Shown here: piece after piece, positions 1 through 64,000 of the stretch
Layout: every line of letters starts with the position of its first letter
Numbering within the stretch: position 1 is the stretch's first letter
NCBI GenBank assembly: GCA_964635515.1
Contig: CAZWNU010000001.1
Location: 5,068-69,067 of the forward strand
Reading direction: 5' to 3'
DNA length: 64,000 bases
DNA from: an uncultured Gammaproteobacteria bacterium
GTDB taxonomy: Bacteria; Patescibacteriota; Patescibacteriia; Patescibacteriales; JAGXOH01
The notes under the pieces: model-generated
Databases searched by the model: none
What the model was told of the DNA's origin: nothing
What the model saw: the letters and a program-made list of their open reading frames with translations, nothing else
Program-made: the position numbers and the translations under genes

Positions 1-183
1 TACCTCCAGCTCTCCCGGCTCAATATCCATTTTCTCCAGGATGGGCCTGATCAAACTTTCCGGTTGGTTAAGCATAGCCAACAACAGATGGGTGGCCTCA
101 ATGTTTTGCTGGCCGCTTTCTTGGGCTATTACCTGAGAGTTTATAATAGCCTCTTGTGCTTTATTTGTGAATTTATTGAACAT
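1..183 (-). CDS. Clp/Hsp100 ATPase, N-terminal (Clp_N) portion only; the gene continues past the window edge
   Basis: Reverse translation from the ATG at 183-181 gives MFNKFTNKAQEAIINSQVIAQESGQQNIEATHLLLAMLNQPESLIRPILEKMDIEPGELEV, a typical ClpB/ClpC N-domain repeat. Confidence 0.6.
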   Translation of the reverse strand, partial: MFNKFTNKAQEAIINSQVIAQESGQQNIEATHLLLAMLNQPESLIRPILEKMDIEPGELEV

Positions 184-210
184 AAAAATTTATTTTGATA
201 ATTTTATTAA

Positions 211-237
211 TTAGCACTCTTACTATTTAAGTGCTAG
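211..237. promoter_or_regulatory. CIRCE-like inverted repeat (candidate HrcA operator) upstream of the edge Clp gene
   Basis: TTAGCACTC-N9-AAGTGCTAG compared with the CIRCE consensus TTAGCACTC-N9-GAGTGCTAA (7/9 match in the right arm). Confidence 0.4.
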
Positions 238-348
238 TTATGAATATAATATGAGTGCAAAAAATTGTCAAGTAAGCTTGTTTATTAATTATATTAATAT
301 TATAATGATAACATAAAAAAATTGCAAAACAGTAGCGTGGGCAAAGCT

Positions 349-357
349 TGATATAAT
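349..357 (+). promoter_or_regulatory. Extended -10 promoter (TGaTATAAT) immediately upstream of the WecB-Nudix gene
   Basis: TG at 349-350 and TATAAT at 352-357; the ATG at 366 implies a leaderless or very short-leader mRNA. Confidence 0.35.
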
Positions 358-365
358 CAAATGCT

Positions 366-1562
366 ATGAAAAAAATAAATATCTTAGGTGTAAACATTAC
401 TGATCTTAACAAGAAAGAAGTTGTCAAGCAAATTGAGAAAAGCGCTGAAGGCAAAGCAAAGAGCTTATTTGTTGTCACCCCGAATCCGGAGATAATTCTT
501 GAAGCAGAAAAAGATGGAGAATTTTTATTTATTCTAAACCAAGCGGACTTAGCCATTCCGGATGGGGTGGGTTTAAAATTCGCCTCTTGGTTGACTGGCC
601 ACAACCTGGCCAGGATCACCGGTGCAGACCTGACCGAAGAGATATTAAAGATAGCTGAGAGAAAAGGTTTAAGATTAGGGATAATTAAACCTCCTCGAGC
701 CCTATCTGAAAATAAAGAGATCCAAAAAGCGGTAAATAGAAAATTCCCAGAATTGAACTTTTTAATATCAGAATGCTCTTCAGAGGAGGTGGACAATTTC
801 CAAGATCAAAAAATGTTTGATTTCGAACCTGAAATAATACTAAGCACACTAGGAGCTCCTTTTCAAGAAAAATTTATCTTCCATAATTTTAAAAGATTTT
901 CTAAAATTAAACTGGGTATAGGAGTGGGGGGTTCTCTGGATTTTTTGACCGGCAAAGCGCCGCGCGCCCCTAAAACATTAAGGATATTGGGCCTAGAATG
1001 GACTTGGAGGCTTGCTAAACAACCCCGAAGATGGAAACGGATAATTAAAGCTACTCTGGTTTTTCCTTGGAAGTTTCTTAAGTGGCGCTTTTTACTTCCA
1101 TTTTTTTATCGAGATAACTTGATCTGCTTGCTTTACAAGAAAAAAAATGATAATTACAAGGTTTTGGTGGTGGAAAGAAGGGAGGGGTCTGGGAAATGGC
1201 AGATTCCTCAGGGAGGAAAAGATGGTGAAGATCTGGTCACTGCCGGATCCAGAGAGTTAAGGGAAGAACTAAATTGCCACTCTTTTATTCCAATAGCTTC
1301 CTTTAAAAAAATACATAAGTACAGGTTTCCAAGGTCTTATCCCAGACCCTCAAAACATGGGGGATACAAGGGTCAAAAACAAGATCTTTTTATAGCCGAA
1401 TTCCAGGGAAAAGATCCTGATATTAAAATAAATTTTTGGGAACATAAAAATTGGCAATGGGTAGATTACAAAGATCTAGTAAATGTGGTTGATCCCAACA
1501 GGAGAGAGGCTATGAAAAAAATCATTCAAATATTTAAAAAAAATGTTATAAATAAAAATTGA
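366..1562 (+). CDS. WecB/TagA/CpsF-family glycosyltransferase fused to a C-terminal Nudix hydrolase domain
   Basis: The first ~250 aa align along their length with WecB/TagA N-acetylmannosaminyltransferases (ILGVNI..., ADLAIPDGVGL, IGVGGSLDFLTGKAPRAPK, LGLEWTWRL). The C-terminus carries a Nudix box, GGKDGEDLVTAGSRELREEL (E-x7-REUxEE). Confidence 0.7.
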   Translation: MKKINILGVNITDLNKKEVVKQIEKSAEGKAKSLFVVTPNPEIILEAEKDGEFLFILNQADLAIPDGVGLKFASWLTGHNLARITGADLTEEILKIAERKGLRLGIIKPPRALSENKEIQKAVNRKFPELNFLISECSSEEVDNFQDQKMFDFEPEIILSTLGAPFQEKFIFHNFKRFSKIKLGIGVGGSLDFLTGKAPRAPKTLRILGLEWTWRLAKQPRRWKRIIKATLVFPWKFLKWRFLLPFFYRDNLICLLYKKKNDNYKVLVVERREGSGKWQIPQGGKDGEDLVTAGSRELREELNCHSFIPIASFKKIHKYRFPRSYPRPSKHGGYKGQKQDLFIAEFQGKDPDIKINFWEHKNWQWVDYKDLVNVVDPNRREAMKKIIQIFKKNVINKN

Positions 1563-1564
1563 TT

Positions 1565-3040
1565 ATGACTAAAAAGATCAGAACCAGGTTCGCCCCTTCA
1601 CCCACAGGCTTTCTTCATATCGGGGGACTAAGGACAGCTTTATTCAATTATTTGGTCTCCAAGAGGGACGGAGGAAAGACTCTTCTCAGAATAGAGGATA
1701 CGGACCAGAAGAGAGAGGTGGTCGGTGCGGTAAAGAGTTTGGAGGAGGTTTTAAATTGGTCTGGAATAAAATTTGATGAAGGGCCAAACCAGGGAGGAGA
1801 ATACGGTCCATATATACAGAGTCAAAGATTGGATGTCTATGAAAAATATATAAATAAACTTTTAGACTCCCAAAAGGCTTATTATTGTTTTTGCAGCTCT
1901 GACAGATTGGCCGAGCTAAGGGATGAACAAAGACAAAAAAATCAACCTCCGAGGTATGATAGAAAATGCCGAGACCTAAATATCCAAGAGGTGAACAAAA
2001 AATTAGAACAAGAAGAACCTTATGTAATTAGGCAAAAAATTCCACTTGAGGGAGAGATTCTGGTGAAAGACCTTTTGAGGGGGGAGATAAAATTTAAAGC
2101 CAAAGACCTGGAAGACCATGTCCTGATAAAGTCAGATAAGACCCCCACTTACCAATTTGCCTCTGTGGTAGATGATCATTTAATGGAAATAAGCCATGTA
2201 ATCAGAGGAGAAGAGTGGCTACCTTCTTTTCCTAAAAATGTTCTGCTGTACCAGGCTTTTGACTGGATTACCCCAGAGTTTATTCACCTCCCTTTAATTC
2301 TGGACAAGGAGGGGGGTAAGTTAAGCAAAAGAAAAAACAATGTGGCGGTAGAGGATTACAAAAAGCAGGGGTATCTACCGGAAGCTTTAATAAATTTTGT
2401 GGCTTTATTAGGTTGGCACCCCAAGGATGACAATGAAATCCTCAGTTTAGAAGAAATAAGGGAAAAATTCCGAGCGGATGATATTGGTATCAGTCCGGCC
2501 ACTTTTGATCTAGATAAATTGAACTATCTTAATGGATATTATATTAGGCAAACAAGCCTTTCAAGTTTAACTGATAAATGTTTGCCCTTTTTAGAGAAAA
2601 ATATGGAAAAATCCTCCAGGAACCATAAAAAAGAAAGGAAATTCTTAGAAAAGGTAGTCGCTATGGAACAAGAGAGAATGAAGAAACTCGAAGACATAGC
2701 GGACCTAACCGAATTTTTATTTTTAGATGATCTTAGTTATGAAAAAGATCTTTTGGTGTGGAAAAAAATGAGCGAAGAAGAGGTGGCTGAAAACCTAAAA
2801 ACCATATACCAAATATTAGAAAAAATACCAGAAAAGGATTGGAGCATCAAAACTCTGGAAAAACATATATTCGACTACATAAAAGAAAGAGGGGAGAAGG
2901 TGGGCAACTTTTTATGGCCGCTCAGAGTGGCTTTAACCGGGCAAGAGAAAAGCCCCGGCCCTCTTGAGGTGGCTGATGCCTTGGAAAAAAAAGAGAGTTT
3001 GGCCAGAATCGAAAGTGCTTTGAATTTAATACAAAATTAA
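1565..3040 (+). CDS. gltX: Glutamyl-tRNA synthetase
   Basis: RFAPSPTGFLHIGG (HIGH) and KLSKR (KMSKS) class I motifs with GluRS-like architecture. The ORF track starts at a TTG at 1559; the first ATG is at 1565. Confidence 0.9.
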   Translation: MTKKIRTRFAPSPTGFLHIGGLRTALFNYLVSKRDGGKTLLRIEDTDQKREVVGAVKSLEEVLNWSGIKFDEGPNQGGEYGPYIQSQRLDVYEKYINKLLDSQKAYYCFCSSDRLAELRDEQRQKNQPPRYDRKCRDLNIQEVNKKLEQEEPYVIRQKIPLEGEILVKDLLRGEIKFKAKDLEDHVLIKSDKTPTYQFASVVDDHLMEISHVIRGEEWLPSFPKNVLLYQAFDWITPEFIHLPLILDKEGGKLSKRKNNVAVEDYKKQGYLPEALINFVALLGWHPKDDNEILSLEEIREKFRADDIGISPATFDLDKLNYLNGYYIRQTSLSSLTDKCLPFLEKNMEKSSRNHKKERKFLEKVVAMEQERMKKLEDIADLTEFLFLDDLSYEKDLLVWKKMSEEEVAENLKTIYQILEKIPEKDWSIKTLEKHIFDYIKERGEKVGNFLWPLRVALTGQEKSPGPLEVADALEKKESLARIESALNLIQN

Positions 3041-3079
3041 ATAAAAAAACAATCCGGATTTTAAATGATCAAGGGTTTG

Positions 3080-3088
3080 TGTTATAAT
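3080..3088 (+). promoter_or_regulatory. Extended -10 promoter (TGtTATAAT) upstream of the small-membrane-protein/Clp operon
   Basis: TG at 3080-3081 and TATAAT at 3083-3088, about 38 nt before the ATG at 3126. Confidence 0.3.
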
Positions 3089-3125
3089 AATTTTACGATA
3101 AATAAACTAAGATTATTTAAATTTT

Positions 3126-3476
3126 ATGGGCAGCCATGCTCTCAAAATTTTTGGCCAAACAATACTGGATATAGCTTACTTCCCCCTTTGGTGGTACTCT
3201 CAAGGATTGTTAAAAGTTCTTAGATTTTTAAAATCTTTTTTGCTTCAAAAAGAAAAAAGTTTAGCCTTTTTAGTTTGGGTAAAGAACATATTTACCCCCA
3301 TGTATGGACAGAGAGATGTCGCCGGATTTCTGATAAGTTTTTTTATGAGGTTGGTGCAAATAATATTCAGAGGCCTTGTATTGCTTTTTTGGCTTGCCTT
3401 TGTCCTAGGGGTCTTATTATTTTATATCCTCCTGCCCCTGATGTTGCTTTACCAAATTATTTACCAAATTATTTAA
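3126..3476 (+). CDS. Small polytopic membrane protein of unknown function, translationally coupled to the downstream Clp-like ATPase
   Basis: 116 aa with 2-3 hydrophobic helices (LVLLFWLAFVLGVLLFYILLPLMLL). Its TGA stop overlaps the ATG at 3478. Confidence 0.45.
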   Translation: MGSHALKIFGQTILDIAYFPLWWYSQGLLKVLRFLKSFLLQKEKSLAFLVWVKNIFTPMYGQRDVAGFLISFFMRLVQIIFRGLVLLFWLAFVLGVLLFYILLPLMLLYQIIYQII

Positions 3477-3477
3477 G

Positions 3478-6237
3478 ATGATCGAAAAAAAAGATGAATT
3501 ACAATTTATAACTTGCCCTGAATGCCAGGGGAGTGGAAGAGGGGAAATGGGGTTTGGCTGTTTTAATTGTCAGGAAATGGGGCAAGGGGTTTTATTTAAG
3601 GGAAGATTCTTATTTTTTGGACCCAAACTTGATATTAAAAAAATAAAATTTCCTTTAATAAAAAACAGGTTCGACAGGATGGTCAATTTTACTTCCTTTT
3701 TTCTCGCTTTCTTAGGCCTCCTGTCTTTGTCTTTTTGGTATTATTTAAATTTCTCTCAATTTCAATTCTGGCAAGATTTTTTATTTTGGCAGTATACCGA
3801 TATTTTGATCTTATTTTTTTGGCTGGGAGCTTTATTTTTCATCTTCGGTATCTACAAAATAATCAAGGAGGGGGATGAGGAGAAAAAGATTTCTGATTTC
3901 AAGGAGGTGGAAGAGAGTTTAGAAAATATTGAAGATTGGGAAGAGATAAAGAAATACAAATACAAATATGATACTGCGGAGGCTTTGAGCAGGGAAAGTT
4001 TGAGAACAATAGCAGAGTCCTATAAAATAGCTAAAAGGTTTAAGCATCAGGAAATAACACCTCTCCATCTTTTCGCCGCTCTAATAATTCAAGATTCTTG
4101 GATGATCGCTCTTTTTGATAGATTAAATATAAATCAACAAGAATTATTTGAAAAAATCGGAAGGCAGTTAAACCGGGAAAAACAATCTCAAAAGAATGCT
4201 CGTCCCTCAAGGTTCAATAAATCGATTAAAAAAATTTTTATCTCTGGTTTTGTGGACGCTTATGAGTTGGGACAAGAGAATGTCAAACCTTTTAATCTAG
4301 TGACTTATTGCACTCGAGAAGATGATTTTCTAAAAGAGCTGCTCCTGGATTTTAAGATTGATGAAAGAAAAATAGAAAATGTTCTGTCTTGGTTCAGGAC
4401 TAATGAAGAAATAATAGAGAATATAAAAACCTATAAAAAGGTTGCCAGATTCAAACCTAAGAGTAATATGGACAGGGCTTATACTTCAGTAGAAACCACC
4501 TTTTTAAATAAGTGTAGTTATGACTTGACCTTGGCAGCTAAGTGGGGTAGATTGGGCTTGTGCGTCTCTAGAGAGAAGGAGATAAATAAAATATTCAATT
4601 CTTTGACTGGTGTTAATAGAGGGGTGGTTTTAGTGGGGCCGGAAGGAGTAGGCAAAAAAACTATTGTCAAAGGAGTGGCCAGGTTGATGGTGAGAGAAAA
4701 AGTCCCTGACTTCTTATGGGACAAGAGGCTGCTAGAGCTAGATGTGGCCAGGTTGCTCAGCGGAGCCACTCCATCTCAATCAGAGGAAAGAATATTAAGA
4801 GTTTTGGATGAAATATTCAGGGCCGGTAATATAGTTTTATATATAAAAAATATTGATAACTTAATAGGAATAAAAGTGGGGGAGGAGGGAGGAATGGATC
4901 TTTCCGAAGCTTTGGTTGACGGGCTGGAAAGGAGAGGTATATATTGCCTGGCCACCACCACTAAAAGCAATTTTTATCAATATGTTGAAAAAAGCGCCAT
5001 AACCGGGAGTATGGCCAAAATAGATGTTTCAGAGCCCGAAGGAGATCAAGCTATCAGAATTATAGAAAGTAAAATAGGCTTGATGGAGGCTAAGTTTAAG
5101 GGAGTGTTCTTTTCCTACAATGCCATAGAATCAGCTATCGAACTGTCCCAGAGATACATCCATGATAAACATTTACCCCAAAAAGCTCTGGAGATTATAG
5201 AGCAAACCGGAATCAGATTATTCAAGTCCAAAAAGAAAAAAGAAAAAGTTCTGTGCAAAAAGAATGATATAGCCCTGACGATCAAGGAAATGACCAATAT
5301 CCCGGTCGATGAAGTGTCAGAGGAGGAAGGGATCAAGCTTCTTGGATTGGAAAAGGAAATACATAAACACATTATAAACCAAAGCGAGGCCGTGAATATG
5401 GTATCTGATAGCCTGAGAAGGGCTAGAGTAGAGTTGAAGGAAGAGAAAAAGACTATATCAAATTTTTTATTTTTAGGACCAACAGGAGTAGGTAAAACTG
5501 AACTGGCCAAAACCGTATCCAAAGTTTATTTAGGAAAAGAGGAGTTTATGATAAGGTTGGACATGAGTGAATATCAGCATGAAGACAGTGTTAAAAAAAT
5601 AATAGGGGACACTAGTGGTAAGAAGGGATATTTGACAGAGGCTGTGAGAAAAAATCCTTTCTCTTTAATACTCCTTGATGAATTTGAAAAAGCTCATCCT
5701 AAGATATTGGATCTCTTTTTACAGGTTACTGATGAGGGCAGACTAACTGACGGTCAGGGAAGAACGGTTGATTTCACCAGTAGCATTATTATAGCCACAT
5801 CAAACATCGGTTCTCGTTTTATTGAAAAGGAAATATCCGTAGGCAAGGAAATCAAGGATATAAAAGAAGTCCTTATAAACGAAAAATTAATAGAAGTTAT
5901 TAAACCGGAATTGATCAATAGGTTTGACGGGGTTATTATATTCAAACCCTTAAGCATGAAGAATGTGGTTGAGATAACCAAATTAATAATAGAAGGAGTC
6001 AGAAAAATGCTTGAAAACAAAAGCATAATTTTAAAAATAGATGAGGCCGGGGTTAGGAAGTTGGCTGAAGAAGGGCATGATCCCAAGTTCGGAGCCAGGC
6101 CCTTAAGGAGATTGATAAAAAAGAAAATAGAAAATGAAATAGCCAAAAAGATATTATCAGGGGAGTTGAGCACAAGAGACACTGTTATCATCAACCATAA
6201 TGTTGAAATAGAAGTCGAAAAGGCTAAAAAATTATAA
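3478..6237 (+). CDS. Membrane-anchored Clp/Hsp100-family AAA+ ATPase with an N-terminal zinc ribbon and a degenerate first nucleotide-binding domain
   Basis: CPECQ...CFNCQ zinc ribbon, then two TM helices, then a Clp_N-like repeat. The first module (D1) has GPEGVGKKT, and the Walker B position reads YIKNID rather than the canonical FIDELH. The second module (D2) is intact: GPTGVGKTE, LILLDEFEKAHP, sensor ATSN and a C-terminal ClpB_D2-small region. Confidence 0.75.
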   Translation: MIEKKDELQFITCPECQGSGRGEMGFGCFNCQEMGQGVLFKGRFLFFGPKLDIKKIKFPLIKNRFDRMVNFTSFFLAFLGLLSLSFWYYLNFSQFQFWQDFLFWQYTDILILFFWLGALFFIFGIYKIIKEGDEEKKISDFKEVEESLENIEDWEEIKKYKYKYDTAEALSRESLRTIAESYKIAKRFKHQEITPLHLFAALIIQDSWMIALFDRLNINQQELFEKIGRQLNREKQSQKNARPSRFNKSIKKIFISGFVDAYELGQENVKPFNLVTYCTREDDFLKELLLDFKIDERKIENVLSWFRTNEEIIENIKTYKKVARFKPKSNMDRAYTSVETTFLNKCSYDLTLAAKWGRLGLCVSREKEINKIFNSLTGVNRGVVLVGPEGVGKKTIVKGVARLMVREKVPDFLWDKRLLELDVARLLSGATPSQSEERILRVLDEIFRAGNIVLYIKNIDNLIGIKVGEEGGMDLSEALVDGLERRGIYCLATTTKSNFYQYVEKSAITGSMAKIDVSEPEGDQAIRIIESKIGLMEAKFKGVFFSYNAIESAIELSQRYIHDKHLPQKALEIIEQTGIRLFKSKKKKEKVLCKKNDIALTIKEMTNIPVDEVSEEEGIKLLGLEKEIHKHIINQSEAVNMVSDSLRRARVELKEEKKTISNFLFLGPTGVGKTELAKTVSKVYLGKEEFMIRLDMSEYQHEDSVKKIIGDTSGKKGYLTEAVRKNPFSLILLDEFEKAHPKILDLFLQVTDEGRLTDGQGRTVDFTSSIIIATSNIGSRFIEKEISVGKEIKDIKEVLINEKLIEVIKPELINRFDGVIIFKPLSMKNVVEITKLIIEGVRKMLENKSIILKIDEAGVRKLAEEGHDPKFGARPLRRLIKKKIENEIAKKILSGELSTRDTVIINHNVEIEVEKAKKL

Positions 6238-6241
6238 AAAA

Positions 6242-6268
6242 AGGATGCTTTTTGCCAAAGCATCCTGC
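6242..6268 (-). terminator. Stem-loop terminator (10-bp stem) with its U-run on the minus strand
   Basis: AGGATGCTTT-ttgcc-AAAGCATCCT, preceded on the + strand by an A-run (which is a T-run on the minus strand). Confidence 0.4.
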
Positions 6269-6273
6269 AAATC

Positions 6274-6561
6274 TTAACCCGTTGCCATTTCCTTTCTTTC
6301 TTGTTCTATAAATCTTTCCAAAATTATGACGGGTTCAAGTCCCAATTTTTTACATCTTTTTTGGAAAAAAGGACAGCTGAAAAAATGGGCACAAAATTTG
6401 GCATAAATTATTGTCTTTTTTTGATTTGCCAAATCCTGGTCTTGAAGATTGTCTAAATCTTCCATTTTTTGCAGAAAAGACGCAACCCTTTTTTTCCTTA
6501 ACCTTTTTTTCCCATTCAAATTGATCACTGCTCCTCCTCCTACTCCTGTTAGTGGTTTCAA
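6274..6561 (-). CDS. Small hypothetical Cys-containing protein; start uncertain (TTG at 6561 or ATG near 6464)
   Basis: A 95-aa ORF in a gap between genes that is otherwise 340 bp long, ending just before a minus-oriented hairpin terminator. C-x6-C-x6-C spacing; no recognisable family. Confidence 0.25.
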   Translation of the reverse strand: MKPLTGVGGGAVINLNGKKRLRKKRVASFLQKMEDLDNLQDQDLANQKKTIIYAKFCAHFFSCPFFQKRCKKLGLEPVIILERFIEQERKEMATG

Positions 6562-7658
6562 TTAAAAAGAACCTTATGATTGAGAACTATTATATCATAA
6601 TTTTCCTATTTTGTGCAAGTCTAACCGCTGTTTTGACATTTTTTGTTATTAAGCTGGCCTGGAAATGGGATATTGTAGACCACCCTTCTGAAAAAAGAAA
6701 AATACATGAAAAGCCCACTCCCTTACTGGGAGGGGTGGCCATATTCTTGGCTTTTTTCTTAAGTCTTTTTCTGTTGCGCGAAAACTTAATTATAGGGGAT
6801 TTGGAATATCATCACTGGCTGGGATTTTTTGCCGGAGCTGTTTTTTTAATTATTGGGGGTTTTTTGGATGATAAGTATAAACTTAGGCCATCCAGACAAG
6901 TTATTTGGCCTATTTTAGCCGTACTTTGCGTTATTGCCGGAGGAGTGGGGATTACTAAGATATCCAACCCCTTTAATGACTTGTTTTATCTTGATACCGT
7001 AACCCTGACTATTTTTAAGTGGGGGGACTCGACATATTATCTTACCCTGCTTAGAGACGCCTTTACTTTTCTTTGGTTGATGGCTATGATGTATACTACC
7101 AAACTTCTGGACGGAGTTGATGGTCTGGTCTCTGGGGTAGTGGCTATTGGAGGATTTATCATTTTTCTCTTCACTACCACCACCCAATATTATCAACCTG
7201 ATATAGCCCTTGCCTCCCTGATCCTTATGGCTTGTTGTTTGGGTTTTTTGATTTTCAACTGGAGTCCGGCTAAAATATTTTTAGGTGAGGGAGGCTCCTT
7301 ATTACTTGGATATCTTCTGGGAGTGCTGGCTATTATCTCAGGTGGAAAAATAGCTATAGCCTTTTTAGTCTTAGGACTCCCTGTTTTAGATCTACTGTGG
7401 ACCATAATTAGAAGACTCTGGAGCGGTCAAAACCCCTTTAAGACAGCTGATAAAAAACATCTTCATCATAAATTATTGAACTGGGGTTTGAGCCCGGAGC
7501 AAACTTCTCTAGTTTTTTATTTCTTTGCTTTAATCTTTGGTGTCAGCGCCTTATTTCTTCAAACCACCGGAAAAATATTGGCTATACTAGGATTGATTCT
7601 TCTAATGTTTTTCTTAGTAACCGGACTTAAGCGCTTGGGGAGTAAGGACAGAGTTTAG
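6552..7658 (+). CDS. Polyprenyl-phosphate N-acetylhexosamine-1-phosphate transferase (WecA/MraY family, GT4 clan)
   Basis: HPSEKRKIHEKPTPLLGGVAIF, DDKYKL, DGVDGLVSG and ten or so TM helices. Alternative ATG start at 6576. Confidence 0.8.
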   Translation: MVSIKKNLMIENYYIIIFLFCASLTAVLTFFVIKLAWKWDIVDHPSEKRKIHEKPTPLLGGVAIFLAFFLSLFLLRENLIIGDLEYHHWLGFFAGAVFLIIGGFLDDKYKLRPSRQVIWPILAVLCVIAGGVGITKISNPFNDLFYLDTVTLTIFKWGDSTYYLTLLRDAFTFLWLMAMMYTTKLLDGVDGLVSGVVAIGGFIIFLFTTTTQYYQPDIALASLILMACCLGFLIFNWSPAKIFLGEGGSLLLGYLLGVLAIISGGKIAIAFLVLGLPVLDLLWTIIRRLWSGQNPFKTADKKHLHHKLLNWGLSPEQTSLVFYFFALIFGVSALFLQTTGKILAILGLILLMFFLVTGLKRLGSKDRV

Positions 7659-7678
7659 TCTAAAAGTTTAAAAAATTT

Positions 7679-8053
7679 ATGTTCAATTATCCTGAAGCTA
7701 AAATATATCTTGTTTTTTCTTGGGTTGTTTTTATTTTGATCTTAATTATCACCCCTCTCCCGAATCTGGAAAACAGTTCAGAGTTGACCCTTAATGATAA
7801 AATAATCCATTTTTTTATGTTCGGGGTCTTGAGTTTTTTGCTTAACTGGAGCCTTAGGGAAGTGAGGGAGTCTAGGCCTCTTTTTGCAGACACCTTAATT
7901 GTCTCTGGAGTGATCATATATGTTTTGCTCTGCGAGTACATACAAGGCTTTATTCCCAGCCGAACAGCTTGTCAATGGGATATTATAGCTGGCATTCTCG
8001 GCGCAATTATTGGCCTGACATTAGCTAATCTTTATTTCCGTGAAGAAAAATAA
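7679..8053 (+). CDS. VanZ-like membrane protein
   Basis: HFFMFGVLSF...EYIQGFIPSRTACQWDIIAGILGAIIG matches the VanZ family signature. Confidence 0.55.
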   Translation: MFNYPEAKIYLVFSWVVFILILIITPLPNLENSSELTLNDKIIHFFMFGVLSFLLNWSLREVRESRPLFADTLIVSGVIIYVLLCEYIQGFIPSRTACQWDIIAGILGAIIGLTLANLYFREEK

Positions 8054-8113
8054 TTTTCTTTTTTATTTTTAAATGATATAATCATTTACAGATATAATAA
8101 TTTAATTTAACTT

Positions 8114-9160
8114 ATGGAAGATGTATTAAAATACTTCAGAGAGGCCATAAAAAAAGGTGCTTCTGATCTTCATTTGGTGGCGGACAGTAAACCTGCTATA
8201 AGACTGGAGGGAGGCTTAATTAGAATAGGAGAGAGGCCCATTATTCATGAAGAATTCATGGAGCAAGTAAAAAAACTTATAACCAAAGAGCAGCTGGAGA
8301 GCTTAATGAAGGAAAAAGAACTGGATATGTCTTTGAAAGTAGGTGACCAACATTTTAGAGTTAATTTTCATTTTCAAAAAAGAAAATTGGGAATGGCCGC
8401 CAGAGTGATGCCTAAAAGCCCTCCAGGGCCAGAGGAAATAGGATTTGATGAGACACTATACGGATTAACCCATTTGAATGATGGTCTGGTTCTGGTAACC
8501 GGTCCGGCCGGGTCGGGAAAATCGACCACATTGGCCACAATGCTCAATATTATTAACTTAGAAAGGAGGAGTCATATAATTACCATAGAGGACCCTATTG
8601 AATACCATTTCGAGAATATACAATCAATTGTGGAGCAGAGAGAACTTAATTTTGATACTCATAGTTTTGCCTCGGCCTTAAAGCACTCTTTGCGACAAGA
8701 CCCCAATGTTATTATGGTCGGAGAAATGAGGGATCAAGAGACCATAACAACCGCCCTGCAAGCAGCAGAAACAGGTCATCTGGTTTTTTCTACTCTTCAT
8801 ACCTCCACCGCCCTGGAGACCGTTTCTAGAATTGTTGACATGTTTCCGGCAAGTTCCCATAAAAGAATTTTGAATCAACTCTCTTCTTGTCTTAGAGCGG
8901 TAATATCCCAACAATTACTTCCCAGAAAAAAAGGCGGCTTGGTGGTAGCAAGAGAAATAATGATAAATAACCCGGCCATATCCAACCTAATAAGGGCGGA
9001 TAAGCTAGAGCAGATCTACAGCGCTATAGAAACGGGTAGTCAGGACGGGATGATAACCATGAACAAAGCTATTGAAAGCTTGTATGAAAAAGATGTTATC
9101 AGTGAAAAAACGGCTGAATCCAAAAAAAGAGAAAACAGCAGTTCCTCTACTTATTATTAA
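8114..9160 (+). CDS. pilT: Type IV pilus retraction ATPase PilT (PilT/PilU family)
   Basis: GPAGSGKSTT Walker A, IITIEDPIEY, DPNVIMVGEMRD, TGHLVFSTLHT. Confidence 0.85.
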   Translation: MEDVLKYFREAIKKGASDLHLVADSKPAIRLEGGLIRIGERPIIHEEFMEQVKKLITKEQLESLMKEKELDMSLKVGDQHFRVNFHFQKRKLGMAARVMPKSPPGPEEIGFDETLYGLTHLNDGLVLVTGPAGSGKSTTLATMLNIINLERRSHIITIEDPIEYHFENIQSIVEQRELNFDTHSFASALKHSLRQDPNVIMVGEMRDQETITTALQAAETGHLVFSTLHTSTALETVSRIVDMFPASSHKRILNQLSSCLRAVISQQLLPRKKGGLVVAREIMINNPAISNLIRADKLEQIYSAIETGSQDGMITMNKAIESLYEKDVISEKTAESKKRENSSSSTYY

Positions 9161-9169
9161 ACAAAAATT

Positions 9170-9499
9170 ATGACCCTAGATAAATGGAAGGAGATAGTTG
9201 GTCAAATAAAAGATAATTTTGAAGTTGAAAGTCACGAATCCTACCACCTGGAAGATCAAGGAGGTATGGAAGTAGAAGATATAGTTTTTCAAAGCCCTTT
9301 AGGTAAAACAAAACTGGAATTTATAAGTAAACCTCTTTTATTAGACAAAAAGACCAGCTACTCAAAAAGATTAGGCTCAGACGTCAAAATAGAGAATGTT
9401 TACAGCCAGGAAGAAAAGGTTTATAACATGAATGCCTACAAATGGGATGAAGAAGCCGGTGATTGGTTGGAAATTGATTCTAAAAATTTTGATCTATGA
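9170..9499 (+). CDS. Hypothetical soluble protein
   Basis: ORF in an operon-like position after pilT; its stop overlaps the next gene's start. Confidence 0.4.
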   Translation: MTLDKWKEIVGQIKDNFEVESHESYHLEDQGGMEVEDIVFQSPLGKTKLEFISKPLLLDKKTSYSKRLGSDVKIENVYSQEEKVYNMNAYKWDEEAGDWLEIDSKNFDL

Positions 9500-10251
9500 T
9501 CAACCCCAAGATTTCAATACTTTTATCAAGTTTTGGTATTTTTGTGTTGTTTGAATTGTTCTATCATCAACCCCAATTCTTCTATTTCGGTCTTCTTTTT
9601 TCCAATATAGTGTTGCTATTATCTTTAAGGAACCTGCCCGAACAGAAATTCAAAAACAAAAAATATTGGAAATTCTTAATTTTGCCCTTTTTTTTTCTAA
9701 ACAGTTCCGCCGCCTATATCTCGCTTTTGAATTGGGGATTCTTAATCCACTTTTTAATAATAATAACCGCTATTTTCATATATCTTTATTTAAGGCAAAT
9801 TTACTTATTTCAAGTTTTCAAAGAGCATAATATTGATTTGGCCAATATATCTTCCCTGGGTGTTATATTGACATTTTTTTTCTTTTCCTCTTCGATCTAC
9901 GGTTTAAAACTATCACTGCACCTGCCTATCTGGATGTTAATTTTAGTCTTGTTAATAATATCGAGCTTGATCAGTTACAAATCTTTCTGGGTAAATAATA
10001 TAGATTTAAACAAGGGGTTGCTACATCTTCTAATAATAAACTTGGTTATAGTACAAATAGCCTGGACTCTTTTCTTTTTACCTTTTTCCTATAACATACT
10101 TGGAGTCATTCTAACAATTTGTTATTATATAATAATAGGGATGAACAAATTTTACTTAAAAGGCACTCTAGACAAAAAAAGGATTAAATTCTATTTAGGT
10201 TTCGGTCTATCCAGTTTATTTTTAATTTTACTAACTTCTCAAGTTTTATAG
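9496..10251 (+). CDS. Hypothetical polytopic membrane protein (about 7 TM)
   Basis: Strongly hydrophobic throughout; overlaps the preceding ORF by 4 nt. Confidence 0.45.
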   Translation: MINPKISILLSSFGIFVLFELFYHQPQFFYFGLLFSNIVLLLSLRNLPEQKFKNKKYWKFLILPFFFLNSSAAYISLLNWGFLIHFLIIITAIFIYLYLRQIYLFQVFKEHNIDLANISSLGVILTFFFFSSSIYGLKLSLHLPIWMLILVLLIISSLISYKSFWVNNIDLNKGLLHLLIINLVIVQIAWTLFFLPFSYNILGVILTICYYIIIGMNKFYLKGTLDKKRIKFYLGFGLSSLFLILLTSQVL

Positions 10252-10356
10252 TCTGAAGATGAGGCTCATTTCCATGCTATTATTTAAAGCAAAAGCTGGG
10301 GAGTAAAGAGTAAAAAACATTGACTTAATTTTAGTTCAACTAAATTTTCAAAAGCT

Positions 10357-11520
10357 ATGAAGAAAGAAAAATCCAACAACAAAACCATATCTCTGGCATT
10401 ATTGGCTGTGATTTTAGGATTGTTGGCCGGGATAACCGGAGGCTTGATATCCAGAGATCACATGCTTCAAGATCTATATGGCCTACCCTTTGGCAATGAA
10501 TTTAACTTATCTCATACCGGACTCGACAGCCCGAACCTGGTTATCAAGGACGCCAAAAAAATCACTGTGGAACAAGAAAAAAAGATAGAAGAAACAATTA
10601 AAAGCTCCTCTAAAAGCTTGGTTGGTATTTTTGAAAAGATTCCCAAAAGAGAAGAGGACGATGTTTTAGGCTCAGAAATAAGTTTAGATGATTTTTATAA
10701 TCTCCAAAATCATATCGGGCAAGGTTTTGTAGTCACTAGCGATGGCTGGTTGATCACCGATACCCTTCCTGCGATTCTAAATGAAAATGACATTATTGAT
10801 AATTATGTAGTTATTGACTCGGAAAAAGAAGTTTACGAAATCGATGAGGTTAGAAATGTAGACAACAGTCCTTTTTCTTTTCTACGCCTTAAAGGCGCCA
10901 GAGGATTTCCAGTAAGGCAAATAGCCGAAGAAGATGAGATTAGGCCCGGAAACTGGGTCTTAGCTGTTGATTGGGAAGGGAGGAGCCACCTGAACTCAAT
11001 CCTAAAAAAAGAAGATCCTGGAGGTCTGCTAAAATCAAGTGATGATTTTCATAGAAAAATAATCTTATCGCAAAACCTAGAGGGTATTTTTGACTCCGCC
11101 TTTATCTTTAACCTCAAAGGGGCGCTGGTGGGTATCTATAACAGTCAGGAAGACAAACTGGTATCAATAAATAATTTCAAAGCCAAGATCAACAGTTTGT
11201 TAAGAGACGGGGATATAAAAACACCTGTTCTGGGGGTTAACTATATAGACCTAGAACAATTGATTATTGATGATGATGACTATAAACAGGGAGCGCTGAT
11301 TTACCCTGATCAAAACGGAGTGGCTATAAAAGAAGGGAGTCCGGCTGAAGAGGCGGGGCTGCGGACTGGAGATGTCATCACCTCTATAAATAATGTCGAC
11401 CTTGAAAGCCCGGACAAAGGACTGAGCTACTTGATTCAACAATACTCCCCAGGAGATCGAATTAGGATTATCTATTTAAGGGAAGGGGAGAGCGATAGTA
11501 AAGACATTAGGCTTCGATAG
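10357..11520 (+). CDS. HtrA/DegP-like membrane-anchored protein with a C-terminal PDZ domain; the catalytic triad appears lost (pseudo-protease)
   Basis: N-terminal TM, a trypsin-fold region alignable to DegP, and a PDZ domain (GALIYPDQNGVAIKEGSPAEEAGLRTGDVITSINN). At the His/Asp/Ser positions it reads ITDTLPA / SPFSFLRL / FNLKGALV, where DegP has TNNHVV / SDIALI / GNSGGALV. Confidence 0.5.
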   Translation: MKKEKSNNKTISLALLAVILGLLAGITGGLISRDHMLQDLYGLPFGNEFNLSHTGLDSPNLVIKDAKKITVEQEKKIEETIKSSSKSLVGIFEKIPKREEDDVLGSEISLDDFYNLQNHIGQGFVVTSDGWLITDTLPAILNENDIIDNYVVIDSEKEVYEIDEVRNVDNSPFSFLRLKGARGFPVRQIAEEDEIRPGNWVLAVDWEGRSHLNSILKKEDPGGLLKSSDDFHRKIILSQNLEGIFDSAFIFNLKGALVGIYNSQEDKLVSINNFKAKINSLLRDGDIKTPVLGVNYIDLEQLIIDDDDYKQGALIYPDQNGVAIKEGSPAEEAGLRTGDVITSINNVDLESPDKGLSYLIQQYSPGDRIRIIYLREGESDSKDIRLR

Positions 11521-11539
11521 ATTAATTTTAAAGGATATT

Positions 11540-12763
11540 ATGAAAATAAAGTCTATAGAAAACGAAATTTCTGCCATTAGAGGAAAAAAGGTGTTTTTAA
11601 GAGTGGATTTTAACGTTCCTATAGAAAAAGGCAAAATAAAAGATGATCAAAAAATTGTGGCCAGTCTAAAAACAATCAGGTTCTTACTTCGCTACAATTG
11701 TTCCTTAATTATAGCGACCCACCTGGGCAGGCCCAGGGGTAAAAAAAGTAAGAAATATTCTACTGAAGTTCTCGCCTCCAGATTAGGAAAGTTGTTGGGA
11801 GAAAAAGTTAAGACCGAAGATTCCTTAAAATTGAAGAAATATAAAAATATAAAGTTCATTAATGATTGCATTGGAGACAAAGTAGAAAAAGCCTCGGAGG
11901 AGCTAAAACCGAGAGAGATACTCTTTTTAGAAAATTTGCGTTTTCATCCGGGAGAAGAAAGAAATAATAAATTATTTGCCAAAAAATTGGCCTCCTTGGC
12001 CGATCTTTATATAAATAACGCCTTTTCGGTGTGCCATAGAGAGCACGCCTCAGTGGCTGCTATAAAAAAATATCTGCCCTGTTTTGCCGGATATTTAATT
12101 AAAAGAGAGTTGGAAAGCCTGGAAAAAATAAATAAACCGCAAAGACCCCTGATAACCGTCATGGGAGGGGTTAAAGTTGTCACCAAGATCAACTTCATAA
12201 AGACCCTAGCCACAAAATCGGACAAACTTCTTTTAGGAGGAGCTTTGGCCAACAATTTTCTAGAAGCTCATGGAATAAAAACCAGAAAATCACTAAAGGA
12301 TAAAAAAAGTATAGAATTGGCAAAAAAGATCCTTGACCGGTTCTCGGATAAGATAATTCTTCCTGTTGATGTAGTTGTAACAAAAGAGATAAAAGGAAAA
12401 AGGGCTATGGTAAAAAATATTAATAACTTAGAGCCAGGAGAAAAAATAGTAGATATTGGACCAGAGACTTTAAGGCTCTATTCCAAACATATTAAAAAGG
12501 CAGAGACCATAATATGGAACGGGCCGATGGGCTTGTTTGAAAATAAAAATTTTGAACATGGTAGCCTGTTCATGGCCAGGGTAATAGCATCTCGATCCAC
12601 CGGAACCGCTTTCGGATTAGCCGGAGGTGGTGAAACAGTCGAGATTCTAAAAAGAAGTGAAATGATGGAGCATATGGATTGGGTTTCAACAGGTGGGGGA
12701 GCTATGCTTTCTTATCTAAGTAAAGAAAAAATGCCTGGGTTAAAAAAAATAACTTCTAAATAA
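11540..12763 (+). CDS. pgk: Phosphoglycerate kinase
   Basis: RVDFNVP near the N-terminus; a PGK-length protein with a GGGA-like C-terminal region. Confidence 0.9.
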   Translation: MKIKSIENEISAIRGKKVFLRVDFNVPIEKGKIKDDQKIVASLKTIRFLLRYNCSLIIATHLGRPRGKKSKKYSTEVLASRLGKLLGEKVKTEDSLKLKKYKNIKFINDCIGDKVEKASEELKPREILFLENLRFHPGEERNNKLFAKKLASLADLYINNAFSVCHREHASVAAIKKYLPCFAGYLIKRELESLEKINKPQRPLITVMGGVKVVTKINFIKTLATKSDKLLLGGALANNFLEAHGIKTRKSLKDKKSIELAKKILDRFSDKIILPVDVVVTKEIKGKRAMVKNINNLEPGEKIVDIGPETLRLYSKHIKKAETIIWNGPMGLFENKNFEHGSLFMARVIASRSTGTAFGLAGGGETVEILKRSEMMEHMDWVSTGGGAMLSYLSKEKMPGLKKITSK

Positions 12764-12779
12764 TTAAAATAATTGAATT

Positions 12780-14054
12780 ATGACCAGTAAAATAAAAGAA
12801 ATAGTGGCCAGAGAAATTCTTGATTCTCGGGGCGACCCTACGGTGGAGACCAAGGTTGTCTTGGGAAATGGCTTAACAACTAGAGCCAGTGTCCCCTCTG
12901 GGGCATCTACAGGCCTTCATGAAGCCTTGGAGTTAAGAGATGAAGATCCTAATAGGTATCATGGCAAGGGGGTCACCAAGGCAGTAAAAAACGTTAACAA
13001 AATAATATTTCCCAAGATAAAATCTCTTGATATTACAAAGCAAGAAAAAATAGATGATGAGTTAATGAAATTGGATGGAACCGATGACAAAAGCAACCTG
13101 GGAGCCAACGCCATGCTGTCCGTTTCTTTAGCTTGCGCTAGAGCCGGGGCTTTGGTCAAAAACCAAGAATTGTTTCGTTATTTAAGTCAAACTTTTAGAT
13201 TTGGTAGAAAAAAATATACCATGCCCACACCCTCATTCAATATTTTTAATGGAGGTAAGCATGCTGATACCAATCTTGATTTTCAAGAATTCATGATACT
13301 GCCTTTAAAGACGAAACCTTCTGAGAAAATCTTTACCGAGAAGGTTAGAATGGGTGCTGAAATTTTTCATGAACTTGGTAGGATTCTTAAAAAGGCTGGT
13401 CTTGATACGGATGTCGGAGCTGAAGGAGGTTATGCTCCTGATATAAACTCTTCCGTTCAGGCGATTGAGTTGATCTTGTCAGCCATTGTTGAAGCTGGAT
13501 ACAAACCCGGAGAGGATGTCGCCTTGGGAACGGATGTGGGGTCATCAGAGCTTTATAACCCCAAAACCGGAGAATATACTTTTAAACTGGATGACTTTCA
13601 CTTTACAAATACCACCTTAACAAATCTTTACTATGAATGGTTCAGAAAATATCCTTTGATATTAATAGAAGACGGTTTAGCAGAGGATGATTGGGAAGGA
13701 TGGAGAGGATTGACCAGAAACCTAGGGGATGAAATTATCATAGTAGGCGATGACCTGTTTGTGACTAATATAAACAGGGTCAGAAGGGGTATAAAGGAGA
13801 AAGTGGCCAACACTGTTCTAATAAAACCGAATCAGGTGGGAACCCTGAGTGAAACCATGGAGTGCGTCAAGTTAGCTCAAAGGCATAATTATAAAACCAT
13901 GGTCTCTCATAGAAGTGGGGAGACCTGTGATAGTTTTATAGCAGACTTGGCGGTTGCCATCAGAAGTGATTATATTAAATCCGGGTCCCTATCTCGAGGA
14001 GAAAGGTTAGCCAAATATAACAGGTTAATGGAGATTGAAGATGAATTATTTTAG
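12780..14054 (+). CDS. eno: Enolase
   Basis: IVAREILDSRGDPTVE, SHRSGETED-like (SHRSGETCD) and a KxNQIGT-like (KPNQVGT) motif. Confidence 0.95.
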   Translation: MTSKIKEIVAREILDSRGDPTVETKVVLGNGLTTRASVPSGASTGLHEALELRDEDPNRYHGKGVTKAVKNVNKIIFPKIKSLDITKQEKIDDELMKLDGTDDKSNLGANAMLSVSLACARAGALVKNQELFRYLSQTFRFGRKKYTMPTPSFNIFNGGKHADTNLDFQEFMILPLKTKPSEKIFTEKVRMGAEIFHELGRILKKAGLDTDVGAEGGYAPDINSSVQAIELILSAIVEAGYKPGEDVALGTDVGSSELYNPKTGEYTFKLDDFHFTNTTLTNLYYEWFRKYPLILIEDGLAEDDWEGWRGLTRNLGDEIIIVGDDLFVTNINRVRRGIKEKVANTVLIKPNQVGTLSETMECVKLAQRHNYKTMVSHRSGETCDSFIADLAVAIRSDYIKSGSLSRGERLAKYNRLMEIEDELF

Positions 14055-14078
14055 TTAAAATTTTACCGGAAACTTAAT

Positions 14079-15623
14079 ATGACAAAGAGAAAAAATCAAG
14101 AACTTTCGCCACTTCTTCTTCTGACTGTCGATGGTTGGGATACGAATTGGAAGAATAACGATATCTTAAAACAAGCCGAGACTCCGAACTTGGATAATCT
14201 TATCTCTACTTATCCCTGTACTGTATTGAATATAAGTAGAAACAGTGAGGCTTTAAGAAAAAATAAGGATCAGAGCGAAGTGGGTTACTACGAAATGGGA
14301 TCAGGTGAAGATTTTTTTACCCCTCTGCATTTTATTGACAAAGAAATAAGGAATAATAGTTTTTTTAAAAACAAAAACTTATTAAAAGCAGTTGATCATG
14401 TTAAAAACAATAATTCTAATCTACACCTTTTGGGGCTAGCGTCCAGCTCCATGATTCACTCCTCCTTGGATCATTTGGAGAAACTTTTAGTAATGGTTAA
14501 AAAAGAAGGGCTAACTTCATCTCAGGTTTATCTCCATATAATTCTAGACGGGGTAGATGACCACAAAGAAAAAGGGCTAGAGATGATAAAAGAGATAGGG
14601 AAAATGATCAACGAGCAGGGGATTGGCCGAATAGCTAGTGTCCATGGTAGCCTTTATGCTATGGATAGGGCAAATCACTGGAATCGGATAGCCAAGAGCT
14701 ACTTGGCCCTAGTCGAAGGAGAGGGGGTAGAGACTGAAAATATTGAAAAAAACTTGGAGAAAAATTACAAGAAGGAAATATATGATTACGAAATAATGCC
14801 CACTGTGAGGGTTGAAGACGGTAGGGCTGTGACCAAAGTCCGATCTGGAGATAGTTTAATTTTTTTCAATGTTGAAGAGGACTATGTTAGGGAATTAACA
14901 GAAGCTTTTACTGTAATCGAGTGGGACAAATTTCCCAACAGGAGATATGTGGAAAAACTTTTTTTTGTGAATTTTGTCTCTTGCAAGGAAGAGCCGCCAG
15001 CTCAAACAGCTTTTTGTAAAAAAATCCCGAAATCCAGCTTAAGTGAGGTCCTAGCTGAAAAAAGTCTGAAACAATTAAAGCTTTCTGGCCAAAGAAAGAA
15101 CATTCATATCAACTATTTTTTTAAAGGAGAAAAAGAAATTAAATTGGAATACGAGGACAAAGAAACAATTAGTAGTGAAAAGAAAAATTTGGTTTCAAAA
15201 GAACAGGAGATTACTACCCAAATTGGAGAAAAAATGTTAAAATATATTAAGGAAGATCAATACGAATTTTCTCTAGTAAACCTTGCCAATTTTAGACAGT
15301 CTTTTTTTAAAGAAGAAAACCGAGAGCAGTTTCTGGAATATATTGAATCAGTGGATAACTGGATAGGGAAAGTAATTAAAGAGGCCTTGAATAAGGACAT
15401 TATTGCCATAATAACTTCTACTTCCAGCTTAGAAGGAAAAAACAAGGTTCCTATATTAATGATAAGCAACGACTGGGAGGGAAAAACCTTAGGTTGGAAA
15501 CAGTTCCCAGAAAAAGAACTGGATATAGTCAAGCCCCAAGGGAGTTTAAAACATATATATCCCACTGTTTTAAAAATATTTAATATAAGATACAACAAAG
15601 ACAAGTTAAAACCTTTGTTTTAA
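14079..15623 (+). CDS. Probable 2,3-bisphosphoglycerate-independent phosphoglycerate mutase (divergent iPGM)
   Basis: LLLLTVDGWD and LHLLGLASSSMIHSSLDHL resemble the iPGM N-terminal phosphatase-domain motifs. It sits immediately after pgk-eno. Confidence 0.55.
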   Translation: MTKRKNQELSPLLLLTVDGWDTNWKNNDILKQAETPNLDNLISTYPCTVLNISRNSEALRKNKDQSEVGYYEMGSGEDFFTPLHFIDKEIRNNSFFKNKNLLKAVDHVKNNNSNLHLLGLASSSMIHSSLDHLEKLLVMVKKEGLTSSQVYLHIILDGVDDHKEKGLEMIKEIGKMINEQGIGRIASVHGSLYAMDRANHWNRIAKSYLALVEGEGVETENIEKNLEKNYKKEIYDYEIMPTVRVEDGRAVTKVRSGDSLIFFNVEEDYVRELTEAFTVIEWDKFPNRRYVEKLFFVNFVSCKEEPPAQTAFCKKIPKSSLSEVLAEKSLKQLKLSGQRKNIHINYFFKGEKEIKLEYEDKETISSEKKNLVSKEQEITTQIGEKMLKYIKEDQYEFSLVNLANFRQSFFKEENREQFLEYIESVDNWIGKVIKEALNKDIIAIITSTSSLEGKNKVPILMISNDWEGKTLGWKQFPEKELDIVKPQGSLKHIYPTVLKIFNIRYNKDKLKPLF

Positions 15624-15628
15624 TCGAT

Positions 15629-16660
15629 ATGTCCATTATTTTAAAAAAAAGCAAGGTCTATCTAAAAATATTATTGGTATTTTTTATAAGTTTGTTTTTA
15701 TTCGGAACTTACGGGAGTAGAAATATCGAATATATATCCTCTTCCTCCCAAGAATCAGATGCCATAGCTATTAAGATTTTAGAAAACGAGAGAAATCACA
15801 AGCCGCTTGTTTGGTACCAAAGACAAGGTTATACAGGTAGTCCGCAAGAAATTAAAGTAGGGGGGTACCCGGCTATCCAACATGGTCGAAGTATCTATGT
15901 TAATGTCGGCGAGCGGGAAGCAGGGGGTGGTTTTAACTCCCATATTTACCTAATCTCACACAATCAAGATGTGGATCCGACCACCTTGGAAATATACAGA
16001 CGCTTGGTTAGCAACTGGACTTTTAACACCGACATTGATTCCAACTCAGGGGACAGATGTGAGATCTCTGCTTTTGTGTGCCTGGAGGACGAACATTGTC
16101 CCCAAGGGTTTACTTGTAGAGGAAATAATAAATGCTTACCGGAAGACGATGACGAAATACCCCCTTGTCGTACTGATGAGCATTGTCCACAGGGATTATT
16201 TTGTAATAGTGATAAAGCAAAATTAATCAGAGACACTATTCGAGTCGGGGATATAAGAGAGATAGAAATGTATCTAAGAAGGTATGAATCACAAGTTGGC
16301 CAATACCCAGGATTGGGAGCTGGTACTTACCTTCCAGGGATGACCATGTCCGTTTGGCCTAGTTGGCAAGATGAATTTGCTCAAGAACTGGGATGGACAC
16401 CACCCCTGGATCCAATTAATGTTTTGGGAGAGTGTGCTGGTGACAATTATGATCCCAGAACCTGTTGGGATGATGTTCAAAAAAGATTCGGGGGCCACGG
16501 TGGTGGTTTGAATATGCCAAACGAAAGCTCGGCCTATGGTTACCAAGCAATAAATGACGGAGAGGGTTACACTTTGTGCACTCCTCTTGAATATACTAAT
16601 ACTGGCGGAGGTTCTATCTGCTCAGGCGCTGCTCATGGGGTGTTTGTAACCAGTGACTAA
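15629..16660 (+). CDS. Secreted or membrane-anchored cysteine-rich protein with tandem DEHCPQGxxC repeats
   Basis: N-terminal signal/TM segment; the repeats are EDEHCPQGFTCRGNNKC and TDEHCPQGLFCNSDK; further Cys residues at the C-terminus. Confidence 0.5.
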   Translation: MSIILKKSKVYLKILLVFFISLFLFGTYGSRNIEYISSSSQESDAIAIKILENERNHKPLVWYQRQGYTGSPQEIKVGGYPAIQHGRSIYVNVGEREAGGGFNSHIYLISHNQDVDPTTLEIYRRLVSNWTFNTDIDSNSGDRCEISAFVCLEDEHCPQGFTCRGNNKCLPEDDDEIPPCRTDEHCPQGLFCNSDKAKLIRDTIRVGDIREIEMYLRRYESQVGQYPGLGAGTYLPGMTMSVWPSWQDEFAQELGWTPPLDPINVLGECAGDNYDPRTCWDDVQKRFGGHGGGLNMPNESSAYGYQAINDGEGYTLCTPLEYTNTGGGSICSGAAHGVFVTSD

Positions 16661-16684
16661 AATCATCCGGAAATTCGAACAATC

Positions 16685-16714
16685 AAAAAACCCTGGTAAA
16701 AATCAGGGTTTTTT
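16685..16714. terminator. Bidirectional intrinsic terminator between convergent genes
   Basis: AAAAAACCCTG-gtaaaaat-CAGGGTTTTTT. Confidence 0.6.
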
Positions 16715-16750
16715 GTATGAAGTAAACGAGATTAAAAAACAATTAAGGAA

Positions 16751-17179
16751 CTACAAGATATATATAACTACTGCGACCAAAAGGCCAATCAAAGAACCTA
16801 CCACCACTTGAGCCGGGGTGTGGCCAACATTTTCCAGTAAATGAGGGTATTCTTCATCTAAAAATTTATCCTCTCCCAGGTCTTTAATTAAAATATTTAT
16901 AGTTCTTCCATGTCTACCTAAATATCTTCTAATACCTAAAGCATCCCTTATTACTATAATAGCTAAAATAAATGAAAGAGCGAAGATGGCAGAATCCCAC
17001 CCCTCTTCCAGAAAAACAGCCATCGCTAAGGCGACTACCATGGCGCTGTGACCGGACGGCATGCCGGAATAAGTTAACAAGTTTTTAAAACTGAACTTTT
17101 GTTTGTTGGTCTTTATCAAGAATTTTATTCCCTGAGCTATTGCTCCGGCGAGAATGGGAGGTATTAATATCGGGGTCAT
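16751..17179 (-). CDS. Divergent PAP2 / DUF212 (YuiD-like) membrane protein
   Basis: YSGMPSGHSAMVVALA signature. Confidence 0.7.
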   Translation of the reverse strand: MTPILIPPILAGAIAQGIKFLIKTNKQKFSFKNLLTYSGMPSGHSAMVVALAMAVFLEEGWDSAIFALSFILAIIVIRDALGIRRYLGRHGRTINILIKDLGEDKFLDEEYPHLLENVGHTPAQVVVGSLIGLLVAVVIYIL

Positions 17180-17194
17180 AAATATGATTTATTA

Positions 17195-19213
17195 TTATAC
17201 GTCAAGGTTCTCTACTTTCTTAGCATGAGTTTGAATAAAATGTTTTCTAGGAGCCACATCACCTCCCATAAGCATATCAAAGATTTTATCCGCTTGAGCC
17301 GCATCCTCTACTGTTACTTTATTAACAATTCTAGTTTCAGGATTCATAGTAGTGTTCCATAATTGATCCGGGTTCATCTCACCCAAACCTTTGTATCGTT
17401 GAATCTTGATATTTCCCTTTACTTTTTCTTTTACCTCGACCTTTTCTCCGTCCTCTGATTCTTCTTCAACTTCAATAACTTCACCACCCATTTTTTCTAC
17501 TATCTTTATCTTTTCCTCTTCACTATAGGCATATTTTACTTCATTGCCTTTTTTTAACTGATATAAAGGGGGTTGGGCTATATACAAATTACCGTTTGAT
17601 ATCAGGGTATAAAAATGCCGGAAAAATAAAGTGAGGAGAAGAGTTCTGATATGAGCTCCGTCAACATCGGCATCAGTCATAATAATAATTCTATGATATC
17701 TTAATTTTTCAATATTAAACTGATCATTGATGTTGGTCCCCAAAGCAATAACCAAACTTTTAATTTCATTATTGCTAAGCATCTTGTCTAACCTGGCTCT
17801 TTCTACATTTAATATTTTACCCCTCAAAGGAAGAATAGCCTGAAAACCACGATCTCTGCCTTGCTTAGCCGAACCTCCTGCAGAGTCTCCCTCTACTATA
17901 TATAACTCGCACTCCTCAGGCTTTCTACTAGAACAATCAGCTAATTTTCCAGGAAGAGTCAAGCCTTCCAAGGCTCCTTTACGCAGAATAGAAGCTCTGG
18001 CTGTTTTAGCAGCCCTTCTGGCCTGAGCCGATAATATACATTTACCTATTATAGCCTCTGCTTCCTTGGGATGCTCCTCTAGGAAAATAGCAAAATTCTC
18101 ACCAAAAACTTGTTCTACATAGGTTTTTATCTCAGCATTTCCAAGTTTTGACTTAGTTTGACCCTCGAACTGAGGATCGGTCAATTTTACACTGATAATC
18201 GCTGTCAAACCCTCTCTAACATCATCACCAGTCAAATTTTCCTCCTTTTCTTTGAGTAAGTTGTTTTTTCTGGCATAAGCATTCAAGGTTCTAGTTAAAG
18301 CGGTTTTAAAACCTGATAAATGAGCCCCTCCTTCTGAGGTATATATATTATTAGCGAAAGGCAAGACAGTCTCATTGAACTCGTCGTTGTACTGGAGGGC
18401 TATTTCTATTTTGGTATCTTGAACATTTTTTTCAGTATAAAAATAAGTGTTATGCTTAACACTCCTTCCTCGATTCAAGGATCTTATATAAGATTTTATA
18501 CCACCTTCGAAATAAAAATTATATTCCTTCTTTCTTCTGCCTTTTCTCTGGTCAAAAACCTTTATGAATAAACCCTTGGTCAAATAAGCTTGTTGGCGAA
18601 GACGGTCCAGAATTTTTCCCCAGTTAAACTCGGTTTCAATAAAAATGGAAGGGTCTGGCCTGAAAGTTATAGCTGTTCCGGTTTTTTCAGTTTTTCCAAC
18701 AGATTTTATCTTAGATTGAGGATTACCTAATCTGTATTCTTGAGTCCAAATTTTTCCATCTCTATATATTTCTGCCTTCAAATATTCACTTAAAGCATTA
18801 ACCACGGACACACCCACCCCGTGCAAGCCTCCTGACACTTTATAGCCTCCGCCATCTCCGAATTTCCCCCCGGCATGTAATTTAGTTAGAACTGTTTCCA
18901 GGGCGGAAACACCAGTTGCTTTATGAGTGGTGACGGGAATTCCTCGTCCGTTATCTTCTACCCTTATCATGTCATCAGGCAATAGAGTTATTATTACCTC
19001 ATCAGCATGTCCTGCCATTGCCTCGTCGATCCCGTTGTCAACCACCTCCCATATTAAATGATGAAGTCCAGTGGTGGAGGTAGATCCAATATACATCCCC
19101 GGCCTCTTCCTCACCGGCTCCAACCCCTCTAAGACAGTAATGGCGCTAGCACCATAATCACTACCCTTCTTAGAATTCTTATCTTTTTTTTCTTCGCTCT
19201 TCTTTTTGGTCAT
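17195..19213 (-). CDS. gyrB: DNA gyrase / topoisomerase IIA subunit B
   Basis: LEGLEPVRKRPGMYIGST, GGKFGDGGGYKVSGGLHGVG, EGDSAGGSAKQGRDR, and a Toprim/C-terminal QRYKGLGEM. Confidence 0.9.
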   Translation of the reverse strand: MTKKKSEEKKDKNSKKGSDYGASAITVLEGLEPVRKRPGMYIGSTSTTGLHHLIWEVVDNGIDEAMAGHADEVIITLLPDDMIRVEDNGRGIPVTTHKATGVSALETVLTKLHAGGKFGDGGGYKVSGGLHGVGVSVVNALSEYLKAEIYRDGKIWTQEYRLGNPQSKIKSVGKTEKTGTAITFRPDPSIFIETEFNWGKILDRLRQQAYLTKGLFIKVFDQRKGRRKKEYNFYFEGGIKSYIRSLNRGRSVKHNTYFYTEKNVQDTKIEIALQYNDEFNETVLPFANNIYTSEGGAHLSGFKTALTRTLNAYARKNNLLKEKEENLTGDDVREGLTAIISVKLTDPQFEGQTKSKLGNAEIKTYVEQVFGENFAIFLEEHPKEAEAIIGKCILSAQARRAAKTARASILRKGALEGLTLPGKLADCSSRKPEECELYIVEGDSAGGSAKQGRDRGFQAILPLRGKILNVERARLDKMLSNNEIKSLVIALGTNINDQFNIEKLRYHRIIIMTDADVDGAHIRTLLLTLFFRHFYTLISNGNLYIAQPPLYQLKKGNEVKYAYSEEEKIKIVEKMGGEVIEVEEESEDGEKVEVKEKVKGNIKIQRYKGLGEMNPDQLWNTTMNPETRIVNKVTVEDAAQADKIFDMLMGGDVAPRKHFIQTHAKKVENLDV

Positions 19214-19428
19214 ATTAAAAAATATTTAATTTAAATTTAACAATTTCTAAAAATAAAAATATGGGTATATAAAACTAACCCAATTAGCAATCATCTTGCT
19301 ATATCTTTCTTATTCTTATTTTATCATACAATTTCATAATAATCAATCTATAAAAGGGCTCTTTAGGTAGTTGTTAAAAGGTTCGGTAAATGATAAAATA
19401 AAGAATATAATATATCAAAAAAATTTTT

Positions 19429-20400
19429 ATGGCCCTTGAAGAACCAAAAAATAATGGCTCCTCCCAAAAAAACGGAGAGAAGAAAAAAGAGGAAGGGGAG
19501 AAGAAGAAAAAATTGAATATTTACAAGCACAAAGATCCCACTACGGGTCTGACGATGAAAAAACTGGAGAGAAGTTTGTGGTTTTTTGAGCATAGAAGCC
19601 ACTTTCAAAAAAGTGTTATTATAATATTAATTTTAATATCTGCTCTTAGTTGGGGTTATGTCACATACTATACCACCATGTATTTATACTCCGGAATGGA
19701 GAAGGATGACAGGATGATCAGGGGTATAACCACCAACCTTTTACCTGGACACGAATATACCCTGGAAATATCTCCGAAACCCTTGATGATTTCTCAAATA
19801 AAAACCTTTGACAATCAAGATAAATTTGATATTATTGCCCTAGTAGAAAATCCCAATCCTTGGCACTACGCTTATTTTAACTACTGTTTTACCACCGGCC
19901 CAAACGAGATAAACTGTGATCAAAGCTTCATATTCCCGGAGGAGTCCAAGTATATCGTCAACACGGGAGATGAAGCCGATTATGGCTACTCTAATATCAA
20001 TTTTAATATTGAAAGAGTTAATTGGAAAAAAATAAATAGACACGAAATAATGCATTGGGAACCTTTTAGGGAAGATAGGTTAAATATAAAATTCCAAGAC
20101 AAGGAGTTTCTGCCCCCGGGATCTAGTGAATTAAGTGAAAAGCTAAACATTTCGGTTTTAAAATTTGATGCCATCAATAATACCAGTTATAGTTACTACA
20201 GAATGCCGTTAAACATATTTTTATATAGAGGAAACAGAATAGTGGGTGTAAACAGGTATGTCTTAAGAAATTTTAGGTCCCAAGAGGAAACATCATTAAG
20301 CCTAACCCTTCCTAATGTTACTTACAATGTTGACGAAATCAGAATTGTGCCAGACGTAGATATTATGAGTGAAGAAAGCTACATCTTCCCGGGAAGGTAA
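19429..20400 (+). CDS. Hypothetical single-pass membrane protein with a Lys/Glu-rich N-terminus
   Basis: ORF with one TM (VIIILILISALSWGYV) and no recognisable domain. Confidence 0.4.
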   Translation: MALEEPKNNGSSQKNGEKKKEEGEKKKKLNIYKHKDPTTGLTMKKLERSLWFFEHRSHFQKSVIIILILISALSWGYVTYYTTMYLYSGMEKDDRMIRGITTNLLPGHEYTLEISPKPLMISQIKTFDNQDKFDIIALVENPNPWHYAYFNYCFTTGPNEINCDQSFIFPEESKYIVNTGDEADYGYSNINFNIERVNWKKINRHEIMHWEPFREDRLNIKFQDKEFLPPGSSELSEKLNISVLKFDAINNTSYSYYRMPLNIFLYRGNRIVGVNRYVLRNFRSQEETSLSLTLPNVTYNVDEIRIVPDVDIMSEESYIFPGR

Positions 20401-20415
20401 ACACAGAGAAAAAAT

Positions 20416-21522
20416 ATGTTTAAAAAAATATTCATATACCTTAAAAATTTTGATTGGATTTTATTTACCTCTGTCATCCTTTTGACTTGCTTCGGACTGA
20501 TCGAAATCTATAGCATTTCCCTGGGAAGGGATGTGTCTGAGCTGGTTATATTCAAAAGACAGGTGTTTTTTGTTGTTATTGGAGTTATTTTGGTCTTTGT
20601 TTTTTCCTTTTTAGACCATCAGTTTTTTAAAGACTATGCTAATTGGCTCTATTTTTTAGGGATTATCTTATTGACATCTGTTTTGTTTTTTGGAACCACA
20701 TATAGCCATGCTACTAGGTGGCTTGATTTAGGATACTTCAGCTTTCAACCGGTGGAGATAGCAAAAATTATTATTATAATTTTTTTAGCCAAACTTTTTT
20801 CTTCAAAAAAAATAGAGAAAGATAATTGGCGTCAACTAGTTTGGTCCGGATCATTGATCTTAATACCTTTTCTTCTGGTTTTGGGTCAGCCGGATCTCGG
20901 CTCTGCTATTCTCTTCTTTGTCATCTGGCTGACTTTAGTTGTTGTATCCGGATTCAACAAAAAATATTTAGTTATTATATTTTTGTTAGGGGTGGTCGCG
21001 TTTGCGGGTATGTGGAACTTTTATTTTGTAGACTATCAAAAACAAAGAATTCTAACTTTTATAAACCCTTCTGAAAGTTCCCTTGATCATCGCCACAATG
21101 TAGACCAGTCAATTATTGCTGTAGGGGCCGGAGGGCTGACCGGAAGTGGGGTTGGTTTTGGCTCCCAATCACAGTTAAAGTTTTTACCTGAAGTAGAAAA
21201 TGACTTTATTTTCGCAGTTATAGCAGAGGAGTTGGGTTTTATGGGGGTTAGTCTTTTACTTATATTTTTTAGTTTATTCTTTTATAGATGTCTGGTAAAT
21301 TTAAAAAAAATCAACAATGATTTCGGAATTTTTTTAATTTTAGGCTCGGTGGGCTTGATTTTTACTCAAATGTTTATTAATATAGGTATGAACATGGGTA
21401 TCTTCCCGGTTATAGGCCTCCCCCTGCCTTTTGTTAGCTATGGAGGCAGTGCCCTGATATCGATGTTTGTTTTAGTAGGCATCATTCAAAATATTATCAT
21501 TAAATCAAAAATTAATTATTAA
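20416..21522 (+). CDS. SEDS-family cell-wall polymerase (FtsW/RodA)
   Basis: QPVEIAKIIIIIFLA, DFIFAVIAEELGFMGV and about 10 TM helices. Confidence 0.85.
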   Translation: MFKKIFIYLKNFDWILFTSVILLTCFGLIEIYSISLGRDVSELVIFKRQVFFVVIGVILVFVFSFLDHQFFKDYANWLYFLGIILLTSVLFFGTTYSHATRWLDLGYFSFQPVEIAKIIIIIFLAKLFSSKKIEKDNWRQLVWSGSLILIPFLLVLGQPDLGSAILFFVIWLTLVVVSGFNKKYLVIIFLLGVVAFAGMWNFYFVDYQKQRILTFINPSESSLDHRHNVDQSIIAVGAGGLTGSGVGFGSQSQLKFLPEVENDFIFAVIAEELGFMGVSLLLIFFSLFFYRCLVNLKKINNDFGIFLILGSVGLIFTQMFINIGMNMGIFPVIGLPLPFVSYGGSALISMFVLVGIIQNIIIKSKINY

Positions 21523-21564
21523 AAATAAACAAGAAATAATTGTTTATTTTTATTTTATAATCTT

Positions 21565-22233
21565 ATGACTGAAGAATTCAATCTAAAAGCAACAACCAGA
21601 AAGAAAGAAGAAAAGCCGAACCAGGTTAGAAGAGACAACTTTATCCCGGTTATTTTGTATGGGCCCTCTGTTAAGGAGAGCCAAGAATTGAAAATCAAAA
21701 AAGGAGAATTCGAAAGAGTATATAACCAGGCAGGGGAATCGAGTCTAATAAACCTAAAAAACGACCAGGATAAAAAAGAAGAAAAAATTTTAATCAAAGA
21801 CATTCAAAGAGATCCGGTTAAAGGAGACATAATCCATGCTGACTTCTACCAGGTAAAAATGGATGAAAAAATTTATACTGAAATCCCCTTGAGTTTCATC
21901 GGAGAATCAAAGGCGGTCAAGGAGCTGGGTGGTTATTTAACCAAAAACTTAGACTCTTTGGAGGTGGAGTGTTTGCCGGGTGATTTGGTCTACGAAATAG
22001 AGGTTGACATCTCCCAGCTAGAGAGCTTTGAGGACGATATAAAAGTTAAGGATCTTCAAATTCCTAAAGGGATAATCATAACCCTTGATCCAGAAGAAGT
22101 GGTAGCCACAACAACACCGCCACAGGAAGAGGAAGAAGAAAAAGAAGAGAGCACCGAGGAAGATGCCAAGACAGAGAAAAAGACTCCTGAAGGAGGAGAG
22201 CAGGCTCAGGAAAAAGAAGAAGCATCCTCCTAG
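21565..22233 (+). CDS. rplY: Ribosomal protein L25 (Ctc form) with an acidic C-terminal tail
   Basis: N-terminal L25 fold (VRRDNFIPVILYG, GDIIHADFYQV) followed by a Glu-rich tail. Confidence 0.8.
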   Translation: MTEEFNLKATTRKKEEKPNQVRRDNFIPVILYGPSVKESQELKIKKGEFERVYNQAGESSLINLKNDQDKKEEKILIKDIQRDPVKGDIIHADFYQVKMDEKIYTEIPLSFIGESKAVKELGGYLTKNLDSLEVECLPGDLVYEIEVDISQLESFEDDIKVKDLQIPKGIIITLDPEEVVATTTPPQEEEEEKEESTEEDAKTEKKTPEGGEQAQEKEEASS

Positions 22234-22259
22234 GACAGGTGTATAACTAAAAAACATAA

Positions 22260-23336
22260 ATGAAGCTCGGCTTCCTTAAAAAAATAAAAGGATTCTTAAT
22301 TACTTACAAACGGCTTTTTTTGGCTTTTGTTTTAATATTAATAGTTTTTTTAATTCCTCTTGGTTTTTATAAAGATTTAGAGGACAAGGAAATTCCCTTT
22401 TTTTCCGACAGACAAGATTCGAATCTTGATTCTTGCGAAGATTGTGTAAAAAGAAAGATTGATGGAAAGCTTGTTCCTTCTGAAAACAAAAACCCTCAAC
22501 TCACGGCCATAATAATAGACAACCATCCACAATCCAGACCCCAATCGGGCCTATCCGAAGCTGCTCTGGTCTATGAAGCAGAAGTGGAGGGTGGGGCTAC
22601 TAGATATTTAGCCGTATTTACTGGTGACGAAGAACTTGAAAAGATAGGGCCAATCAGGAGCGCCAGGCCTTATTTTCTAGATTGGGGAGAGGATCTATCC
22701 TCACTCTTTGTACACTGCGGAGGAAGCCCGGCAACTTTGGCCAACTTGGCTTTAAGTAACTTGGTCAACTTGGATCAATTTTATGACTACCAATATTTTT
22801 GGAGGGACAACGAAAGGTTAGCCCCACATAACATATATACTTCATCAAAGCTAATAAATGATTTTTTAAAATCAACCAATCAGGAAGCGGATGGGTACCT
22901 TGGATGGAACTTTAAATCCCCTGAACCATTAAAAAAAAGAGGGGAGGAGAAAACAATCTCCATTCCTTTTGATTCAGGGTATCAAGTAAAATGGTTATAT
23001 GATCGAGATGAAAATGAGTATGTCAGGTATCTTGACGGGGAAATTCATACAGACGCTGAAGGAGAAGTTGTAACTACTCACAACCTAATCTTGCATTACT
23101 TAAAAACAAAAACAATAGATGAAAAACTAAGATTGGAATTGGTCAACAGGGGAGTGGGGAATGCCATGATATGTCGAGACGGGGAATGCCAAGAAGTAAA
23201 TTGGCAAAAAGAAAATCCAAAAGAAAGGAGTAGATACTATACACCTGAAGGGGAAAAATTCTTGTTTAACCCAGGAACAACCTGGATAGAAATAATAGAA
23301 AAATCCAAAAAAGAAAAAGTTAAGATTGAGAGGTAA
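22260..23336 (+). CDS. DUF3048-domain (YerB-like) membrane-anchored protein
   Basis: TAIIIDNHPQSRPQSGLSEAALVYEAEVEGGATRYLAVF matches the DUF3048 core. Confidence 0.65.
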   Translation: MKLGFLKKIKGFLITYKRLFLAFVLILIVFLIPLGFYKDLEDKEIPFFSDRQDSNLDSCEDCVKRKIDGKLVPSENKNPQLTAIIIDNHPQSRPQSGLSEAALVYEAEVEGGATRYLAVFTGDEELEKIGPIRSARPYFLDWGEDLSSLFVHCGGSPATLANLALSNLVNLDQFYDYQYFWRDNERLAPHNIYTSSKLINDFLKSTNQEADGYLGWNFKSPEPLKKRGEEKTISIPFDSGYQVKWLYDRDENEYVRYLDGEIHTDAEGEVVTTHNLILHYLKTKTIDEKLRLELVNRGVGNAMICRDGECQEVNWQKENPKERSRYYTPEGEKFLFNPGTTWIEIIEKSKKEKVKIER

Positions 23337-24204
23337 TCGTGATAATTCTGTCTCTCCCGGAAAGATCCTGTTTCACACTCATCTCGGATCGAGGTAATTT
23401 CTCAACCACCATCTCTCTGAGGTCAGGTACCTGTTCCGGATTAAGCTCTAAAATTAAAAGGAAAGAAGAGAAGTCCATTTTGTCTATTTGCTCTAGAAGT
23501 TGTTTGTAGTATTTTAAACCCTTCTCAGTAGCCACTAAAGCCCCCTTGGGCTCATACTGAATGGAGGGGGATTTTCTATACTGCTCCTTTGTTAAATATG
23601 GCAAATTGGCTGCTATAATATTAAAAAAACCCAGGCTCTTCTCAAATTTATTTTTATTGCTTAGAAAATACTCTAGGAGATTAGATTCGAAAATTTCAAC
23701 TTTTTTGGCCTTATGTGATTGCCTGTTCTTCATAGCGGTCTTCAAAGCGGTCCTGCTTATATCTGTGGCAAAAACTTTATTCAAATTATCTTCCTCTTCA
23801 AGGATTTTGGCTAAACTTATTCCAATACAACCACTACCGGTTCCTATATCCCAAATATTAAAACTTTCCTCTTTAGGGGTAGAAGCTAAAACCTCCCTTA
23901 CTATACCCTCGGTTTCCGGCCTGGGCACCAAAACTCTTCTATTAACCAAAAACCTCATACCATAAAAATCTTTGTAGCCTAAGATATAGGCTAAAGGCTC
24001 GCCATTCAATCTTCTCTTTATTAGATTATCGAATTTCTCTTTGCCTTTTTGAGTGACAGGCTCTCTGGGGTAGGTGTGTAAAAACTCCCTGGATTTTCTC
24101 AAAGCTTGGGCCAATAAAATTTCAGCCTCTAGGTCGGAATTAAAAACATCGCCCTCCTGAAACTTGACTCTGCCTTGTTTTAATAATTCTCCTATATTGG
24201 CCAT
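23320..24204 (-). CDS. prmC: Release-factor glutamine N5-methyltransferase PrmC/HemK
   Basis: Class I SAM methyltransferase motifs (DIGTGSGCIGI), a motif IV variant NLPY, and a conserved position directly after prfA. Confidence 0.8.
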   Translation of the reverse strand: MANIGELLKQGRVKFQEGDVFNSDLEAEILLAQALRKSREFLHTYPREPVTQKGKEKFDNLIKRRLNGEPLAYILGYKDFYGMRFLVNRRVLVPRPETEGIVREVLASTPKEESFNIWDIGTGSGCIGISLAKILEEEDNLNKVFATDISRTALKTAMKNRQSHKAKKVEIFESNLLEYFLSNKNKFEKSLGFFNIIAANLPYLTKEQYRKSPSIQYEPKGALVATEKGLKYYKQLLEQIDKMDFSSFLLILELNPEQVPDLREMVVEKLPRSEMSVKQDLSGRDRIITITSQS

Positions 24205-24219
24205 ATATTTGAAAATATT

Positions 24220-25320
24220 TTATTCTGAATTCCGGGCCGCTTTTTGCAAAGATTTTATAATATCCTCTATGTTTCCATCCAAAATACCCTCTAAATTATT
24301 CCAAGACTGCTTGATTCTGTGATCTGTTAAACGATCTTGGGGATAATTATAGGTTCTTATTTTTTCGCTTCTGTCACCGCTACCCACCTGAGATTTTCTC
24401 TTTTCCTCCTCGGACTTTTTTTCTTCTTCTTTGATTTTAGATAAAATCCTTGCTCTTAAAATTTGCATGGCCCTCTCTTTGTTTTGTTGCTGAGATTTTT
24501 CATCTTGGCACTGAGCAGTTAAGCCTGTCGGCTCATGAGTAATTCTGACAGCTGAATTACTAGTATTAACGCTTTGCCCCCCTGGTCCTGAGGCGGAATA
24601 CGTATCAATTCTCAGATCACTCTCTTTGATTTCCACTTCTACATCTTCAGCTTCAGGTAGAACCGCTACAGTAGCGGCTGAAGTGTGGATTCTGCCGCTT
24701 TTTTCGGTTTCTGGGACCCTCTGCACTCTATGAGTCCCTCCTTCGAATTTTAATTCCTTGTAAACATTCTCTCCCTTTATTAAAAAAGTTACTTCTTTAA
24801 ATCCTCCGATATCTGCTTGATTTGAATCCCAAATTTTTATCTCCCAAGATCTTTTTTCGGCATACCTAGAATACATACGAAAAAGCTCTCCAGCAAAAAG
24901 GGCGGACTCATCTCCTCCAGTCCCTGCCCTGATCTCCATAATTACATTTCTCTTGTCATTGGGATCGTCCGGATAAAGCTCAGAGTTTAACTCTTCTTTT
25001 ATTTTTTTTTGCTGCTCCTCTAAACTTAAAATTTCCGCCTGGGCGATATCCACGATCTCTCCTTCCTCTTCTTCTTTGATAATTTTTTGATTCTCTTCAA
25101 TGCTTTTTTCTACACGTTCCAGTTCAGAAATTAAGTCAACCAACTTTTTATAATATGAGTGCTCTTTGGAGATCTGGGACAATCTTTTTATATCCTTGTT
25201 TATTTCGGGTTGCGACAATTGCTCTTCTAGTTCTCGGAATTTTTGTTTTATTTCTGTATACATAATTTTAGCTTTGAGGTTTAAAAAACAGTTGCAAAAC
25301 ACCCCCTCCTCAAATGCCAA
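24220..25320 (-). CDS. prfA: Peptide chain release factor 1
   Basis: GGQ motif (GGQSVNTSNSAVRITH), a PxT-type tripeptide (PET) and RF1 architecture. Confidence 0.9.
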   Translation of the reverse strand: MAFEEGVFCNCFLNLKAKIMYTEIKQKFRELEEQLSQPEINKDIKRLSQISKEHSYYKKLVDLISELERVEKSIEENQKIIKEEEEGEIVDIAQAEILSLEEQQKKIKEELNSELYPDDPNDKRNVIMEIRAGTGGDESALFAGELFRMYSRYAEKRSWEIKIWDSNQADIGGFKEVTFLIKGENVYKELKFEGGTHRVQRVPETEKSGRIHTSAATVAVLPEAEDVEVEIKESDLRIDTYSASGPGGQSVNTSNSAVRITHEPTGLTAQCQDEKSQQQNKERAMQILRARILSKIKEEEKKSEEEKRKSQVGSGDRSEKIRTYNYPQDRLTDHRIKQSWNNLEGILDGNIEDIIKSLQKAARNSE

Positions 25321-25342
25321 GCAACCGTTTTATATAATTCGG

Positions 25343-25636
25343 TTATTTTTTGTTGTTTGATTCTTTTTCTTTCTGCTTCTTGTTTTGAGCCTGTTTTTTA
25401 AGCTTCTTACCCTTCTTTGTTTTAGAAACCTCTTTTTGGGCTTTCAGCTTAGCCTCAAATTTTTCAACCCTCTGGGCTGAATCAACTAATTTCTGCTTAC
25501 CAGTATAAAAAGGGTGGCAATCAGAACAAATTTCCACTTTCAACTCTTCTTTGGTAGATCCTGTAACAAAATTATTTCCGCAAACGCAAGACACCTTCGC
25601 CTTGTCATGATACTGGGGATGAATATCTTTCTTCAT
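25343..25636 (-). CDS. rpmE: Ribosomal protein L31 with a Lys-rich C-terminal extension
   Basis: MKKDIHPQY..., CxC...C..CHPFYTG zinc ribbon. Confidence 0.85.
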
Positions 25637-25863
25637 ATTTTTTCGCTTAATTCAGTTAAATTAATAATAAAACTATAATATCAAGAAAGGGGAGTTTTTG
25701 TCAATAATACCGGATTAAATCATTAAAATAACAGTGGGGTCCGTGTTTGTTTATATGGGGTGGTCGGTTGTATAATTAAAAATCCAGGCCTGGGAAAGAG
25801 TACAGCAAAAAAACTCACTCAAAAGTGGCGATTGATTGTAATTTTATTTTTCTTCAACTAGTA

Positions 25864-25872
25864 TGATATAAT
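25864..25872 (+). promoter_or_regulatory. Extended -10 promoter (TGaTATAAT) for the flippase gene
   Basis: TG at 25864-25865 and TATAAT at 25867-25872; ATG at 25885. Confidence 0.35.
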
Positions 25873-25884
25873 GATTTTACACCT

Positions 25885-27330
25885 ATGAAAATAAACAATA
25901 TTGCTAAAAACACTTCTTATCTAACTTCCGCTCTGGTGATTCAAAAGGTAATTTCCTTTGCCTATTTTACTTTATTGGCAAGAAATCTTGGTCCAGAGAA
26001 TATGGGAATGTATTATTTTGCTATCTCCTTCACCACCGTTCTGGCTGTGTTCATAGACTTGGGTCTTATAAATATTTTGATGCGGGAGGTGGCTAAAACC
26101 AAAGAAAGGGCCCAAGAGCTACTGGGCAGTGTCTTGGCTATAAAACTACCCTTAGCCCTATTAACCCTAGGATCGGCTATTTTGATAATTCATCTACTTA
26201 ACTATCCCAGCCTGGTCGTTCACCTTGTATATCTTTCTTGTATATGTATGATCCTGGATTCCTTTACTACAAGCTTTTTTGCTGTCATCAGAGGTTTTCA
26301 TAATTTAATCTATGAGAGCATAGGATCAGTGTTGTTCCAGTTAATAGTAATGATATTAGGGCTAGTAGCTGTTTATAGTGGCATGAGCCTGCTCTGGGTA
26401 ATGGGCGCTTTGGTGGCTGCCAGTATTTTTAATTTTTCCTATTCTTCTCTGGTTCTCTGGAAGAAATTAGATTTAGTAATAAAGCCTGTTTATAATCAAA
26501 GATTAATATTATCCTTAAGTAGGCTTGCTATTCCTTTCGGCCTGTTTGCTCTATTTCAAAGGTTCTATATGCACTTTGATTCGGTTTTACTCTCCATTAT
26601 AGCCGGGGATAGATATGTAGGCTACTACCAAGTAGCTTTTAAAATAATCTTCGCTCTTCAGTTCCTGCCCCTAGCCTTTGTAGCCTCCTTGTATCCGGCC
26701 ATGAGTTATTACTGGATTAATAATCGGGAACAATTGACTATAACCTTTGAAAGAGCAATGAAATACTTAATGATAATATCTATCCCGATTAGTACCGGGG
26801 TAATAATTTTGTCCGACAAGATAATAAATATATTCGGTAAAGAATTTTCCGGAGCCACGCTTCCCATGCAAATAACTATTTTGGCGCTACTTTTTATTTT
26901 CATTAATTTTCCAATCGGCTCTCTTTTAAATGCTTGCGATAGACAGAAATATAACACAATAAACATGGGGATAGCGGTTACGCTGAGCATAACACTTAAC
27001 CTTATCCTGATTTCAAAATTTCAGGCCGTAGGGGCAGGGGTCACTGTTTTAGTAACTAATTTTTTAATGACTATCTTGGGCCTTTACTGGGCCGGGAAAA
27101 TAATAAACTACGACAAAAAAATGATGTTAATAAATTTTATTAAAATTATAATATCCGGCCTGGCCATGGGTGTTTTAGTTTTTGAATTGCAAAAATATCT
27201 AAATATATTTTTAATCATACCCCTTGGAGGGATTTTCTATTTCCTTGTTCTGTATTTGGTCAGGGGCTATACCAAAGAAGACATCAAAAGCATAACTTCG
27301 TCCTTTTTAGCTAAAAAACAAAAGGGTTAG
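25885..27330 (+). CDS. Polysaccharide flippase-like MOP-superfamily transporter (Wzx-like)
   Basis: About 14 TM helices, with polysaccharide-biosynthesis-protein (PF01943-like) topology and composition. Confidence 0.7.
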   Translation: MKINNIAKNTSYLTSALVIQKVISFAYFTLLARNLGPENMGMYYFAISFTTVLAVFIDLGLINILMREVAKTKERAQELLGSVLAIKLPLALLTLGSAILIIHLLNYPSLVVHLVYLSCICMILDSFTTSFFAVIRGFHNLIYESIGSVLFQLIVMILGLVAVYSGMSLLWVMGALVAASIFNFSYSSLVLWKKLDLVIKPVYNQRLILSLSRLAIPFGLFALFQRFYMHFDSVLLSIIAGDRYVGYYQVAFKIIFALQFLPLAFVASLYPAMSYYWINNREQLTITFERAMKYLMIISIPISTGVIILSDKIINIFGKEFSGATLPMQITILALLFIFINFPIGSLLNACDRQKYNTINMGIAVTLSITLNLILISKFQAVGAGVTVLVTNFLMTILGLYWAGKIINYDKKMMLINFIKIIISGLAMGVLVFELQKYLNIFLIIPLGGIFYFLVLYLVRGYTKEDIKSITSSFLAKKQKG

Positions 27331-27478
27331 AACCCACTGATTTGACTTTTCTATAATACTAACCTTTCACGAAAAGCAGGGCCTAGAATAATGGCCAGTG
27401 GAAATTTGTTCAATTTTGTGATATTTTTAACAATACTGGGGAAGATTTTAAAAATTAATTTAAGTTGCAATATCTACT

Positions 27479-28186
27479 ATGATTTCAGTAATTATTCCTG
27501 TTTATAACCAAGGAGATAAGCTAACAAAAACGCTGGACAGCCTTGAAAGGCAAAGCTATCAAGATCTAGAGATAATAATAGTGAATGATGGATCTTCAGA
27601 TAATACTCAAAAAACGATAGAAGATCATGTGCCTGAAATGAAGAGGAGGGGAATGAATGTGAAAGTTTTTGTTCATAACAGAAACAAAGGAGCTCCTGCG
27701 GCCAGAAATGAAGGATTTAGAGCGTCTGAGGGTGAGTATCTGTTTTTTTGTGATGCTGATGCTATCTTGGAATCCCATGCCCTGGAAAAGATGTTAAATA
27801 CTATAAAGCAAGTTCCAGATACGAGTTATGTCTACTCCTCCTTTAAATGGGGAGCAAAAAAATTTCCAGTAGGAAGTTTTAGTGAAGAGAAATTAAAGCA
27901 AGGGCCCTGCATCCACACCATGGCCCTTATTAAAAGAAATGACTTTCCTGAATCGGGTTGGGACGAAAGCATTACCAAACTTCAGGATTGGGACTTATGG
28001 CTAACCATGTTAGATCAGGGCAAAAAGGGTTATTGGATAAATGAGGCTCTTTTTACTATAAGTCCTGGGGGGAATATAAGTTTCTGGATCCCATCTTTTT
28101 TTTACAAATTATTTCCCTTCCTGCCCTCTGTTAAAAAATATAAAAAGGCTGTAGAAAAAATCAAGAAAAAGCACGGCCTAAAATAA
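27479..28186 (+). CDS. Family 2 glycosyltransferase
   Basis: ISVIIPVYNQGDKLTKTLDSLERQSY...IIVNDGSSDNT, with DAD and QDWD-like motifs. Confidence 0.8.
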   Translation: MISVIIPVYNQGDKLTKTLDSLERQSYQDLEIIIVNDGSSDNTQKTIEDHVPEMKRRGMNVKVFVHNRNKGAPAARNEGFRASEGEYLFFCDADAILESHALEKMLNTIKQVPDTSYVYSSFKWGAKKFPVGSFSEEKLKQGPCIHTMALIKRNDFPESGWDESITKLQDWDLWLTMLDQGKKGYWINEALFTISPGGNISFWIPSFFYKLFPFLPSVKKYKKAVEKIKKKHGLK

Positions 28187-28197
28187 CCATTTATCCG

Positions 28198-28632
28198 ATG
28201 AAATTAACTAAAATTTTTCTAATTTTTATTATTTCTTTAATAATTTCGGGCTGCGGACCAGGGGCGGAAAAGGTATTAATAAAAATAAATGATCAAAAAA
28301 TAGAAGCAGAGATAGCTCAAACCCCAAGAGAAAAATACAAAGGCTTGAGCAAAAGAGAAGATCTTTGTTATAATTGTGGGATGCTGTTTCTTTTTTCAGA
28401 AAAAAGAAAAGCGACCATTGTTATGCGAGATATGAATTTTCCTCTAGATATTTTATGGATAAAAGATCAAAGAATTGTTGGGATAGACAAGAACGCGCCC
28501 CCGGAGGGAAGAAATCCTAAAACAAAATATCAAAGCTCACAACCAGTAGACCAAGTCTTGGAACTTAACGGAGGTTTCTGTGAAAAACATGATATAAAAG
28601 CAGGGGACAGTATTAAAATAATATCAAATTAA
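28198..28632 (+). CDS. DUF192 (COG1430) lipoprotein
   Basis: Lipobox (ISGCG) and the DUF192 core (MLFLFSE...IVMRDMNFPLDILWI). Confidence 0.65.
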   Translation: MKLTKIFLIFIISLIISGCGPGAEKVLIKINDQKIEAEIAQTPREKYKGLSKREDLCYNCGMLFLFSEKRKATIVMRDMNFPLDILWIKDQRIVGIDKNAPPEGRNPKTKYQSSQPVDQVLELNGGFCEKHDIKAGDSIKIISN

Positions 28633-30161
28633 TGAATAAAATAATCACTTCCAATTTTAAATTTATTCTTATCGCCCTCTTGTTGATAGAAAGTTTCTCT
28701 TTTCTGGGAAATTATTTTTCTTTTCTAGGAAATTATTTTTTTATAATTGTTTCTTTAATAGTACTATTCCTAACCTTAAAAGACATCCGATACGGTCTAT
28801 GGATAGTATTAGCCGAACTTCTTATCGGATCCCAAGGTTATTTATTCTCTCTCAATTTAGCGGGAACTTCTATTTCTATTAGAATGTCGATATGGTTTAT
28901 AGTATTGGCGGTTTGGTCATCTAAAATTCTAACTAATTTTTATAAAAAACCCCGAGGGGAGAGAACCTTTCCTAACATTAAATTATTCAAATCTTCTTAC
29001 TTTTCCTACCTTCTTATCCTATTCTTTTTTGTAGCCTGGGGAGGTATTAATGGCTTTATAAACAACAACTCTTTACACGAAATTCTATTTGACATCAACA
29101 GCTGGTTTTATTTGGCCCTAATATTTCCTTTGTATGAAGTGGCCTGGAAGGAAAACTTCTTTAAACCATTAGCGGAGATACTGTTAGCTTGCGCCATCTG
29201 GATCAGCCTAAAATCTTTGTTTATATTGTTTGTATTCTCTCATAATATTCACTCTTGGATGGGACCTTTGTACTCTTGGGTGAGAGATACGGGGGTGGGG
29301 GAGATAACCGCCATGGACGGTGGCTTCACCAGAGTGTTCTTTCAATCTCATATTTTTATTGTTATAGCCATATTTTTGGGAATTATACTTATAAACAAAG
29401 TTTTGACCTCAAAAAAAGAACTTTCCGGAGAAGATAAGAAATGGATACTTCTCTATTCCGCTATCCTTATTCTTTTTTCCTCGGTTGTAATTATTAGTTT
29501 TTCCAGAAGTTTTTGGATAGGTTCTATGGCTGGAATATTGTTCTTGTTAGCTATAGTTCAAAAAAAATACGGTTTTAAAAATTTAATTTTAAACATCTTA
29601 GGTATTTTTTCAATGGTTATACTCAGCCTAGGCTTGGTAGCGGCCATAATCAACATTCCTGTAATAGGAGAAAAAACTGACCTTAGAACATCAGAAAGCG
29701 TACGTGACAGAGCCAGAGATGTGTCTGGAGAGGCGGCTGTTTCTTCTCGCTGGAACCTACTTCCCAAAATGTGGGAGGAGATAAAAAGTGACCCTGTTTT
29801 GGGAAAGGGCTTTGGAACCACAATCACTTATATATCAAGTGACCCCAGAGCTTTACAAAGATCAGCTGAAGGCGAGTATACAACCTATGCCTTTGAGTGG
29901 GGTTGGCTTGACATATGGCTAAAGATCGGCTTTCTTGGACTTCTTTGCTACTTATTCCTTATAGCAAAAATGATCTTTGATGGCCTGGCCAAGCCTAAAT
30001 TGTTCAAGTCAACACTGGGCAACTGCCTGATAATAGGTTTAATGGTGTTCATAGTAGTCCATTTTTTTACACCCTACCTAAACCATCCTCTGGGCTTTGG
30101 GTTCTTAATGTTATCAATTATAGCCTTGAACAAATTAGAGGAAGACGGTATTATTACTTGA
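28632..30161 (+). CDS. O-antigen ligase/polymerase-like (Wzy_C-type) polytopic membrane protein
   Basis: At least 10 TM helices with a large periplasmic loop (residues ~345-410). Carries an in-frame 24-bp tandem duplication (FSFLGNYF x2). Confidence 0.4.
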   Translation: MNKIITSNFKFILIALLLIESFSFLGNYFSFLGNYFFIIVSLIVLFLTLKDIRYGLWIVLAELLIGSQGYLFSLNLAGTSISIRMSIWFIVLAVWSSKILTNFYKKPRGERTFPNIKLFKSSYFSYLLILFFFVAWGGINGFINNNSLHEILFDINSWFYLALIFPLYEVAWKENFFKPLAEILLACAIWISLKSLFILFVFSHNIHSWMGPLYSWVRDTGVGEITAMDGGFTRVFFQSHIFIVIAIFLGIILINKVLTSKKELSGEDKKWILLYSAILILFSSVVIISFSRSFWIGSMAGILFLLAIVQKKYGFKNLILNILGIFSMVILSLGLVAAIINIPVIGEKTDLRTSESVRDRARDVSGEAAVSSRWNLLPKMWEEIKSDPVLGKGFGTTITYISSDPRALQRSAEGEYTTYAFEWGWLDIWLKIGFLGLLCYLFLIAKMIFDGLAKPKLFKSTLGNCLIIGLMVFIVVHFFTPYLNHPLGFGFLMLSIIALNKLEEDGIIT

Positions 30162-30249
30162 CTTTACCAAAAATTTTTGTATAAATATTTGCACCAAAAC
30201 TAAGTTTAATGTATATTTTAAATTATATTAAAATTAAGGTTTAACAAAT

Positions 30250-30711
30250 ATGGCGAAAGAACAAATTATTTCACCCGAGGGTTATAAAAAATTAAAGGAA
30301 GAGTTAGACTATCTGACCAATGTCAAAAGAAAGGAAATAGCTGACAGAATTCAAAGAGCAAAGGAGCTTGGCGATCTTAGTGAAAACGCAGAATATCACG
30401 AGGCCAAAGACTCTCAGGCTTTTAACGAAGGGAGGATAGCGGAAATAAATAATTTGTTAAAAAATGTTAGCGTAATTGAGAACAACAACTCCAAAGGCCA
30501 GGTTGTTATGGGCTCCACGGTCACAATTACCGATGGAAAAAAAGAAAAGACCTATACCATAGTAAGTTTTAATGAAGCGGCTCCTGAAGAAGGAAAAATT
30601 TCCAATGAATCACCGATAGGAATGGCTCTTTTGAACAAGAAAAAAAATGAATCATTTACCATAGATACTCCCAGAGGAAAGAAAGAATTTAAGATCAAAA
30701 AAATAGATTAA
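30250..30711 (+). CDS. greA: Transcription elongation factor GreA
   Basis: GYKKLKEELDYL...ELGDLSENAEYHEAKD coiled-coil and a C-terminal FKBP-like domain. Confidence 0.85.
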   Translation: MAKEQIISPEGYKKLKEELDYLTNVKRKEIADRIQRAKELGDLSENAEYHEAKDSQAFNEGRIAEINNLLKNVSVIENNNSKGQVVMGSTVTITDGKKEKTYTIVSFNEAAPEEGKISNESPIGMALLNKKKNESFTIDTPRGKKEFKIKKID

Positions 30712-30807
30712 ACTTCATGGGCTCTAGAAAGTTGCTTGCTAGGCGACTGGGGCCAATCTCTAATCTTGAACCTTCTTAGAGTTTTAAGCGGAATAAACTT
30801 TAAACAA

Positions 30808-31149
30808 ATGAAAGAAAAAACCTTTTCTTTTAAAAGAGATAAGTATAAATCTGCTCGAGGTGGTTATTCCAGGTTGGTCAATGTTTACTGCAGGAAATGT
30901 GAGAATATTGTTTTAGTTTATCAAAAAGACGGCCCCGGAAATTTACGTAGATTATATTTAGATAGAGTTTTTTCTCCGAGTGAATTAACCGATTTGCAAA
31001 AATTAGATATTGACAAAATCCCCGCCCTAAAATGTAGAAAGTGCTCTGAAATTCTTGGAGCACCTTATATTTATCCAAAAGAAAAACGGAAAGCGTTTAG
31101 ATTATTCCAAGACTCGATAATCAAACGTTCTAGAAGATTAAAAGGATAA
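30808..31149 (+). CDS. Hypothetical basic protein with a CxxC...CxxC zinc ribbon
   Basis: CRKCENIV ... CRKCSEILG; the start is set at the first ATG (the ORF track opens at an upstream TTG at 30736). Confidence 0.35.
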   Translation: MKEKTFSFKRDKYKSARGGYSRLVNVYCRKCENIVLVYQKDGPGNLRRLYLDRVFSPSELTDLQKLDIDKIPALKCRKCSEILGAPYIYPKEKRKAFRLFQDSIIKRSRRLKG

Positions 31150-31255
31150 CAATAATGATCATATTACATCCAATAGCACTGTCTATTAAAATAGATTAAA
31201 AATGCTTCCTTTACTATGAATACTTAGTGGTTTTTTCTTAAATAATAATAAGCTT

Positions 31256-32011
31256 ATGGGATTTGAATCATGGCCATCATTTCAAAAGCCCTCTGAAAAA
31301 CCAAAAGAGAAAAAAAATCAGTCACAAAGGTTTAATCCGGAAACACGAAAAAACCAAGAAGAATCAGAGCTATATAAAAACGCGAGAAGTCAGTTCGGTA
31401 GCTTTTTTGACGAATTTAGTAACTCAAAAGAAAGGATAGATGCAATACTCGAAAGAATCGAGCCGTTTTTTCAGTATATTGACAAAGAAATCTTTCCTGA
31501 GGAAAAGGCAAGAAAAATTAAAACTGACCTGTTGGAATGTAAAAATATATCAGACAAACAACATTTTCTAGATAAAGTTATGGATATTTTGGAACCAGCT
31601 ATTCAAATAAAAGAGGCACATGAAGATAAATTTGAGGAAGCGCAGGCACATGCCATGAATGAGGCGGGGGGATTTATTGAGATAAACAGGCTGCTATCAT
31701 ATGGTAAGCATAAAAACATTATTCATATACATGCGCCTCCGGGCAAGTCTGTCGGGAATAAACTTAAATTGTATCGTGAAGGCATGAGAAAGCTAGCCGA
31801 AATTGTGGATAATGATCCTGAGATCGAAGAAATAACCGCCACCTCACCCATTGTTGCCGCACACCCCGGACTCTTCTCAAGAGCCGGATTTGAGGTGGGG
31901 GAGGTATCTGATGAGTTTCGTCAGGAGCATTTTGCCAGTGAAGAAAGGGAGATAAAGGTTGCCAAAATCGATCGGGAGGAATTTTTAAAAAGATTTTTGA
32001 AAAAGGAATAA
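31256..32011 (+). CDS. Hypothetical protein
   Basis: ORF only; no motif recognised. Confidence 0.4.
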   Translation: MGFESWPSFQKPSEKPKEKKNQSQRFNPETRKNQEESELYKNARSQFGSFFDEFSNSKERIDAILERIEPFFQYIDKEIFPEEKARKIKTDLLECKNISDKQHFLDKVMDILEPAIQIKEAHEDKFEEAQAHAMNEAGGFIEINRLLSYGKHKNIIHIHAPPGKSVGNKLKLYREGMRKLAEIVDNDPEIEEITATSPIVAAHPGLFSRAGFEVGEVSDEFRQEHFASEEREIKVAKIDREEFLKRFLKKE

Positions 32012-32032
32012 AAAAGTAGGGATATAAAAATT

Positions 32033-32563
32033 ATGAAGTTGAAAACATTGCTTAAGAAAAAATTATTTATACTGTTAATCTTGCCACCAGCTCTCTTTGC
32101 GGTGGGCTGTCAAAAAGACGGGGACCCGGTTATTGATGCCACCGACAATATAATCGATTCTCTTGAAACTAGAGATAAGGAACTTTTTGACAATCATGTG
32201 GACTTAGATTTTTTGGCAAAAAACATATCTACTTGGGCCATTGAAACGGCCCTGGAAAATGATGAAACTCTTCAAGAAAAAGGAAGGGAAGAAATTGAGA
32301 ATTTTTTCAAGGAGGAAGTTATCAGGGAAAATAAAGAAAGGCTTGTGAGAGAAACTGAGGAGTATTTCGATGGCACAAGAAATGATTTAATCGGACCTTT
32401 AAATTTTTTGCACGAAAATGGCAGGACGAATAGATCAAATAGTCATAAAGCAGGCTTGGCTCAGGTTGTTTATACCCCTCCTGAAGGAGTCGATGATAGT
32501 GAAAAGGCCTTTTTCTTTGAGTTAAGAAAAGATAATTGGGTTTTAATCAATGCCTGGGAATAA
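32033..32563 (+). CDS. Hypothetical lipoprotein
   Basis: Signal peptide plus lipobox (LFAVGC). Confidence 0.45.
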   Translation: MKLKTLLKKKLFILLILPPALFAVGCQKDGDPVIDATDNIIDSLETRDKELFDNHVDLDFLAKNISTWAIETALENDETLQEKGREEIENFFKEEVIRENKERLVRETEEYFDGTRNDLIGPLNFLHENGRTNRSNSHKAGLAQVVYTPPEGVDDSEKAFFFELRKDNWVLINAWE

Positions 32564-32687
32564 AATTGAACTTCTTATATAGTTTTGATTTTTTAACCTT
32601 TTTTAAAGAGAGAGATTTTTTCTCTTTTTTTTATTTTCCAAACAGTAGAGTGGACGGATTGGATTGTTAATTTTAATGAAATCAAGT

Positions 32688-32718
32688 AAAAAAAAGAGGC
32701 TAGGTAAATCCAAGCCCC
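32688..32718 (-). terminator. Intrinsic terminator for the sigma factor gene
   Basis: On the minus strand: GGCTTGG-attta-CCTAGCC followed by TCTTTTTTTT. Confidence 0.5.
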
Positions 32719-32739
32719 TTTACAACGTTCAAATCCACA

Positions 32740-33714
32740 TTAGAAGACCCCTTCTTTTTCATCTACCTCTTCTTCTGCTTGACTGAAGAGAAGAGGATCT
32801 TCTTCTTTCCTAAGCCTATAGAGTTTTTTGTAGATGCCCTCCTCCAATTTCCTGATCATTTCTCTGGATAGGCGCAACTTCTCGCCCAATTCTCGAAGCG
32901 TCAACCTCTCATCGCAGCAAATTCGATAATCAAATATGGTTATCTCTCTTTCGGAAAGTGTCTCCCGAAAACGATCTAACATAGCGACGCCTTTCTCTCT
33001 GAGGTCATTATTGAGAACAACCTCCTCTATATCCAGGTCAGAAGCTAAAAATTCAATCCAGGATGAGTCACTATTTCTTGAAATAGGGACATCAAGAGAC
33101 AGTTCGCTTACCAAGATCTCCTCCATTTCGCGAACCTTTTCCACGTCAACTCCTAAGTTTTCAGCTATTATCTCAGCGCTCGGCTCTATCCCGAGCTTTA
33201 TCAATCTGTTTTTTTCAGGTCCTATCTTGTAAAAAAGACTTCTTTTATCTTGGTCTTTTTTAACCTTTACCAATCTCCAATTGTCGGAGATATGCTTGAA
33301 GATGTAAGATTTGATCCAGAAAGAGGCATAATAAGAAAACTTCACCTTTCTTTCAGTGTCATACTTTTTTACTGCTTGAATCAGGCCTTCATTGCCCGAC
33401 TGGATTAGATCCATCAAAGATAAATGACCCTTTCCACGGTAACAATCAATGGCCATCCTCACTACTAGTCGCAGCGTGGATTGGATAATCGATTCTTTTG
33501 CCTTCTCATCTCCTTCTTCTCTGTAATTTCTAAAAGCCTCTAGTATTTCCTCTTGACTCAATATCGGGTGAGATTCAACATCTCTTAGGTATGCCTGGAG
33601 TAGATCGTTTTTGCTTCCCCGACTATTCATTGAAGTTATCCCAGAAAAACTTTTCCTCCTGGTCTTTAGACTCTTGAAAGTGTTTCTAGTTGGCTTTCGC
33701 CGGCAATCACTCAT
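32740..33714 (-). CDS. Sigma-70 family RNA polymerase sigma factor (compact RpoD/SigA-like)
   Basis: Region 2 (DLIQSGNEGLIQAVKKYDTERKVKFSYYASFWIKSYI), region 3 and region 4 (LTLRELGEKLRLSREMIRKLE). Confidence 0.85.
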   Translation of the reverse strand: MSDCRRKPTRNTFKSLKTRRKSFSGITSMNSRGSKNDLLQAYLRDVESHPILSQEEILEAFRNYREEGDEKAKESIIQSTLRLVVRMAIDCYRGKGHLSLMDLIQSGNEGLIQAVKKYDTERKVKFSYYASFWIKSYIFKHISDNWRLVKVKKDQDKRSLFYKIGPEKNRLIKLGIEPSAEIIAENLGVDVEKVREMEEILVSELSLDVPISRNSDSSWIEFLASDLDIEEVVLNNDLREKGVAMLDRFRETLSEREITIFDYRICCDERLTLRELGEKLRLSREMIRKLEEGIYKKLYRLRKEEDPLLFSQAEEEVDEKEGVF

Positions 33715-33793
33715 TAACTCCTCCTCTTTTTTTGGCGAGTTTAAACGTTAAGTAAAATTTTTTAAAAGAACATCATTAATGTATAATTAATAT

Positions 33794-33822
33794 ATTATAC
33801 TTTAAAAATCTTAAAATGTCAA
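33794..33822 (-). promoter_or_regulatory. Consensus sigma-70 promoter (TTGACA-17-TATAAT) for the sigma factor gene
   Basis: On the minus strand: TTGACA (33822-33817), a 17-nt spacer and TATAAT (33799-33794). Confidence 0.55.
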
Positions 33823-33878
33823 ATCTCTGACCAAATCCTAAAATTGCGAACAAAGGTAAGAATCGCTTGACATTTTAA
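33811..33878. promoter_or_regulatory. Perfect 12-bp inverted repeat, TTAAAATGTCAA ... TTGACATTTTAA, spanning the sigma-factor promoter
   Basis: The arms are at 33811-33822 and 33867-33878; the left arm overlaps the -35 element. Confidence 0.4.
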
Positions 33879-33930
33879 AACAGCCACTGGTTACAACCCA
33901 TATTTTGGATTTTTTCTCTCGAGTATTATT

Positions 33931-33959
33931 TTGACAATCTCCAATAAATACAGTAGAAT
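33931..33959 (+). promoter_or_regulatory. Sigma-70-like promoter (TTGACA-17-TAGAAT) for lysS
   Basis: TTGACA at 33931-33936 and TAGAAT at 33954-33959. Confidence 0.45.
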
Positions 33960-33989
33960 AAAAACTATCTAATAAATGATTAAGCTTAT

Positions 33990-35483
33990 ATGGGCCAAAA
34001 AGTTAAAGACGATGACCAGGTAAATGAACTAATGGGGGAGAGGGACATTAGGATCAAAAAAATAGAAGAGTTGAAAAAACTGGGAATAACCCCTTATCCG
34101 TCAAAAGCTAACAGAACTCATACTATCAAGCAGGTCAAGAATAATTTTTTTAAACTTGAAAAACAAAAAAGCCTGGCAACTGTCACCGGAAGATTAAGAA
34201 ACAAAAGGAGTCATGGAAATTTGTCCTTTGCCCAAATTCAAGATGAATCGGGTCAGATGCAGCTGGTTTTTTCTAAAAAAGACATGGACGCCGATAACTA
34301 TAAGACCTTGAGCAAACTCATAGACTCAGGTGATTTTATTGAAGTTTCAGGGCACTGTTTTGTAACCCATAAAGGAGAAGAAAGTATCATGGTCAAAGAC
34401 TGGAAGATACTGTCTAAGGCTATTCTACCCCTGCCCGAAAAGTGGCATGGCCTAAAAAACGAAGAAGAAAAATTCCGAAAAAGATATTTGGACATCCTGG
34501 TCAATCCGGAAGTAAGAGAAATGATAGAAAAAAAGGCTGTGTTCTGGCAATCTATAAGGAATTTTCTGATTCAAAAGGGTTTTTTAGAAGTAGAAACACC
34601 GGCCTTGGAAGTGACCCCTGGAGGGGCTGACGCTGATCCTTTTATAACCTACCACAAGGCCCTAGATCTGGAGGTCTATCTTCGTATATCAATGGGAGAA
34701 TTATGGCAAAAAAGGCTGATGGTGGCCGGTTTTGAAAAAACTTTTGAAATAGGAAGGCAGTTCAGAAATGAGGGAATGGATGCCGAACATCTGCAGGACT
34801 ACACCCAAATGGAACTTTATTGGGCCTACGCCGACCATGAAGACGGTATGGCCTTGACGGAAGAAATGTTTAAATATGTGGCCAAAGAAACTTTTGGGAC
34901 CCTAAAATTCAAAATCAAGGAATTTGAAGTAGACCTGGGAAAAAAATGGGAAATCTATGACTACAGAAAAACAGTAAAGAGTTACACCGGAGTAGACATC
35001 CTAAAAACCTCAGAAAAGGAGATAAAGGAAAAGCTGGAAGAGTTGAAAGTATCCTATGATGAGAAAGGTTTTAATCTCGGCAGAGGCATTGATAGTTTAT
35101 GGAAATATTGCAGAAAGAAGATTGCCGGACCCGGTTTTTTGGTCGGAGTTCCCAAATCTGTTTCACCCCTGGCTAAACAGGACCCGGACAATCCAGAACT
35201 AACCTTGAGATTTCAACCTCTGATCGCCGGGTCAGAGCTTGGTAACGGCTACAGCGAACTCAACGACCCAATGGATCAAGCAGAAAGATTTAAAAAACAG
35301 CAAGAGCTCAGAGATAGTGGAGATGAGGAGGCTCAAATGCATGACAAGGAGTTTGTGGAAGCCTTAGAACACGGAATGCCTCCCACTTGCGGTTTTGGAG
35401 TAAGTGAAAGACTTTTTTCCTTTTTAATGGACAAATCGATGAGAGAGTGTCAGATTTTTCCTTTAATGAAACCTAAGCAATAA
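33990..35483 (+). CDS. lysS: Lysyl-tRNA synthetase (class II)
   Basis: OB-fold anticodon-binding N-terminus and class II motifs (FRNEG, GxGxGxxR-like GFGVSERL). Confidence 0.9.
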   Translation: MGQKVKDDDQVNELMGERDIRIKKIEELKKLGITPYPSKANRTHTIKQVKNNFFKLEKQKSLATVTGRLRNKRSHGNLSFAQIQDESGQMQLVFSKKDMDADNYKTLSKLIDSGDFIEVSGHCFVTHKGEESIMVKDWKILSKAILPLPEKWHGLKNEEEKFRKRYLDILVNPEVREMIEKKAVFWQSIRNFLIQKGFLEVETPALEVTPGGADADPFITYHKALDLEVYLRISMGELWQKRLMVAGFEKTFEIGRQFRNEGMDAEHLQDYTQMELYWAYADHEDGMALTEEMFKYVAKETFGTLKFKIKEFEVDLGKKWEIYDYRKTVKSYTGVDILKTSEKEIKEKLEELKVSYDEKGFNLGRGIDSLWKYCRKKIAGPGFLVGVPKSVSPLAKQDPDNPELTLRFQPLIAGSELGNGYSELNDPMDQAERFKKQQELRDSGDEEAQMHDKEFVEALEHGMPPTCGFGVSERLFSFLMDKSMRECQIFPLMKPKQ

Positions 35484-35494
35484 AATAATAAATT

Positions 35495-36256
35495 ATGTGG
35501 GATATTCATAAAACTTCTTTTATAGGAGGGAGAGTATCCATGGAGGATAGCCTTTGTTTGTTAACCGAATTCAATAACAATCCGGATTGGATTTTTGGTG
35601 GAATTTATGATGGCCATGGGGGAGCGGGGATAGCACACCAGGCTGCTCGAAAAATACCAAATTTATTTTTAGACAAAATTAAGTCCGGATTAAGAAAGGA
35701 AGAGGCCTTTAGCAAATCCTATCAAGAGTTTTCAGATGAGCATGTTTATCAATTAGTAGGCGCTTCTGCTTTATCTTTTTTACTAGAAAACAAGAAAGAA
35801 ATAACTATTGCCAATACCGGGAATAGCAGAATGATAAGGGTTGACCCTGAAGGAAGGGTAAAACAATTAACACAGGATCATAGCCTCAACAACCAAGAAG
35901 AACGAGAGAGGGTTAAGAAGGCAGGAGCTGAAATTAAAAAAAATCATATTTTTAAGCAGGGCCAAACTCTGGAATCCACTCGAAGTCTAAGCTGTCATCA
36001 CTTCAAAGATGTTGGTGTTATTTCAGAGCCAGAAATAACTTTATTAAAAAAAATACCGGAAAAAGGAAGTTTCTTTATAGCCGCCAGTGACGGTCTTTGG
36101 AAGGAACTAAACAACAAACAAGTTTCTATTTTGGTCAAAAAAGCGAAATCAGCCAAGGAGGCGAACAACAGAGTGCTAAATTTCCTAAAAAAGAAAAAGG
36201 AGGGTAAAATATTAGGTGAGTTAGATAACGTTAGCATAATAACATTAAAAAATTAA
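35495..36256 (+). CDS. PP2C-family Ser/Thr protein phosphatase
   Basis: GGIYDGHGGAGIAHQAARK and the DG..(D/N) metal-binding motifs (ASDGLW). Confidence 0.75.
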   Translation: MWDIHKTSFIGGRVSMEDSLCLLTEFNNNPDWIFGGIYDGHGGAGIAHQAARKIPNLFLDKIKSGLRKEEAFSKSYQEFSDEHVYQLVGASALSFLLENKKEITIANTGNSRMIRVDPEGRVKQLTQDHSLNNQEERERVKKAGAEIKKNHIFKQGQTLESTRSLSCHHFKDVGVISEPEITLLKKIPEKGSFFIAASDGLWKELNNKQVSILVKKAKSAKEANNRVLNFLKKKKEGKILGELDNVSIITLKN

Positions 36257-36264
36257 GTGTTTAC

Positions 36265-36660
36265 ATGCATCAAAGTGTAGGAGTGTTAATAAAAAACGAA
36301 AAAAGTGAAATATTAATGCTTTCCAGAAAGAATTACCCCTACGGCTGGGCCTGTCCGGCCGGCCATATAGACCAAGGAGAGGGGCCGGAGGAAGCGGCGC
36401 ATAGAGAAGTAAGAGAAGAAACTGAAATAATTTTGAAAGAAATTCATAAATTATTTCAGGAATTCATACCTTGGAATGAATGTTCTCAAGGAGTAAAAGG
36501 CCACTATTGGCATGTATATCAGGCCAAATCATGGCTTGGTGAGATAAAAGAGAAAGACAAAGAAGCCGATGTTATAAAATGGGTAAAACAAGGAGAGTTA
36601 AAAAAATTAAAGTTAGAACCAGTTTGGCAATACTGGTTTCAAAAATTAAATATTTTATAA
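36265..36660 (+). CDS. Nudix hydrolase
   Basis: Nudix box GHIDQGEGPEEAAHREVREETEI. Confidence 0.8.
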   Translation: MHQSVGVLIKNEKSEILMLSRKNYPYGWACPAGHIDQGEGPEEAAHREVREETEIILKEIHKLFQEFIPWNECSQGVKGHYWHVYQAKSWLGEIKEKDKEADVIKWVKQGELKKLKLEPVWQYWFQKLNIL

Positions 36661-36781
36661 AATATGAACCCCGCACCTCCTACAAAATTAATACTGACCG
36701 GAAACTCATCCCCCTGGTGTGGGGGTAGGCTTTTATATAATCAAAAAAGAATTAAAAATATTAAACAATAAAAAGAAATAT

Positions 36782-38116
36782 ATGGTTGATATAAAATATA
36801 TTAGAGACAATATAGATAAATTCAAGGAAGAAATCAAAAATAAAAAAATAAAAATAGACCTGGACGAGCTCTTGGATCTTGATCTAAAAAAAAGGAATTT
36901 ACAGACAAAAATAAACGACTTAAGGACCGAAAAAAATAAATTAGCTGAAGCAAAGGAGGGTAAAAGGCCAAGTGAGGAAAAAATTGAAAGAAGTAAAGAA
37001 ATTAAAAACGAATTAGGTTCATTGGAAGAAAATTTGGAAAAAATAGAAAACAAGTTTCAGGATTTAATGGTAAAAATGCCGACCATTTCTTCCAGTGACA
37101 CACCCATAGGAGAAGATGATAGCGATAACCTTCCAATAGAAGAACATGGAGAAAAACCAAAATTTAGCTTTAAACCCAGAGATCATATAGAAATAGGTAA
37201 AAATCTGGATATTATCGATGTTGAAAGAGGGGTTAAGGTAGCCGGATATAGAGGATATTACCTAAAGAATGAAGGTACGATCCTAGCAATGGCCTTAATG
37301 ATGTACTGCTTAGAGAAACTGATCCTAAAGGGGTTTACACCAATACTTCCACCGACCCTGGTTAGAGAGTTTGCCTTATTTGGGAGTGGTTATTTTGCCG
37401 GGAGGAAATTTGATCCAGAAGTAGATGAAATTTATAAAATCGCCAATGAAGAGATCGAGTCCGATGGCAGGAAAAACAAGGAAAATAAATTCCTAATTGG
37501 TACCGCGGAGCCATCTTTACTCTCTTACTACTCAGGAGAAGTTCTGAAAGAAAAAGACCTACCCCTGAAACTGTGTGGGTTTTCTCAATGTTATAGGAGT
37601 GAAATCGGTTCTTATGGAAAGGACACCAAGGGTCTTTACCGAGTTCATGAATTTATGAAAGTAGAACAGGTTTGTATAACTAAAGCCGATATTGAAGAAT
37701 CCGAACAAATGCACAAGCTCCTGGTTGATATAGCTAAAGAAATACATTCCGAACTAAACCTTCCTTTTAGGGTCCTGCAAATCTGCACCGGCGATATGGG
37801 AGCGGGAAAATACAAGATGTTTGACCTGGAAGCCTGGATACCAAGCAGGGAAGGATGGGGTGAAACAGGGTCAGCTTCAAATTTTCTGGATTGGCAGTCC
37901 AGAAGACTAAACGTAAAATACCAAACCGAAACTGGGGAAAAAAAGCATGTTTACATGCTCAACAACACCGCCCTGGCCACAGTCAGGCCACTCATAGCCA
38001 TTTTGGAAAACTTTCAACAAGAGGATGGCAGCGTTGTTATTCCAGAGGTTTTGAGAAAGTATTTTCCTAAAAAACAAGATAAAATCTTGCCTAGAAAAAA
38101 CCCTGATCAAGAATAA
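36782..38116 (+). CDS. serS: Seryl-tRNA synthetase
   Basis: N-terminal coiled-coil and class II core (FSQCYRSE, GxGxxR-like region, TALAT). The ORF track opens at 36719; the first ATG is at 36782. Confidence 0.9.
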   Translation: MVDIKYIRDNIDKFKEEIKNKKIKIDLDELLDLDLKKRNLQTKINDLRTEKNKLAEAKEGKRPSEEKIERSKEIKNELGSLEENLEKIENKFQDLMVKMPTISSSDTPIGEDDSDNLPIEEHGEKPKFSFKPRDHIEIGKNLDIIDVERGVKVAGYRGYYLKNEGTILAMALMMYCLEKLILKGFTPILPPTLVREFALFGSGYFAGRKFDPEVDEIYKIANEEIESDGRKNKENKFLIGTAEPSLLSYYSGEVLKEKDLPLKLCGFSQCYRSEIGSYGKDTKGLYRVHEFMKVEQVCITKADIEESEQMHKLLVDIAKEIHSELNLPFRVLQICTGDMGAGKYKMFDLEAWIPSREGWGETGSASNFLDWQSRRLNVKYQTETGEKKHVYMLNNTALATVRPLIAILENFQQEDGSVVIPEVLRKYFPKKQDKILPRKNPDQE

Positions 38117-38140
38117 ATTACTATTTTTGACTCTCGACTT

Positions 38141-39076
38141 ATGAAATATCCTAAAATAGCCCTACTCAGTGGGGGATTGTCCAAAGAAAGGGAAGTTTCC
38201 TTAAAAAGTGGCAAGAAAATTTATGAAACCCTGAAAAAAAAATATAGGGTATTTCAGTATGATCCTAAAAAAGATATGGAAAAACTTTGGCGAGATGCTT
38301 TATCCAAAAAAATCGACCTGGTTTTTCCGGCCCTTCATGGTTCTTATGGAGAAGATGGTAAACTCCAAGGGTTTTTAGAAACCCTGGGGGTCCCTTATAT
38401 ATTTTCAGGCGTTTTGGCCAGTTCCCTGGCCATGGATAAACACAGATCAAAAATTCTGATTAGTAACAAGGGGATTCCGGTAGCTAAGGATTTGATATTA
38501 AGAAAAAAGAGCGAAGAAAATATCCCAAACCTAGAATTTCCCTTGGTTATCAAGCCTGTAAACTCTGGATCTTCTGTGGGTATAAGTATAACAAAAAACA
38601 AACAGCAGTTGAAAAAGGGGATTGAAGAGGCTTTTTCTCATGATGAGGAGATTATGATAGAGGAATATATTAAAGGCAGGGAATTAACAGTAACTATTTT
38701 AGGGAATGAGGAGCCTCGGGCCTTGCCGGTGCTTGAAATAAAACCTAAGAATTCGGAATGGTTCGACTATGAGTCTAAATACACACCCGGGGCGACTGAA
38801 GAGATCTGTCCAGCCAAAATACCCCAGAAAATCGAAAAAAAGATTCAAGGTTATGCCAAAGAAATCTTTCTTGCCATAGGTTGTCGTGATTTAGCAAGAG
38901 TTGATTTTATCTGGGACCAAAATTCCGGAAAAATATACTTTTTAGAGATCAATACCATTCCCGGAATGACCGGGACTTCATTGGTCCCACAGACGGCTCG
39001 GGCCGACGGCCTGAACTTTGAGAGATTACTAGACAAGCTAATAGAAATGGGAAATTCAAGAAGAAAACATGTTTGA
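38141..39076 (+). CDS. ddl: D-alanine--D-alanine ligase
   Basis: KIALLSGGLSKEREVSLKSG and an ATP-grasp fold (ELTVTIL, EINTIPGMT). Confidence 0.85.
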   Translation: MKYPKIALLSGGLSKEREVSLKSGKKIYETLKKKYRVFQYDPKKDMEKLWRDALSKKIDLVFPALHGSYGEDGKLQGFLETLGVPYIFSGVLASSLAMDKHRSKILISNKGIPVAKDLILRKKSEENIPNLEFPLVIKPVNSGSSVGISITKNKQQLKKGIEEAFSHDEEIMIEEYIKGRELTVTILGNEEPRALPVLEIKPKNSEWFDYESKYTPGATEEICPAKIPQKIEKKIQGYAKEIFLAIGCRDLARVDFIWDQNSGKIYFLEINTIPGMTGTSLVPQTARADGLNFERLLDKLIEMGNSRRKHV

Positions 39077-40277
39077 GAGAACCAAAAACATTAAACTATC
39101 AACCATAAAAGAGATTGAACTTAAAGCAGCTCAATATCCGGATGCTATTTCTTTGGCTCAAGGAATACCTGATTTTGATACTCCTGAATTTATTAAAAGA
39201 AGAGTAGAAAGGGCTCTAAAAAGGGGGGTGGTTGCCAAATACTCATTATCACCGGGCTTGCCGGAGTTAAGGGAATTGATAGAAGAGTCCTTGGCCAAGG
39301 ATAAAATGTATTATGATTGGGAAAAAGAAGTTTTAGTTACTGCCGGTTCAATAGAAGGTATAACAGCCACTATAATGGCCATAACCAACCCAGGAGATGA
39401 AGTAATAATACCCGAGCCTACTTATACTAGTTACAGAGAAGTAATTAACCTGGCTGCTTGCAAACCTATTTTTGTTCCTTTAGATGAAGAGAGGGGATGG
39501 GGTTTTAATATAGAGGAATATAAAAAGGCTATAACAAAAAACACCAAGGCTATTTTTTATTGCAACCCTAACAACCCCACAGGAACCATATACTCTAAGG
39601 AGCAATTAATGGAATTAGCTGATTTAGCCAAAAAAAACAAACTATTCCTAATATCTGATGAGGTCTATAAAGATTTTATTTATGATCAAAAGAGCTTTTT
39701 TTCATTAGCCCAAATCCCGGAATTACGAGATAGGGTTATAAGAATATTCTCCTTCTCCAAGGCCTTTGCCATGACCGGCTGGAGGATTGGCTATCTACAC
39801 AGTGATGAGAAAAACATCAAGGAAATAACCAAAATACATGATAGCCTGGTCACTTGCGCGCCAGTGATCTCTCAATATGCCGCCATGGGAGCTCTGGAGA
39901 TAGAACAGGAGAAAGTTTTAGAATTTTGCCAAAAATACAAACAGAGAAGAGATTTAATTTGTCTAAGATTAGAGAAGTTAAAACATGTTTTTCAGTTTGT
40001 AACACCTGATAGCGCTTACTATATATTTCCAAAAATATCTCTAAAATTAGCAAAAAAAATAGAGAAGGAAAAAAATATTAATTTAACAAAAGAGGGGGGT
40101 GTGGACTCGTGGAAATTCGCTCTATGGCTACTAGAGGAAACACAAGTGGCAACAGTCCCAGGAGTGGCCTTTGGGCCGAACGGTGAGGGCCATATCAGGA
40201 TGAGCTTTGGAAGGAAAGAGGAAGATATTAATCAAGCTTTTGATAGATTGGAAAATCTATTTAATTTTCAATTATGA
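39069..40277 (+). CDS. Class I/II PLP-dependent aminotransferase (aspartate/aromatic aminotransferase-like)
   Basis: SFSKAFAMTGWRIGY carries the Schiff-base Lys; GIPDFDTP; NPNNPTG. Confidence 0.8.
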   Translation: MFERTKNIKLSTIKEIELKAAQYPDAISLAQGIPDFDTPEFIKRRVERALKRGVVAKYSLSPGLPELRELIEESLAKDKMYYDWEKEVLVTAGSIEGITATIMAITNPGDEVIIPEPTYTSYREVINLAACKPIFVPLDEERGWGFNIEEYKKAITKNTKAIFYCNPNNPTGTIYSKEQLMELADLAKKNKLFLISDEVYKDFIYDQKSFFSLAQIPELRDRVIRIFSFSKAFAMTGWRIGYLHSDEKNIKEITKIHDSLVTCAPVISQYAAMGALEIEQEKVLEFCQKYKQRRDLICLRLEKLKHVFQFVTPDSAYYIFPKISLKLAKKIEKEKNINLTKEGGVDSWKFALWLLEETQVATVPGVAFGPNGEGHIRMSFGRKEEDINQAFDRLENLFNFQL

Positions 40278-41029
40278 GAGTTATATTAAAAACACTTCTA
40301 AAAAATTATTTAAAAATAATTACCAAGATGGTACTATTTGTTCACCGTCCCACTGTAATAGCCATAGCCGGAAGTACTAATAAAAACTTTGTTAAACAAG
40401 AAATAAAAAAAATATTGAGAGAATTTAATTTTAGCACCAGGGTTAATCCCAAAAACTTTAATACTGAAATAGGTTTACCTTTGGCCATACTTTACTTGCC
40501 CAGTGGTTATAATGAATACCAAAAGTGGCTTCCTGTTATATTTAAGGCTCCCTTGAAACTATTCCAAAAAAAATTCCCCAAATTCTTAGTCTTAAGCCTG
40601 GGCACTTCGGATGAGGGGGATATGAAGTATTTGCTTTCGATAGTAAAGCCTGACATCTCCATAATTACTGACATCACCCAGAGGTACAAAGAGGGATTTT
40701 CAGATATGAACCGCTTAGTAAACGAATATGAACTACTGGCCCAGAAAACAAAAAAAGGAGGACTTATAATACTTAACTCAGATAATTACAGAGTTAAAGA
40801 AATAGGGAAAAATAAAGAACAAAGAGTATTATACTATGGCTTCAAGGAAGAATCTGATGCAAGAATCGAAAAAACAGAAAAAAACGAAAAAGGCCAGAAG
40901 ATCATACTTAGACACCAAGGAGAAAAAAGAGAAGAACAAATATATAGATTTGGCAAACATCATTCTTATGTGTTAGCTATTGGCCATATAATAAAAAAAG
41001 AGTTGAAAAACAATGCGGAGATCAGATAA
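40274..41029 (+). CDS. Truncated MurF-like Mur-ligase central domain with a degenerate P-loop
   Basis: VIAIAGSTNKNF compared with MurF VVALTGSSGKTS (the P-loop Lys/Thr are lost); NFNTEIGLPLAIL compared with NLNNDIGVPMTLL. The N- and C-terminal Mur ligase domains are absent; 251 aa. Confidence 0.55.
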   Translation: MRVILKTLLKNYLKIITKMVLFVHRPTVIAIAGSTNKNFVKQEIKKILREFNFSTRVNPKNFNTEIGLPLAILYLPSGYNEYQKWLPVIFKAPLKLFQKKFPKFLVLSLGTSDEGDMKYLLSIVKPDISIITDITQRYKEGFSDMNRLVNEYELLAQKTKKGGLIILNSDNYRVKEIGKNKEQRVLYYGFKEESDARIEKTEKNEKGQKIILRHQGEKREEQIYRFGKHHSYVLAIGHIIKKELKNNAEIR

Positions 41030-41864
41030 AAAAAAGATCAAAGATCATTATAAACAGAAAAAGAAAATAAAAAACCCTTTCAAAAAAGAAAAGGTAAAAA
41101 TTAACTGGAAGAAAACCTTGGTTATACTCCTGGTAATATTGATTTTTTCAGCTTTGATTTGGTGGATATTTTTCTCTGGATTTTGGAGTATAAAAAAAAT
41201 TGAAATTAAGGGATTGGAAAGAACTCCTCAAATTGAGGTTGAGGGTCTGGCTTGGGGGCAAATTGAAAACGAGAACAAGCTCTTATCACAAAAAAATTTA
41301 TTCTTTTTAAATAAAGAGGAGTTAATAGAAAAAATGAAAAATAATTTTCGTTTCCCAGAAGTGAACATAAAAAGAAGTATTCCTGACAAAATAACTATCC
41401 GAATTAAAGAAAGTCAGGCTGAGTTCATTTTGATTGAGGGTGAAAAGAAATACAAAATAGACGAGGGTAAATATGTTATAGAAGAAACAGAACATTTGAA
41501 TAAAAACTTGCCCATAATAAGAAATAGCTCTACGGAAAATAAGATTATAGGAGACAGGGTTTATATTGATAATAGTTATACTGATTATATAATTGATCTC
41601 TATAGAATTATAGAAAAAGATTTTGAGAATATAGAAATAGAAAAATTCATACTAGATCATGAAGTGCCGGACATGGAAAGGGTGAAGCAGAATACTATAA
41701 CTATGAAAATTGCTAATGGTCCGATTATATATTTAAATATGGAGGTAGAGGCGCAAGAACAAATGAATAAATTGTTTATATTAAAAAACAAGGAGTTAAA
41801 AGAGAGGTTTATGGACAGTGAATATATAGATCTTAGATATGGAGATAGAATTTTTTATAAATAA
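41013..41864 (+). CDS. FtsQ/DivIB-like cell division protein (POTRA domain)
   Basis: Basic N-terminus, one TM, a POTRA-like region (IKKIEIKGLERTPQIEV), and a position after ddl as in dcw clusters. Confidence 0.6.
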   Translation: MRRSDKKKIKDHYKQKKKIKNPFKKEKVKINWKKTLVILLVILIFSALIWWIFFSGFWSIKKIEIKGLERTPQIEVEGLAWGQIENENKLLSQKNLFFLNKEELIEKMKNNFRFPEVNIKRSIPDKITIRIKESQAEFILIEGEKKYKIDEGKYVIEETEHLNKNLPIIRNSSTENKIIGDRVYIDNSYTDYIIDLYRIIEKDFENIEIEKFILDHEVPDMERVKQNTITMKIANGPIIYLNMEVEAQEQMNKLFILKNKELKERFMDSEYIDLRYGDRIFYK

Positions 41865-41875
41865 CGTACTATATT

Positions 41876-42037
41876 ATGGCAACTAATAAAACAATGGAAA
41901 AACTATTCAAGGCAACATTTTTTTTAGCGGTTTTTGTTTTTTGTTTAGTAGTGATAGGTTTTTTCTTGTTATTACTAAAAATAATCCTATTATTTGTACC
42001 AGAGATTAATATCTTGGGGATTACTATTACCGGCTAA
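41876..42037 (+). CDS. Possible 53-aa hydrophobic peptide (absent from the ORF track)
   Basis: ATG at 41876 and a single long hydrophobic stretch (FFLAVFVFCLVVIGFFLLLLKIILLFV). Confidence 0.2.
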   Translation: MATNKTMEKLFKATFFLAVFVFCLVVIGFFLLLLKIILLFVPEINILGITITG

Positions 42038-42146
42038 CAGTATAATCCTTGCGGGCCTTAAAAATCTATGCTATATTGATAATACGTTAATTAATCTACA
42101 TAACATGAAGTTATAATAATAACCTCCCCCAACAAACAAGGTCTCT

Positions 42147-43112
42147 ATGAATAAAATCAAACCTATAGTAAAATATCAAAAAGACTTCCTGGATTACCTA
42201 GAAATTGAAAAAGGTCTATCCTCTAATACTCAAAAAAATTATTCTAGGTTCTTAAATAAATTTTTTAAATGGTTGCAAGATAATAATTTAGAAAATCTTT
42301 CTCCGGACAAATTATCCACTGACATCATTTCCAAATACAGAATTTTTTTAGCCAGAGGGATCGACCCTCGTACTAAAAAAGGCTTAAAAAGATCTACTCA
42401 AAATCTATATTTGATTTCTCTAAGGTCGCTATTAGAGTTTTTTATTGAAAAAGAAATACCCTCCCTCTCCCCCACTAACATAAAACTTGCAAAGGACAAA
42501 AGTGACAAAGAAGTTAAATTTTTAACCTTAGATCAGCTAAAAAAATTAATGGAAGCACCAAATACTTCTAAAATCACAGGTTTAAGAGATAGGGCGATAT
42601 TAGAAGTAATGTTTTCTACCGGCCTTCGGGTCCAAGAGTTGATTAATTTGAACCGGGATCAGTTTAAAATCAAAGAAAAAACCGAAGAATTGGAGGTTGT
42701 GGTAGTGGGTAAAGGTAATCGAGTTCGCACCGTATACTTTTCAGGCAGGGCCATTAAGTGGTTAAAAAAATATCTGGACGCCAGAAAAGATATGGATGAA
42801 GCTCTTTTTATCAATTATTGGCCGGCTGCTCTCAAGTCAAACGAACCCAGGCGCTTAACTGTTAAAAGTATTGATGATATCGTCAAAAAATATGTAAAAA
42901 TTGCTGGTTTGCCCACCATAGTAACACCTCATACTCTAAGGCATTCCTTCGCCACTGATCTGCTATCCCAAGGTGTGGATCTCAGGTTGGTTCAGGAATT
43001 TTTAGGTCATAGGAATATAGCCACCACCCAAATCTACACTCATGTTACTAAAAAACAATTAAAAGATATCCACAAAAAACTTCATGGGGGTAATAAGCTG
43101 GATGAAAATTAA
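42147..43112 (+). CDS. Tyrosine recombinase XerC/XerD family
   Basis: N-terminal SAM-like core-binding domain; catalytic region HTLRHSFAT...LLGH...TQIYTHV. Confidence 0.85.
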   Translation: MNKIKPIVKYQKDFLDYLEIEKGLSSNTQKNYSRFLNKFFKWLQDNNLENLSPDKLSTDIISKYRIFLARGIDPRTKKGLKRSTQNLYLISLRSLLEFFIEKEIPSLSPTNIKLAKDKSDKEVKFLTLDQLKKLMEAPNTSKITGLRDRAILEVMFSTGLRVQELINLNRDQFKIKEKTEELEVVVVGKGNRVRTVYFSGRAIKWLKKYLDARKDMDEALFINYWPAALKSNEPRRLTVKSIDDIVKKYVKIAGLPTIVTPHTLRHSFATDLLSQGVDLRLVQEFLGHRNIATTQIYTHVTKKQLKDIHKKLHGGNKLDEN

Positions 43113-43201
43113 TAACAAATTTACATAAACAAATAGTTTGATATAATTAATACAAAATATTTGATTAGGCTCTTTCAATTAAACAACAAGGGGGTGACCT
43201 T

Positions 43202-43417
43202 ATGTCAAAAAAAGGAAGATCTGGCACAAAGACAAGTAAAATTATTACTTGGTTAAACACAGAAGAAGGCAGAAAGGCTCTTGAAAGTTGTAGACAAAAC
43301 TCAGACGAAGCTATCAAAAAATTTAAGGCATCTTGTCAAGTTGATTCTTCTATGCTCTATGAGCCCTTTGGCCCATTGGATGGCGACAAAACCTGGTCAC
43401 ACCAACAACAAGTTTAA
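43202..43417 (+). CDS. Small hypothetical protein (71 aa) with an unusually strong Shine-Dalgarno sequence
   Basis: AAGGGGGTGA sits 5 nt upstream of the ATG; the gene has its own hairpin terminator. Confidence 0.4.
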   Translation: MSKKGRSGTKTSKIITWLNTEEGRKALESCRQNSDEAIKKFKASCQVDSSMLYEPFGPLDGDKTWSHQQQV

Positions 43418-43452
43418 GCAATAACTCTGACTTGAGTAATGATTCTGTCTGA

Positions 43453-43486
43453 GCGAGGAAAAGTGTTTTATTTTTCTCGCTTTTTT
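43453..43486 (+). terminator. Intrinsic terminator
   Basis: GCGAGGAAAA-gtgtttta-TTTTTCTCGC followed by TTTTTT. Confidence 0.5.
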
Positions 43487-43508
43487 ATTATAAAAAACCA
43501 AATTCAAA

Positions 43509-43538
43509 TAAAAAAGAGGATCTCTCCCCTCTTTTTTA
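43509..43538. terminator. Bidirectional intrinsic terminator
   Basis: AAAAAAGAGG-atctctcc-CCTCTTTTTT. Confidence 0.45.
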
Positions 43539-43555
43539 TTTTCAACCTTGTTATT

Positions 43556-44788
43556 TTAAGGTAGATAATTCATAGGATTAACAGGAATTCCGTCCTTCCT
43601 GATCTCGAAATGAAGATGAGGGCCTGTGCTCAAGTGACCCGACCCGGCCGTCCCCGGAGTACCTCCGCTTAGAGCTATCTCCTGACCCTGGGTGACGTAC
43701 TGATCAGCTTCCACAAGGGGTTGGGATATATGACCGTAAACAGTGGCTAAACCGTCTCCGTGAATAAGCATTATATAGGCATAATTAGAACTATTAGGAT
43801 TAAATCTAACTTGGCCCACATATCCGGAAGCTGAAGCTCTTATGGTGGTTCCTTGAGCGGCTCTTATATCTATACCAGGATGTTCAAATAAATGACGAAA
43901 GGGGTAATTCGGATCATGATAACCTGCTGTTATGTGCCTACTTGGTACCGGCCAAATAAATTCCTGGTCACCAAAATCCAGCCCCCCCTCTGACTCCTCT
44001 TCCAGTTTGGCCCTTATTGCCGACTCCAGAGAAGCTATTTCATTAGAAACTTGCTGTCTTTGTTGCTTGGCTTTTTCTAAAAGATCCTGGTACTCCTCCT
44101 CTGAATTACTAGTCTCTTCCAGTAAAAACTTTCTCCTTTCCTGACTGGCTATAAGCTCTTCTTTCTGGGCATTCAACTCTTCTTCAAGCTCAACCAATTC
44201 TTTATTCTTCTCGACCAAGGAAGCTCTTTTTTCTTGAAGTTCTTCTCTGTAATTCTCTAGATCTCTAACACCTATTTCGATTTCTTCGTTTATATCTTGT
44301 AAGTATTTTAACTGATTAATAAAATCGGAAAAAGAATCGTTTAAAAGAAGTATTTCCAAAGTATCAGCCTTGTTCTGTTTATATATCAAATTAATTATAT
44401 TTGATATATGGTCCTTTTTCCTCTCTATCTCATCCTCCTTTTCCCTGATCTCGAAATTGGTTCTTCTGGTCTCTAAACTAACCCTACTGATCTGATTCTC
44501 AGTGTTCTTTATCTCCAGCTCCGTCCTGGCGAGTCGGCTGTCTAAGAGGTCAAGTTGGTTTTGGAGGCTGTCTCTTTCCTCTTGAAGCTCCTCTATTCTT
44601 TCCGAATACTTGCTTCTTTGCTCCTGTATCCTTTCCATTTCTTTTTTCTTTGACTCAATCTCCTCATTTAAAAAGTCTAATTCCCTGCTAGATTGAGAGC
44701 TGCTATGACTAACATCTGACAAACCGAAAAATAAAAAAAGAAACAACAAAATTGTTACTAAAGATTTAAATTTCCCTCTCTTTGTCAT
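43556..44788 (-). CDS. M23-family peptidoglycan metalloendopeptidase with a long coiled-coil (EnvC-like)
   Basis: Signal peptide, about 250 aa of coiled-coil, then an M23 domain (HPGIDI, HLHFEIRKDG). The start is set at the internal Met (MTKRG...) and not the track's 44854. Confidence 0.8.
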   Translation of the reverse strand: MTKRGKFKSLVTILLFLFLFFGLSDVSHSSSQSSRELDFLNEEIESKKKEMERIQEQRSKYSERIEELQEERDSLQNQLDLLDSRLARTELEIKNTENQISRVSLETRRTNFEIREKEDEIERKKDHISNIINLIYKQNKADTLEILLLNDSFSDFINQLKYLQDINEEIEIGVRDLENYREELQEKRASLVEKNKELVELEEELNAQKEELIASQERRKFLLEETSNSEEEYQDLLEKAKQQRQQVSNEIASLESAIRAKLEEESEGGLDFGDQEFIWPVPSRHITAGYHDPNYPFRHLFEHPGIDIRAAQGTTIRASASGYVGQVRFNPNSSNYAYIMLIHGDGLATVYGHISQPLVEADQYVTQGQEIALSGGTPGTAGSGHLSTGPHLHFEIRKDGIPVNPMNYLP

Positions 44789-44847
44789 ATTATTACAAGT
44801 CAAATAAAAATTAAATAACTTAAATTCATTATAGCATTTTTGGTATA

Positions 44848-44876
44848 TTGACACAACATGATTTATTTGATATTAT
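44848..44876 (+). promoter_or_regulatory. Sigma-70-like promoter (TTGACA-17-TATTAT) for rpmA
   Basis: TTGACA at 44848-44853 and TATTAT at 44871-44876. Confidence 0.5.
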
Positions 44877-44960
44877 AAATTTATCTAAAAACTTATAATT
44901 CAATTTGATTTTCCTAAAATCCTTAATATTTCTTAAGGATTTTAAAAAATTTATATAAAT

Positions 44961-45242
44961 ATGGCACAGAAAAAAGCTGGTGGTTCTACCGGTAACGTCC
45001 GGGATTCCGCTGGAAAACGACTAGGAGTAAAACTTTTCCAGGGAGAGTTGGCTAATATTGGTTCTATTTTAATTAGACAAAGAGGAACCAAGTATCATCC
45101 TGGAAAAAACGTAGGCAAAGGAAAAGACGACACCTTGTTCGCTTTAAAGAGCGGTGTGGTTAAGTTTACCACAAGAAAGATAAAAAAATTCAATAACCAA
45201 TTAAAAAAGACTAAAATTGTTAATATAGAAGAAAAGAAATAG
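44961..45242 (+). CDS. rpmA: Ribosomal protein L27
   Basis: [24 protein letters not shown]... Confidence 0.9.
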
Positions 45243-45265
45243 AATACAGACCCCTAGCAAAAAAA

Positions 45266-45297
45266 CAGAAGGACCAATTAATCCTTCTGTTTTTTTA
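45266..45297. terminator. Bidirectional intrinsic terminator between rpmA and pyrG
   Basis: CAGAAGGA-ccaattaa-TCCTTCTG followed by TTTTTTT, with an A-run on the other side. Confidence 0.65.
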
Positions 45298-45318
45298 TTC
45301 TTTTTGAGATTTTGGCTA

Positions 45319-46986
45319 TTAAGAATTCCTCTGCTTCAAGCAAGCCTTAATAAACTCCAAAAACAGAGGATGAGGATCAAGTGGTCTGGAAATATACTCG
45401 GGATGAAACTGGGTACCAACGAAAAAGGGGTGGTCTGATAGCTCTATAGCCTCTACAATTTTACCATCGGGAGATACTCCAGAGACAACCAAGCCGTTTT
45501 TTTCCAATGTCTCTCGAAATTCATTATTGAACTCATACCTGTGTCTGTGCCTTTCTGAGACTGTGGTTTCCTTAGTTTTTTTACCGTAAGCCTTAGCCAA
45601 TCTGGTGTTTTTAATCAACTTACAGGGCCATCCTCCTAATCGAATGGTTCCTCCATATTGACCATTGGAAATTACCTCTTCTTGATCGGGCATTATATGA
45701 ATGACCGAATGAGGAGTACCAGGGTCTACTTCAATGGAGTTAGCATCTTTAAAACCACATACGTTACGAGCAAACTCGATTACAGCCATTTGCATTCCGT
45801 AACAAAGACCGAAATAGGGCTTCCCCTTCTCCCTGCAATATTTTATAGTAGCTATTTTACCTTCCGCCCCCCTTGACCCCCATCCCTGAGGAACTATTAT
45901 TCCATCATACTTTCCCAGGCTCCTTTTTTTATTCTCCACATCCTCGGAGTTTATCCAATGAAGGTTGGGATGACAATTATTATTAGCACAAGCGTGCTTA
46001 ATAGCTTCAATTACCGAGATATAAGAATCGGATAAACAAAAATCTCCAGTAGAAAAATATTTCCCTACAACTCCTATGTCTACTTCCTTTTTAGCCTCTC
46101 TTGTCCTTCTGACCAAGTCTTTCCACTGATCCAAATCCTTTTTCCTTTTCTTAAGATTGAATTTATCCAAAATCCTATCTCCCAAAGCATCTTTTTCAAA
46201 ATTAAGAGGAACCTCATAGATCGAATCAATATCAGGAGCGGAGACCACATCTTCTTTAGCTATATTGCAATTTATAGCTATTTTTTTTCTTCTGGGTTCA
46301 TCCACCTCCTTTTCGCTTCGTGCGATAATGAAATTGGGTTGAATACCAGAAGAGTTTAAAGTCCTAATAGCGTGCTGGGTCGGTTTAGTTTTCATTTCCC
46401 CTATTTTGCTAGGAATAGGAAGATAACTGACCATAACAAACAGGACGTTTTCCGGATCATATAATTTCATCATCCTGGCCGCTTCTAAGAACAAAACATT
46501 TTGATACTCCCCTATTGTGCCTCCGATCTCAACTATCATAATCTCAGCTCCGCTTTTTTCCACAGCTCTATTTATTCTGTCTCTGATCTCCATGGGAATA
46601 TGAGGAACCACTTCCACGCACTTGCCACCATACTCAAGATTTCTTTCTTTTTTAATGACACTCTCGTAAACTCTACCAGTTGTCATATAGTTTTCTCGAT
46701 AAATGTTTTTGTTTAGAAATCTTTCATAGTTTCCAATATCTTGATCAGTCTCATCACCATCTTCGGTCACAAAAACCTCTCCATGTTCCACCGGATTCAT
46801 GGTCCCGGCATCCACATTGATATAAGGATCGATCTTGATAGCGCTGACATTATATCCACGACTCTCAAGGATGGTGCCTATAGAAGCGCAGGTTACACCC
46901 TTGCCCACTCCGGACATAACACCTCCTACAACAAAAATGAACTTAACTTCTTTTTTATCAGACTTTTTTTTGGCTGTCATAGTCAA
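45319..46986 (-). CDS. pyrG: CTP synthase
   Basis: KFIFVVGGVMSGVGKG, plus the GATase C-terminus (GLCYGMQ). Confidence 0.9.
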   Translation of the reverse strand: MTMTAKKKSDKKEVKFIFVVGGVMSGVGKGVTCASIGTILESRGYNVSAIKIDPYINVDAGTMNPVEHGEVFVTEDGDETDQDIGNYERFLNKNIYRENYMTTGRVYESVIKKERNLEYGGKCVEVVPHIPMEIRDRINRAVEKSGAEIMIVEIGGTIGEYQNVLFLEAARMMKLYDPENVLFVMVSYLPIPSKIGEMKTKPTQHAIRTLNSSGIQPNFIIARSEKEVDEPRRKKIAINCNIAKEDVVSAPDIDSIYEVPLNFEKDALGDRILDKFNLKKRKKDLDQWKDLVRRTREAKKEVDIGVVGKYFSTGDFCLSDSYISVIEAIKHACANNNCHPNLHWINSEDVENKKRSLGKYDGIIVPQGWGSRGAEGKIATIKYCREKGKPYFGLCYGMQMAVIEFARNVCGFKDANSIEVDPGTPHSVIHIMPDQEEVISNGQYGGTIRLGGWPCKLIKNTRLAKAYGKKTKETTVSERHRHRYEFNNEFRETLEKNGLVVSGVSPDGKIVEAIELSDHPFFVGTQFHPEYISRPLDPHPLFLEFIKACLKQRNS

Positions 46987-47045
46987 TCTTCTTTCTCAAA
47001 AACACACAATACCGAAAACATCTATTAATTCTGTGTTTTGATTTT

Positions 47046-48389
47046 TTAATTATCTTTTGTTTCTTCTTTAGTATTTTCTTTTTCCCAATCAAGGGTCTCT
47101 CCTTGAATCAATTTTTTTAATATTTCTACAGCCTTATCCTTTTGAGGGGTCCTGCCCTCTTCATAGTCTTCTCTGCTTAACTCAACCTCCATATCCGGTT
47201 TTATGCCGTGCTCATCAATCGATACTTCACCCGGGGTAAGCCATTCGGATACTGTTACCTTTAAAGAAGACCCGTCTTTTAAAGGTACCAAGCTCTGAAC
47301 CGAGCCCTTGCCAAAAGTTTGCTCACCCACCACAACAGCTTTTCCATGATATTGCAAGGCACCGGCTGTTATTTCAGAAGCGGAAGCGCTTCCCATATTA
47401 ACAAGCACCACTGTAGGATAATCCCTTAATTCCGGAATGCCTCTGGCTTTATATTCTTTATACTTTCCATCACTTGATTTCTCAATCAACACTACATCCC
47501 TCTCAATCCAAGCACTAGTAACCTCTATAGCGGTACTCAAGTAACCACCGGCGTTATTTCTCAAGTCCAAAATTATTCCCTCAGGATTCTTGTCTTTAAC
47601 CTCAGTCAATGCTTCTCGAAAAAGCCTTAAAGTGTCGTCATTAAAATTGGTTATCTTGATGACAAAAATGCCGTCCTCCCTTAATTCGGTTTTTACACTT
47701 TCTATTTTGATAACTCCCCTGGTCACTTTAATATCTTTCGGTTCTTCCAGGTCATCTCTGGCAATGGTCAATTTAACCTCGGTCCCCTCTTCTCCCCTGA
47801 TTCTGGAAACGGCTTTTTCCAGGCTCATTTCTTTAGTAGAGCTACCATTTATAGCCATAATTTTATCTCCGGCTTTAAGACCTGCTTTTTCAGCCGGCAT
47901 CCCTTCCAGGGGCGCTATTATCGTAACCACACCGTCTCTAATTCCCACCTCTGCTCCAATACCCTCAAAACTACCTGACATGCTCTCCTGGAAACTATGA
48001 GACTCCATAGGATCCAAGAATATGGTGTTTGGATCATCAACAGCCTCAACCATTCCCTTTAACGATCCATAAAACAATTCTTTCTCGCTTATCTTGTCAC
48101 TATCCACATATTCGCTTTTTAGAGCATCCCAAACATCCCAATATAGATCAAATTCTATGTTTCGCTGAAGCCTTCCTTCTTCTACCTCCTCATATTTACC
48201 CAAAACCTTGCCAAGATAAACAACTTCTTTTCTGGCCAACTCTTCCATCACCTGAATCTTGCCTGGCAAATACATGCCCGCGGCAAAAGATATCAACATT
48301 AAAATCAAAACCAGAACAGAAACAATCACTCCGAGGAAAGTGTTGGAACTTTTATTCTTATAACTATTGTCTTTTTTATTTTGTGTCAT
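47046..48389 (-). CDS. Carboxyl-terminal processing protease (S41, CtpA-like) with a PDZ domain
   Basis: NNAGGYLSTAIEV, GSASASEI (catalytic Ser), TFGKGSVQ (Lys) and an N-terminal TM. Confidence 0.85.
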   Translation of the reverse strand: MTQNKKDNSYKNKSSNTFLGVIVSVLVLILMLISFAAGMYLPGKIQVMEELARKEVVYLGKVLGKYEEVEEGRLQRNIEFDLYWDVWDALKSEYVDSDKISEKELFYGSLKGMVEAVDDPNTIFLDPMESHSFQESMSGSFEGIGAEVGIRDGVVTIIAPLEGMPAEKAGLKAGDKIMAINGSSTKEMSLEKAVSRIRGEEGTEVKLTIARDDLEEPKDIKVTRGVIKIESVKTELREDGIFVIKITNFNDDTLRLFREALTEVKDKNPEGIILDLRNNAGGYLSTAIEVTSAWIERDVVLIEKSSDGKYKEYKARGIPELRDYPTVVLVNMGSASASEITAGALQYHGKAVVVGEQTFGKGSVQSLVPLKDGSSLKVTVSEWLTPGEVSIDEHGIKPDMEVELSREDYEEGRTPQKDKAVEILKKLIQGETLDWEKENTKEETKDN

Positions 48390-48393
48390 AAAT

Positions 48394-48975
48394 CTATTTT
48401 CTTATAGTTTTTATGTTATCCATGTCCCTCAAATCAATTATTGAAGAAGCTTTGGCTTGAATCGGACCGACATCTATAACCAAATCGATCTCGGAAACAT
48501 CTAAATAAGAACTGATTTCTTTTATGTCCGTTATAGTTTGACCGCCACTTAAATTCAAACTAGTGGATATGATCGGGACTCCGATTCTTCTTATCATTTT
48601 AGTAAGAAAATTATTTTTAGGCAAACGGACGGCCAATCCTACCTCTCCTCCCTGCGCTAACCTCCCTTGGGAGTCAAGAAGAAAGGAAATTGGGCCGGGC
48701 CAATTATTCTTTAAATAATCCAATTGCCGAGAGTCAATTTTGAAATATTTTTTGGTCATGGCAAGGTCGCTGACCAAAACTAAAAAAGGTTTGTTTTTCG
48801 TCCTCTTCTTTATTTTATACAACACTTCCACAGCCTGATTGTCGTCAGCCCTGCATCCCAAACCATAAACTGTATCAGTAGGATATACGACGATCTTACC
48901 TTGTGAAAAAAAAGAAGTTATTTTATCCATTTTCTCCTCATCACACACAAAGTTGTTTAATTTTATTATCTCCAT
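48394..48975 (-). CDS. tsaC: L-threonylcarbamoyladenylate synthase (YrdC/TsaC family)
   Basis: VVYPTDTVYGLGC motif. Confidence 0.8.
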   Translation of the reverse strand: MEIIKLNNFVCDEEKMDKITSFFSQGKIVVYPTDTVYGLGCRADDNQAVEVLYKIKKRTKNKPFLVLVSDLAMTKKYFKIDSRQLDYLKNNWPGPISFLLDSQGRLAQGGEVGLAVRLPKNNFLTKMIRRIGVPIISTSLNLSGGQTITDIKEISSYLDVSEIDLVIDVGPIQAKASSIIDLRDMDNIKTIRK

Positions 48976-48984
48976 CCAAAATGA

Positions 48985-49491
48985 TTATAAATAATTTAAA
49001 AGAGCTTGAGACAAAAATGGCACCAAGAACTTAATAAAAGTCATCAAATAAGGTATGATGACCGATTGGCCCAAGTCAATAGGAAGCCAAGTGTCGATGG
49101 ATAGGTGAACTACTGCCAAATAAATAACCACACCCAATACCAAGGCTCCTTCGATCAGACCCAAAAACATCCCACCGATTCGATTTATGGTCTTTAGAAA
49201 GGGTATGATAGAAAAAATCTTAAAAGCCTTGTCCAGTAAAACGAAAATTAATCTTACTAAGCGATTGGCTATCACAAACAAGAAAAGAAAGCAAACTATC
49301 TTTCCAATATTCTCCAATCCGAAAAACCAGGATTCAATCAAGTTAAACAAGTCCAAATAAAAAAGTATTGCCACCCAGGCGCCGGCCACCATGCCCAGTA
49401 AAGACCCCAGGGTTCTTATAAGACCAAAAAACAGACCGTAAAAAATAAATCCGGCCCAGGCAAACAACAAGATCAAATCAATAATAAACAT
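48985..49491 (-). CDS. CvpA-family membrane protein
   Basis: 4-TM architecture and a CvpA-like N-terminus (IDLILLFAWAGFIFYGLFFGLIRTLGSLLG). Confidence 0.65.
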   Translation of the reverse strand: MFIIDLILLFAWAGFIFYGLFFGLIRTLGSLLGMVAGAWVAILFYLDLFNLIESWFFGLENIGKIVCFLFLFVIANRLVRLIFVLLDKAFKIFSIIPFLKTINRIGGMFLGLIEGALVLGVVIYLAVVHLSIDTWLPIDLGQSVIIPYLMTFIKFLVPFLSQALLNYL

Positions 49492-49517
49492 AATTTTATT
49501 TTTAAACTTTAAAAAAT

Positions 49518-51221
49518 TTATTTACACCCCTTGTTCTTGGGTTTTGATTTTAATTTTAATTCTTTCCTCTGCTCATTTCTTAAACGCCTAAAACTACTTT
49601 TATTACACCTCTTTTCCGAAATCAAATTTTTCATCCAGCTTCCAGCCAAAAGGTGTGGGGTTATTATAAAATCAGCGCCTTCATTGTACAAGACATTTAA
49701 GTGTTTTATGTGAGAAAGACTTCCTATGAATATAGCCTTTTTACTGAATTTTCTCAATTGCTGAACCAGGGTCATCTGGTCTTTGAAGTCCGGGATAGTC
49801 GATATCACCATTTTTATCTTAGAAGAAAAAATATCACCCAAAAAATCAATCGCTCCGGCGTCACCAAAATAATAAGGGATTCCTCTTTGTCTCAATTTTT
49901 GAATTGCCTTAGGGTCAAAATCCACCACAGCAAAAGAAACACCAGACTCTTTTAAAGAATCGCAGATCTTCCAGCCCAAACGATGGTATCCGAATATTAA
50001 AACATCATACTTTACACCTCCACTCTCTTCAACCGCCAGAGCCTTGTCTTTGCCGAAAAACTTTTCAAAGAAGGGATTTATCTTATCAAAGATCTGTCTG
50101 TTGTAAGTAATCAAATAAGATGAGAAAAATATGGTTATTAAAGCAACCATCGTAAACAGGGTGAGATCAGTTCCGGTAACCAAATTCATATCATACAACA
50201 AAAAAAGAAGCACAAAGCCAAACTCGCTTACCTGGGCTGCTGACAAACTGGAGAGAAAACTGTTTTTTCTAGTAAACTTCATGAACCGAAAAACCGTGTA
50301 TAATATAAAAGGGTTTCCTATTAATATAAACACAGAAAGAACCAAGCCAGGCCAAAAAACTTCTTGTAAATTAGCCAATCCCATTTTACTCCCGAGTATT
50401 ATAAAGAAAAGAGCTATAAAAAAATCTCTTAATGGCCTTACTCTGCTATTTATTTCAAATTGATACTTGGAGGCCGCTAAAGAAAGTCCGGCTATCAGGG
50501 CTCCCACCTCCAAAGACAATCCAGACCACTCCGCCACACCGGAAACAATAAAACACCAGGCTAAAGCGAACATAAAAAGAAACTCCTTGGATTCGGCTAT
50601 CTTGTTTAATGTAAGTGGTAATAAAAACTTGGTCACAAGATAAACTCCCAACAAAAATAAGGAGCTTTTAGCTATCAAGGACAGGAAGGATATCACAAGA
50701 GTGTCTCCAAGATAAAATGCGGGCAAAATTATCATTATCACCACAGCCACCATATCCTGGACCAAATTCAAGCCAATAGAGTATCTTCCATAAACACTGC
50801 CTATATCACCTTTATCCGATAATATTTTAGTAGCTATGATTGTACTGGAAAAAGTTATAGATATCGCTATAAACAAAGCGGATAAAACCGGAAGACCAAA
50901 TAAAAAAATGATCAAAAAACCCAAAGATGAAGTAAAAATCACTTGGGACAGACCCGAGACTATTGAGGGTTTGCCGATTTTTTTTAAGTAATCTACGTTC
51001 AAATTTAAGCCCACCAAAAACAAAAGCATTACCACCCCGAATTTTGCAAACATCTGAAAAAAATCATGCTCCGGACTGACCAAATTCAATAACAAGGGAC
51101 CACAAATAACTCCGGTAAAAAGATAGGAGATAATAAGATGCTGTTTCAAAAGGTTAGCGATAAAAGCTATTCCGATAGCAATTCCCAGAATAATACTTAT
51201 ATCAAAAAAAATAGAGTCCAT
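49518..51221 (-). CDS. CPA2-family cation:proton antiporter with a C-terminal RCK/TrkA-N domain (Kef-type)
   Basis: 12-13 TM Na+/H+ exchanger core plus a Rossmann-like C-terminus (VLIFGYHRLGWKICDSLKESGVSFAVVDFD). Confidence 0.8.
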   Translation of the reverse strand: MDSIFFDISIILGIAIGIAFIANLLKQHLIISYLFTGVICGPLLLNLVSPEHDFFQMFAKFGVVMLLFLVGLNLNVDYLKKIGKPSIVSGLSQVIFTSSLGFLIIFLFGLPVLSALFIAISITFSSTIIATKILSDKGDIGSVYGRYSIGLNLVQDMVAVVIMIILPAFYLGDTLVISFLSLIAKSSLFLLGVYLVTKFLLPLTLNKIAESKEFLFMFALAWCFIVSGVAEWSGLSLEVGALIAGLSLAASKYQFEINSRVRPLRDFFIALFFIILGSKMGLANLQEVFWPGLVLSVFILIGNPFILYTVFRFMKFTRKNSFLSSLSAAQVSEFGFVLLFLLYDMNLVTGTDLTLFTMVALITIFFSSYLITYNRQIFDKINPFFEKFFGKDKALAVEESGGVKYDVLIFGYHRLGWKICDSLKESGVSFAVVDFDPKAIQKLRQRGIPYYFGDAGAIDFLGDIFSSKIKMVISTIPDFKDQMTLVQQLRKFSKKAIFIGSLSHIKHLNVLYNEGADFIITPHLLAGSWMKNLISEKRCNKSSFRRLRNEQRKELKLKSKPKNKGCK

Positions 51222-51292
51222 AAAAACTATGAAGTAATTTAGATATTTAAATCATAACACAAAAAAGACCAAAAAACTATTAAGAGGCTTTC

Positions 51293-52036
51293 TTATTCAA
51301 TCTTCCCTATGGGTATAACATAAAGAGGGGTCTTGTTTTCAGGTAAATGGAGTATCTCGCTCAGTCTTCCCTCATCAAAAGCTCCGATCGGAACCGCTCC
51401 CAAATTCAGGCTCGTGGCCTGGAGAAGAACATTTTGAGAGGCATGACCCACTTCAATGTGCACATACTGCTCCGCTCTATCTCCGTAACGATCAGCTGTT
51501 ACTGAGTAATCACCACCTATAACCAAATTTACAGGCGCTTCATTTACAAACATTTGATTCAAAGCCGCTTCTGCCAATTTTTGGCTAAAATCCCCTTCTC
51601 TAACTCTTTTTAAGCTATGCTCATCAACTGAGTACTTATAAACTCCGGCTGCCAGCTCTTGATCATTTGAAACAACAGCATAAACCTCTAAGGGATAAAG
51701 AGCTCCGGCAGAGGGGGCGGCTCGAAGACCTTCTCTGACATCAGTAATTCCTTGAGCAGACCAAAGTAGTTGGGATAGATCTTCCAAGCCTAATGCCTCT
51801 CCACTATAACTCCTAATACTTCTTCTGTTTTCTATGGCCCTTTCTAGGGATGTTCGACTATCTTTTTTTGGCTCGGGTAAATTGATAATTGACATATTTT
51901 TTTTCTCTTGATCCGTTTCCAAGGGATCTTCTTTCTCGAGGTAGCCAGTGACAAAAAGCGAAACCCAGGCCACTAAAAGCGTGGCAGCAATAATAAACAA
52001 GACCAAGAATAGTTTTAAATTTTTCTTAATTAACAT
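51293..52036 (-). CDS. Membrane-anchored SagB-type / nitroreductase-family dehydrogenase
   Basis: RRSIRSY, LSQLLWSAQG, APSAGALYPLEVY. Confidence 0.7.
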   Translation of the reverse strand: MLIKKNLKLFLVLFIIAATLLVAWVSLFVTGYLEKEDPLETDQEKKNMSIINLPEPKKDSRTSLERAIENRRSIRSYSGEALGLEDLSQLLWSAQGITDVREGLRAAPSAGALYPLEVYAVVSNDQELAAGVYKYSVDEHSLKRVREGDFSQKLAEAALNQMFVNEAPVNLVIGGDYSVTADRYGDRAEQYVHIEVGHASQNVLLQATSLNLGAVPIGAFDEGRLSEILHLPENKTPLYVIPIGKIE

Positions 52037-52044
52037 AATATATT

Positions 52045-52746
52045 TTAATTATTTAAGTTTTTCTTTAGATAAGAGGTTAGGTAATAACGGAACACCCCTG
52101 TTCCCTTCCCTCCATATTTTATATAAAAATAGCCCGCCAAAGAGACAATGAGGGCGCCCCAGGCATCCATAATCAGATCCCACATAGTGTCAACCAGTCC
52201 GTCTTTTTGCATATTTAGACCGAAAAAGCTATCCATAGCAAATTCAAAGATTTCCCAAAGAGCGCCCAGGGAGAGGGCGAAGCAAAAAGAAAAAAGAGCT
52301 ATTATTCCGGCATTTGATTCTAGAGGTCCGTTCTGATAAAGGGAATAAATTATCAGAAAGCCCACAAAACCCAGAGCCATCCCTGAAGTAAAATGAAGAA
52401 GGGAGTCCCACCACCAAAACTTGAAATAGAAATCCCTTATTTCCCCTAAAAACAGAGAAGCGTAAATAAATAAAGTAAGGAAGAAAGTGAAACTAACCGG
52501 AATATGGATCTTTCTCTTCTTAATAAAAATAATGGGTAACCAAATGGATACCATGGCCACCAAACTGATAAAGGCTGTCGTCCAGTTCTTCCAAAAGAGG
52601 GCCAGTAAAAAAGATAATAAAAAAACCAATTGCAGCAAAATGGTAAAAATCACCTGAAGTCTTTCAAAGGTCCTCTCCGCATCATTCCAATTAAAAATAT
52701 CGAAAATAAAAGAAATAAAATTGTCAAAGCTGTTTCTTGCTTTCAT
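52045..52746 (-). CDS. Polytopic membrane protein, possibly YjdF/DUF2238-like
   Basis: 6-7 TM helices and a LWEIFEF motif; the family assignment is tentative. Confidence 0.35.
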   Translation of the reverse strand: MKARNSFDNFISFIFDIFNWNDAERTFERLQVIFTILLQLVFLLSFLLALFWKNWTTAFISLVAMVSIWLPIIFIKKRKIHIPVSFTFFLTLFIYASLFLGEIRDFYFKFWWWDSLLHFTSGMALGFVGFLIIYSLYQNGPLESNAGIIALFSFCFALSLGALWEIFEFAMDSFFGLNMQKDGLVDTMWDLIMDAWGALIVSLAGYFYIKYGGKGTGVFRYYLTSYLKKNLNN

Positions 52747-52819
52747 AAAAATAAAAAGTTCTAATTATCTAACTAATTTAACTTTAGCACGAAGCGACTT
52801 TTTTTGTAATCAATTGAAC

Positions 52820-53962
52820 TTATCTCTTTGCGGAAAAACTACCTGTCAAAACCTCTTCTTCCACCTTCTGGCCTAGGTCGCTCCAGTTGACAAACCGTTG
52901 CAAAAACTCTTCTATATCCTCTTCTTTGTCAATCATTTCCACCCGGCTTAGCTCAGACTTAAAGGGCAAGAAAGAGTAGATTATCTCCTCCTCTTTTATA
53001 TTCATATCAAGGGCAAAGCCTTCTTGTGTAGCTGTAGAAAAATATTGATCAAAGACAAAGTTCCCTAAAGAATAAAAAATCGCTTTACCTTCATATACCT
53101 CCATGCCCTGGACCACGTGGGGATGGTGTCCGATGACCACATCTGCTCCGCTATCAACAAAAAAATGAGCGAAATCCTGTTGTGTTTGATTAAATCTGTG
53201 TTCATACTCAACCCCCCAATGAACATTAACAATGACCATATCCGAAGAGGAGGCAGCGCTCTCTATTAAATCAAGCATTTCAGTTTGATCTGGAATGGCG
53301 TAGACCATGCTAAAGCCCAAGAAGGCTATTTCCGTATCATCAAAATCAATGATCTTCAAACTACATTCACCTGCCTGACCATCTTGACAACCGGAAAAAT
53401 AAAGACCCAAATTATTTAAATTTTCTTCTGTTTCCCTGATCCCTCTCTCCCCCTGGTCGGCTAAATGGTTGTTGGCGATATTGAAAAAATTAAAATTATA
53501 GTCTTTACTTATTTCTTCAATAATATCCGGGGAAAAAGCGAAGTCATAAAGATATTCAGGTGGATAATGTTTGCCTTCATTAGTAACTGCACCCTCCAAA
53601 TTAGCTCCAATTAAATCTCTCGAATAGAAAATCCCTTGACTGTCCATTTTCCCAAAAATATGGTCCAATCCCCTTTCTTCTATCAAATCACCTACATGCC
53701 TATCTAACATCATATCCCCGAAAAAAAGAAAATCAAGATCCAGTTCTTTTTTTTCTGGGGCAGTCGATATTATATCATCGTCCTCTTCAACCAAAGAATC
53801 CTTTACTTCTTCATTCTCAGGGACAATCGAAGAGACCTTCTTTTCTTCTTCTTTTTGACTAGCCGTGTTTGAGCTTAAATGATTATATAAAAAAAACAGT
53901 CCTAAACCTAAAAACAGAAAGAACAGTAAAAATATCAAAATTTTTATTCTGGAGTTGTCCAT
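52820..53962 (-). CDS. CapA/PgsA-family metallophosphatase (poly-gamma-glutamate / capsule biosynthesis-type)
   Basis: LFFGDMMLDRHVG, ADQGERG, VVIGHHPHVVQGMEVY, YSLGNFVFDQ. Confidence 0.75.
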   Translation of the reverse strand: MDNSRIKILIFLLFFLFLGLGLFFLYNHLSSNTASQKEEEKKVSSIVPENEEVKDSLVEEDDDIISTAPEKKELDLDFLFFGDMMLDRHVGDLIEERGLDHIFGKMDSQGIFYSRDLIGANLEGAVTNEGKHYPPEYLYDFAFSPDIIEEISKDYNFNFFNIANNHLADQGERGIRETEENLNNLGLYFSGCQDGQAGECSLKIIDFDDTEIAFLGFSMVYAIPDQTEMLDLIESAASSSDMVIVNVHWGVEYEHRFNQTQQDFAHFFVDSGADVVIGHHPHVVQGMEVYEGKAIFYSLGNFVFDQYFSTATQEGFALDMNIKEEEIIYSFLPFKSELSRVEMIDKEEDIEEFLQRFVNWSDLGQKVEEEVLTGSFSAKR

Positions 53963-54029
53963 ATATCGGTCTTAATTAAAAATGATTATAACTAAACCTT
54001 AAAAAAATAAAAATGGACATGAACAAAAC

Positions 54030-55349
54030 TTAAAAGAAAAAGGAAAAAATCATGATCAGGGCTGCTAAAAAGGGCAAGACCCTGAAAATAGTTATTGACA
54101 CTCCTGCCGCCTTCTTCCACCTGGTGCCTATGCTCTCCACAAGCTCTTTCTTAGATATACTCCAGCTGATTATGGCACCCCCTATCAAACCGGAACCCAC
54201 AACGATCTGGTTAGCTGCAAAAAGATCCAGAACTTCTAAGAAGGGCCTTCCTAAAAAAGAAAAGCCGACCGGAGTGAAGCTAAGGGCAGAAAGAAACCCC
54301 AAGGGGATAACCGGCAAGAATGAAAAAAAGGTGGCCCTTTTATGGGAAAGGTTGAACTCTTCTCTGAAAGCCGTCTTGACCACCTCCATTCCGGCAATAC
54401 AAGAACTGATAGCTGCTAGAAAAAATAAGGTGAAAAACAAGACAGCCAAATAAGCCCCAAAGGGTATAGACTCGAAGACAAGAGGAAGGGTGGTAAAGGC
54501 CAGCTTGGTCCCCTGCTCAGGATTTAAGCCAAAAGAAAAAACTATAGGGAAAATAATAATAGCTGCCAATAACGCAATTGAGGTTTCAATAGACGCTATT
54601 ATTCCGGTAGCCCTAGGCAGGTTAACGTTCCTAGGCAAAAAACTTCCGTAAGTTATTAAATAACCCTGCCCCACAGCCAGAGAGTAAAAGGCTTGTCCAA
54701 AAGCCAGGAGCCAAACATGGACACTGAAAAAAGCTTCAAGTTCAGGGGTAAATAGAAAAGACAAGGCATAGCCCGCTTTATCCAGGCTAAGGCTGTATCC
54801 AGCTAAAAAGATCACAATCAACAAAAGTACGGGCATAAGGATTTTAGCGAGAAACTCGATAGCTTTCACCCCCCTGGCCACTACGATTGAGGTCAAAAAG
54901 GCCACAACAAAGAAATAAAACAGAGAGATATACCCACTTGTAAATTCTTCAAAGGATTGAATATTACCTCTATAACTTTCAACTGCAAAACCCAGGGTCC
55001 AGCCTGTTATGGCAAAATAATAGCTCATTATTATTAAGGTCAATATGACAACTGCCCAACCAAAAATAACCGCCCTTTTGTTAAGCAACCTAAATGTTTT
55101 CACCGGACTCCCGTGCTCGGTTCTTCCGGCACTTATCTCCAGTATCATTAAAGGTATACCCAAAATCAGAACGGCTATTATATAGGCAAAAACAAAAGAA
55201 CCTCCTCCGTTTTCACCTGCTATATAGGGAAATCTCCAAATATTACCCAAACCTACAGCCGCAGCAGCGGTGGCTAAAACAAAACCTCTTTCTGAGGACC
55301 ATTGGATGGCCCTGTGACCTGTCACCTTCTCTTTTAGATTGGAAAACAT
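54030..55349 (-). CDS. Neurotransmitter:sodium symporter (NSS/SNF) family transporter
   Basis: WSSERGFVLATAAAAVGLGNIWRFPY signature. Confidence 0.85.
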   Translation of the reverse strand: MFSNLKEKVTGHRAIQWSSERGFVLATAAAAVGLGNIWRFPYIAGENGGGSFVFAYIIAVLILGIPLMILEISAGRTEHGSPVKTFRLLNKRAVIFGWAVVILTLIIMSYYFAITGWTLGFAVESYRGNIQSFEEFTSGYISLFYFFVVAFLTSIVVARGVKAIEFLAKILMPVLLLIVIFLAGYSLSLDKAGYALSFLFTPELEAFFSVHVWLLAFGQAFYSLAVGQGYLITYGSFLPRNVNLPRATGIIASIETSIALLAAIIIFPIVFSFGLNPEQGTKLAFTTLPLVFESIPFGAYLAVLFFTLFFLAAISSCIAGMEVVKTAFREEFNLSHKRATFFSFLPVIPLGFLSALSFTPVGFSFLGRPFLEVLDLFAANQIVVGSGLIGGAIISWSISKKELVESIGTRWKKAAGVSITIFRVLPFLAALIMIFSFFF

Positions 55350-55578
55350 AACTCAAAAAAAATCTTAAAATAAACACCTACCTTTAAGGCGGGCATATTT
55401 TAAAAATCCACATATTAAATTAGAAATTCCTTTTTTAATATTTTACAATTAAATTGAATTAATGTAAAACAAAGCTTCTCAAAACACCGATCCCTACTCT
55501 TGACTTATTAATATTTTTGTGTCACATTAGCAAAATTAGATCCTTAAAAACAAAAAATCTTCAAAAAGGAGCTTGATA

Positions 55579-56196
55579 ATGAAAAAAATAATTTTTTTTC
55601 CGGGTTGGCCTAAAATGGAGAGTCTCCTGAAGCCGTTTCTGGACCAATGGAGAGAGGTAGATGGTTGGACTATAGAGGTTCACAAACAGAAAACATCCCT
55701 GCAGGAATCTGAAAAGGTTATTCTTGTAAGCTATTCAGCCGGTGTTATTGAACTCCTGGAGTTTCTTCAAGAAAATTGGGAAAAAGTTGGTAAAATAATC
55801 CTTATTGCCCCGGCCGGGTTGACTAACCGAGGTCTTATTGCCCACTGCATGTCTTTTTTAAGGGAGGTTGCCCTCTCCGACATCAACTTCTCTTCTAAAA
55901 AAAAGATCATGGTCGAAAGTGTGGTCAATCTTTTTACAAGGCCTCGGAGATCCTGGAAGGAGATAAATGAAATCAGAAAATTCAATCTTAAAAATGGACT
56001 TAAAGTAAGAAACCTAATAGAAATAAGGATTGTAATGCCTTTTAAGGATGATTTCATTACTCCTCAAAAAAATGAAATAGGTAAAATGAAATCTGCTTTT
56101 GACACCTGGGTCCGAAAAACCCCCGGAGACCATTTCGGGATCATCAAGTATCCGGATCAATACCGGCAATCAATAAAAGAAATGACAGAAAAATAA
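55579..56196 (+). CDS. Putative alpha/beta-fold serine hydrolase (YdeN/RBBP9-like)
   Basis: ILVSYSAGV (an SxSxG nucleophile elbow), KDDF and GDHFG candidate triad residues; AAGGAG Shine-Dalgarno at 55566-55571. Confidence 0.35.
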   Translation: MKKIIFFPGWPKMESLLKPFLDQWREVDGWTIEVHKQKTSLQESEKVILVSYSAGVIELLEFLQENWEKVGKIILIAPAGLTNRGLIAHCMSFLREVALSDINFSSKKKIMVESVVNLFTRPRRSWKEINEIRKFNLKNGLKVRNLIEIRIVMPFKDDFITPQKNEIGKMKSAFDTWVRKTPGDHFGIIKYPDQYRQSIKEMTEK

Positions 56197-56349
56197 GCCG
56201 GAACCAAAAAGAACAGACCGAATTTCTGTTCTTTTTTATTTGCCAAAAACCCGATTGACTTTTGTTTTTCAGAACTATAGAATTATTATATCTTTTGTGA
56301 AAATACAAACTAATTCGATCTTTAAAAAATTATTAAGGAGGGTATGAGA

Positions 56350-57687
56350 ATGAGAATTGCAATTTTTGGAACAGGTTATGTGGGCTTGGTTACCGGGACT
56401 TGTTTGGCTGACACAGGAGTCCGGGTTACTTGCGTGGACAAGGATGATGAAATAATTGAAACATTGAACAGAGGAGAATCCACTATATATGAACCCGGCC
56501 TGGAAGAAATGTTAAGAAAAAATATTCAAGCCGGAAAGATAGATTTTACCACCAGACCGGAAGACCCGATAAGGGAAAGTGATATTATTATAATCACAGT
56601 GGGAACACCTTCTCACCAAAACGGAGAAGCCAACCTTGATTATGTTTTTGAGGTGTCAAGGACGATCGGCGAAAATATTAACGGCTATAAATTAATCGTC
56701 CAAAAATCAACCGTCCCTGTAGGCACTTGTAGACAGATAGAAGAAGTCATTAGGCAAGAATTGACAGACAGGGACAATCTTCTTGATTTTTCAGTCGCCT
56801 CGAACCCGGAGTTCCTCAAGGAAGGGACAGCCGTGGACGACTTCTTGAAACCGGCAAGGATAATCTTGGGAGTCGAGGACGACAGAGCCAAAGGTCTCTT
56901 AAAAAATCTCTATAAACCTTTCATGAGAAAAAAATCCAATAAGATCCTGTTTATGAACATAGAAAGCGCTGAGTTGGCCAAACATGCCGCCAACTGCATG
57001 TTAGCCTCCAGGATCTCTTTCATGAACATGTTGGCCAGATCAGCCGAATTAGTGGGTGCCGATATTGAAGAGATCAGAGCAGGAATCGGTAGTGACCCCA
57101 GGATAGGAGAAGAATTTCTTTATGCTGGAGTAGGTTATGGGGGTTCTTGTTTTCCAAAAGATGTCAGAGCCCTGATAAGCACCATCAAAAACCAAAAGCT
57201 GGATGTCGGCCTGCTAGAAGAAGTAGACCAGATCAATCAAGATCAAAGACGATGGTTCTTGAATAAAATTCTCAGGGAGACAGGAGAGGATCTGAAGGGC
57301 AAGAACATAGCCATCTGGGGGTTATCGTTTAAGGCCGGCACTGATGATGTCCGAGAGTCGCCTGCTATCTACATTGTGTCCGAACTGCTGAAAAAAAACG
57401 CCTGTGTCAAAGTCTTCGACCCTAAGGCCATGGAGAATTTCAAAAAGGTCCTTCCGCCTGAAAGGAACACCAGACTGGTCTATTGCCAAGATGAATACTC
57501 AAGCCTAATAGGGGCCGAGGCATTAATAATCCTAACCGAGTGGCATCCTTTTAGGAATCCCGACCTGGCCAAAATGAAGAAATTAATGAAACTTCCTCTT
57601 GTCTTTGATGGAAGAAATCTTTTGAGTCCGGAAGAAATGAGGCAAGAAGGTTTCAAATATTTCTCAGTAGGAAGGGGGTCCAATTAA
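56350..57687 (+). CDS. ugd: UDP-glucose 6-dehydrogenase (nucleotide-sugar dehydrogenase family)
   Basis: IAIFGTGYVGLVTG Rossmann motif, catalytic GGSCFPKD, and C-terminal UDP-binding domain. Confidence 0.85.
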   Translation: MRIAIFGTGYVGLVTGTCLADTGVRVTCVDKDDEIIETLNRGESTIYEPGLEEMLRKNIQAGKIDFTTRPEDPIRESDIIIITVGTPSHQNGEANLDYVFEVSRTIGENINGYKLIVQKSTVPVGTCRQIEEVIRQELTDRDNLLDFSVASNPEFLKEGTAVDDFLKPARIILGVEDDRAKGLLKNLYKPFMRKKSNKILFMNIESAELAKHAANCMLASRISFMNMLARSAELVGADIEEIRAGIGSDPRIGEEFLYAGVGYGGSCFPKDVRALISTIKNQKLDVGLLEEVDQINQDQRRWFLNKILRETGEDLKGKNIAIWGLSFKAGTDDVRESPAIYIVSELLKKNACVKVFDPKAMENFKKVLPPERNTRLVYCQDEYSSLIGAEALIILTEWHPFRNPDLAKMKKLMKLPLVFDGRNLLSPEEMRQEGFKYFSVGRGSN

Positions 57688-57716
57688 CATGTAAAAATTC
57701 CTAGGCAATTCAAAAA

Positions 57717-57749
57717 ACCCGGATTCATTAAAATCCGGGTTTTGTTTTT
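57717..57749. terminator. Bidirectional intrinsic terminator
   Basis: ACCCGGAT-tcattaaa-ATCCGGGT followed by TTTGTTTTT. Confidence 0.65.
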
Positions 57750-57779
57750 AAGAATGTGGAAGGCTTTAGTTATCATCAA

Positions 57780-58241
57780 TTATTTATTCCGAATCGACTT
57801 GGCAAACTTCTTTGCTCCCTTAAGATCTTTTTTGTTGGGCCTACCCCTGTTAATCCCTCCGATCAATTTCAATAAGCTATAGGTGTCATAACCACGACAA
57901 TCATACTCACCTAAGATCTTAAAACCCTTCTCTTTTAATTTATTTTTAAAATGCCGGTGAGATCGGTTTAAAATAAAATTTTTTCTCATCCCGCTGGTAG
58001 AAAACAGAAAAGCTTTTTTGTTTTCCATCTGAGGAAGGTTATCCACCAGATCGATCAGGCCTTTATGGAATTTGGAATAATAAACCCCTGAACCAAAACC
58101 GACCAGATCGGCTCTTCCTATCTCCTCTTTTTTTACTTCAGAAAACTTGACCAGTTTCGCTCCCAGGGTAGAGCTTATTATTTTAGCCACTTTCTCCGTA
58201 TTTCGGTGATGGAAAGAGGCATAGATGATAATGATTTTCAT
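57780..58241 (-). CDS. Flavodoxin-like fold protein
   Basis: MKIIIIYASFHHRNTEKVAKII...VGFGSGVY, a flavodoxin-4-like pattern. Confidence 0.55.
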   Translation of the reverse strand: MKIIIIYASFHHRNTEKVAKIISSTLGAKLVKFSEVKKEEIGRADLVGFGSGVYYSKFHKGLIDLVDNLPQMENKKAFLFSTSGMRKNFILNRSHRHFKNKLKEKGFKILGEYDCRGYDTYSLLKLIGGINRGRPNKKDLKGAKKFAKSIRNK

Positions 58242-58297
58242 TTTTATAATATTTACTTATTTTTTTAAATTCTTAGATCTGAAAAACTGAAGAATAA

Positions 58298-59452
58298 CTA
58301 GTTCAGCACATGAGGATGTCTTTCATTCATCCTATCCAAAACCTTTCTTTTAACCTCCAACACATCCTCCATAGAAGGATTGGGCGCTAGATTATCCATG
58401 TTCAAAACATCGGATAACATTTTAGGGATCTCAGAAAAGGAGATCTTGTTCTTTAAGAAAATGTCCACAATAATTTCATCGGCAAAGACCAGGGCAGCCG
58501 GAAAACTTCCACCTTTCTCTCCTGCTTGATAAGCAAGTTTTAAACAAGGAAATTTCTCCATGTCGGGCTTAAAAAAAGATAATTTCCCTACCTCAGTCAA
58601 GTCTATATCATTAAAAGAGCGGGGAGCTCTTACAGGATGGAAAAGGGCCGATTGAATTGGGGTTTTCATATCTGGAGCTGAGAGCAATGCCTTTATACTG
58701 CCGTCTCGGAACTCCACCATAGAATGAATAATACATTCGGGATGAATCACCACTTTTATTTTATCAAAAGGTAGCCGGAATAAATAATGGGCTTCTATAA
58801 CCTCCAAACCCTTGTTCATTAATGTGGAAGAATCAACAGTTATCTTAGAACCCATATCCCAAACCGGATGCCGGCTGGCCTCCTCATTTTTAACCTTTAC
58901 CAACTCCTCCTTGGAATGCTTCCAAAAAGGACCTCCGGAACAAGTTAAAATCAAATTTTTAACCTCGCCCACGTCCTCTCCTTTCAAACACTCGAACAAA
59001 GCTGAATGTTCAGAATCCAAAGGAATCAACTCCCCTCCATACCTGTCCAGGTAGCTGTTTATTATTTGACCAGCAGAAATAATACTTTCTTTGTTGGCGA
59101 TCAGTATTTTCTTCTTGTTCTTGATAGCTTCTATCAAGGGGACAAGGGCGGAGGTTCCTGAAGAAGAAAAAACAATGATATCAATATCATTGTTACAAAC
59201 CAAATCAATTAAGCCTTCTTGTCCAAAACAAAAGTCGACATTCGGGAAAAAGGCGGAAATTTTTTTTGCTGTTTCCTTTTTTTCTAAACAGACCACCCCG
59301 GGTCGAAATTCTTCTATCTGAGAAGATAGCTCTTCTATGTTATCTCTGGCAGCTAAACCATAGACTCGAAAATGTTCTTTATGAGTTTTAAGAACCTCCA
59401 TGGTTTGCTTGCCCACCGAGCCGGTCGATCCGAACACAAAGACTCTCTTCAT
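58298..59452 (-). CDS. dxr: 1-deoxy-D-xylulose 5-phosphate reductoisomerase
   Basis: VFGSTGSVGKQT, LIANKESII, LIPLDSEHSALFQ, HPVWDMGSKITVDSSTLMNKGLEVIEAHYLF; colinear with E. coli Dxr. Confidence 0.9.
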   Translation of the reverse strand: MKRVFVFGSTGSVGKQTMEVLKTHKEHFRVYGLAARDNIEELSSQIEEFRPGVVCLEKKETAKKISAFFPNVDFCFGQEGLIDLVCNNDIDIIVFSSSGTSALVPLIEAIKNKKKILIANKESIISAGQIINSYLDRYGGELIPLDSEHSALFECLKGEDVGEVKNLILTCSGGPFWKHSKEELVKVKNEEASRHPVWDMGSKITVDSSTLMNKGLEVIEAHYLFRLPFDKIKVVIHPECIIHSMVEFRDGSIKALLSAPDMKTPIQSALFHPVRAPRSFNDIDLTEVGKLSFFKPDMEKFPCLKLAYQAGEKGGSFPAALVFADEIIVDIFLKNKISFSEIPKMLSDVLNMDNLAPNPSMEDVLEVKRKVLDRMNERHPHVLN

Positions 59453-59622
59453 AAATTTTTATTAAACACTACTATTTCTATTCTAACATAAAAGCAAAAA
59501 CCGGAAAATGTCTATCTTTACCAATCAGGGGCTTCAGTTGAGCTTTTAAGCTTCTCTGCCCTGGAGGCTTTTGGGGAAAATTTTAGATAAAAACTAAAAT
59601 TGTGAACTTAGCTTTTCAGGAT

Positions 59623-60576
59623 TCAAGATGTTTTACTATCCTGATTGACATATATTTTTTCCAAGTGTTTTAACATTCTGGCAAACCTGGGAAATCTTGC
59701 TAAAGGGCGCAGAAACCTAACAAAAATAGCCATGTGTCTGGTCACCTCCAATCCGCCCCGAGAAAAGACCTCAAAAGCCACAGCCAGGCCTTGAAAGAAA
59801 CGGAAAACTATAAAAAAAGGTATGGTAGCGATTATATCCAACCAATATTTCCTCATAAAATCCTTGAGTTTGGGCACTTTTCTAAATTTGAAAGAGAGAT
59901 CAAGGACAAAAAACAAAATGACCGCCCAGTCAATTAAATTAAAATAAAAAGAATAAGGAGCCACCTGATCAGCATAAACAAATTCCACCACAATAGCCAC
60001 AAACAAAATAACCAGGGCATAAGGAACAGCATTATCAACCGCCCTTTCAATCTTCTGATAATAGCTAAGCTTACTTGAGTCTATTTTGGGATCTTCGATC
60101 AGGCCAAGCAAGGTGGCTATTCTTTCCACTACAAAAGCTGTCGTGGCCAAGGCTACAAAGAAAGCCAAAAGAGCCGGAATGGTAAGAATAAACTCAGTCA
60201 GGCCATACCCCCCGAGAATGAAACCAAAAGCATAAGCGACAGCCGGAGGATGAGAAGTATCTGTAATTATCAAAATAGCTATAATAAGGCCAACAGCCAA
60301 GGCCGCTTGAATACTTAAGGAGAAAGGAGACAAAGAAACAAGGAATCCTATTAAAGCCGCCCCCAGATAACTGAAAACTATTGTTTTGGGTCTGGCCGAA
60401 GGATTAGTAGGATTAAAGACCACAATAGCGGTAGTGGCGGCGAAGGAAGCAATGGCAATTCCATGGCCAATAGCTTGCTCAAAAACACTAAAAACAAAAA
60501 TCATTATCGCCATCATTAAAGCAGCAATAGACGAGGCCACAAAGGCGTGTCTGAGATGATGGTCTTTGGTCGACAT
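59623..60576 (-). CDS. HPP-family membrane domain fused to a C-terminal voltage-sensor-like (S1-S4) domain, with no pore
   Basis: HPP motif (DTSHPPAVA) in the N-terminal 4-TM half. The C-terminal half has an S2-like helix with an acidic residue (IDWAVILFFVLDLSF), an S3-like LDIIATIPFF (the D...P pattern) and an S4-like RFLRPLARFPRFARMLK, with Arg/Lys at nearly every third position. Confidence 0.5.
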   Translation of the reverse strand: MSTKDHHLRHAFVASSIAALMMAIMIFVFSVFEQAIGHGIAIASFAATTAIVVFNPTNPSARPKTIVFSYLGAALIGFLVSLSPFSLSIQAALAVGLIIAILIITDTSHPPAVAYAFGFILGGYGLTEFILTIPALLAFFVALATTAFVVERIATLLGLIEDPKIDSSKLSYYQKIERAVDNAVPYALVILFVAIVVEFVYADQVAPYSFYFNLIDWAVILFFVLDLSFKFRKVPKLKDFMRKYWLDIIATIPFFIVFRFFQGLAVAFEVFSRGGLEVTRHMAIFVRFLRPLARFPRFARMLKHLEKIYVNQDSKTS

Positions 60577-60579
60577 TTC

Positions 60580-61335
60580 TTATCTATTAATATTTAACTT
60601 CTCTACTGCCTCTCTGTAAGCGCAAAAATCACAGTTCGGATCAGGCTTGGGAAATCGAGAGGAGTCCAAGGTGTCCTTGATATCTTTTAAGGTATCTTCC
60701 AGCCAAGAATCGTCTCCGGTATAAGCGATTAAAGTGATTTTAAATTCCAACTTGGCATCGAACTTCTCAGTATCAGTGATTCCGTTACAATAGACAAAAT
60801 AACCAGTGTCGGAAACCGAATAACCATTTTGACGCAAAAGCCATTGGTAAACCTCCATCTGTCTCTTGTAACCTCTCTGCCAATCTTTATTTAATTCAGT
60901 AATATCTTCTTCCTTGGAGGTTGCCTTATAATCAACCACAATATATTCTCCTTGGGGATTTATCCAAAGATCGTCAATGGCGCCGCTGACTTGAAAACCG
61001 GTGGGTTTATGATAACATTGCACTCCTTGAAAATTACGCCTCCAGACGTCCAGATGATCATGTTTCACCGGCCGAGCGGCAATTCCATAGCGCTCAATCA
61101 ATTCATGGGTTTCACCCTTTTCTCTTAAAATATCAAATTCTTTTTTCAACAGTTCATCTACCGCTGTATTCAGAGCAAAGGGAAATCCGGGCGGACGTTT
61201 TACCCCTAATTTATTATCTAAATAAAAACAAAGCGGGCACTCTATAAACAAGTCTATCTTAGAACGACTCAGTCTCCACTTGCTGCCACCATAATTATAG
61301 GTGGCGCTACGGTTGGGATTATAAAAACTGGACAT
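60580..61335 (-). CDS. Cas4-like PD-(D/E)xK nuclease with an Fe-S cluster cysteine quartet (DUF83-like), not linked to any CRISPR
   Basis: N-terminal ...IECPLCFYL (Cas4 CPxxFY-type motif), AIDDL ... IVVDYK (D...DxK), QMEVYQ (QxxxY) and a C-terminal CDFCAY. Confidence 0.55.
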   Translation of the reverse strand: MSSFYNPNRSATYNYGGSKWRLSRSKIDLFIECPLCFYLDNKLGVKRPPGFPFALNTAVDELLKKEFDILREKGETHELIERYGIAARPVKHDHLDVWRRNFQGVQCYHKPTGFQVSGAIDDLWINPQGEYIVVDYKATSKEEDITELNKDWQRGYKRQMEVYQWLLRQNGYSVSDTGYFVYCNGITDTEKFDAKLEFKITLIAYTGDDSWLEDTLKDIKDTLDSSRFPKPDPNCDFCAYREAVEKLNINR

Positions 61336-61350
61336 AAAATCTATATATAA

Positions 61351-62109
61351 TTAAAAAGAAAAATGCTTTAACCCCTCAATTATTCCCTGAGAAAAGTTTT
61401 TTTTGGCTATATAGACACGGGAAGGGTCTCCGGAAAGATCTTTCTTTAAAGATTCAGGAGCATTACCGACTAAAACGGCCTTAAATCCAGTGCTTAAAGC
61501 TTCCAGGTCATTTCCGGAATCACCTGCATAAATAACTTCATCTTTCCCAGCCCCCAACTTCTTAGCCAAAAATTCAAGAACACCACCTTTTCCTCCTAGC
61601 CTGGGTATGATATCAACCAGCCCCAAATTTTTGACCCTGTCTTCGGAATAGATCAGTTTAGCTGGAGTATCAACCAATCTTTCTTCAATTTCCTCAAGAG
61701 CTTCCTTTTTATTGTAATCCAGCTTTAAGTAATAACTTAACTTAAAATCGGTTTGAGCTCGATCTTCTTGAAGGCTAAGGCCTGCTATACCCTTCAACTT
61801 TTTCTTCATTTCCAGCCAATTATAGGACTCGGAAAGTAGGTAATCTTCATAATCTTTATCTTTCTTCCACTCCCCTCTCCGGAGAGAATAAATGGCAGTG
61901 CCTACGTCAGATGATAGAAAATCGGTCTGAGGAAGATAATAATCAGCTAACACTTCTAAGATCATGGATAAACTTCTACCGCTGATGTAGGCGATCTTTA
62001 GATCTTTTCTTTTTTTTAGGATATCTTCCAACTCTTTTAGATCCTCTTTAACAAAAGATTCTTCCTTGGGAACAAGAGTATTATCTATATCACTGGCAAA
62101 TAGTTTCAT
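61351..62109 (-). CDS. HAD-IIB phosphatase closely resembling sucrose-phosphate phosphatase (SPP)
   Basis: ASDIDNTLV (DxDxT), YISGRS, GDSGNDLEAL; colinear with cyanobacterial SPP along its whole length. Confidence 0.65.
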   Translation of the reverse strand: MKLFASDIDNTLVPKEESFVKEDLKELEDILKKRKDLKIAYISGRSLSMILEVLADYYLPQTDFLSSDVGTAIYSLRRGEWKKDKDYEDYLLSESYNWLEMKKKLKGIAGLSLQEDRAQTDFKLSYYLKLDYNKKEALEEIEERLVDTPAKLIYSEDRVKNLGLVDIIPRLGGKGGVLEFLAKKLGAGKDEVIYAGDSGNDLEALSTGFKAVLVGNAPESLKKDLSGDPSRVYIAKKNFSQGIIEGLKHFSF

Positions 62110-63314
62110 ATTATCTTACCTGATTTAAAAGCAAATATTTGACCGGCGGCGTTCCAAGCCATATATGGAGTCCCTTCGGGTGTTTTTTTCTTACCGTGAA
62201 GATACTCATAAAAACCCCAACTACCACCCTCCCTTCGGTCCAGATAGTTGGCTTTAGTGATCTCTTCTAAACAATGCTCAGCCAGATCTTTTCGATCGGA
62301 TCTTCTCAGTGCTGCCGCGTAAAAACCGTTTATCATTGGCCACAGGCCTCCATTGTGATTTAAATAGGGCTTGTTTTTGAACTCGAACAAAAAGGAAACC
62401 TGAAGTTCTTCCCAATCCTTGTCACCTCTCTTAATTATTGGATAAAAAGCGGGGATTAACGAGTTTTGGGAAATTTCAGTCGCATACTCTATTATTTTTT
62501 GACTCTGCTCTTTAGTGGACAGACCAAAAAGAATAACCAAAGAATTGGCAAAAAAATCAAATCTTTTGGTTTCAACGTCAAAGGACTCTATCCAATAACT
62601 ACTGTTTTTATTTAACTTATCAAATATAGCTTGATGATAAATATATTTCCTGTCTTTTTTCTCAACCTTGTCCGGTCCGAAATTGACCTCAATCCTTCGT
62701 TTTAATTTGTTTTTCTTCTTAACCCAATAACTAAAAGAATCACCCCTGACCTTCCTTATCTTAATAAACTCGGTTAAGGCTTGATAATAAAGAACTTGAT
62801 CATAAAGCAGATAACCCTGTCTGGGCATTTCATCAGCCCAGTCGCCGGATCTGGGTACGAAAATGAAGCCCCTTTGATTGAATTCCCAAGATTCAAGAAG
62901 GGAGATAACCTTGACTATTGCTGGATAGTGAAGATCCAAAAACTCCTGGTCCCGAGTTTGATTGTAATATTTGACACAACCAAGAACATACCATAAAGGC
63001 GAGTCGACTCGACCAGCCAGAGTACCATAACTCACCCTCTTGCTTTCGGGACTGACATTGCTGGGAATCTCTCCTTGCCTGCCCTGAAACTTTAAAAGAG
63101 TATCCAGGGTTTTTCTAAAAGCATTGATCAATCTTTCCTCCCCGGTGAGAAGAGCCGCTAGTCCGGTAATAACCCCGTCTCTCGCCCAAACCCTTCTGTA
63201 ATTAGCTCTTTTCTTGGAAGAGGCATAAAAACCATGCTCAGAAGAACATTTATACAAGAGATCAATCGACTTTTTATATCCGACACGAGGCAAATCCATC
63301 ATAAAAACCTTCAT
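62106..63314 (-). CDS. GH100-like (alpha/alpha)6-barrel glycoside hydrolase (neutral/alkaline invertase-like)
   Basis: YRRVWARDGVI, KTLDTLLKFQGRQGEIPS, HNGGLWP, and a C-terminal region with a WG..EY...GK pattern (YMAWNAAGQ); these are all shared with plant and cyanobacterial neutral invertases. Confidence 0.5.
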   Translation of the reverse strand: MKVFMMDLPRVGYKKSIDLLYKCSSEHGFYASSKKRANYRRVWARDGVITGLAALLTGEERLINAFRKTLDTLLKFQGRQGEIPSNVSPESKRVSYGTLAGRVDSPLWYVLGCVKYYNQTRDQEFLDLHYPAIVKVISLLESWEFNQRGFIFVPRSGDWADEMPRQGYLLYDQVLYYQALTEFIKIRKVRGDSFSYWVKKKNKLKRRIEVNFGPDKVEKKDRKYIYHQAIFDKLNKNSSYWIESFDVETKRFDFFANSLVILFGLSTKEQSQKIIEYATEISQNSLIPAFYPIIKRGDKDWEELQVSFLFEFKNKPYLNHNGGLWPMINGFYAAALRRSDRKDLAEHCLEEITKANYLDRREGGSWGFYEYLHGKKKTPEGTPYMAWNAAGQIFAFKSGKII

Positions 63315-63399
63315 TTAGAACCTTTTAATAAATTCGGAGTTAACTTTATTTTATTATACTAAGACCCATTTGTAAACGCAGATAGAAACTGATAAAGGA

Positions 63400-63996
63400 T
63401 TATTCTATACCTAATTCCAAGGCTCTCTTGATCTGGGGGATTTCTCTAGCCTTCACATCGGACAAGGAATTTTCTTTGTAGTCCTGGATTATTTTAACTC
63501 CCTCCAGGTCCAGAGCTGTTCTTTTAGTTGAGGCTAAAATGAGCTCCGGTCGCCTTGTGGGACCTTTCATAGGACCCCGGCTAATGAAACAAACGCGAGC
63601 ATCCATAACAACCAGATCGGGCTTAATTATCGAATTCAACTCAGCGATTTTTTCTTGAAGATGCCGAGCATGAAGAGACAACCTTTCCCTGGGCCTCATT
63701 AAGCCTACTGCTAATTTTAAGGCTCCGGTATATTGAGACAAAAAATGAGTTTTTAAGCACGGTAAAAATATCAATTTATCTGCCTTTTCCAAGGGGCCGG
63801 CAAGAGAAACATTCTTCAAATACCTTCCTTGGGGCACCTTCTTTTTTACCCAGGATCCCCGATCAAGATTAAGTACTTTAACTTTCGGATCTAAGTCTTC
63901 TAGCTCATAAACCCCTAAATCGATTAAAACATCTTCGGTTTTGGCTAACATGGTAGAAGAAGCTCCAATTAAAACCTCTCGGGGTTGTTGTTCCAA
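63400..63996 (-). CDS. DUF362-domain protein, C-terminal part (the N-terminus lies beyond the window)
   Basis: LIFLPCLKTHFLSQYTGALKLAVG and PDLVVMDARVCFISRGPMKGP match the DUF362 core. Confidence 0.5.
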   Translation of the reverse strand: MEQQPREVLIGASSTMLAKTEDVLIDLGVYELEDLDPKVKVLNLDRGSWVKKKVPQGRYLKNVSLAGPLEKADKLIFLPCLKTHFLSQYTGALKLAVGLMRPRERLSLHARHLQEKIAELNSIIKPDLVVMDARVCFISRGPMKGPTRRPELILASTKRTALDLEGVKIIQDYKENSLSDVKAREIPQIKRALELGIE

Positions 63997-64000
63997 GACC

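Follow-up and report, generated by a model that had tools for sequence, protein, structure and literature searches.

The region at positions 60580-63314 of the window, which is the whole 64,000-nucleotide stretch of DNA analysed here, contains two independent things: a module consisting of a glycoside hydrolase (GH) and a phosphatase, and an unrelated nuclease. Our explanation for the region as a whole, a sucrose-solute module standing beside an independent housekeeping nuclease, is somewhat better than an even proposition. All three genes are new members of known families. The sequence-only reading of this DNA had described three consecutive minus-strand genes with motif-level matches; its coordinates were exact, and the motifs that it described are all present. 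The features of the region, with the basis for each, are as follows.

62106..63314, minus strand: GH100-like cytoplasmic (alpha/alpha)6 alpha-glucosidase, putative neutral invertase (402 aa; Pfam, profile and fold)
62106..62109, minus strand: ATGA stop/start overlap between the hydrolase and phosphatase genes, translational coupling (sequence reading)
61351..62109, minus strand: S6PP-family HAD-IIB phosphatase, putative sucrose-6F-phosphate phosphatase (252 aa; Pfam, PDB match and motifs)
60580..61335, minus strand: stand-alone RecB/Cas4-superfamily PD-(D/E)xK nuclease with a putative CxxC...CxxC metal site (251 aa; PDDEXK_1)
59623..60576, minus strand: membrane protein with an HPP domain and a voltage-sensor-like C-terminal half (TM_HPP, 60.8 bits)
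63348..63376, minus strand: sigma-70-like promoter match, TTTACA-17-TAAAAT, 10/12 (consensus match only)

At the Pfam level the hydrolase belongs to Glyco_hydro_100 (PF12899; 71.9 bits against a cut-off of 23.6), which it matches in two stretches, the better of them limited to model positions 229-393 of 435. It also passes the GDE_C (30.3 against 21) and MGH1-like (33.3 against 27) models at lower scores, and no NCBIfam model matched it at all. A family profile built from 30 homologues matched Anabaena InvB (5z73, E 3e-19), InvA (1e-15) and At CINV1 (5e-14) in the PDB. When the AF2 model (pLDDT 81, pTM 0.87) was compared with the PDB using Foldseek, ranks 1-24 were all GH100 enzymes (TM 0.63-0.70), and the next families followed at E values of about 1e-6. 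Assignment to GH63, MGH1 or GDE_C was rejected because GH100 scored higher and the GH63 and MGH1 scores were weak; the GH100 assignment of the sequence-only reading was thus borne out by the best Pfam match, the best PDB profile match and the top 24 Foldseek matches.

The predicted catalytic residues of the hydrolase are D161 (GDWADE) as the acid and E370 (FYEY) as the base, with D46 (RDG) as a candidate fixer and W325 and W387 as the platform. D161, E370, W325 and W387 are invariant in the 30 homologues and align with residues of InvA and InvB (InvA D188 with D161, E414 with E370, and W376/W434 with W325/W387). The residues of the -1 glucose subsite of clan GH-G were taken as defined in bioRxiv 10.64898/2026.07.01.735942. 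The enzyme resembles the GH100 invertases of Anabaena (InvA, 5GOO/5GOP; InvB, 5Z73) and Arabidopsis (CINV, 6TTJ) in its predicted single-domain (alpha/alpha)6 barrel and aligned catalytic residues, a likeness drawn from sequence and predicted fold. It differs from them in being about 60 residues shorter, with only a partial PF12899 match and 19-22% identity to characterised invertases (about 20% for InvA and InvB), and in falling within a separate clade that spans many non-cyanobacterial phyla and shares a fixed operon with a phosphatase. Judged by these comparisons, the hydrolase is a distant GH100 relative in a divergent bacterial clade, and a putative sucrose-hydrolysing neutral invertase. 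For this clade the earlier view that GH100 is largely a cyanobacterial and plant family fails; a recent survey (PMC10661998) found no such GH100-type homologues outside cyanobacteria and proteobacteria. The predicted fold and the proposed logic of cytoplasmic osmolyte removal are also shared with clan GH-G solute hydrolases, namely the GH63 mannosylglycerate/glucosylglycerate hydrolases (for example T. thermophilus 4WVA; Foldseek E about 1e-6), but the window enzyme is clearly nearer to GH100 and its partner phosphatase is not of the mannosyl-3-phosphoglycerate phosphatase (MPGP) type.

The phosphatase matches the S6PP family of Pfam (PF05116) over nearly its full length, with 171.4 bits against a cut-off of 20.3 and residues 2-252 aligned to model positions 3-247 of 247. 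Its best PDB match, also full length, is the Synechocystis sucrose-phosphate phosphatase (SPP) structure 1s2o (E 1e-17, 28% identity). The HAD motifs are in place (motif I, D7-x-D9-x-T11; motif II, S43-G-R45; K174; motif IV, G196-D-S-G-N-D201), as is the cap motif Q114..Q119..K123-x-S125-Y126, and these HAD motifs and the cap Q..Q..K-S-Y common to SPP are 95-100% conserved in 61 partner phosphatases. Like Synechocystis SPP Slr0953 (1S2O, TIGR01485), with which it is collinear, the protein has a HAD-IIB core and cap, motifs I-IV, and counterparts of the cap residues Q107, Q112, K116, S118 and Y119; unlike it, the protein stays below the SPP equivalog cut-off and its gene overlaps a hydrolase gene. 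The scores were 110.9 against 183.65 for TIGR01485 and 75.3 against 107.15 for TIGR01482, and only the HAD-IIB model was passed in NCBIfam. Every scored partner phosphatase of the module likewise fell under the TIGR01485 cut-off, and those encoded beside a true sucrose-phosphate synthase (SPS) scored 93-116 bits, which is as low as the window protein. The SPP models were nonetheless the top NCBIfam match for all 11 partner phosphatases scored. An identity as MPGP was rejected, with TIGR01486 at 24.5 (cut-off 164.75) and TIGR02461 at 20.0 (cut-off 244.35). The HAD-IIB enzyme that had been described as colinear with cyanobacterial SPP is therefore just that, and by its sequence it is a putative sucrose-6F-phosphate phosphatase.

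The hydrolase and the phosphatase form a conserved, translationally coupled two-gene module. Direct reading of the junction (...ggt aag ata ata TGA, in which ATATGA contains the following gene's ATG) agrees with the 4-nt overlap reported earlier. Of the 81 hydrolase loci, 75 were testable, and 58 have an S6PP-like gene directly beside the hydrolase gene on its strand, while 17 are without an adjacent phosphatase; the order hydrolase then phosphatase on one strand is found in 51/81 homologous loci. Loci with the pair come from CPR (Patescibacteria), Desulfobacterota, Gammaproteobacteria, Planctomycetota, Verrucomicrobiota and one DPANN bin. The pair recurs across at least 592 species of GTDB, Falkow-, Nealson-, Sacchari-, Peri- and Gracilibacteria among them, and to call it unexpected in a reduced genome, as had been done, was an overstatement. 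Halophiles, and organisms sampled from soda lakes or saline sites, are numerous among the carriers. In the closest relatives, a second paralogous hydrolase gene lies 3' of the phosphatase gene.

An SPS of one of two types stands beside the module in 11 of the 81 loci. In 7 gammaproteobacterial loci it is a two-domain SPS (TIGR02472, 677-680 bits against a cut-off of 576) whose SPP-like domain is degenerate in all seven, so that a separate phosphatase would be needed. The other type, a GT4 glycosyltransferase of 415-448 aa, shares an operon with the module in Gracilibacteria, Peribacteria and two further bins; the Gracilibacteria locus also encodes a ROK sugar kinase. Of the NCBIfam models, MshA gives these CPR-type GT4 proteins 280-308 bits and SPS-N only 140-147 bits; for the one that was queried, from the Peribacteria locus L013, the best solved relative is the experimentally active SPS of T. 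elongatus (6kih, E 1e-76). Two further GT4 genes near the hydrolase, in loci L042 and L066, are Mgs-like and unrelated to SPS, and were left out of the count. In the window and an extra 5.4 kb of its contig (about 70 kb), tblastn found no SPS-type GT4, ROK kinase or two-domain SPS, and in the nearest CPR relatives the 10-kb flanks likewise contained neither an SPS-type GT4 nor a ROK kinase.

Because SPS genes adjoin the module in 11 loci, and because the phosphatase domains of the two-domain SPS are degenerate, the synthesis and turnover of sucrose by the pair is the best reading and, on sequence and genome context, a reasonably probable one. The Pfam-level family membership, the intact catalytic residues, the conserved pairing and the two kinds of SPS beside orthologous pairs elsewhere are direct observations; from them we infer that sucrose is the substrate, that its role is osmotic, and that an SPS exists in the source organism. 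The suggestion of sucrose synthesis and turnover made by the sequence-only reading accordingly gains backing from genome context in other organisms, but it finds no SPS on this contig, and both enzymes score below equivalog-level thresholds. In the proposed scheme, an SPS (UDP-glucose:fructose-6-P glucosyltransferase) encoded elsewhere in the genome would make sucrose-6F-phosphate, and the S6PP-family phosphatase would dephosphorylate it to free sucrose. The free sucrose would serve as a compatible solute that protects against salt in a saline habitat, and the GH100-like enzyme, as an inverting alpha-glucosidase, would split it into glucose and fructose for solute removal or recycling into glycolysis.

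Bacterial sucrose clusters of cyanobacteria and proteobacteria combine SPS with SPP, fructokinase and a cleaving enzyme, such as amylosucrase or sucrose synthase. The module resembles them in placing genes for synthesis and breakdown of one solute side by side, with SPS in 11 homologous loci and the ROK kinase in Gracilibacteria. It differs in that its cleaving enzyme is GH100-like, the hydrolase and the phosphatase make up its fixed core, and a synthase seldom stands next to it, as none does in the window. Accounts of sucrose synthesis and turnover usually concern cyanobacteria, plants and some proteobacteria. If the sucrose reading is true, both processes extend to reduced CPR genomes and to many phyla of saline habitats, the GH100-type invertases gain a large and unstudied bacterial sister clade, and the fixed hydrolase-phosphatase operon becomes a simple model for balancing the making of an osmolyte against its removal. 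Literature searches on sucrose in CPR, soda-lake CPR, halophilic gammaproteobacterial invertases and Guyparkeria returned nothing specific, and no assayed member of either the hydrolase or the phosphatase subfamily was found.

The pair may instead make and degrade a different alpha-glucoside with a phosphorylated precursor, such as glucosyl-inositol, a glucosylglycerol-type solute or a novel disaccharide, with the CPR-type GT4 being MshA-like and not an SPS; we regard this as unlikely. The SPP cap reportedly binds the glucose ring, and other glucosides would therefore be tolerated. The sub-threshold equivalog scores of both enzymes and the preference of the operon GT4 of CPR for the MshA model point the same way, as does the rule that clan GH-G conserves only the glucose subsite while the +1 (aglycone) subsite decides specificity (bioRxiv 10.64898/2026.07.01.735942). 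Against it, SPP models are the best NCBIfam match of every partner phosphatase scored, GH100 is by far the nearest fold for the hydrolase, and the MPGP, GH63 and MGH1 scores are weak. In seven loci the orthologous pair also has as its neighbour a true SPS whose phosphatase domain is dead, and among solved structures the CPR-type GT4 is nearer to the active T. elongatus enzyme than to MshA.

A related possibility, which we consider rather unlikely, is that the pair travels as a mobile, self-contained unit and has spread through the ultra-small symbionts of CPR and DPANN as well as halophiles, and that CPR bacteria without a synthase use it on host-derived sugar or sugar phosphate, or make and degrade a non-sucrose alpha-glucoside. 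The large GH100-like clade would then have a specificity or physiological role undescribed for GH100.

It is distinctly unlikely, in our view, that the pair serves salvage in a CPR bacterium that lacks a synthase, with the hydrolase feeding glycolysis by splitting imported sucrose and the phosphatase acting on an imported or side-product sugar phosphate. That SPS is missing from 70 kb of contig and from the 10-kb flanks in the nearest CPR relatives would fit such a role, as would the reduced nature of CPR genomes and the content of the window, which otherwise encodes only housekeeping genes and lower glycolysis; the second paralogous hydrolase of the closest relatives hints at catabolism as well. 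However, it is hard to see what a phosphatase would do in sucrose catabolism, and this one has all its catalytic residues intact and a gene translationally coupled to that of the hydrolase. In addition, two CPR groups, the Gracilibacteria and Peribacteria, have the synthase in the same operon as the pair, and no sugar transporter adjoins the pair in the window. In Agrobacterium, the enzymes of the mannosylfructose pathway are homologues of SPS and SPP, and a mannosylfructose-phosphate phosphatase would fit an S6PP family that includes such enzymes and the missed SPP thresholds, but this identity is highly improbable given that the hydrolase keeps the clan GH-G glucose subsite common to GH100, GH63 and GH37 alpha-glucosidases and that the neighbouring synthases pass the SPS equivalog-domain cut-off.

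The nuclease stands apart from the sucrose module. The motifs that had been noted in it were all located (C33-P-L-C36-F-Y-L, D121/D122, D135-Y-K137, Q159-x3-Y163 and C235-D-F-C238); across 26 homologues they vary little or not at all, and D121/D122, D135-Y-K137 and Q159..Y163 do not vary. The protein matches PDDEXK_1 (PF12705) with 63 bits against 22, residues 21-242 covering model positions 1-244 of 247. The proposed Cas4/DUF83 identity was not upheld: the protein misses the cut-offs of PF01930 (20.5 against 22.7) and TIGR00372 (38.9 against 65), and belongs to the pfam12705 branch, a branch without CRISPR association, while the PADLOC Cas4 models, which carry no curated cut-off, reach E 8e-12. 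A phmmer search of the PDB gave no significant match, and Foldseek comparison of the predicted fold gave weak matches (TM up to 0.51) to the AdnAB nuclease domain, Cas4, MGME1, EXO5 and lambda exonuclease. Its four conserved cysteines (C33, C36, C235 and C238) are spaced CxxC...CxxC and make Fe-S or Zn the candidate metal, whereas Cas4, AddB and EXO5 have one N-terminal Cys and CxxCx5C. The Cas4 Fe-S module requires four cysteines, and solo-Cas4 genes are common in CPR that lack CRISPR (Hudaiberdiev et al. 2017, PMC5704561). The window nuclease resembles the solo-Cas4/pfam12705 nucleases of CPR and DPANN (PMC5704561) in being a stand-alone PD-(D/E)xK enzyme with four cysteines, no nearby CRISPR-Cas and over-representation in small-genome lineages, but differs in its sub-threshold Cas4 scores and cysteine spacing. 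It confirms that CPR carry stand-alone Cas4-like genes, as was already known, and adds nothing further. By the proposed mechanism, it would probably process DNA ends in repair or recombination, with the metal cluster stapling its N- and C-terminal helices.

The absence of a CRISPR array and of other cas genes from the 64 kb, as first reported, agrees with a tandem-repeat scan of the window, which gave only short 2-copy repeats and no CRISPR-like array, and with the Pfam results, which show no cas family among its 54 ORFs of at least 150 aa (from 52 kb onward, the precomputed Pfam list of genes was used). Neither cas1/cas2 nor a CRISPR array was found near the homologues in 3 other CPR genomes.

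A functional link between the nuclease and the pair had been raised earlier as a possibility, and an operon of all three, for example a defence or stress island, is now largely refuted. The genes lie on the same strand with gaps of 15 nt (phosphatase to nuclease) and 3 nt (nuclease to the HPP membrane protein), and one promoter-like site is upstream of the hydrolase; this match, the region's best, lies 34 nt before the hydrolase start and comes from a consensus scan that found 15 sites against 10.6 expected. No minus-strand terminator-like site was found between it and 59623. However, none of the 80 other hydrolase loci contains the nuclease, HPP or DUF362 gene, and the neighbours of the nuclease are unrelated and different in each of the 3 other CPR genomes. 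The nuclease is also far more conserved than the pair, with more than 8000 homologues and 62-82% identity across CPR classes, and PADLOC had no matches for its neighbours, on which ground a defence island was rejected. The nuclease is a core, housekeeping gene of Patescibacteria, and its adjacency to the sucrose module is incidental, arising only because the genome is tightly packed.

The HPP membrane protein probably shares a transcript with the genes upstream of it, outside the module. Its C-terminal 160 aa match positions 10-114 of Ion_trans with 24.3 bits, just under the cut-off of 25. Rfam and tRNA scans of the window gave zero matches. Among its other genes, the window has those of a KefB-like Na+/H+ exchanger and of an SNF symporter, which favour the reading of sucrose as a salt-protecting solute.

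The sequence-only reading had placed three consecutive open reading frames on the minus strand, and the coordinates matched exactly:

60580-61335, minus strand: Cas4-like PD-(D/E)xK nuclease, 251 aa
61351-62109, minus strand: S6PP-family HAD-IIB phosphatase, 252 aa
62106-63314, minus strand: GH100-like glycoside hydrolase (GH), 402 aa

The 4-nt overlap that had been claimed between the GH and phosphatase genes was also read in the sequence, as an ATGA common to the GH stop and the phosphatase start. The phosphatase and nuclease genes are separated by 15 nt, and the nuclease and the following HPP gene by 3 nt. The best promoter-like match of the minus strand lies 34 nt upstream of GH and is a consensus match only, and no terminator-like site was found on the minus strand from this match to past the HPP gene. 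The window belongs to a metagenomic contig of 70 kb and derives from a Patescibacteria (CPR) bacterium; it encodes DUF5656, which is typical of CPR, and is otherwise occupied by housekeeping genes (gyrB, RF1, FtsW, Ddl, aminoacyl-tRNA synthetases, CTP synthase, PGK, enolase and iPGM). Its G+C content is even (35-40%) with no compositional island, and no tRNA or Rfam family was found in it.

GH100 ranked first among the Pfam matches of GH (71.9 bits), with MGH1-like, GDE_C and others weaker, while the NCBIfam scan gave no match. At least 1449 homologues of GH were found, 386-455 aa long and inconsistently named ('amylo-alpha-1,6-glucosidase', 'GH100 family protein', 'GH15'). When a profile built from 30 homologues was compared with solved structures, strong matches were obtained to GH100 only, namely the Anabaena invertases InvB (E 3e-19) and InvA (1e-15) and the Arabidopsis invertase CINV1 (5e-14). 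In Foldseek, the 24 best matches of the AlphaFold model of GH (pLDDT 81, pTM 0.87) were all GH100 chains (TM 0.63-0.70, 19-22% identity), and rhamnosidases and the GH63 mannosylglycerate hydrolase trailed these by three orders of magnitude. The assignment to GH100 rather than to GH63 or GDE_C is thus borne out by Pfam rank, profile matches and predicted fold. In the profile alignment, the invariant D161 (GDWADE) and E370 (FxEY) align with the catalytic Asp188 and Glu414 of InvA, and the platform tryptophans of InvA align with the invariant W325 and W387. According to a preprint on clan GH-G (bioRxiv 10.64898/2026.07.01.735942), GH37, GH63 and GH100 have this glucose (-1) subsite in common, whereas specificity is set by the +1 subsite, in which they differ. 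Because of the matches to GH100 only, the aligned invariant catalytic residues and the common -1 subsite, GH can safely be predicted to be an inverting alpha-glucosidase of the GH100 lineage, with an aglycone that the sequence does not fix. No signal peptide is evident at its N-terminus.

The phosphatase is covered over its whole length by the Pfam S6PP family (171 bits) and retains every HAD motif, and its best solved relative is the Synechocystis sucrose-phosphate phosphatase (SPP), matched at full length (E 1e-17, 28% identity). The proposed colinearity with cyanobacterial SPP therefore stands; what is missing is the equivalog score, as the best NCBIfam matches are SPP equivalogs yet fall below cut-off (TIGR01485, 110.9 vs 183.65). 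Partner phosphatases that lie beside a true sucrose-phosphate synthase (SPS) score no better than the window's, so the sub-threshold score is a property of the subfamily and no argument against SPP function. The SPP cap-domain positions Q107, Q112, K116, S118 and Y119 are 95-100% conserved across 61 partner phosphatases, the window's included. Identity as a mannosyl-3-phosphoglycerate phosphatase was rejected, the scores to the models of that enzyme being negligible.

A scan of GTDB species genomes found a GH homologue in at least 592 species; 80 of these loci, each taken with flanks of 10 kb, were analysed together with earlier ones. Among the matches listed, carriers include Guyparkeria, Halothiobacillus, Thiohalophilus, Thiohalorhabdus, Desulfobacterales, Planctomycetota and Verrucomicrobiota, and, within CPR, Falkow-, Nealson-, Sacchari-, Peri- and Gracilibacteria, as well as one Woesearchaeota bin; samples from saline habitats or soda lakes account for many of these. 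In all-against-all clustering of the flanking reading frames, the S6PP-like phosphatase was the sole family that accompanied GH across phyla. It adjoins GH on the same strand in 58 of 81 non-redundant loci (51 downstream, 7 upstream) and is not adjoining in 17, the other 6 being untestable for adjacency. The pair is a genuine and conserved module, probably related to sucrose, of a divergent GH100 and a divergent SPP. In the Halothiobacillus and Guyparkeria loci (L024, L030-L032, L036, L044, L052, L059-L061, L063, L079), all from halophilic sulfur oxidisers, genes for GAPDH and for an MFS transporter, which could be a sugar transporter, come before the module; L024, the sole annotated locus of this set, has a divergent LysR regulator after the module.

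SPS-type glycosyltransferases of two kinds were found within 10 kb of GH in 11 of the loci. The first is a two-domain SPS of ~720 aa that scores above the NCBIfam SPS cut-offs in seven gammaproteobacterial loci (L049, L053, L055, L067, L074, L080, L084); the one tested, from L049, has H. orenii SPS as its closest structure. The SPP-like domain of all seven is missing an Asp, either the nucleophile or that of motif IV, with the nucleophile changed to Ala or Glu, or GDSGND changed to GGSG(T/A)D or GGTAAE. An active phosphatase must therefore come from a separate gene, for which the adjoining S6PP-like gene is the obvious candidate. A second copy of GH lies beyond the SPS in four of these seven loci. 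The second kind, seen in Gracilibacteria, Peribacteria and two unclassified bins, is a GT4 of 415-448 aa encoded within the module's operon. Its closest NCBIfam model is MshA, whereas for the one queried, from Peribacteria (L013), the nearest solved structure was that of Tll1590, a T. elongatus SPS shown by experiment to be active (E 1e-76, vs 5e-63 for MshA). The Gracilibacteria locus also carries a ROK sugar kinase.

Sucrose synthesis and turnover, as proposed from the sequence, is the role that we favour for the window's pair, with some reservation. It is supported by the conservation of the pair and by the SPS genes beside orthologous pairs, but the window's 70 kb contig yielded no SPS of either kind and no ROK kinase, and the phosphatase misses the equivalog cut-off. 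The closest CPR relatives (54-68% GH identity) likewise have no SPS or ROK kinase within their flanks. Action on another alpha-glucoside is an appreciably weaker alternative, and a salvage role that operates without a synthase is weaker still. The three readings were weighted in this way because SPS is missing here and in the relatives' flanks, three relatives have a second GH, 17 loci have no adjoining phosphatase, and no characterised member of either subfamily is apparent in the literature. In the three close CPR relatives, the order is GH-phosphatase-GH', where GH' (L007 2175-3308; L089 7523-8659; L090 8539-9609) is a distant paralogue of the first GH (356-378 aa, 23-25% identity) with best Pfam matches to GH116/GDE_C; the window has no GH', and its phosphatase is followed by the nuclease instead.

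In a neighbour-joining tree, the window GH clusters with Falkow-, Sacchari- and Nealsonbacteria, and next comes a mixed group in which unclassified bins stand with a Woesearchaeota bin and another Falkowbacteria bin; the Peri- and Gracilibacteria sequences branch elsewhere. The patchy distribution suggests that the module spread laterally, though not that it recently entered the window's genome. The GH-phosphatase pairs of L012 (a Candidatus Woesearchaeota bin, DPANN) and L011 (a 'Gammaproteobacteria' bin) cluster with the CPR clade, which reflects either transfer among ultra-small organisms or mis-binning.

A functional link between the nuclease and the pair, which had been left open, was not borne out. 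Homologues of the nuclease number more than 8000, are ~250 aa long and share 62-82% identity across Patescibacteria classes, a conservation far above that of the sugar genes. In three other CPR genomes it is surrounded by entirely different genes, and none of the other GH loci contains the nuclease, the HPP gene or the upstream DUF362 gene. Its Cas4-like character held in part: D121/D122, D135-x-K137, Q159..Y163 and four cysteines (C33, C36, C235, C238) are conserved and PADLOC Cas4 models match (E 8e-12), but it scores above the PDDEXK_1 cut-off (63 bits) and below those of Cas4/DUF83 and TIGR00372. The predicted model (pLDDT 88.5) loosely resembles the AdnAB nuclease domain, Cas4, MGME1, EXO5 and lambda exonuclease in Foldseek (TM <=0.51). 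As had been stated, no CRISPR-like array was found in the 64 kb, and no cas genes among the scanned reading frames. Solo Cas4-family genes are common in CPR/DPANN genomes without CRISPR-Cas, and the pfam12705 branch is not CRISPR-associated (Hudaiberdiev et al. 2017, PMC5704561). The nuclease is an already known kind of stand-alone CPR gene, unlinked to the pair, and the adjacency is best explained by tight gene packing; all three products belong to families already known.

The HPP gene (59623-60576, minus strand) encodes a 317-aa membrane protein with an N-terminal HPP domain (60.8 bits). Its C-terminal half matches the S1-S4 part of Ion_trans only (positions 10-114; 24.3 bits vs a cut-off of 25), and a helix has arginine at every third residue, RFLRPLARFPRFARMLK; judged from these features, this half resembles a voltage-sensor domain that lacks a pore. 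Two genes are consistent with life at raised salinity, one for a KefB-like Na+/H+ exchanger that includes a TrkA_N domain (49518-51221, minus strand) and one for an SNF-family sodium symporter (54030-55349, minus strand). An HGSNAT_cat-type membrane acyltransferase lies past the window end, ~1 kb upstream of GH (4427-5152 of L001, the window's own locus), and another, 31% identical, is encoded no more than a few kb from the module in Gracilibacteria (L004 2854-3612), which may be coincidence. Elsewhere in the window, a 251-aa reading frame (40274-41029, plus strand) holds a Mur ligase middle domain alone, is short for that family and could be a split, truncated or unusual gene, and a 398-aa reading frame (366-1562, plus strand) fuses WecG/TagA-type glycosyltransferase and NUDIX hydrolase domains.
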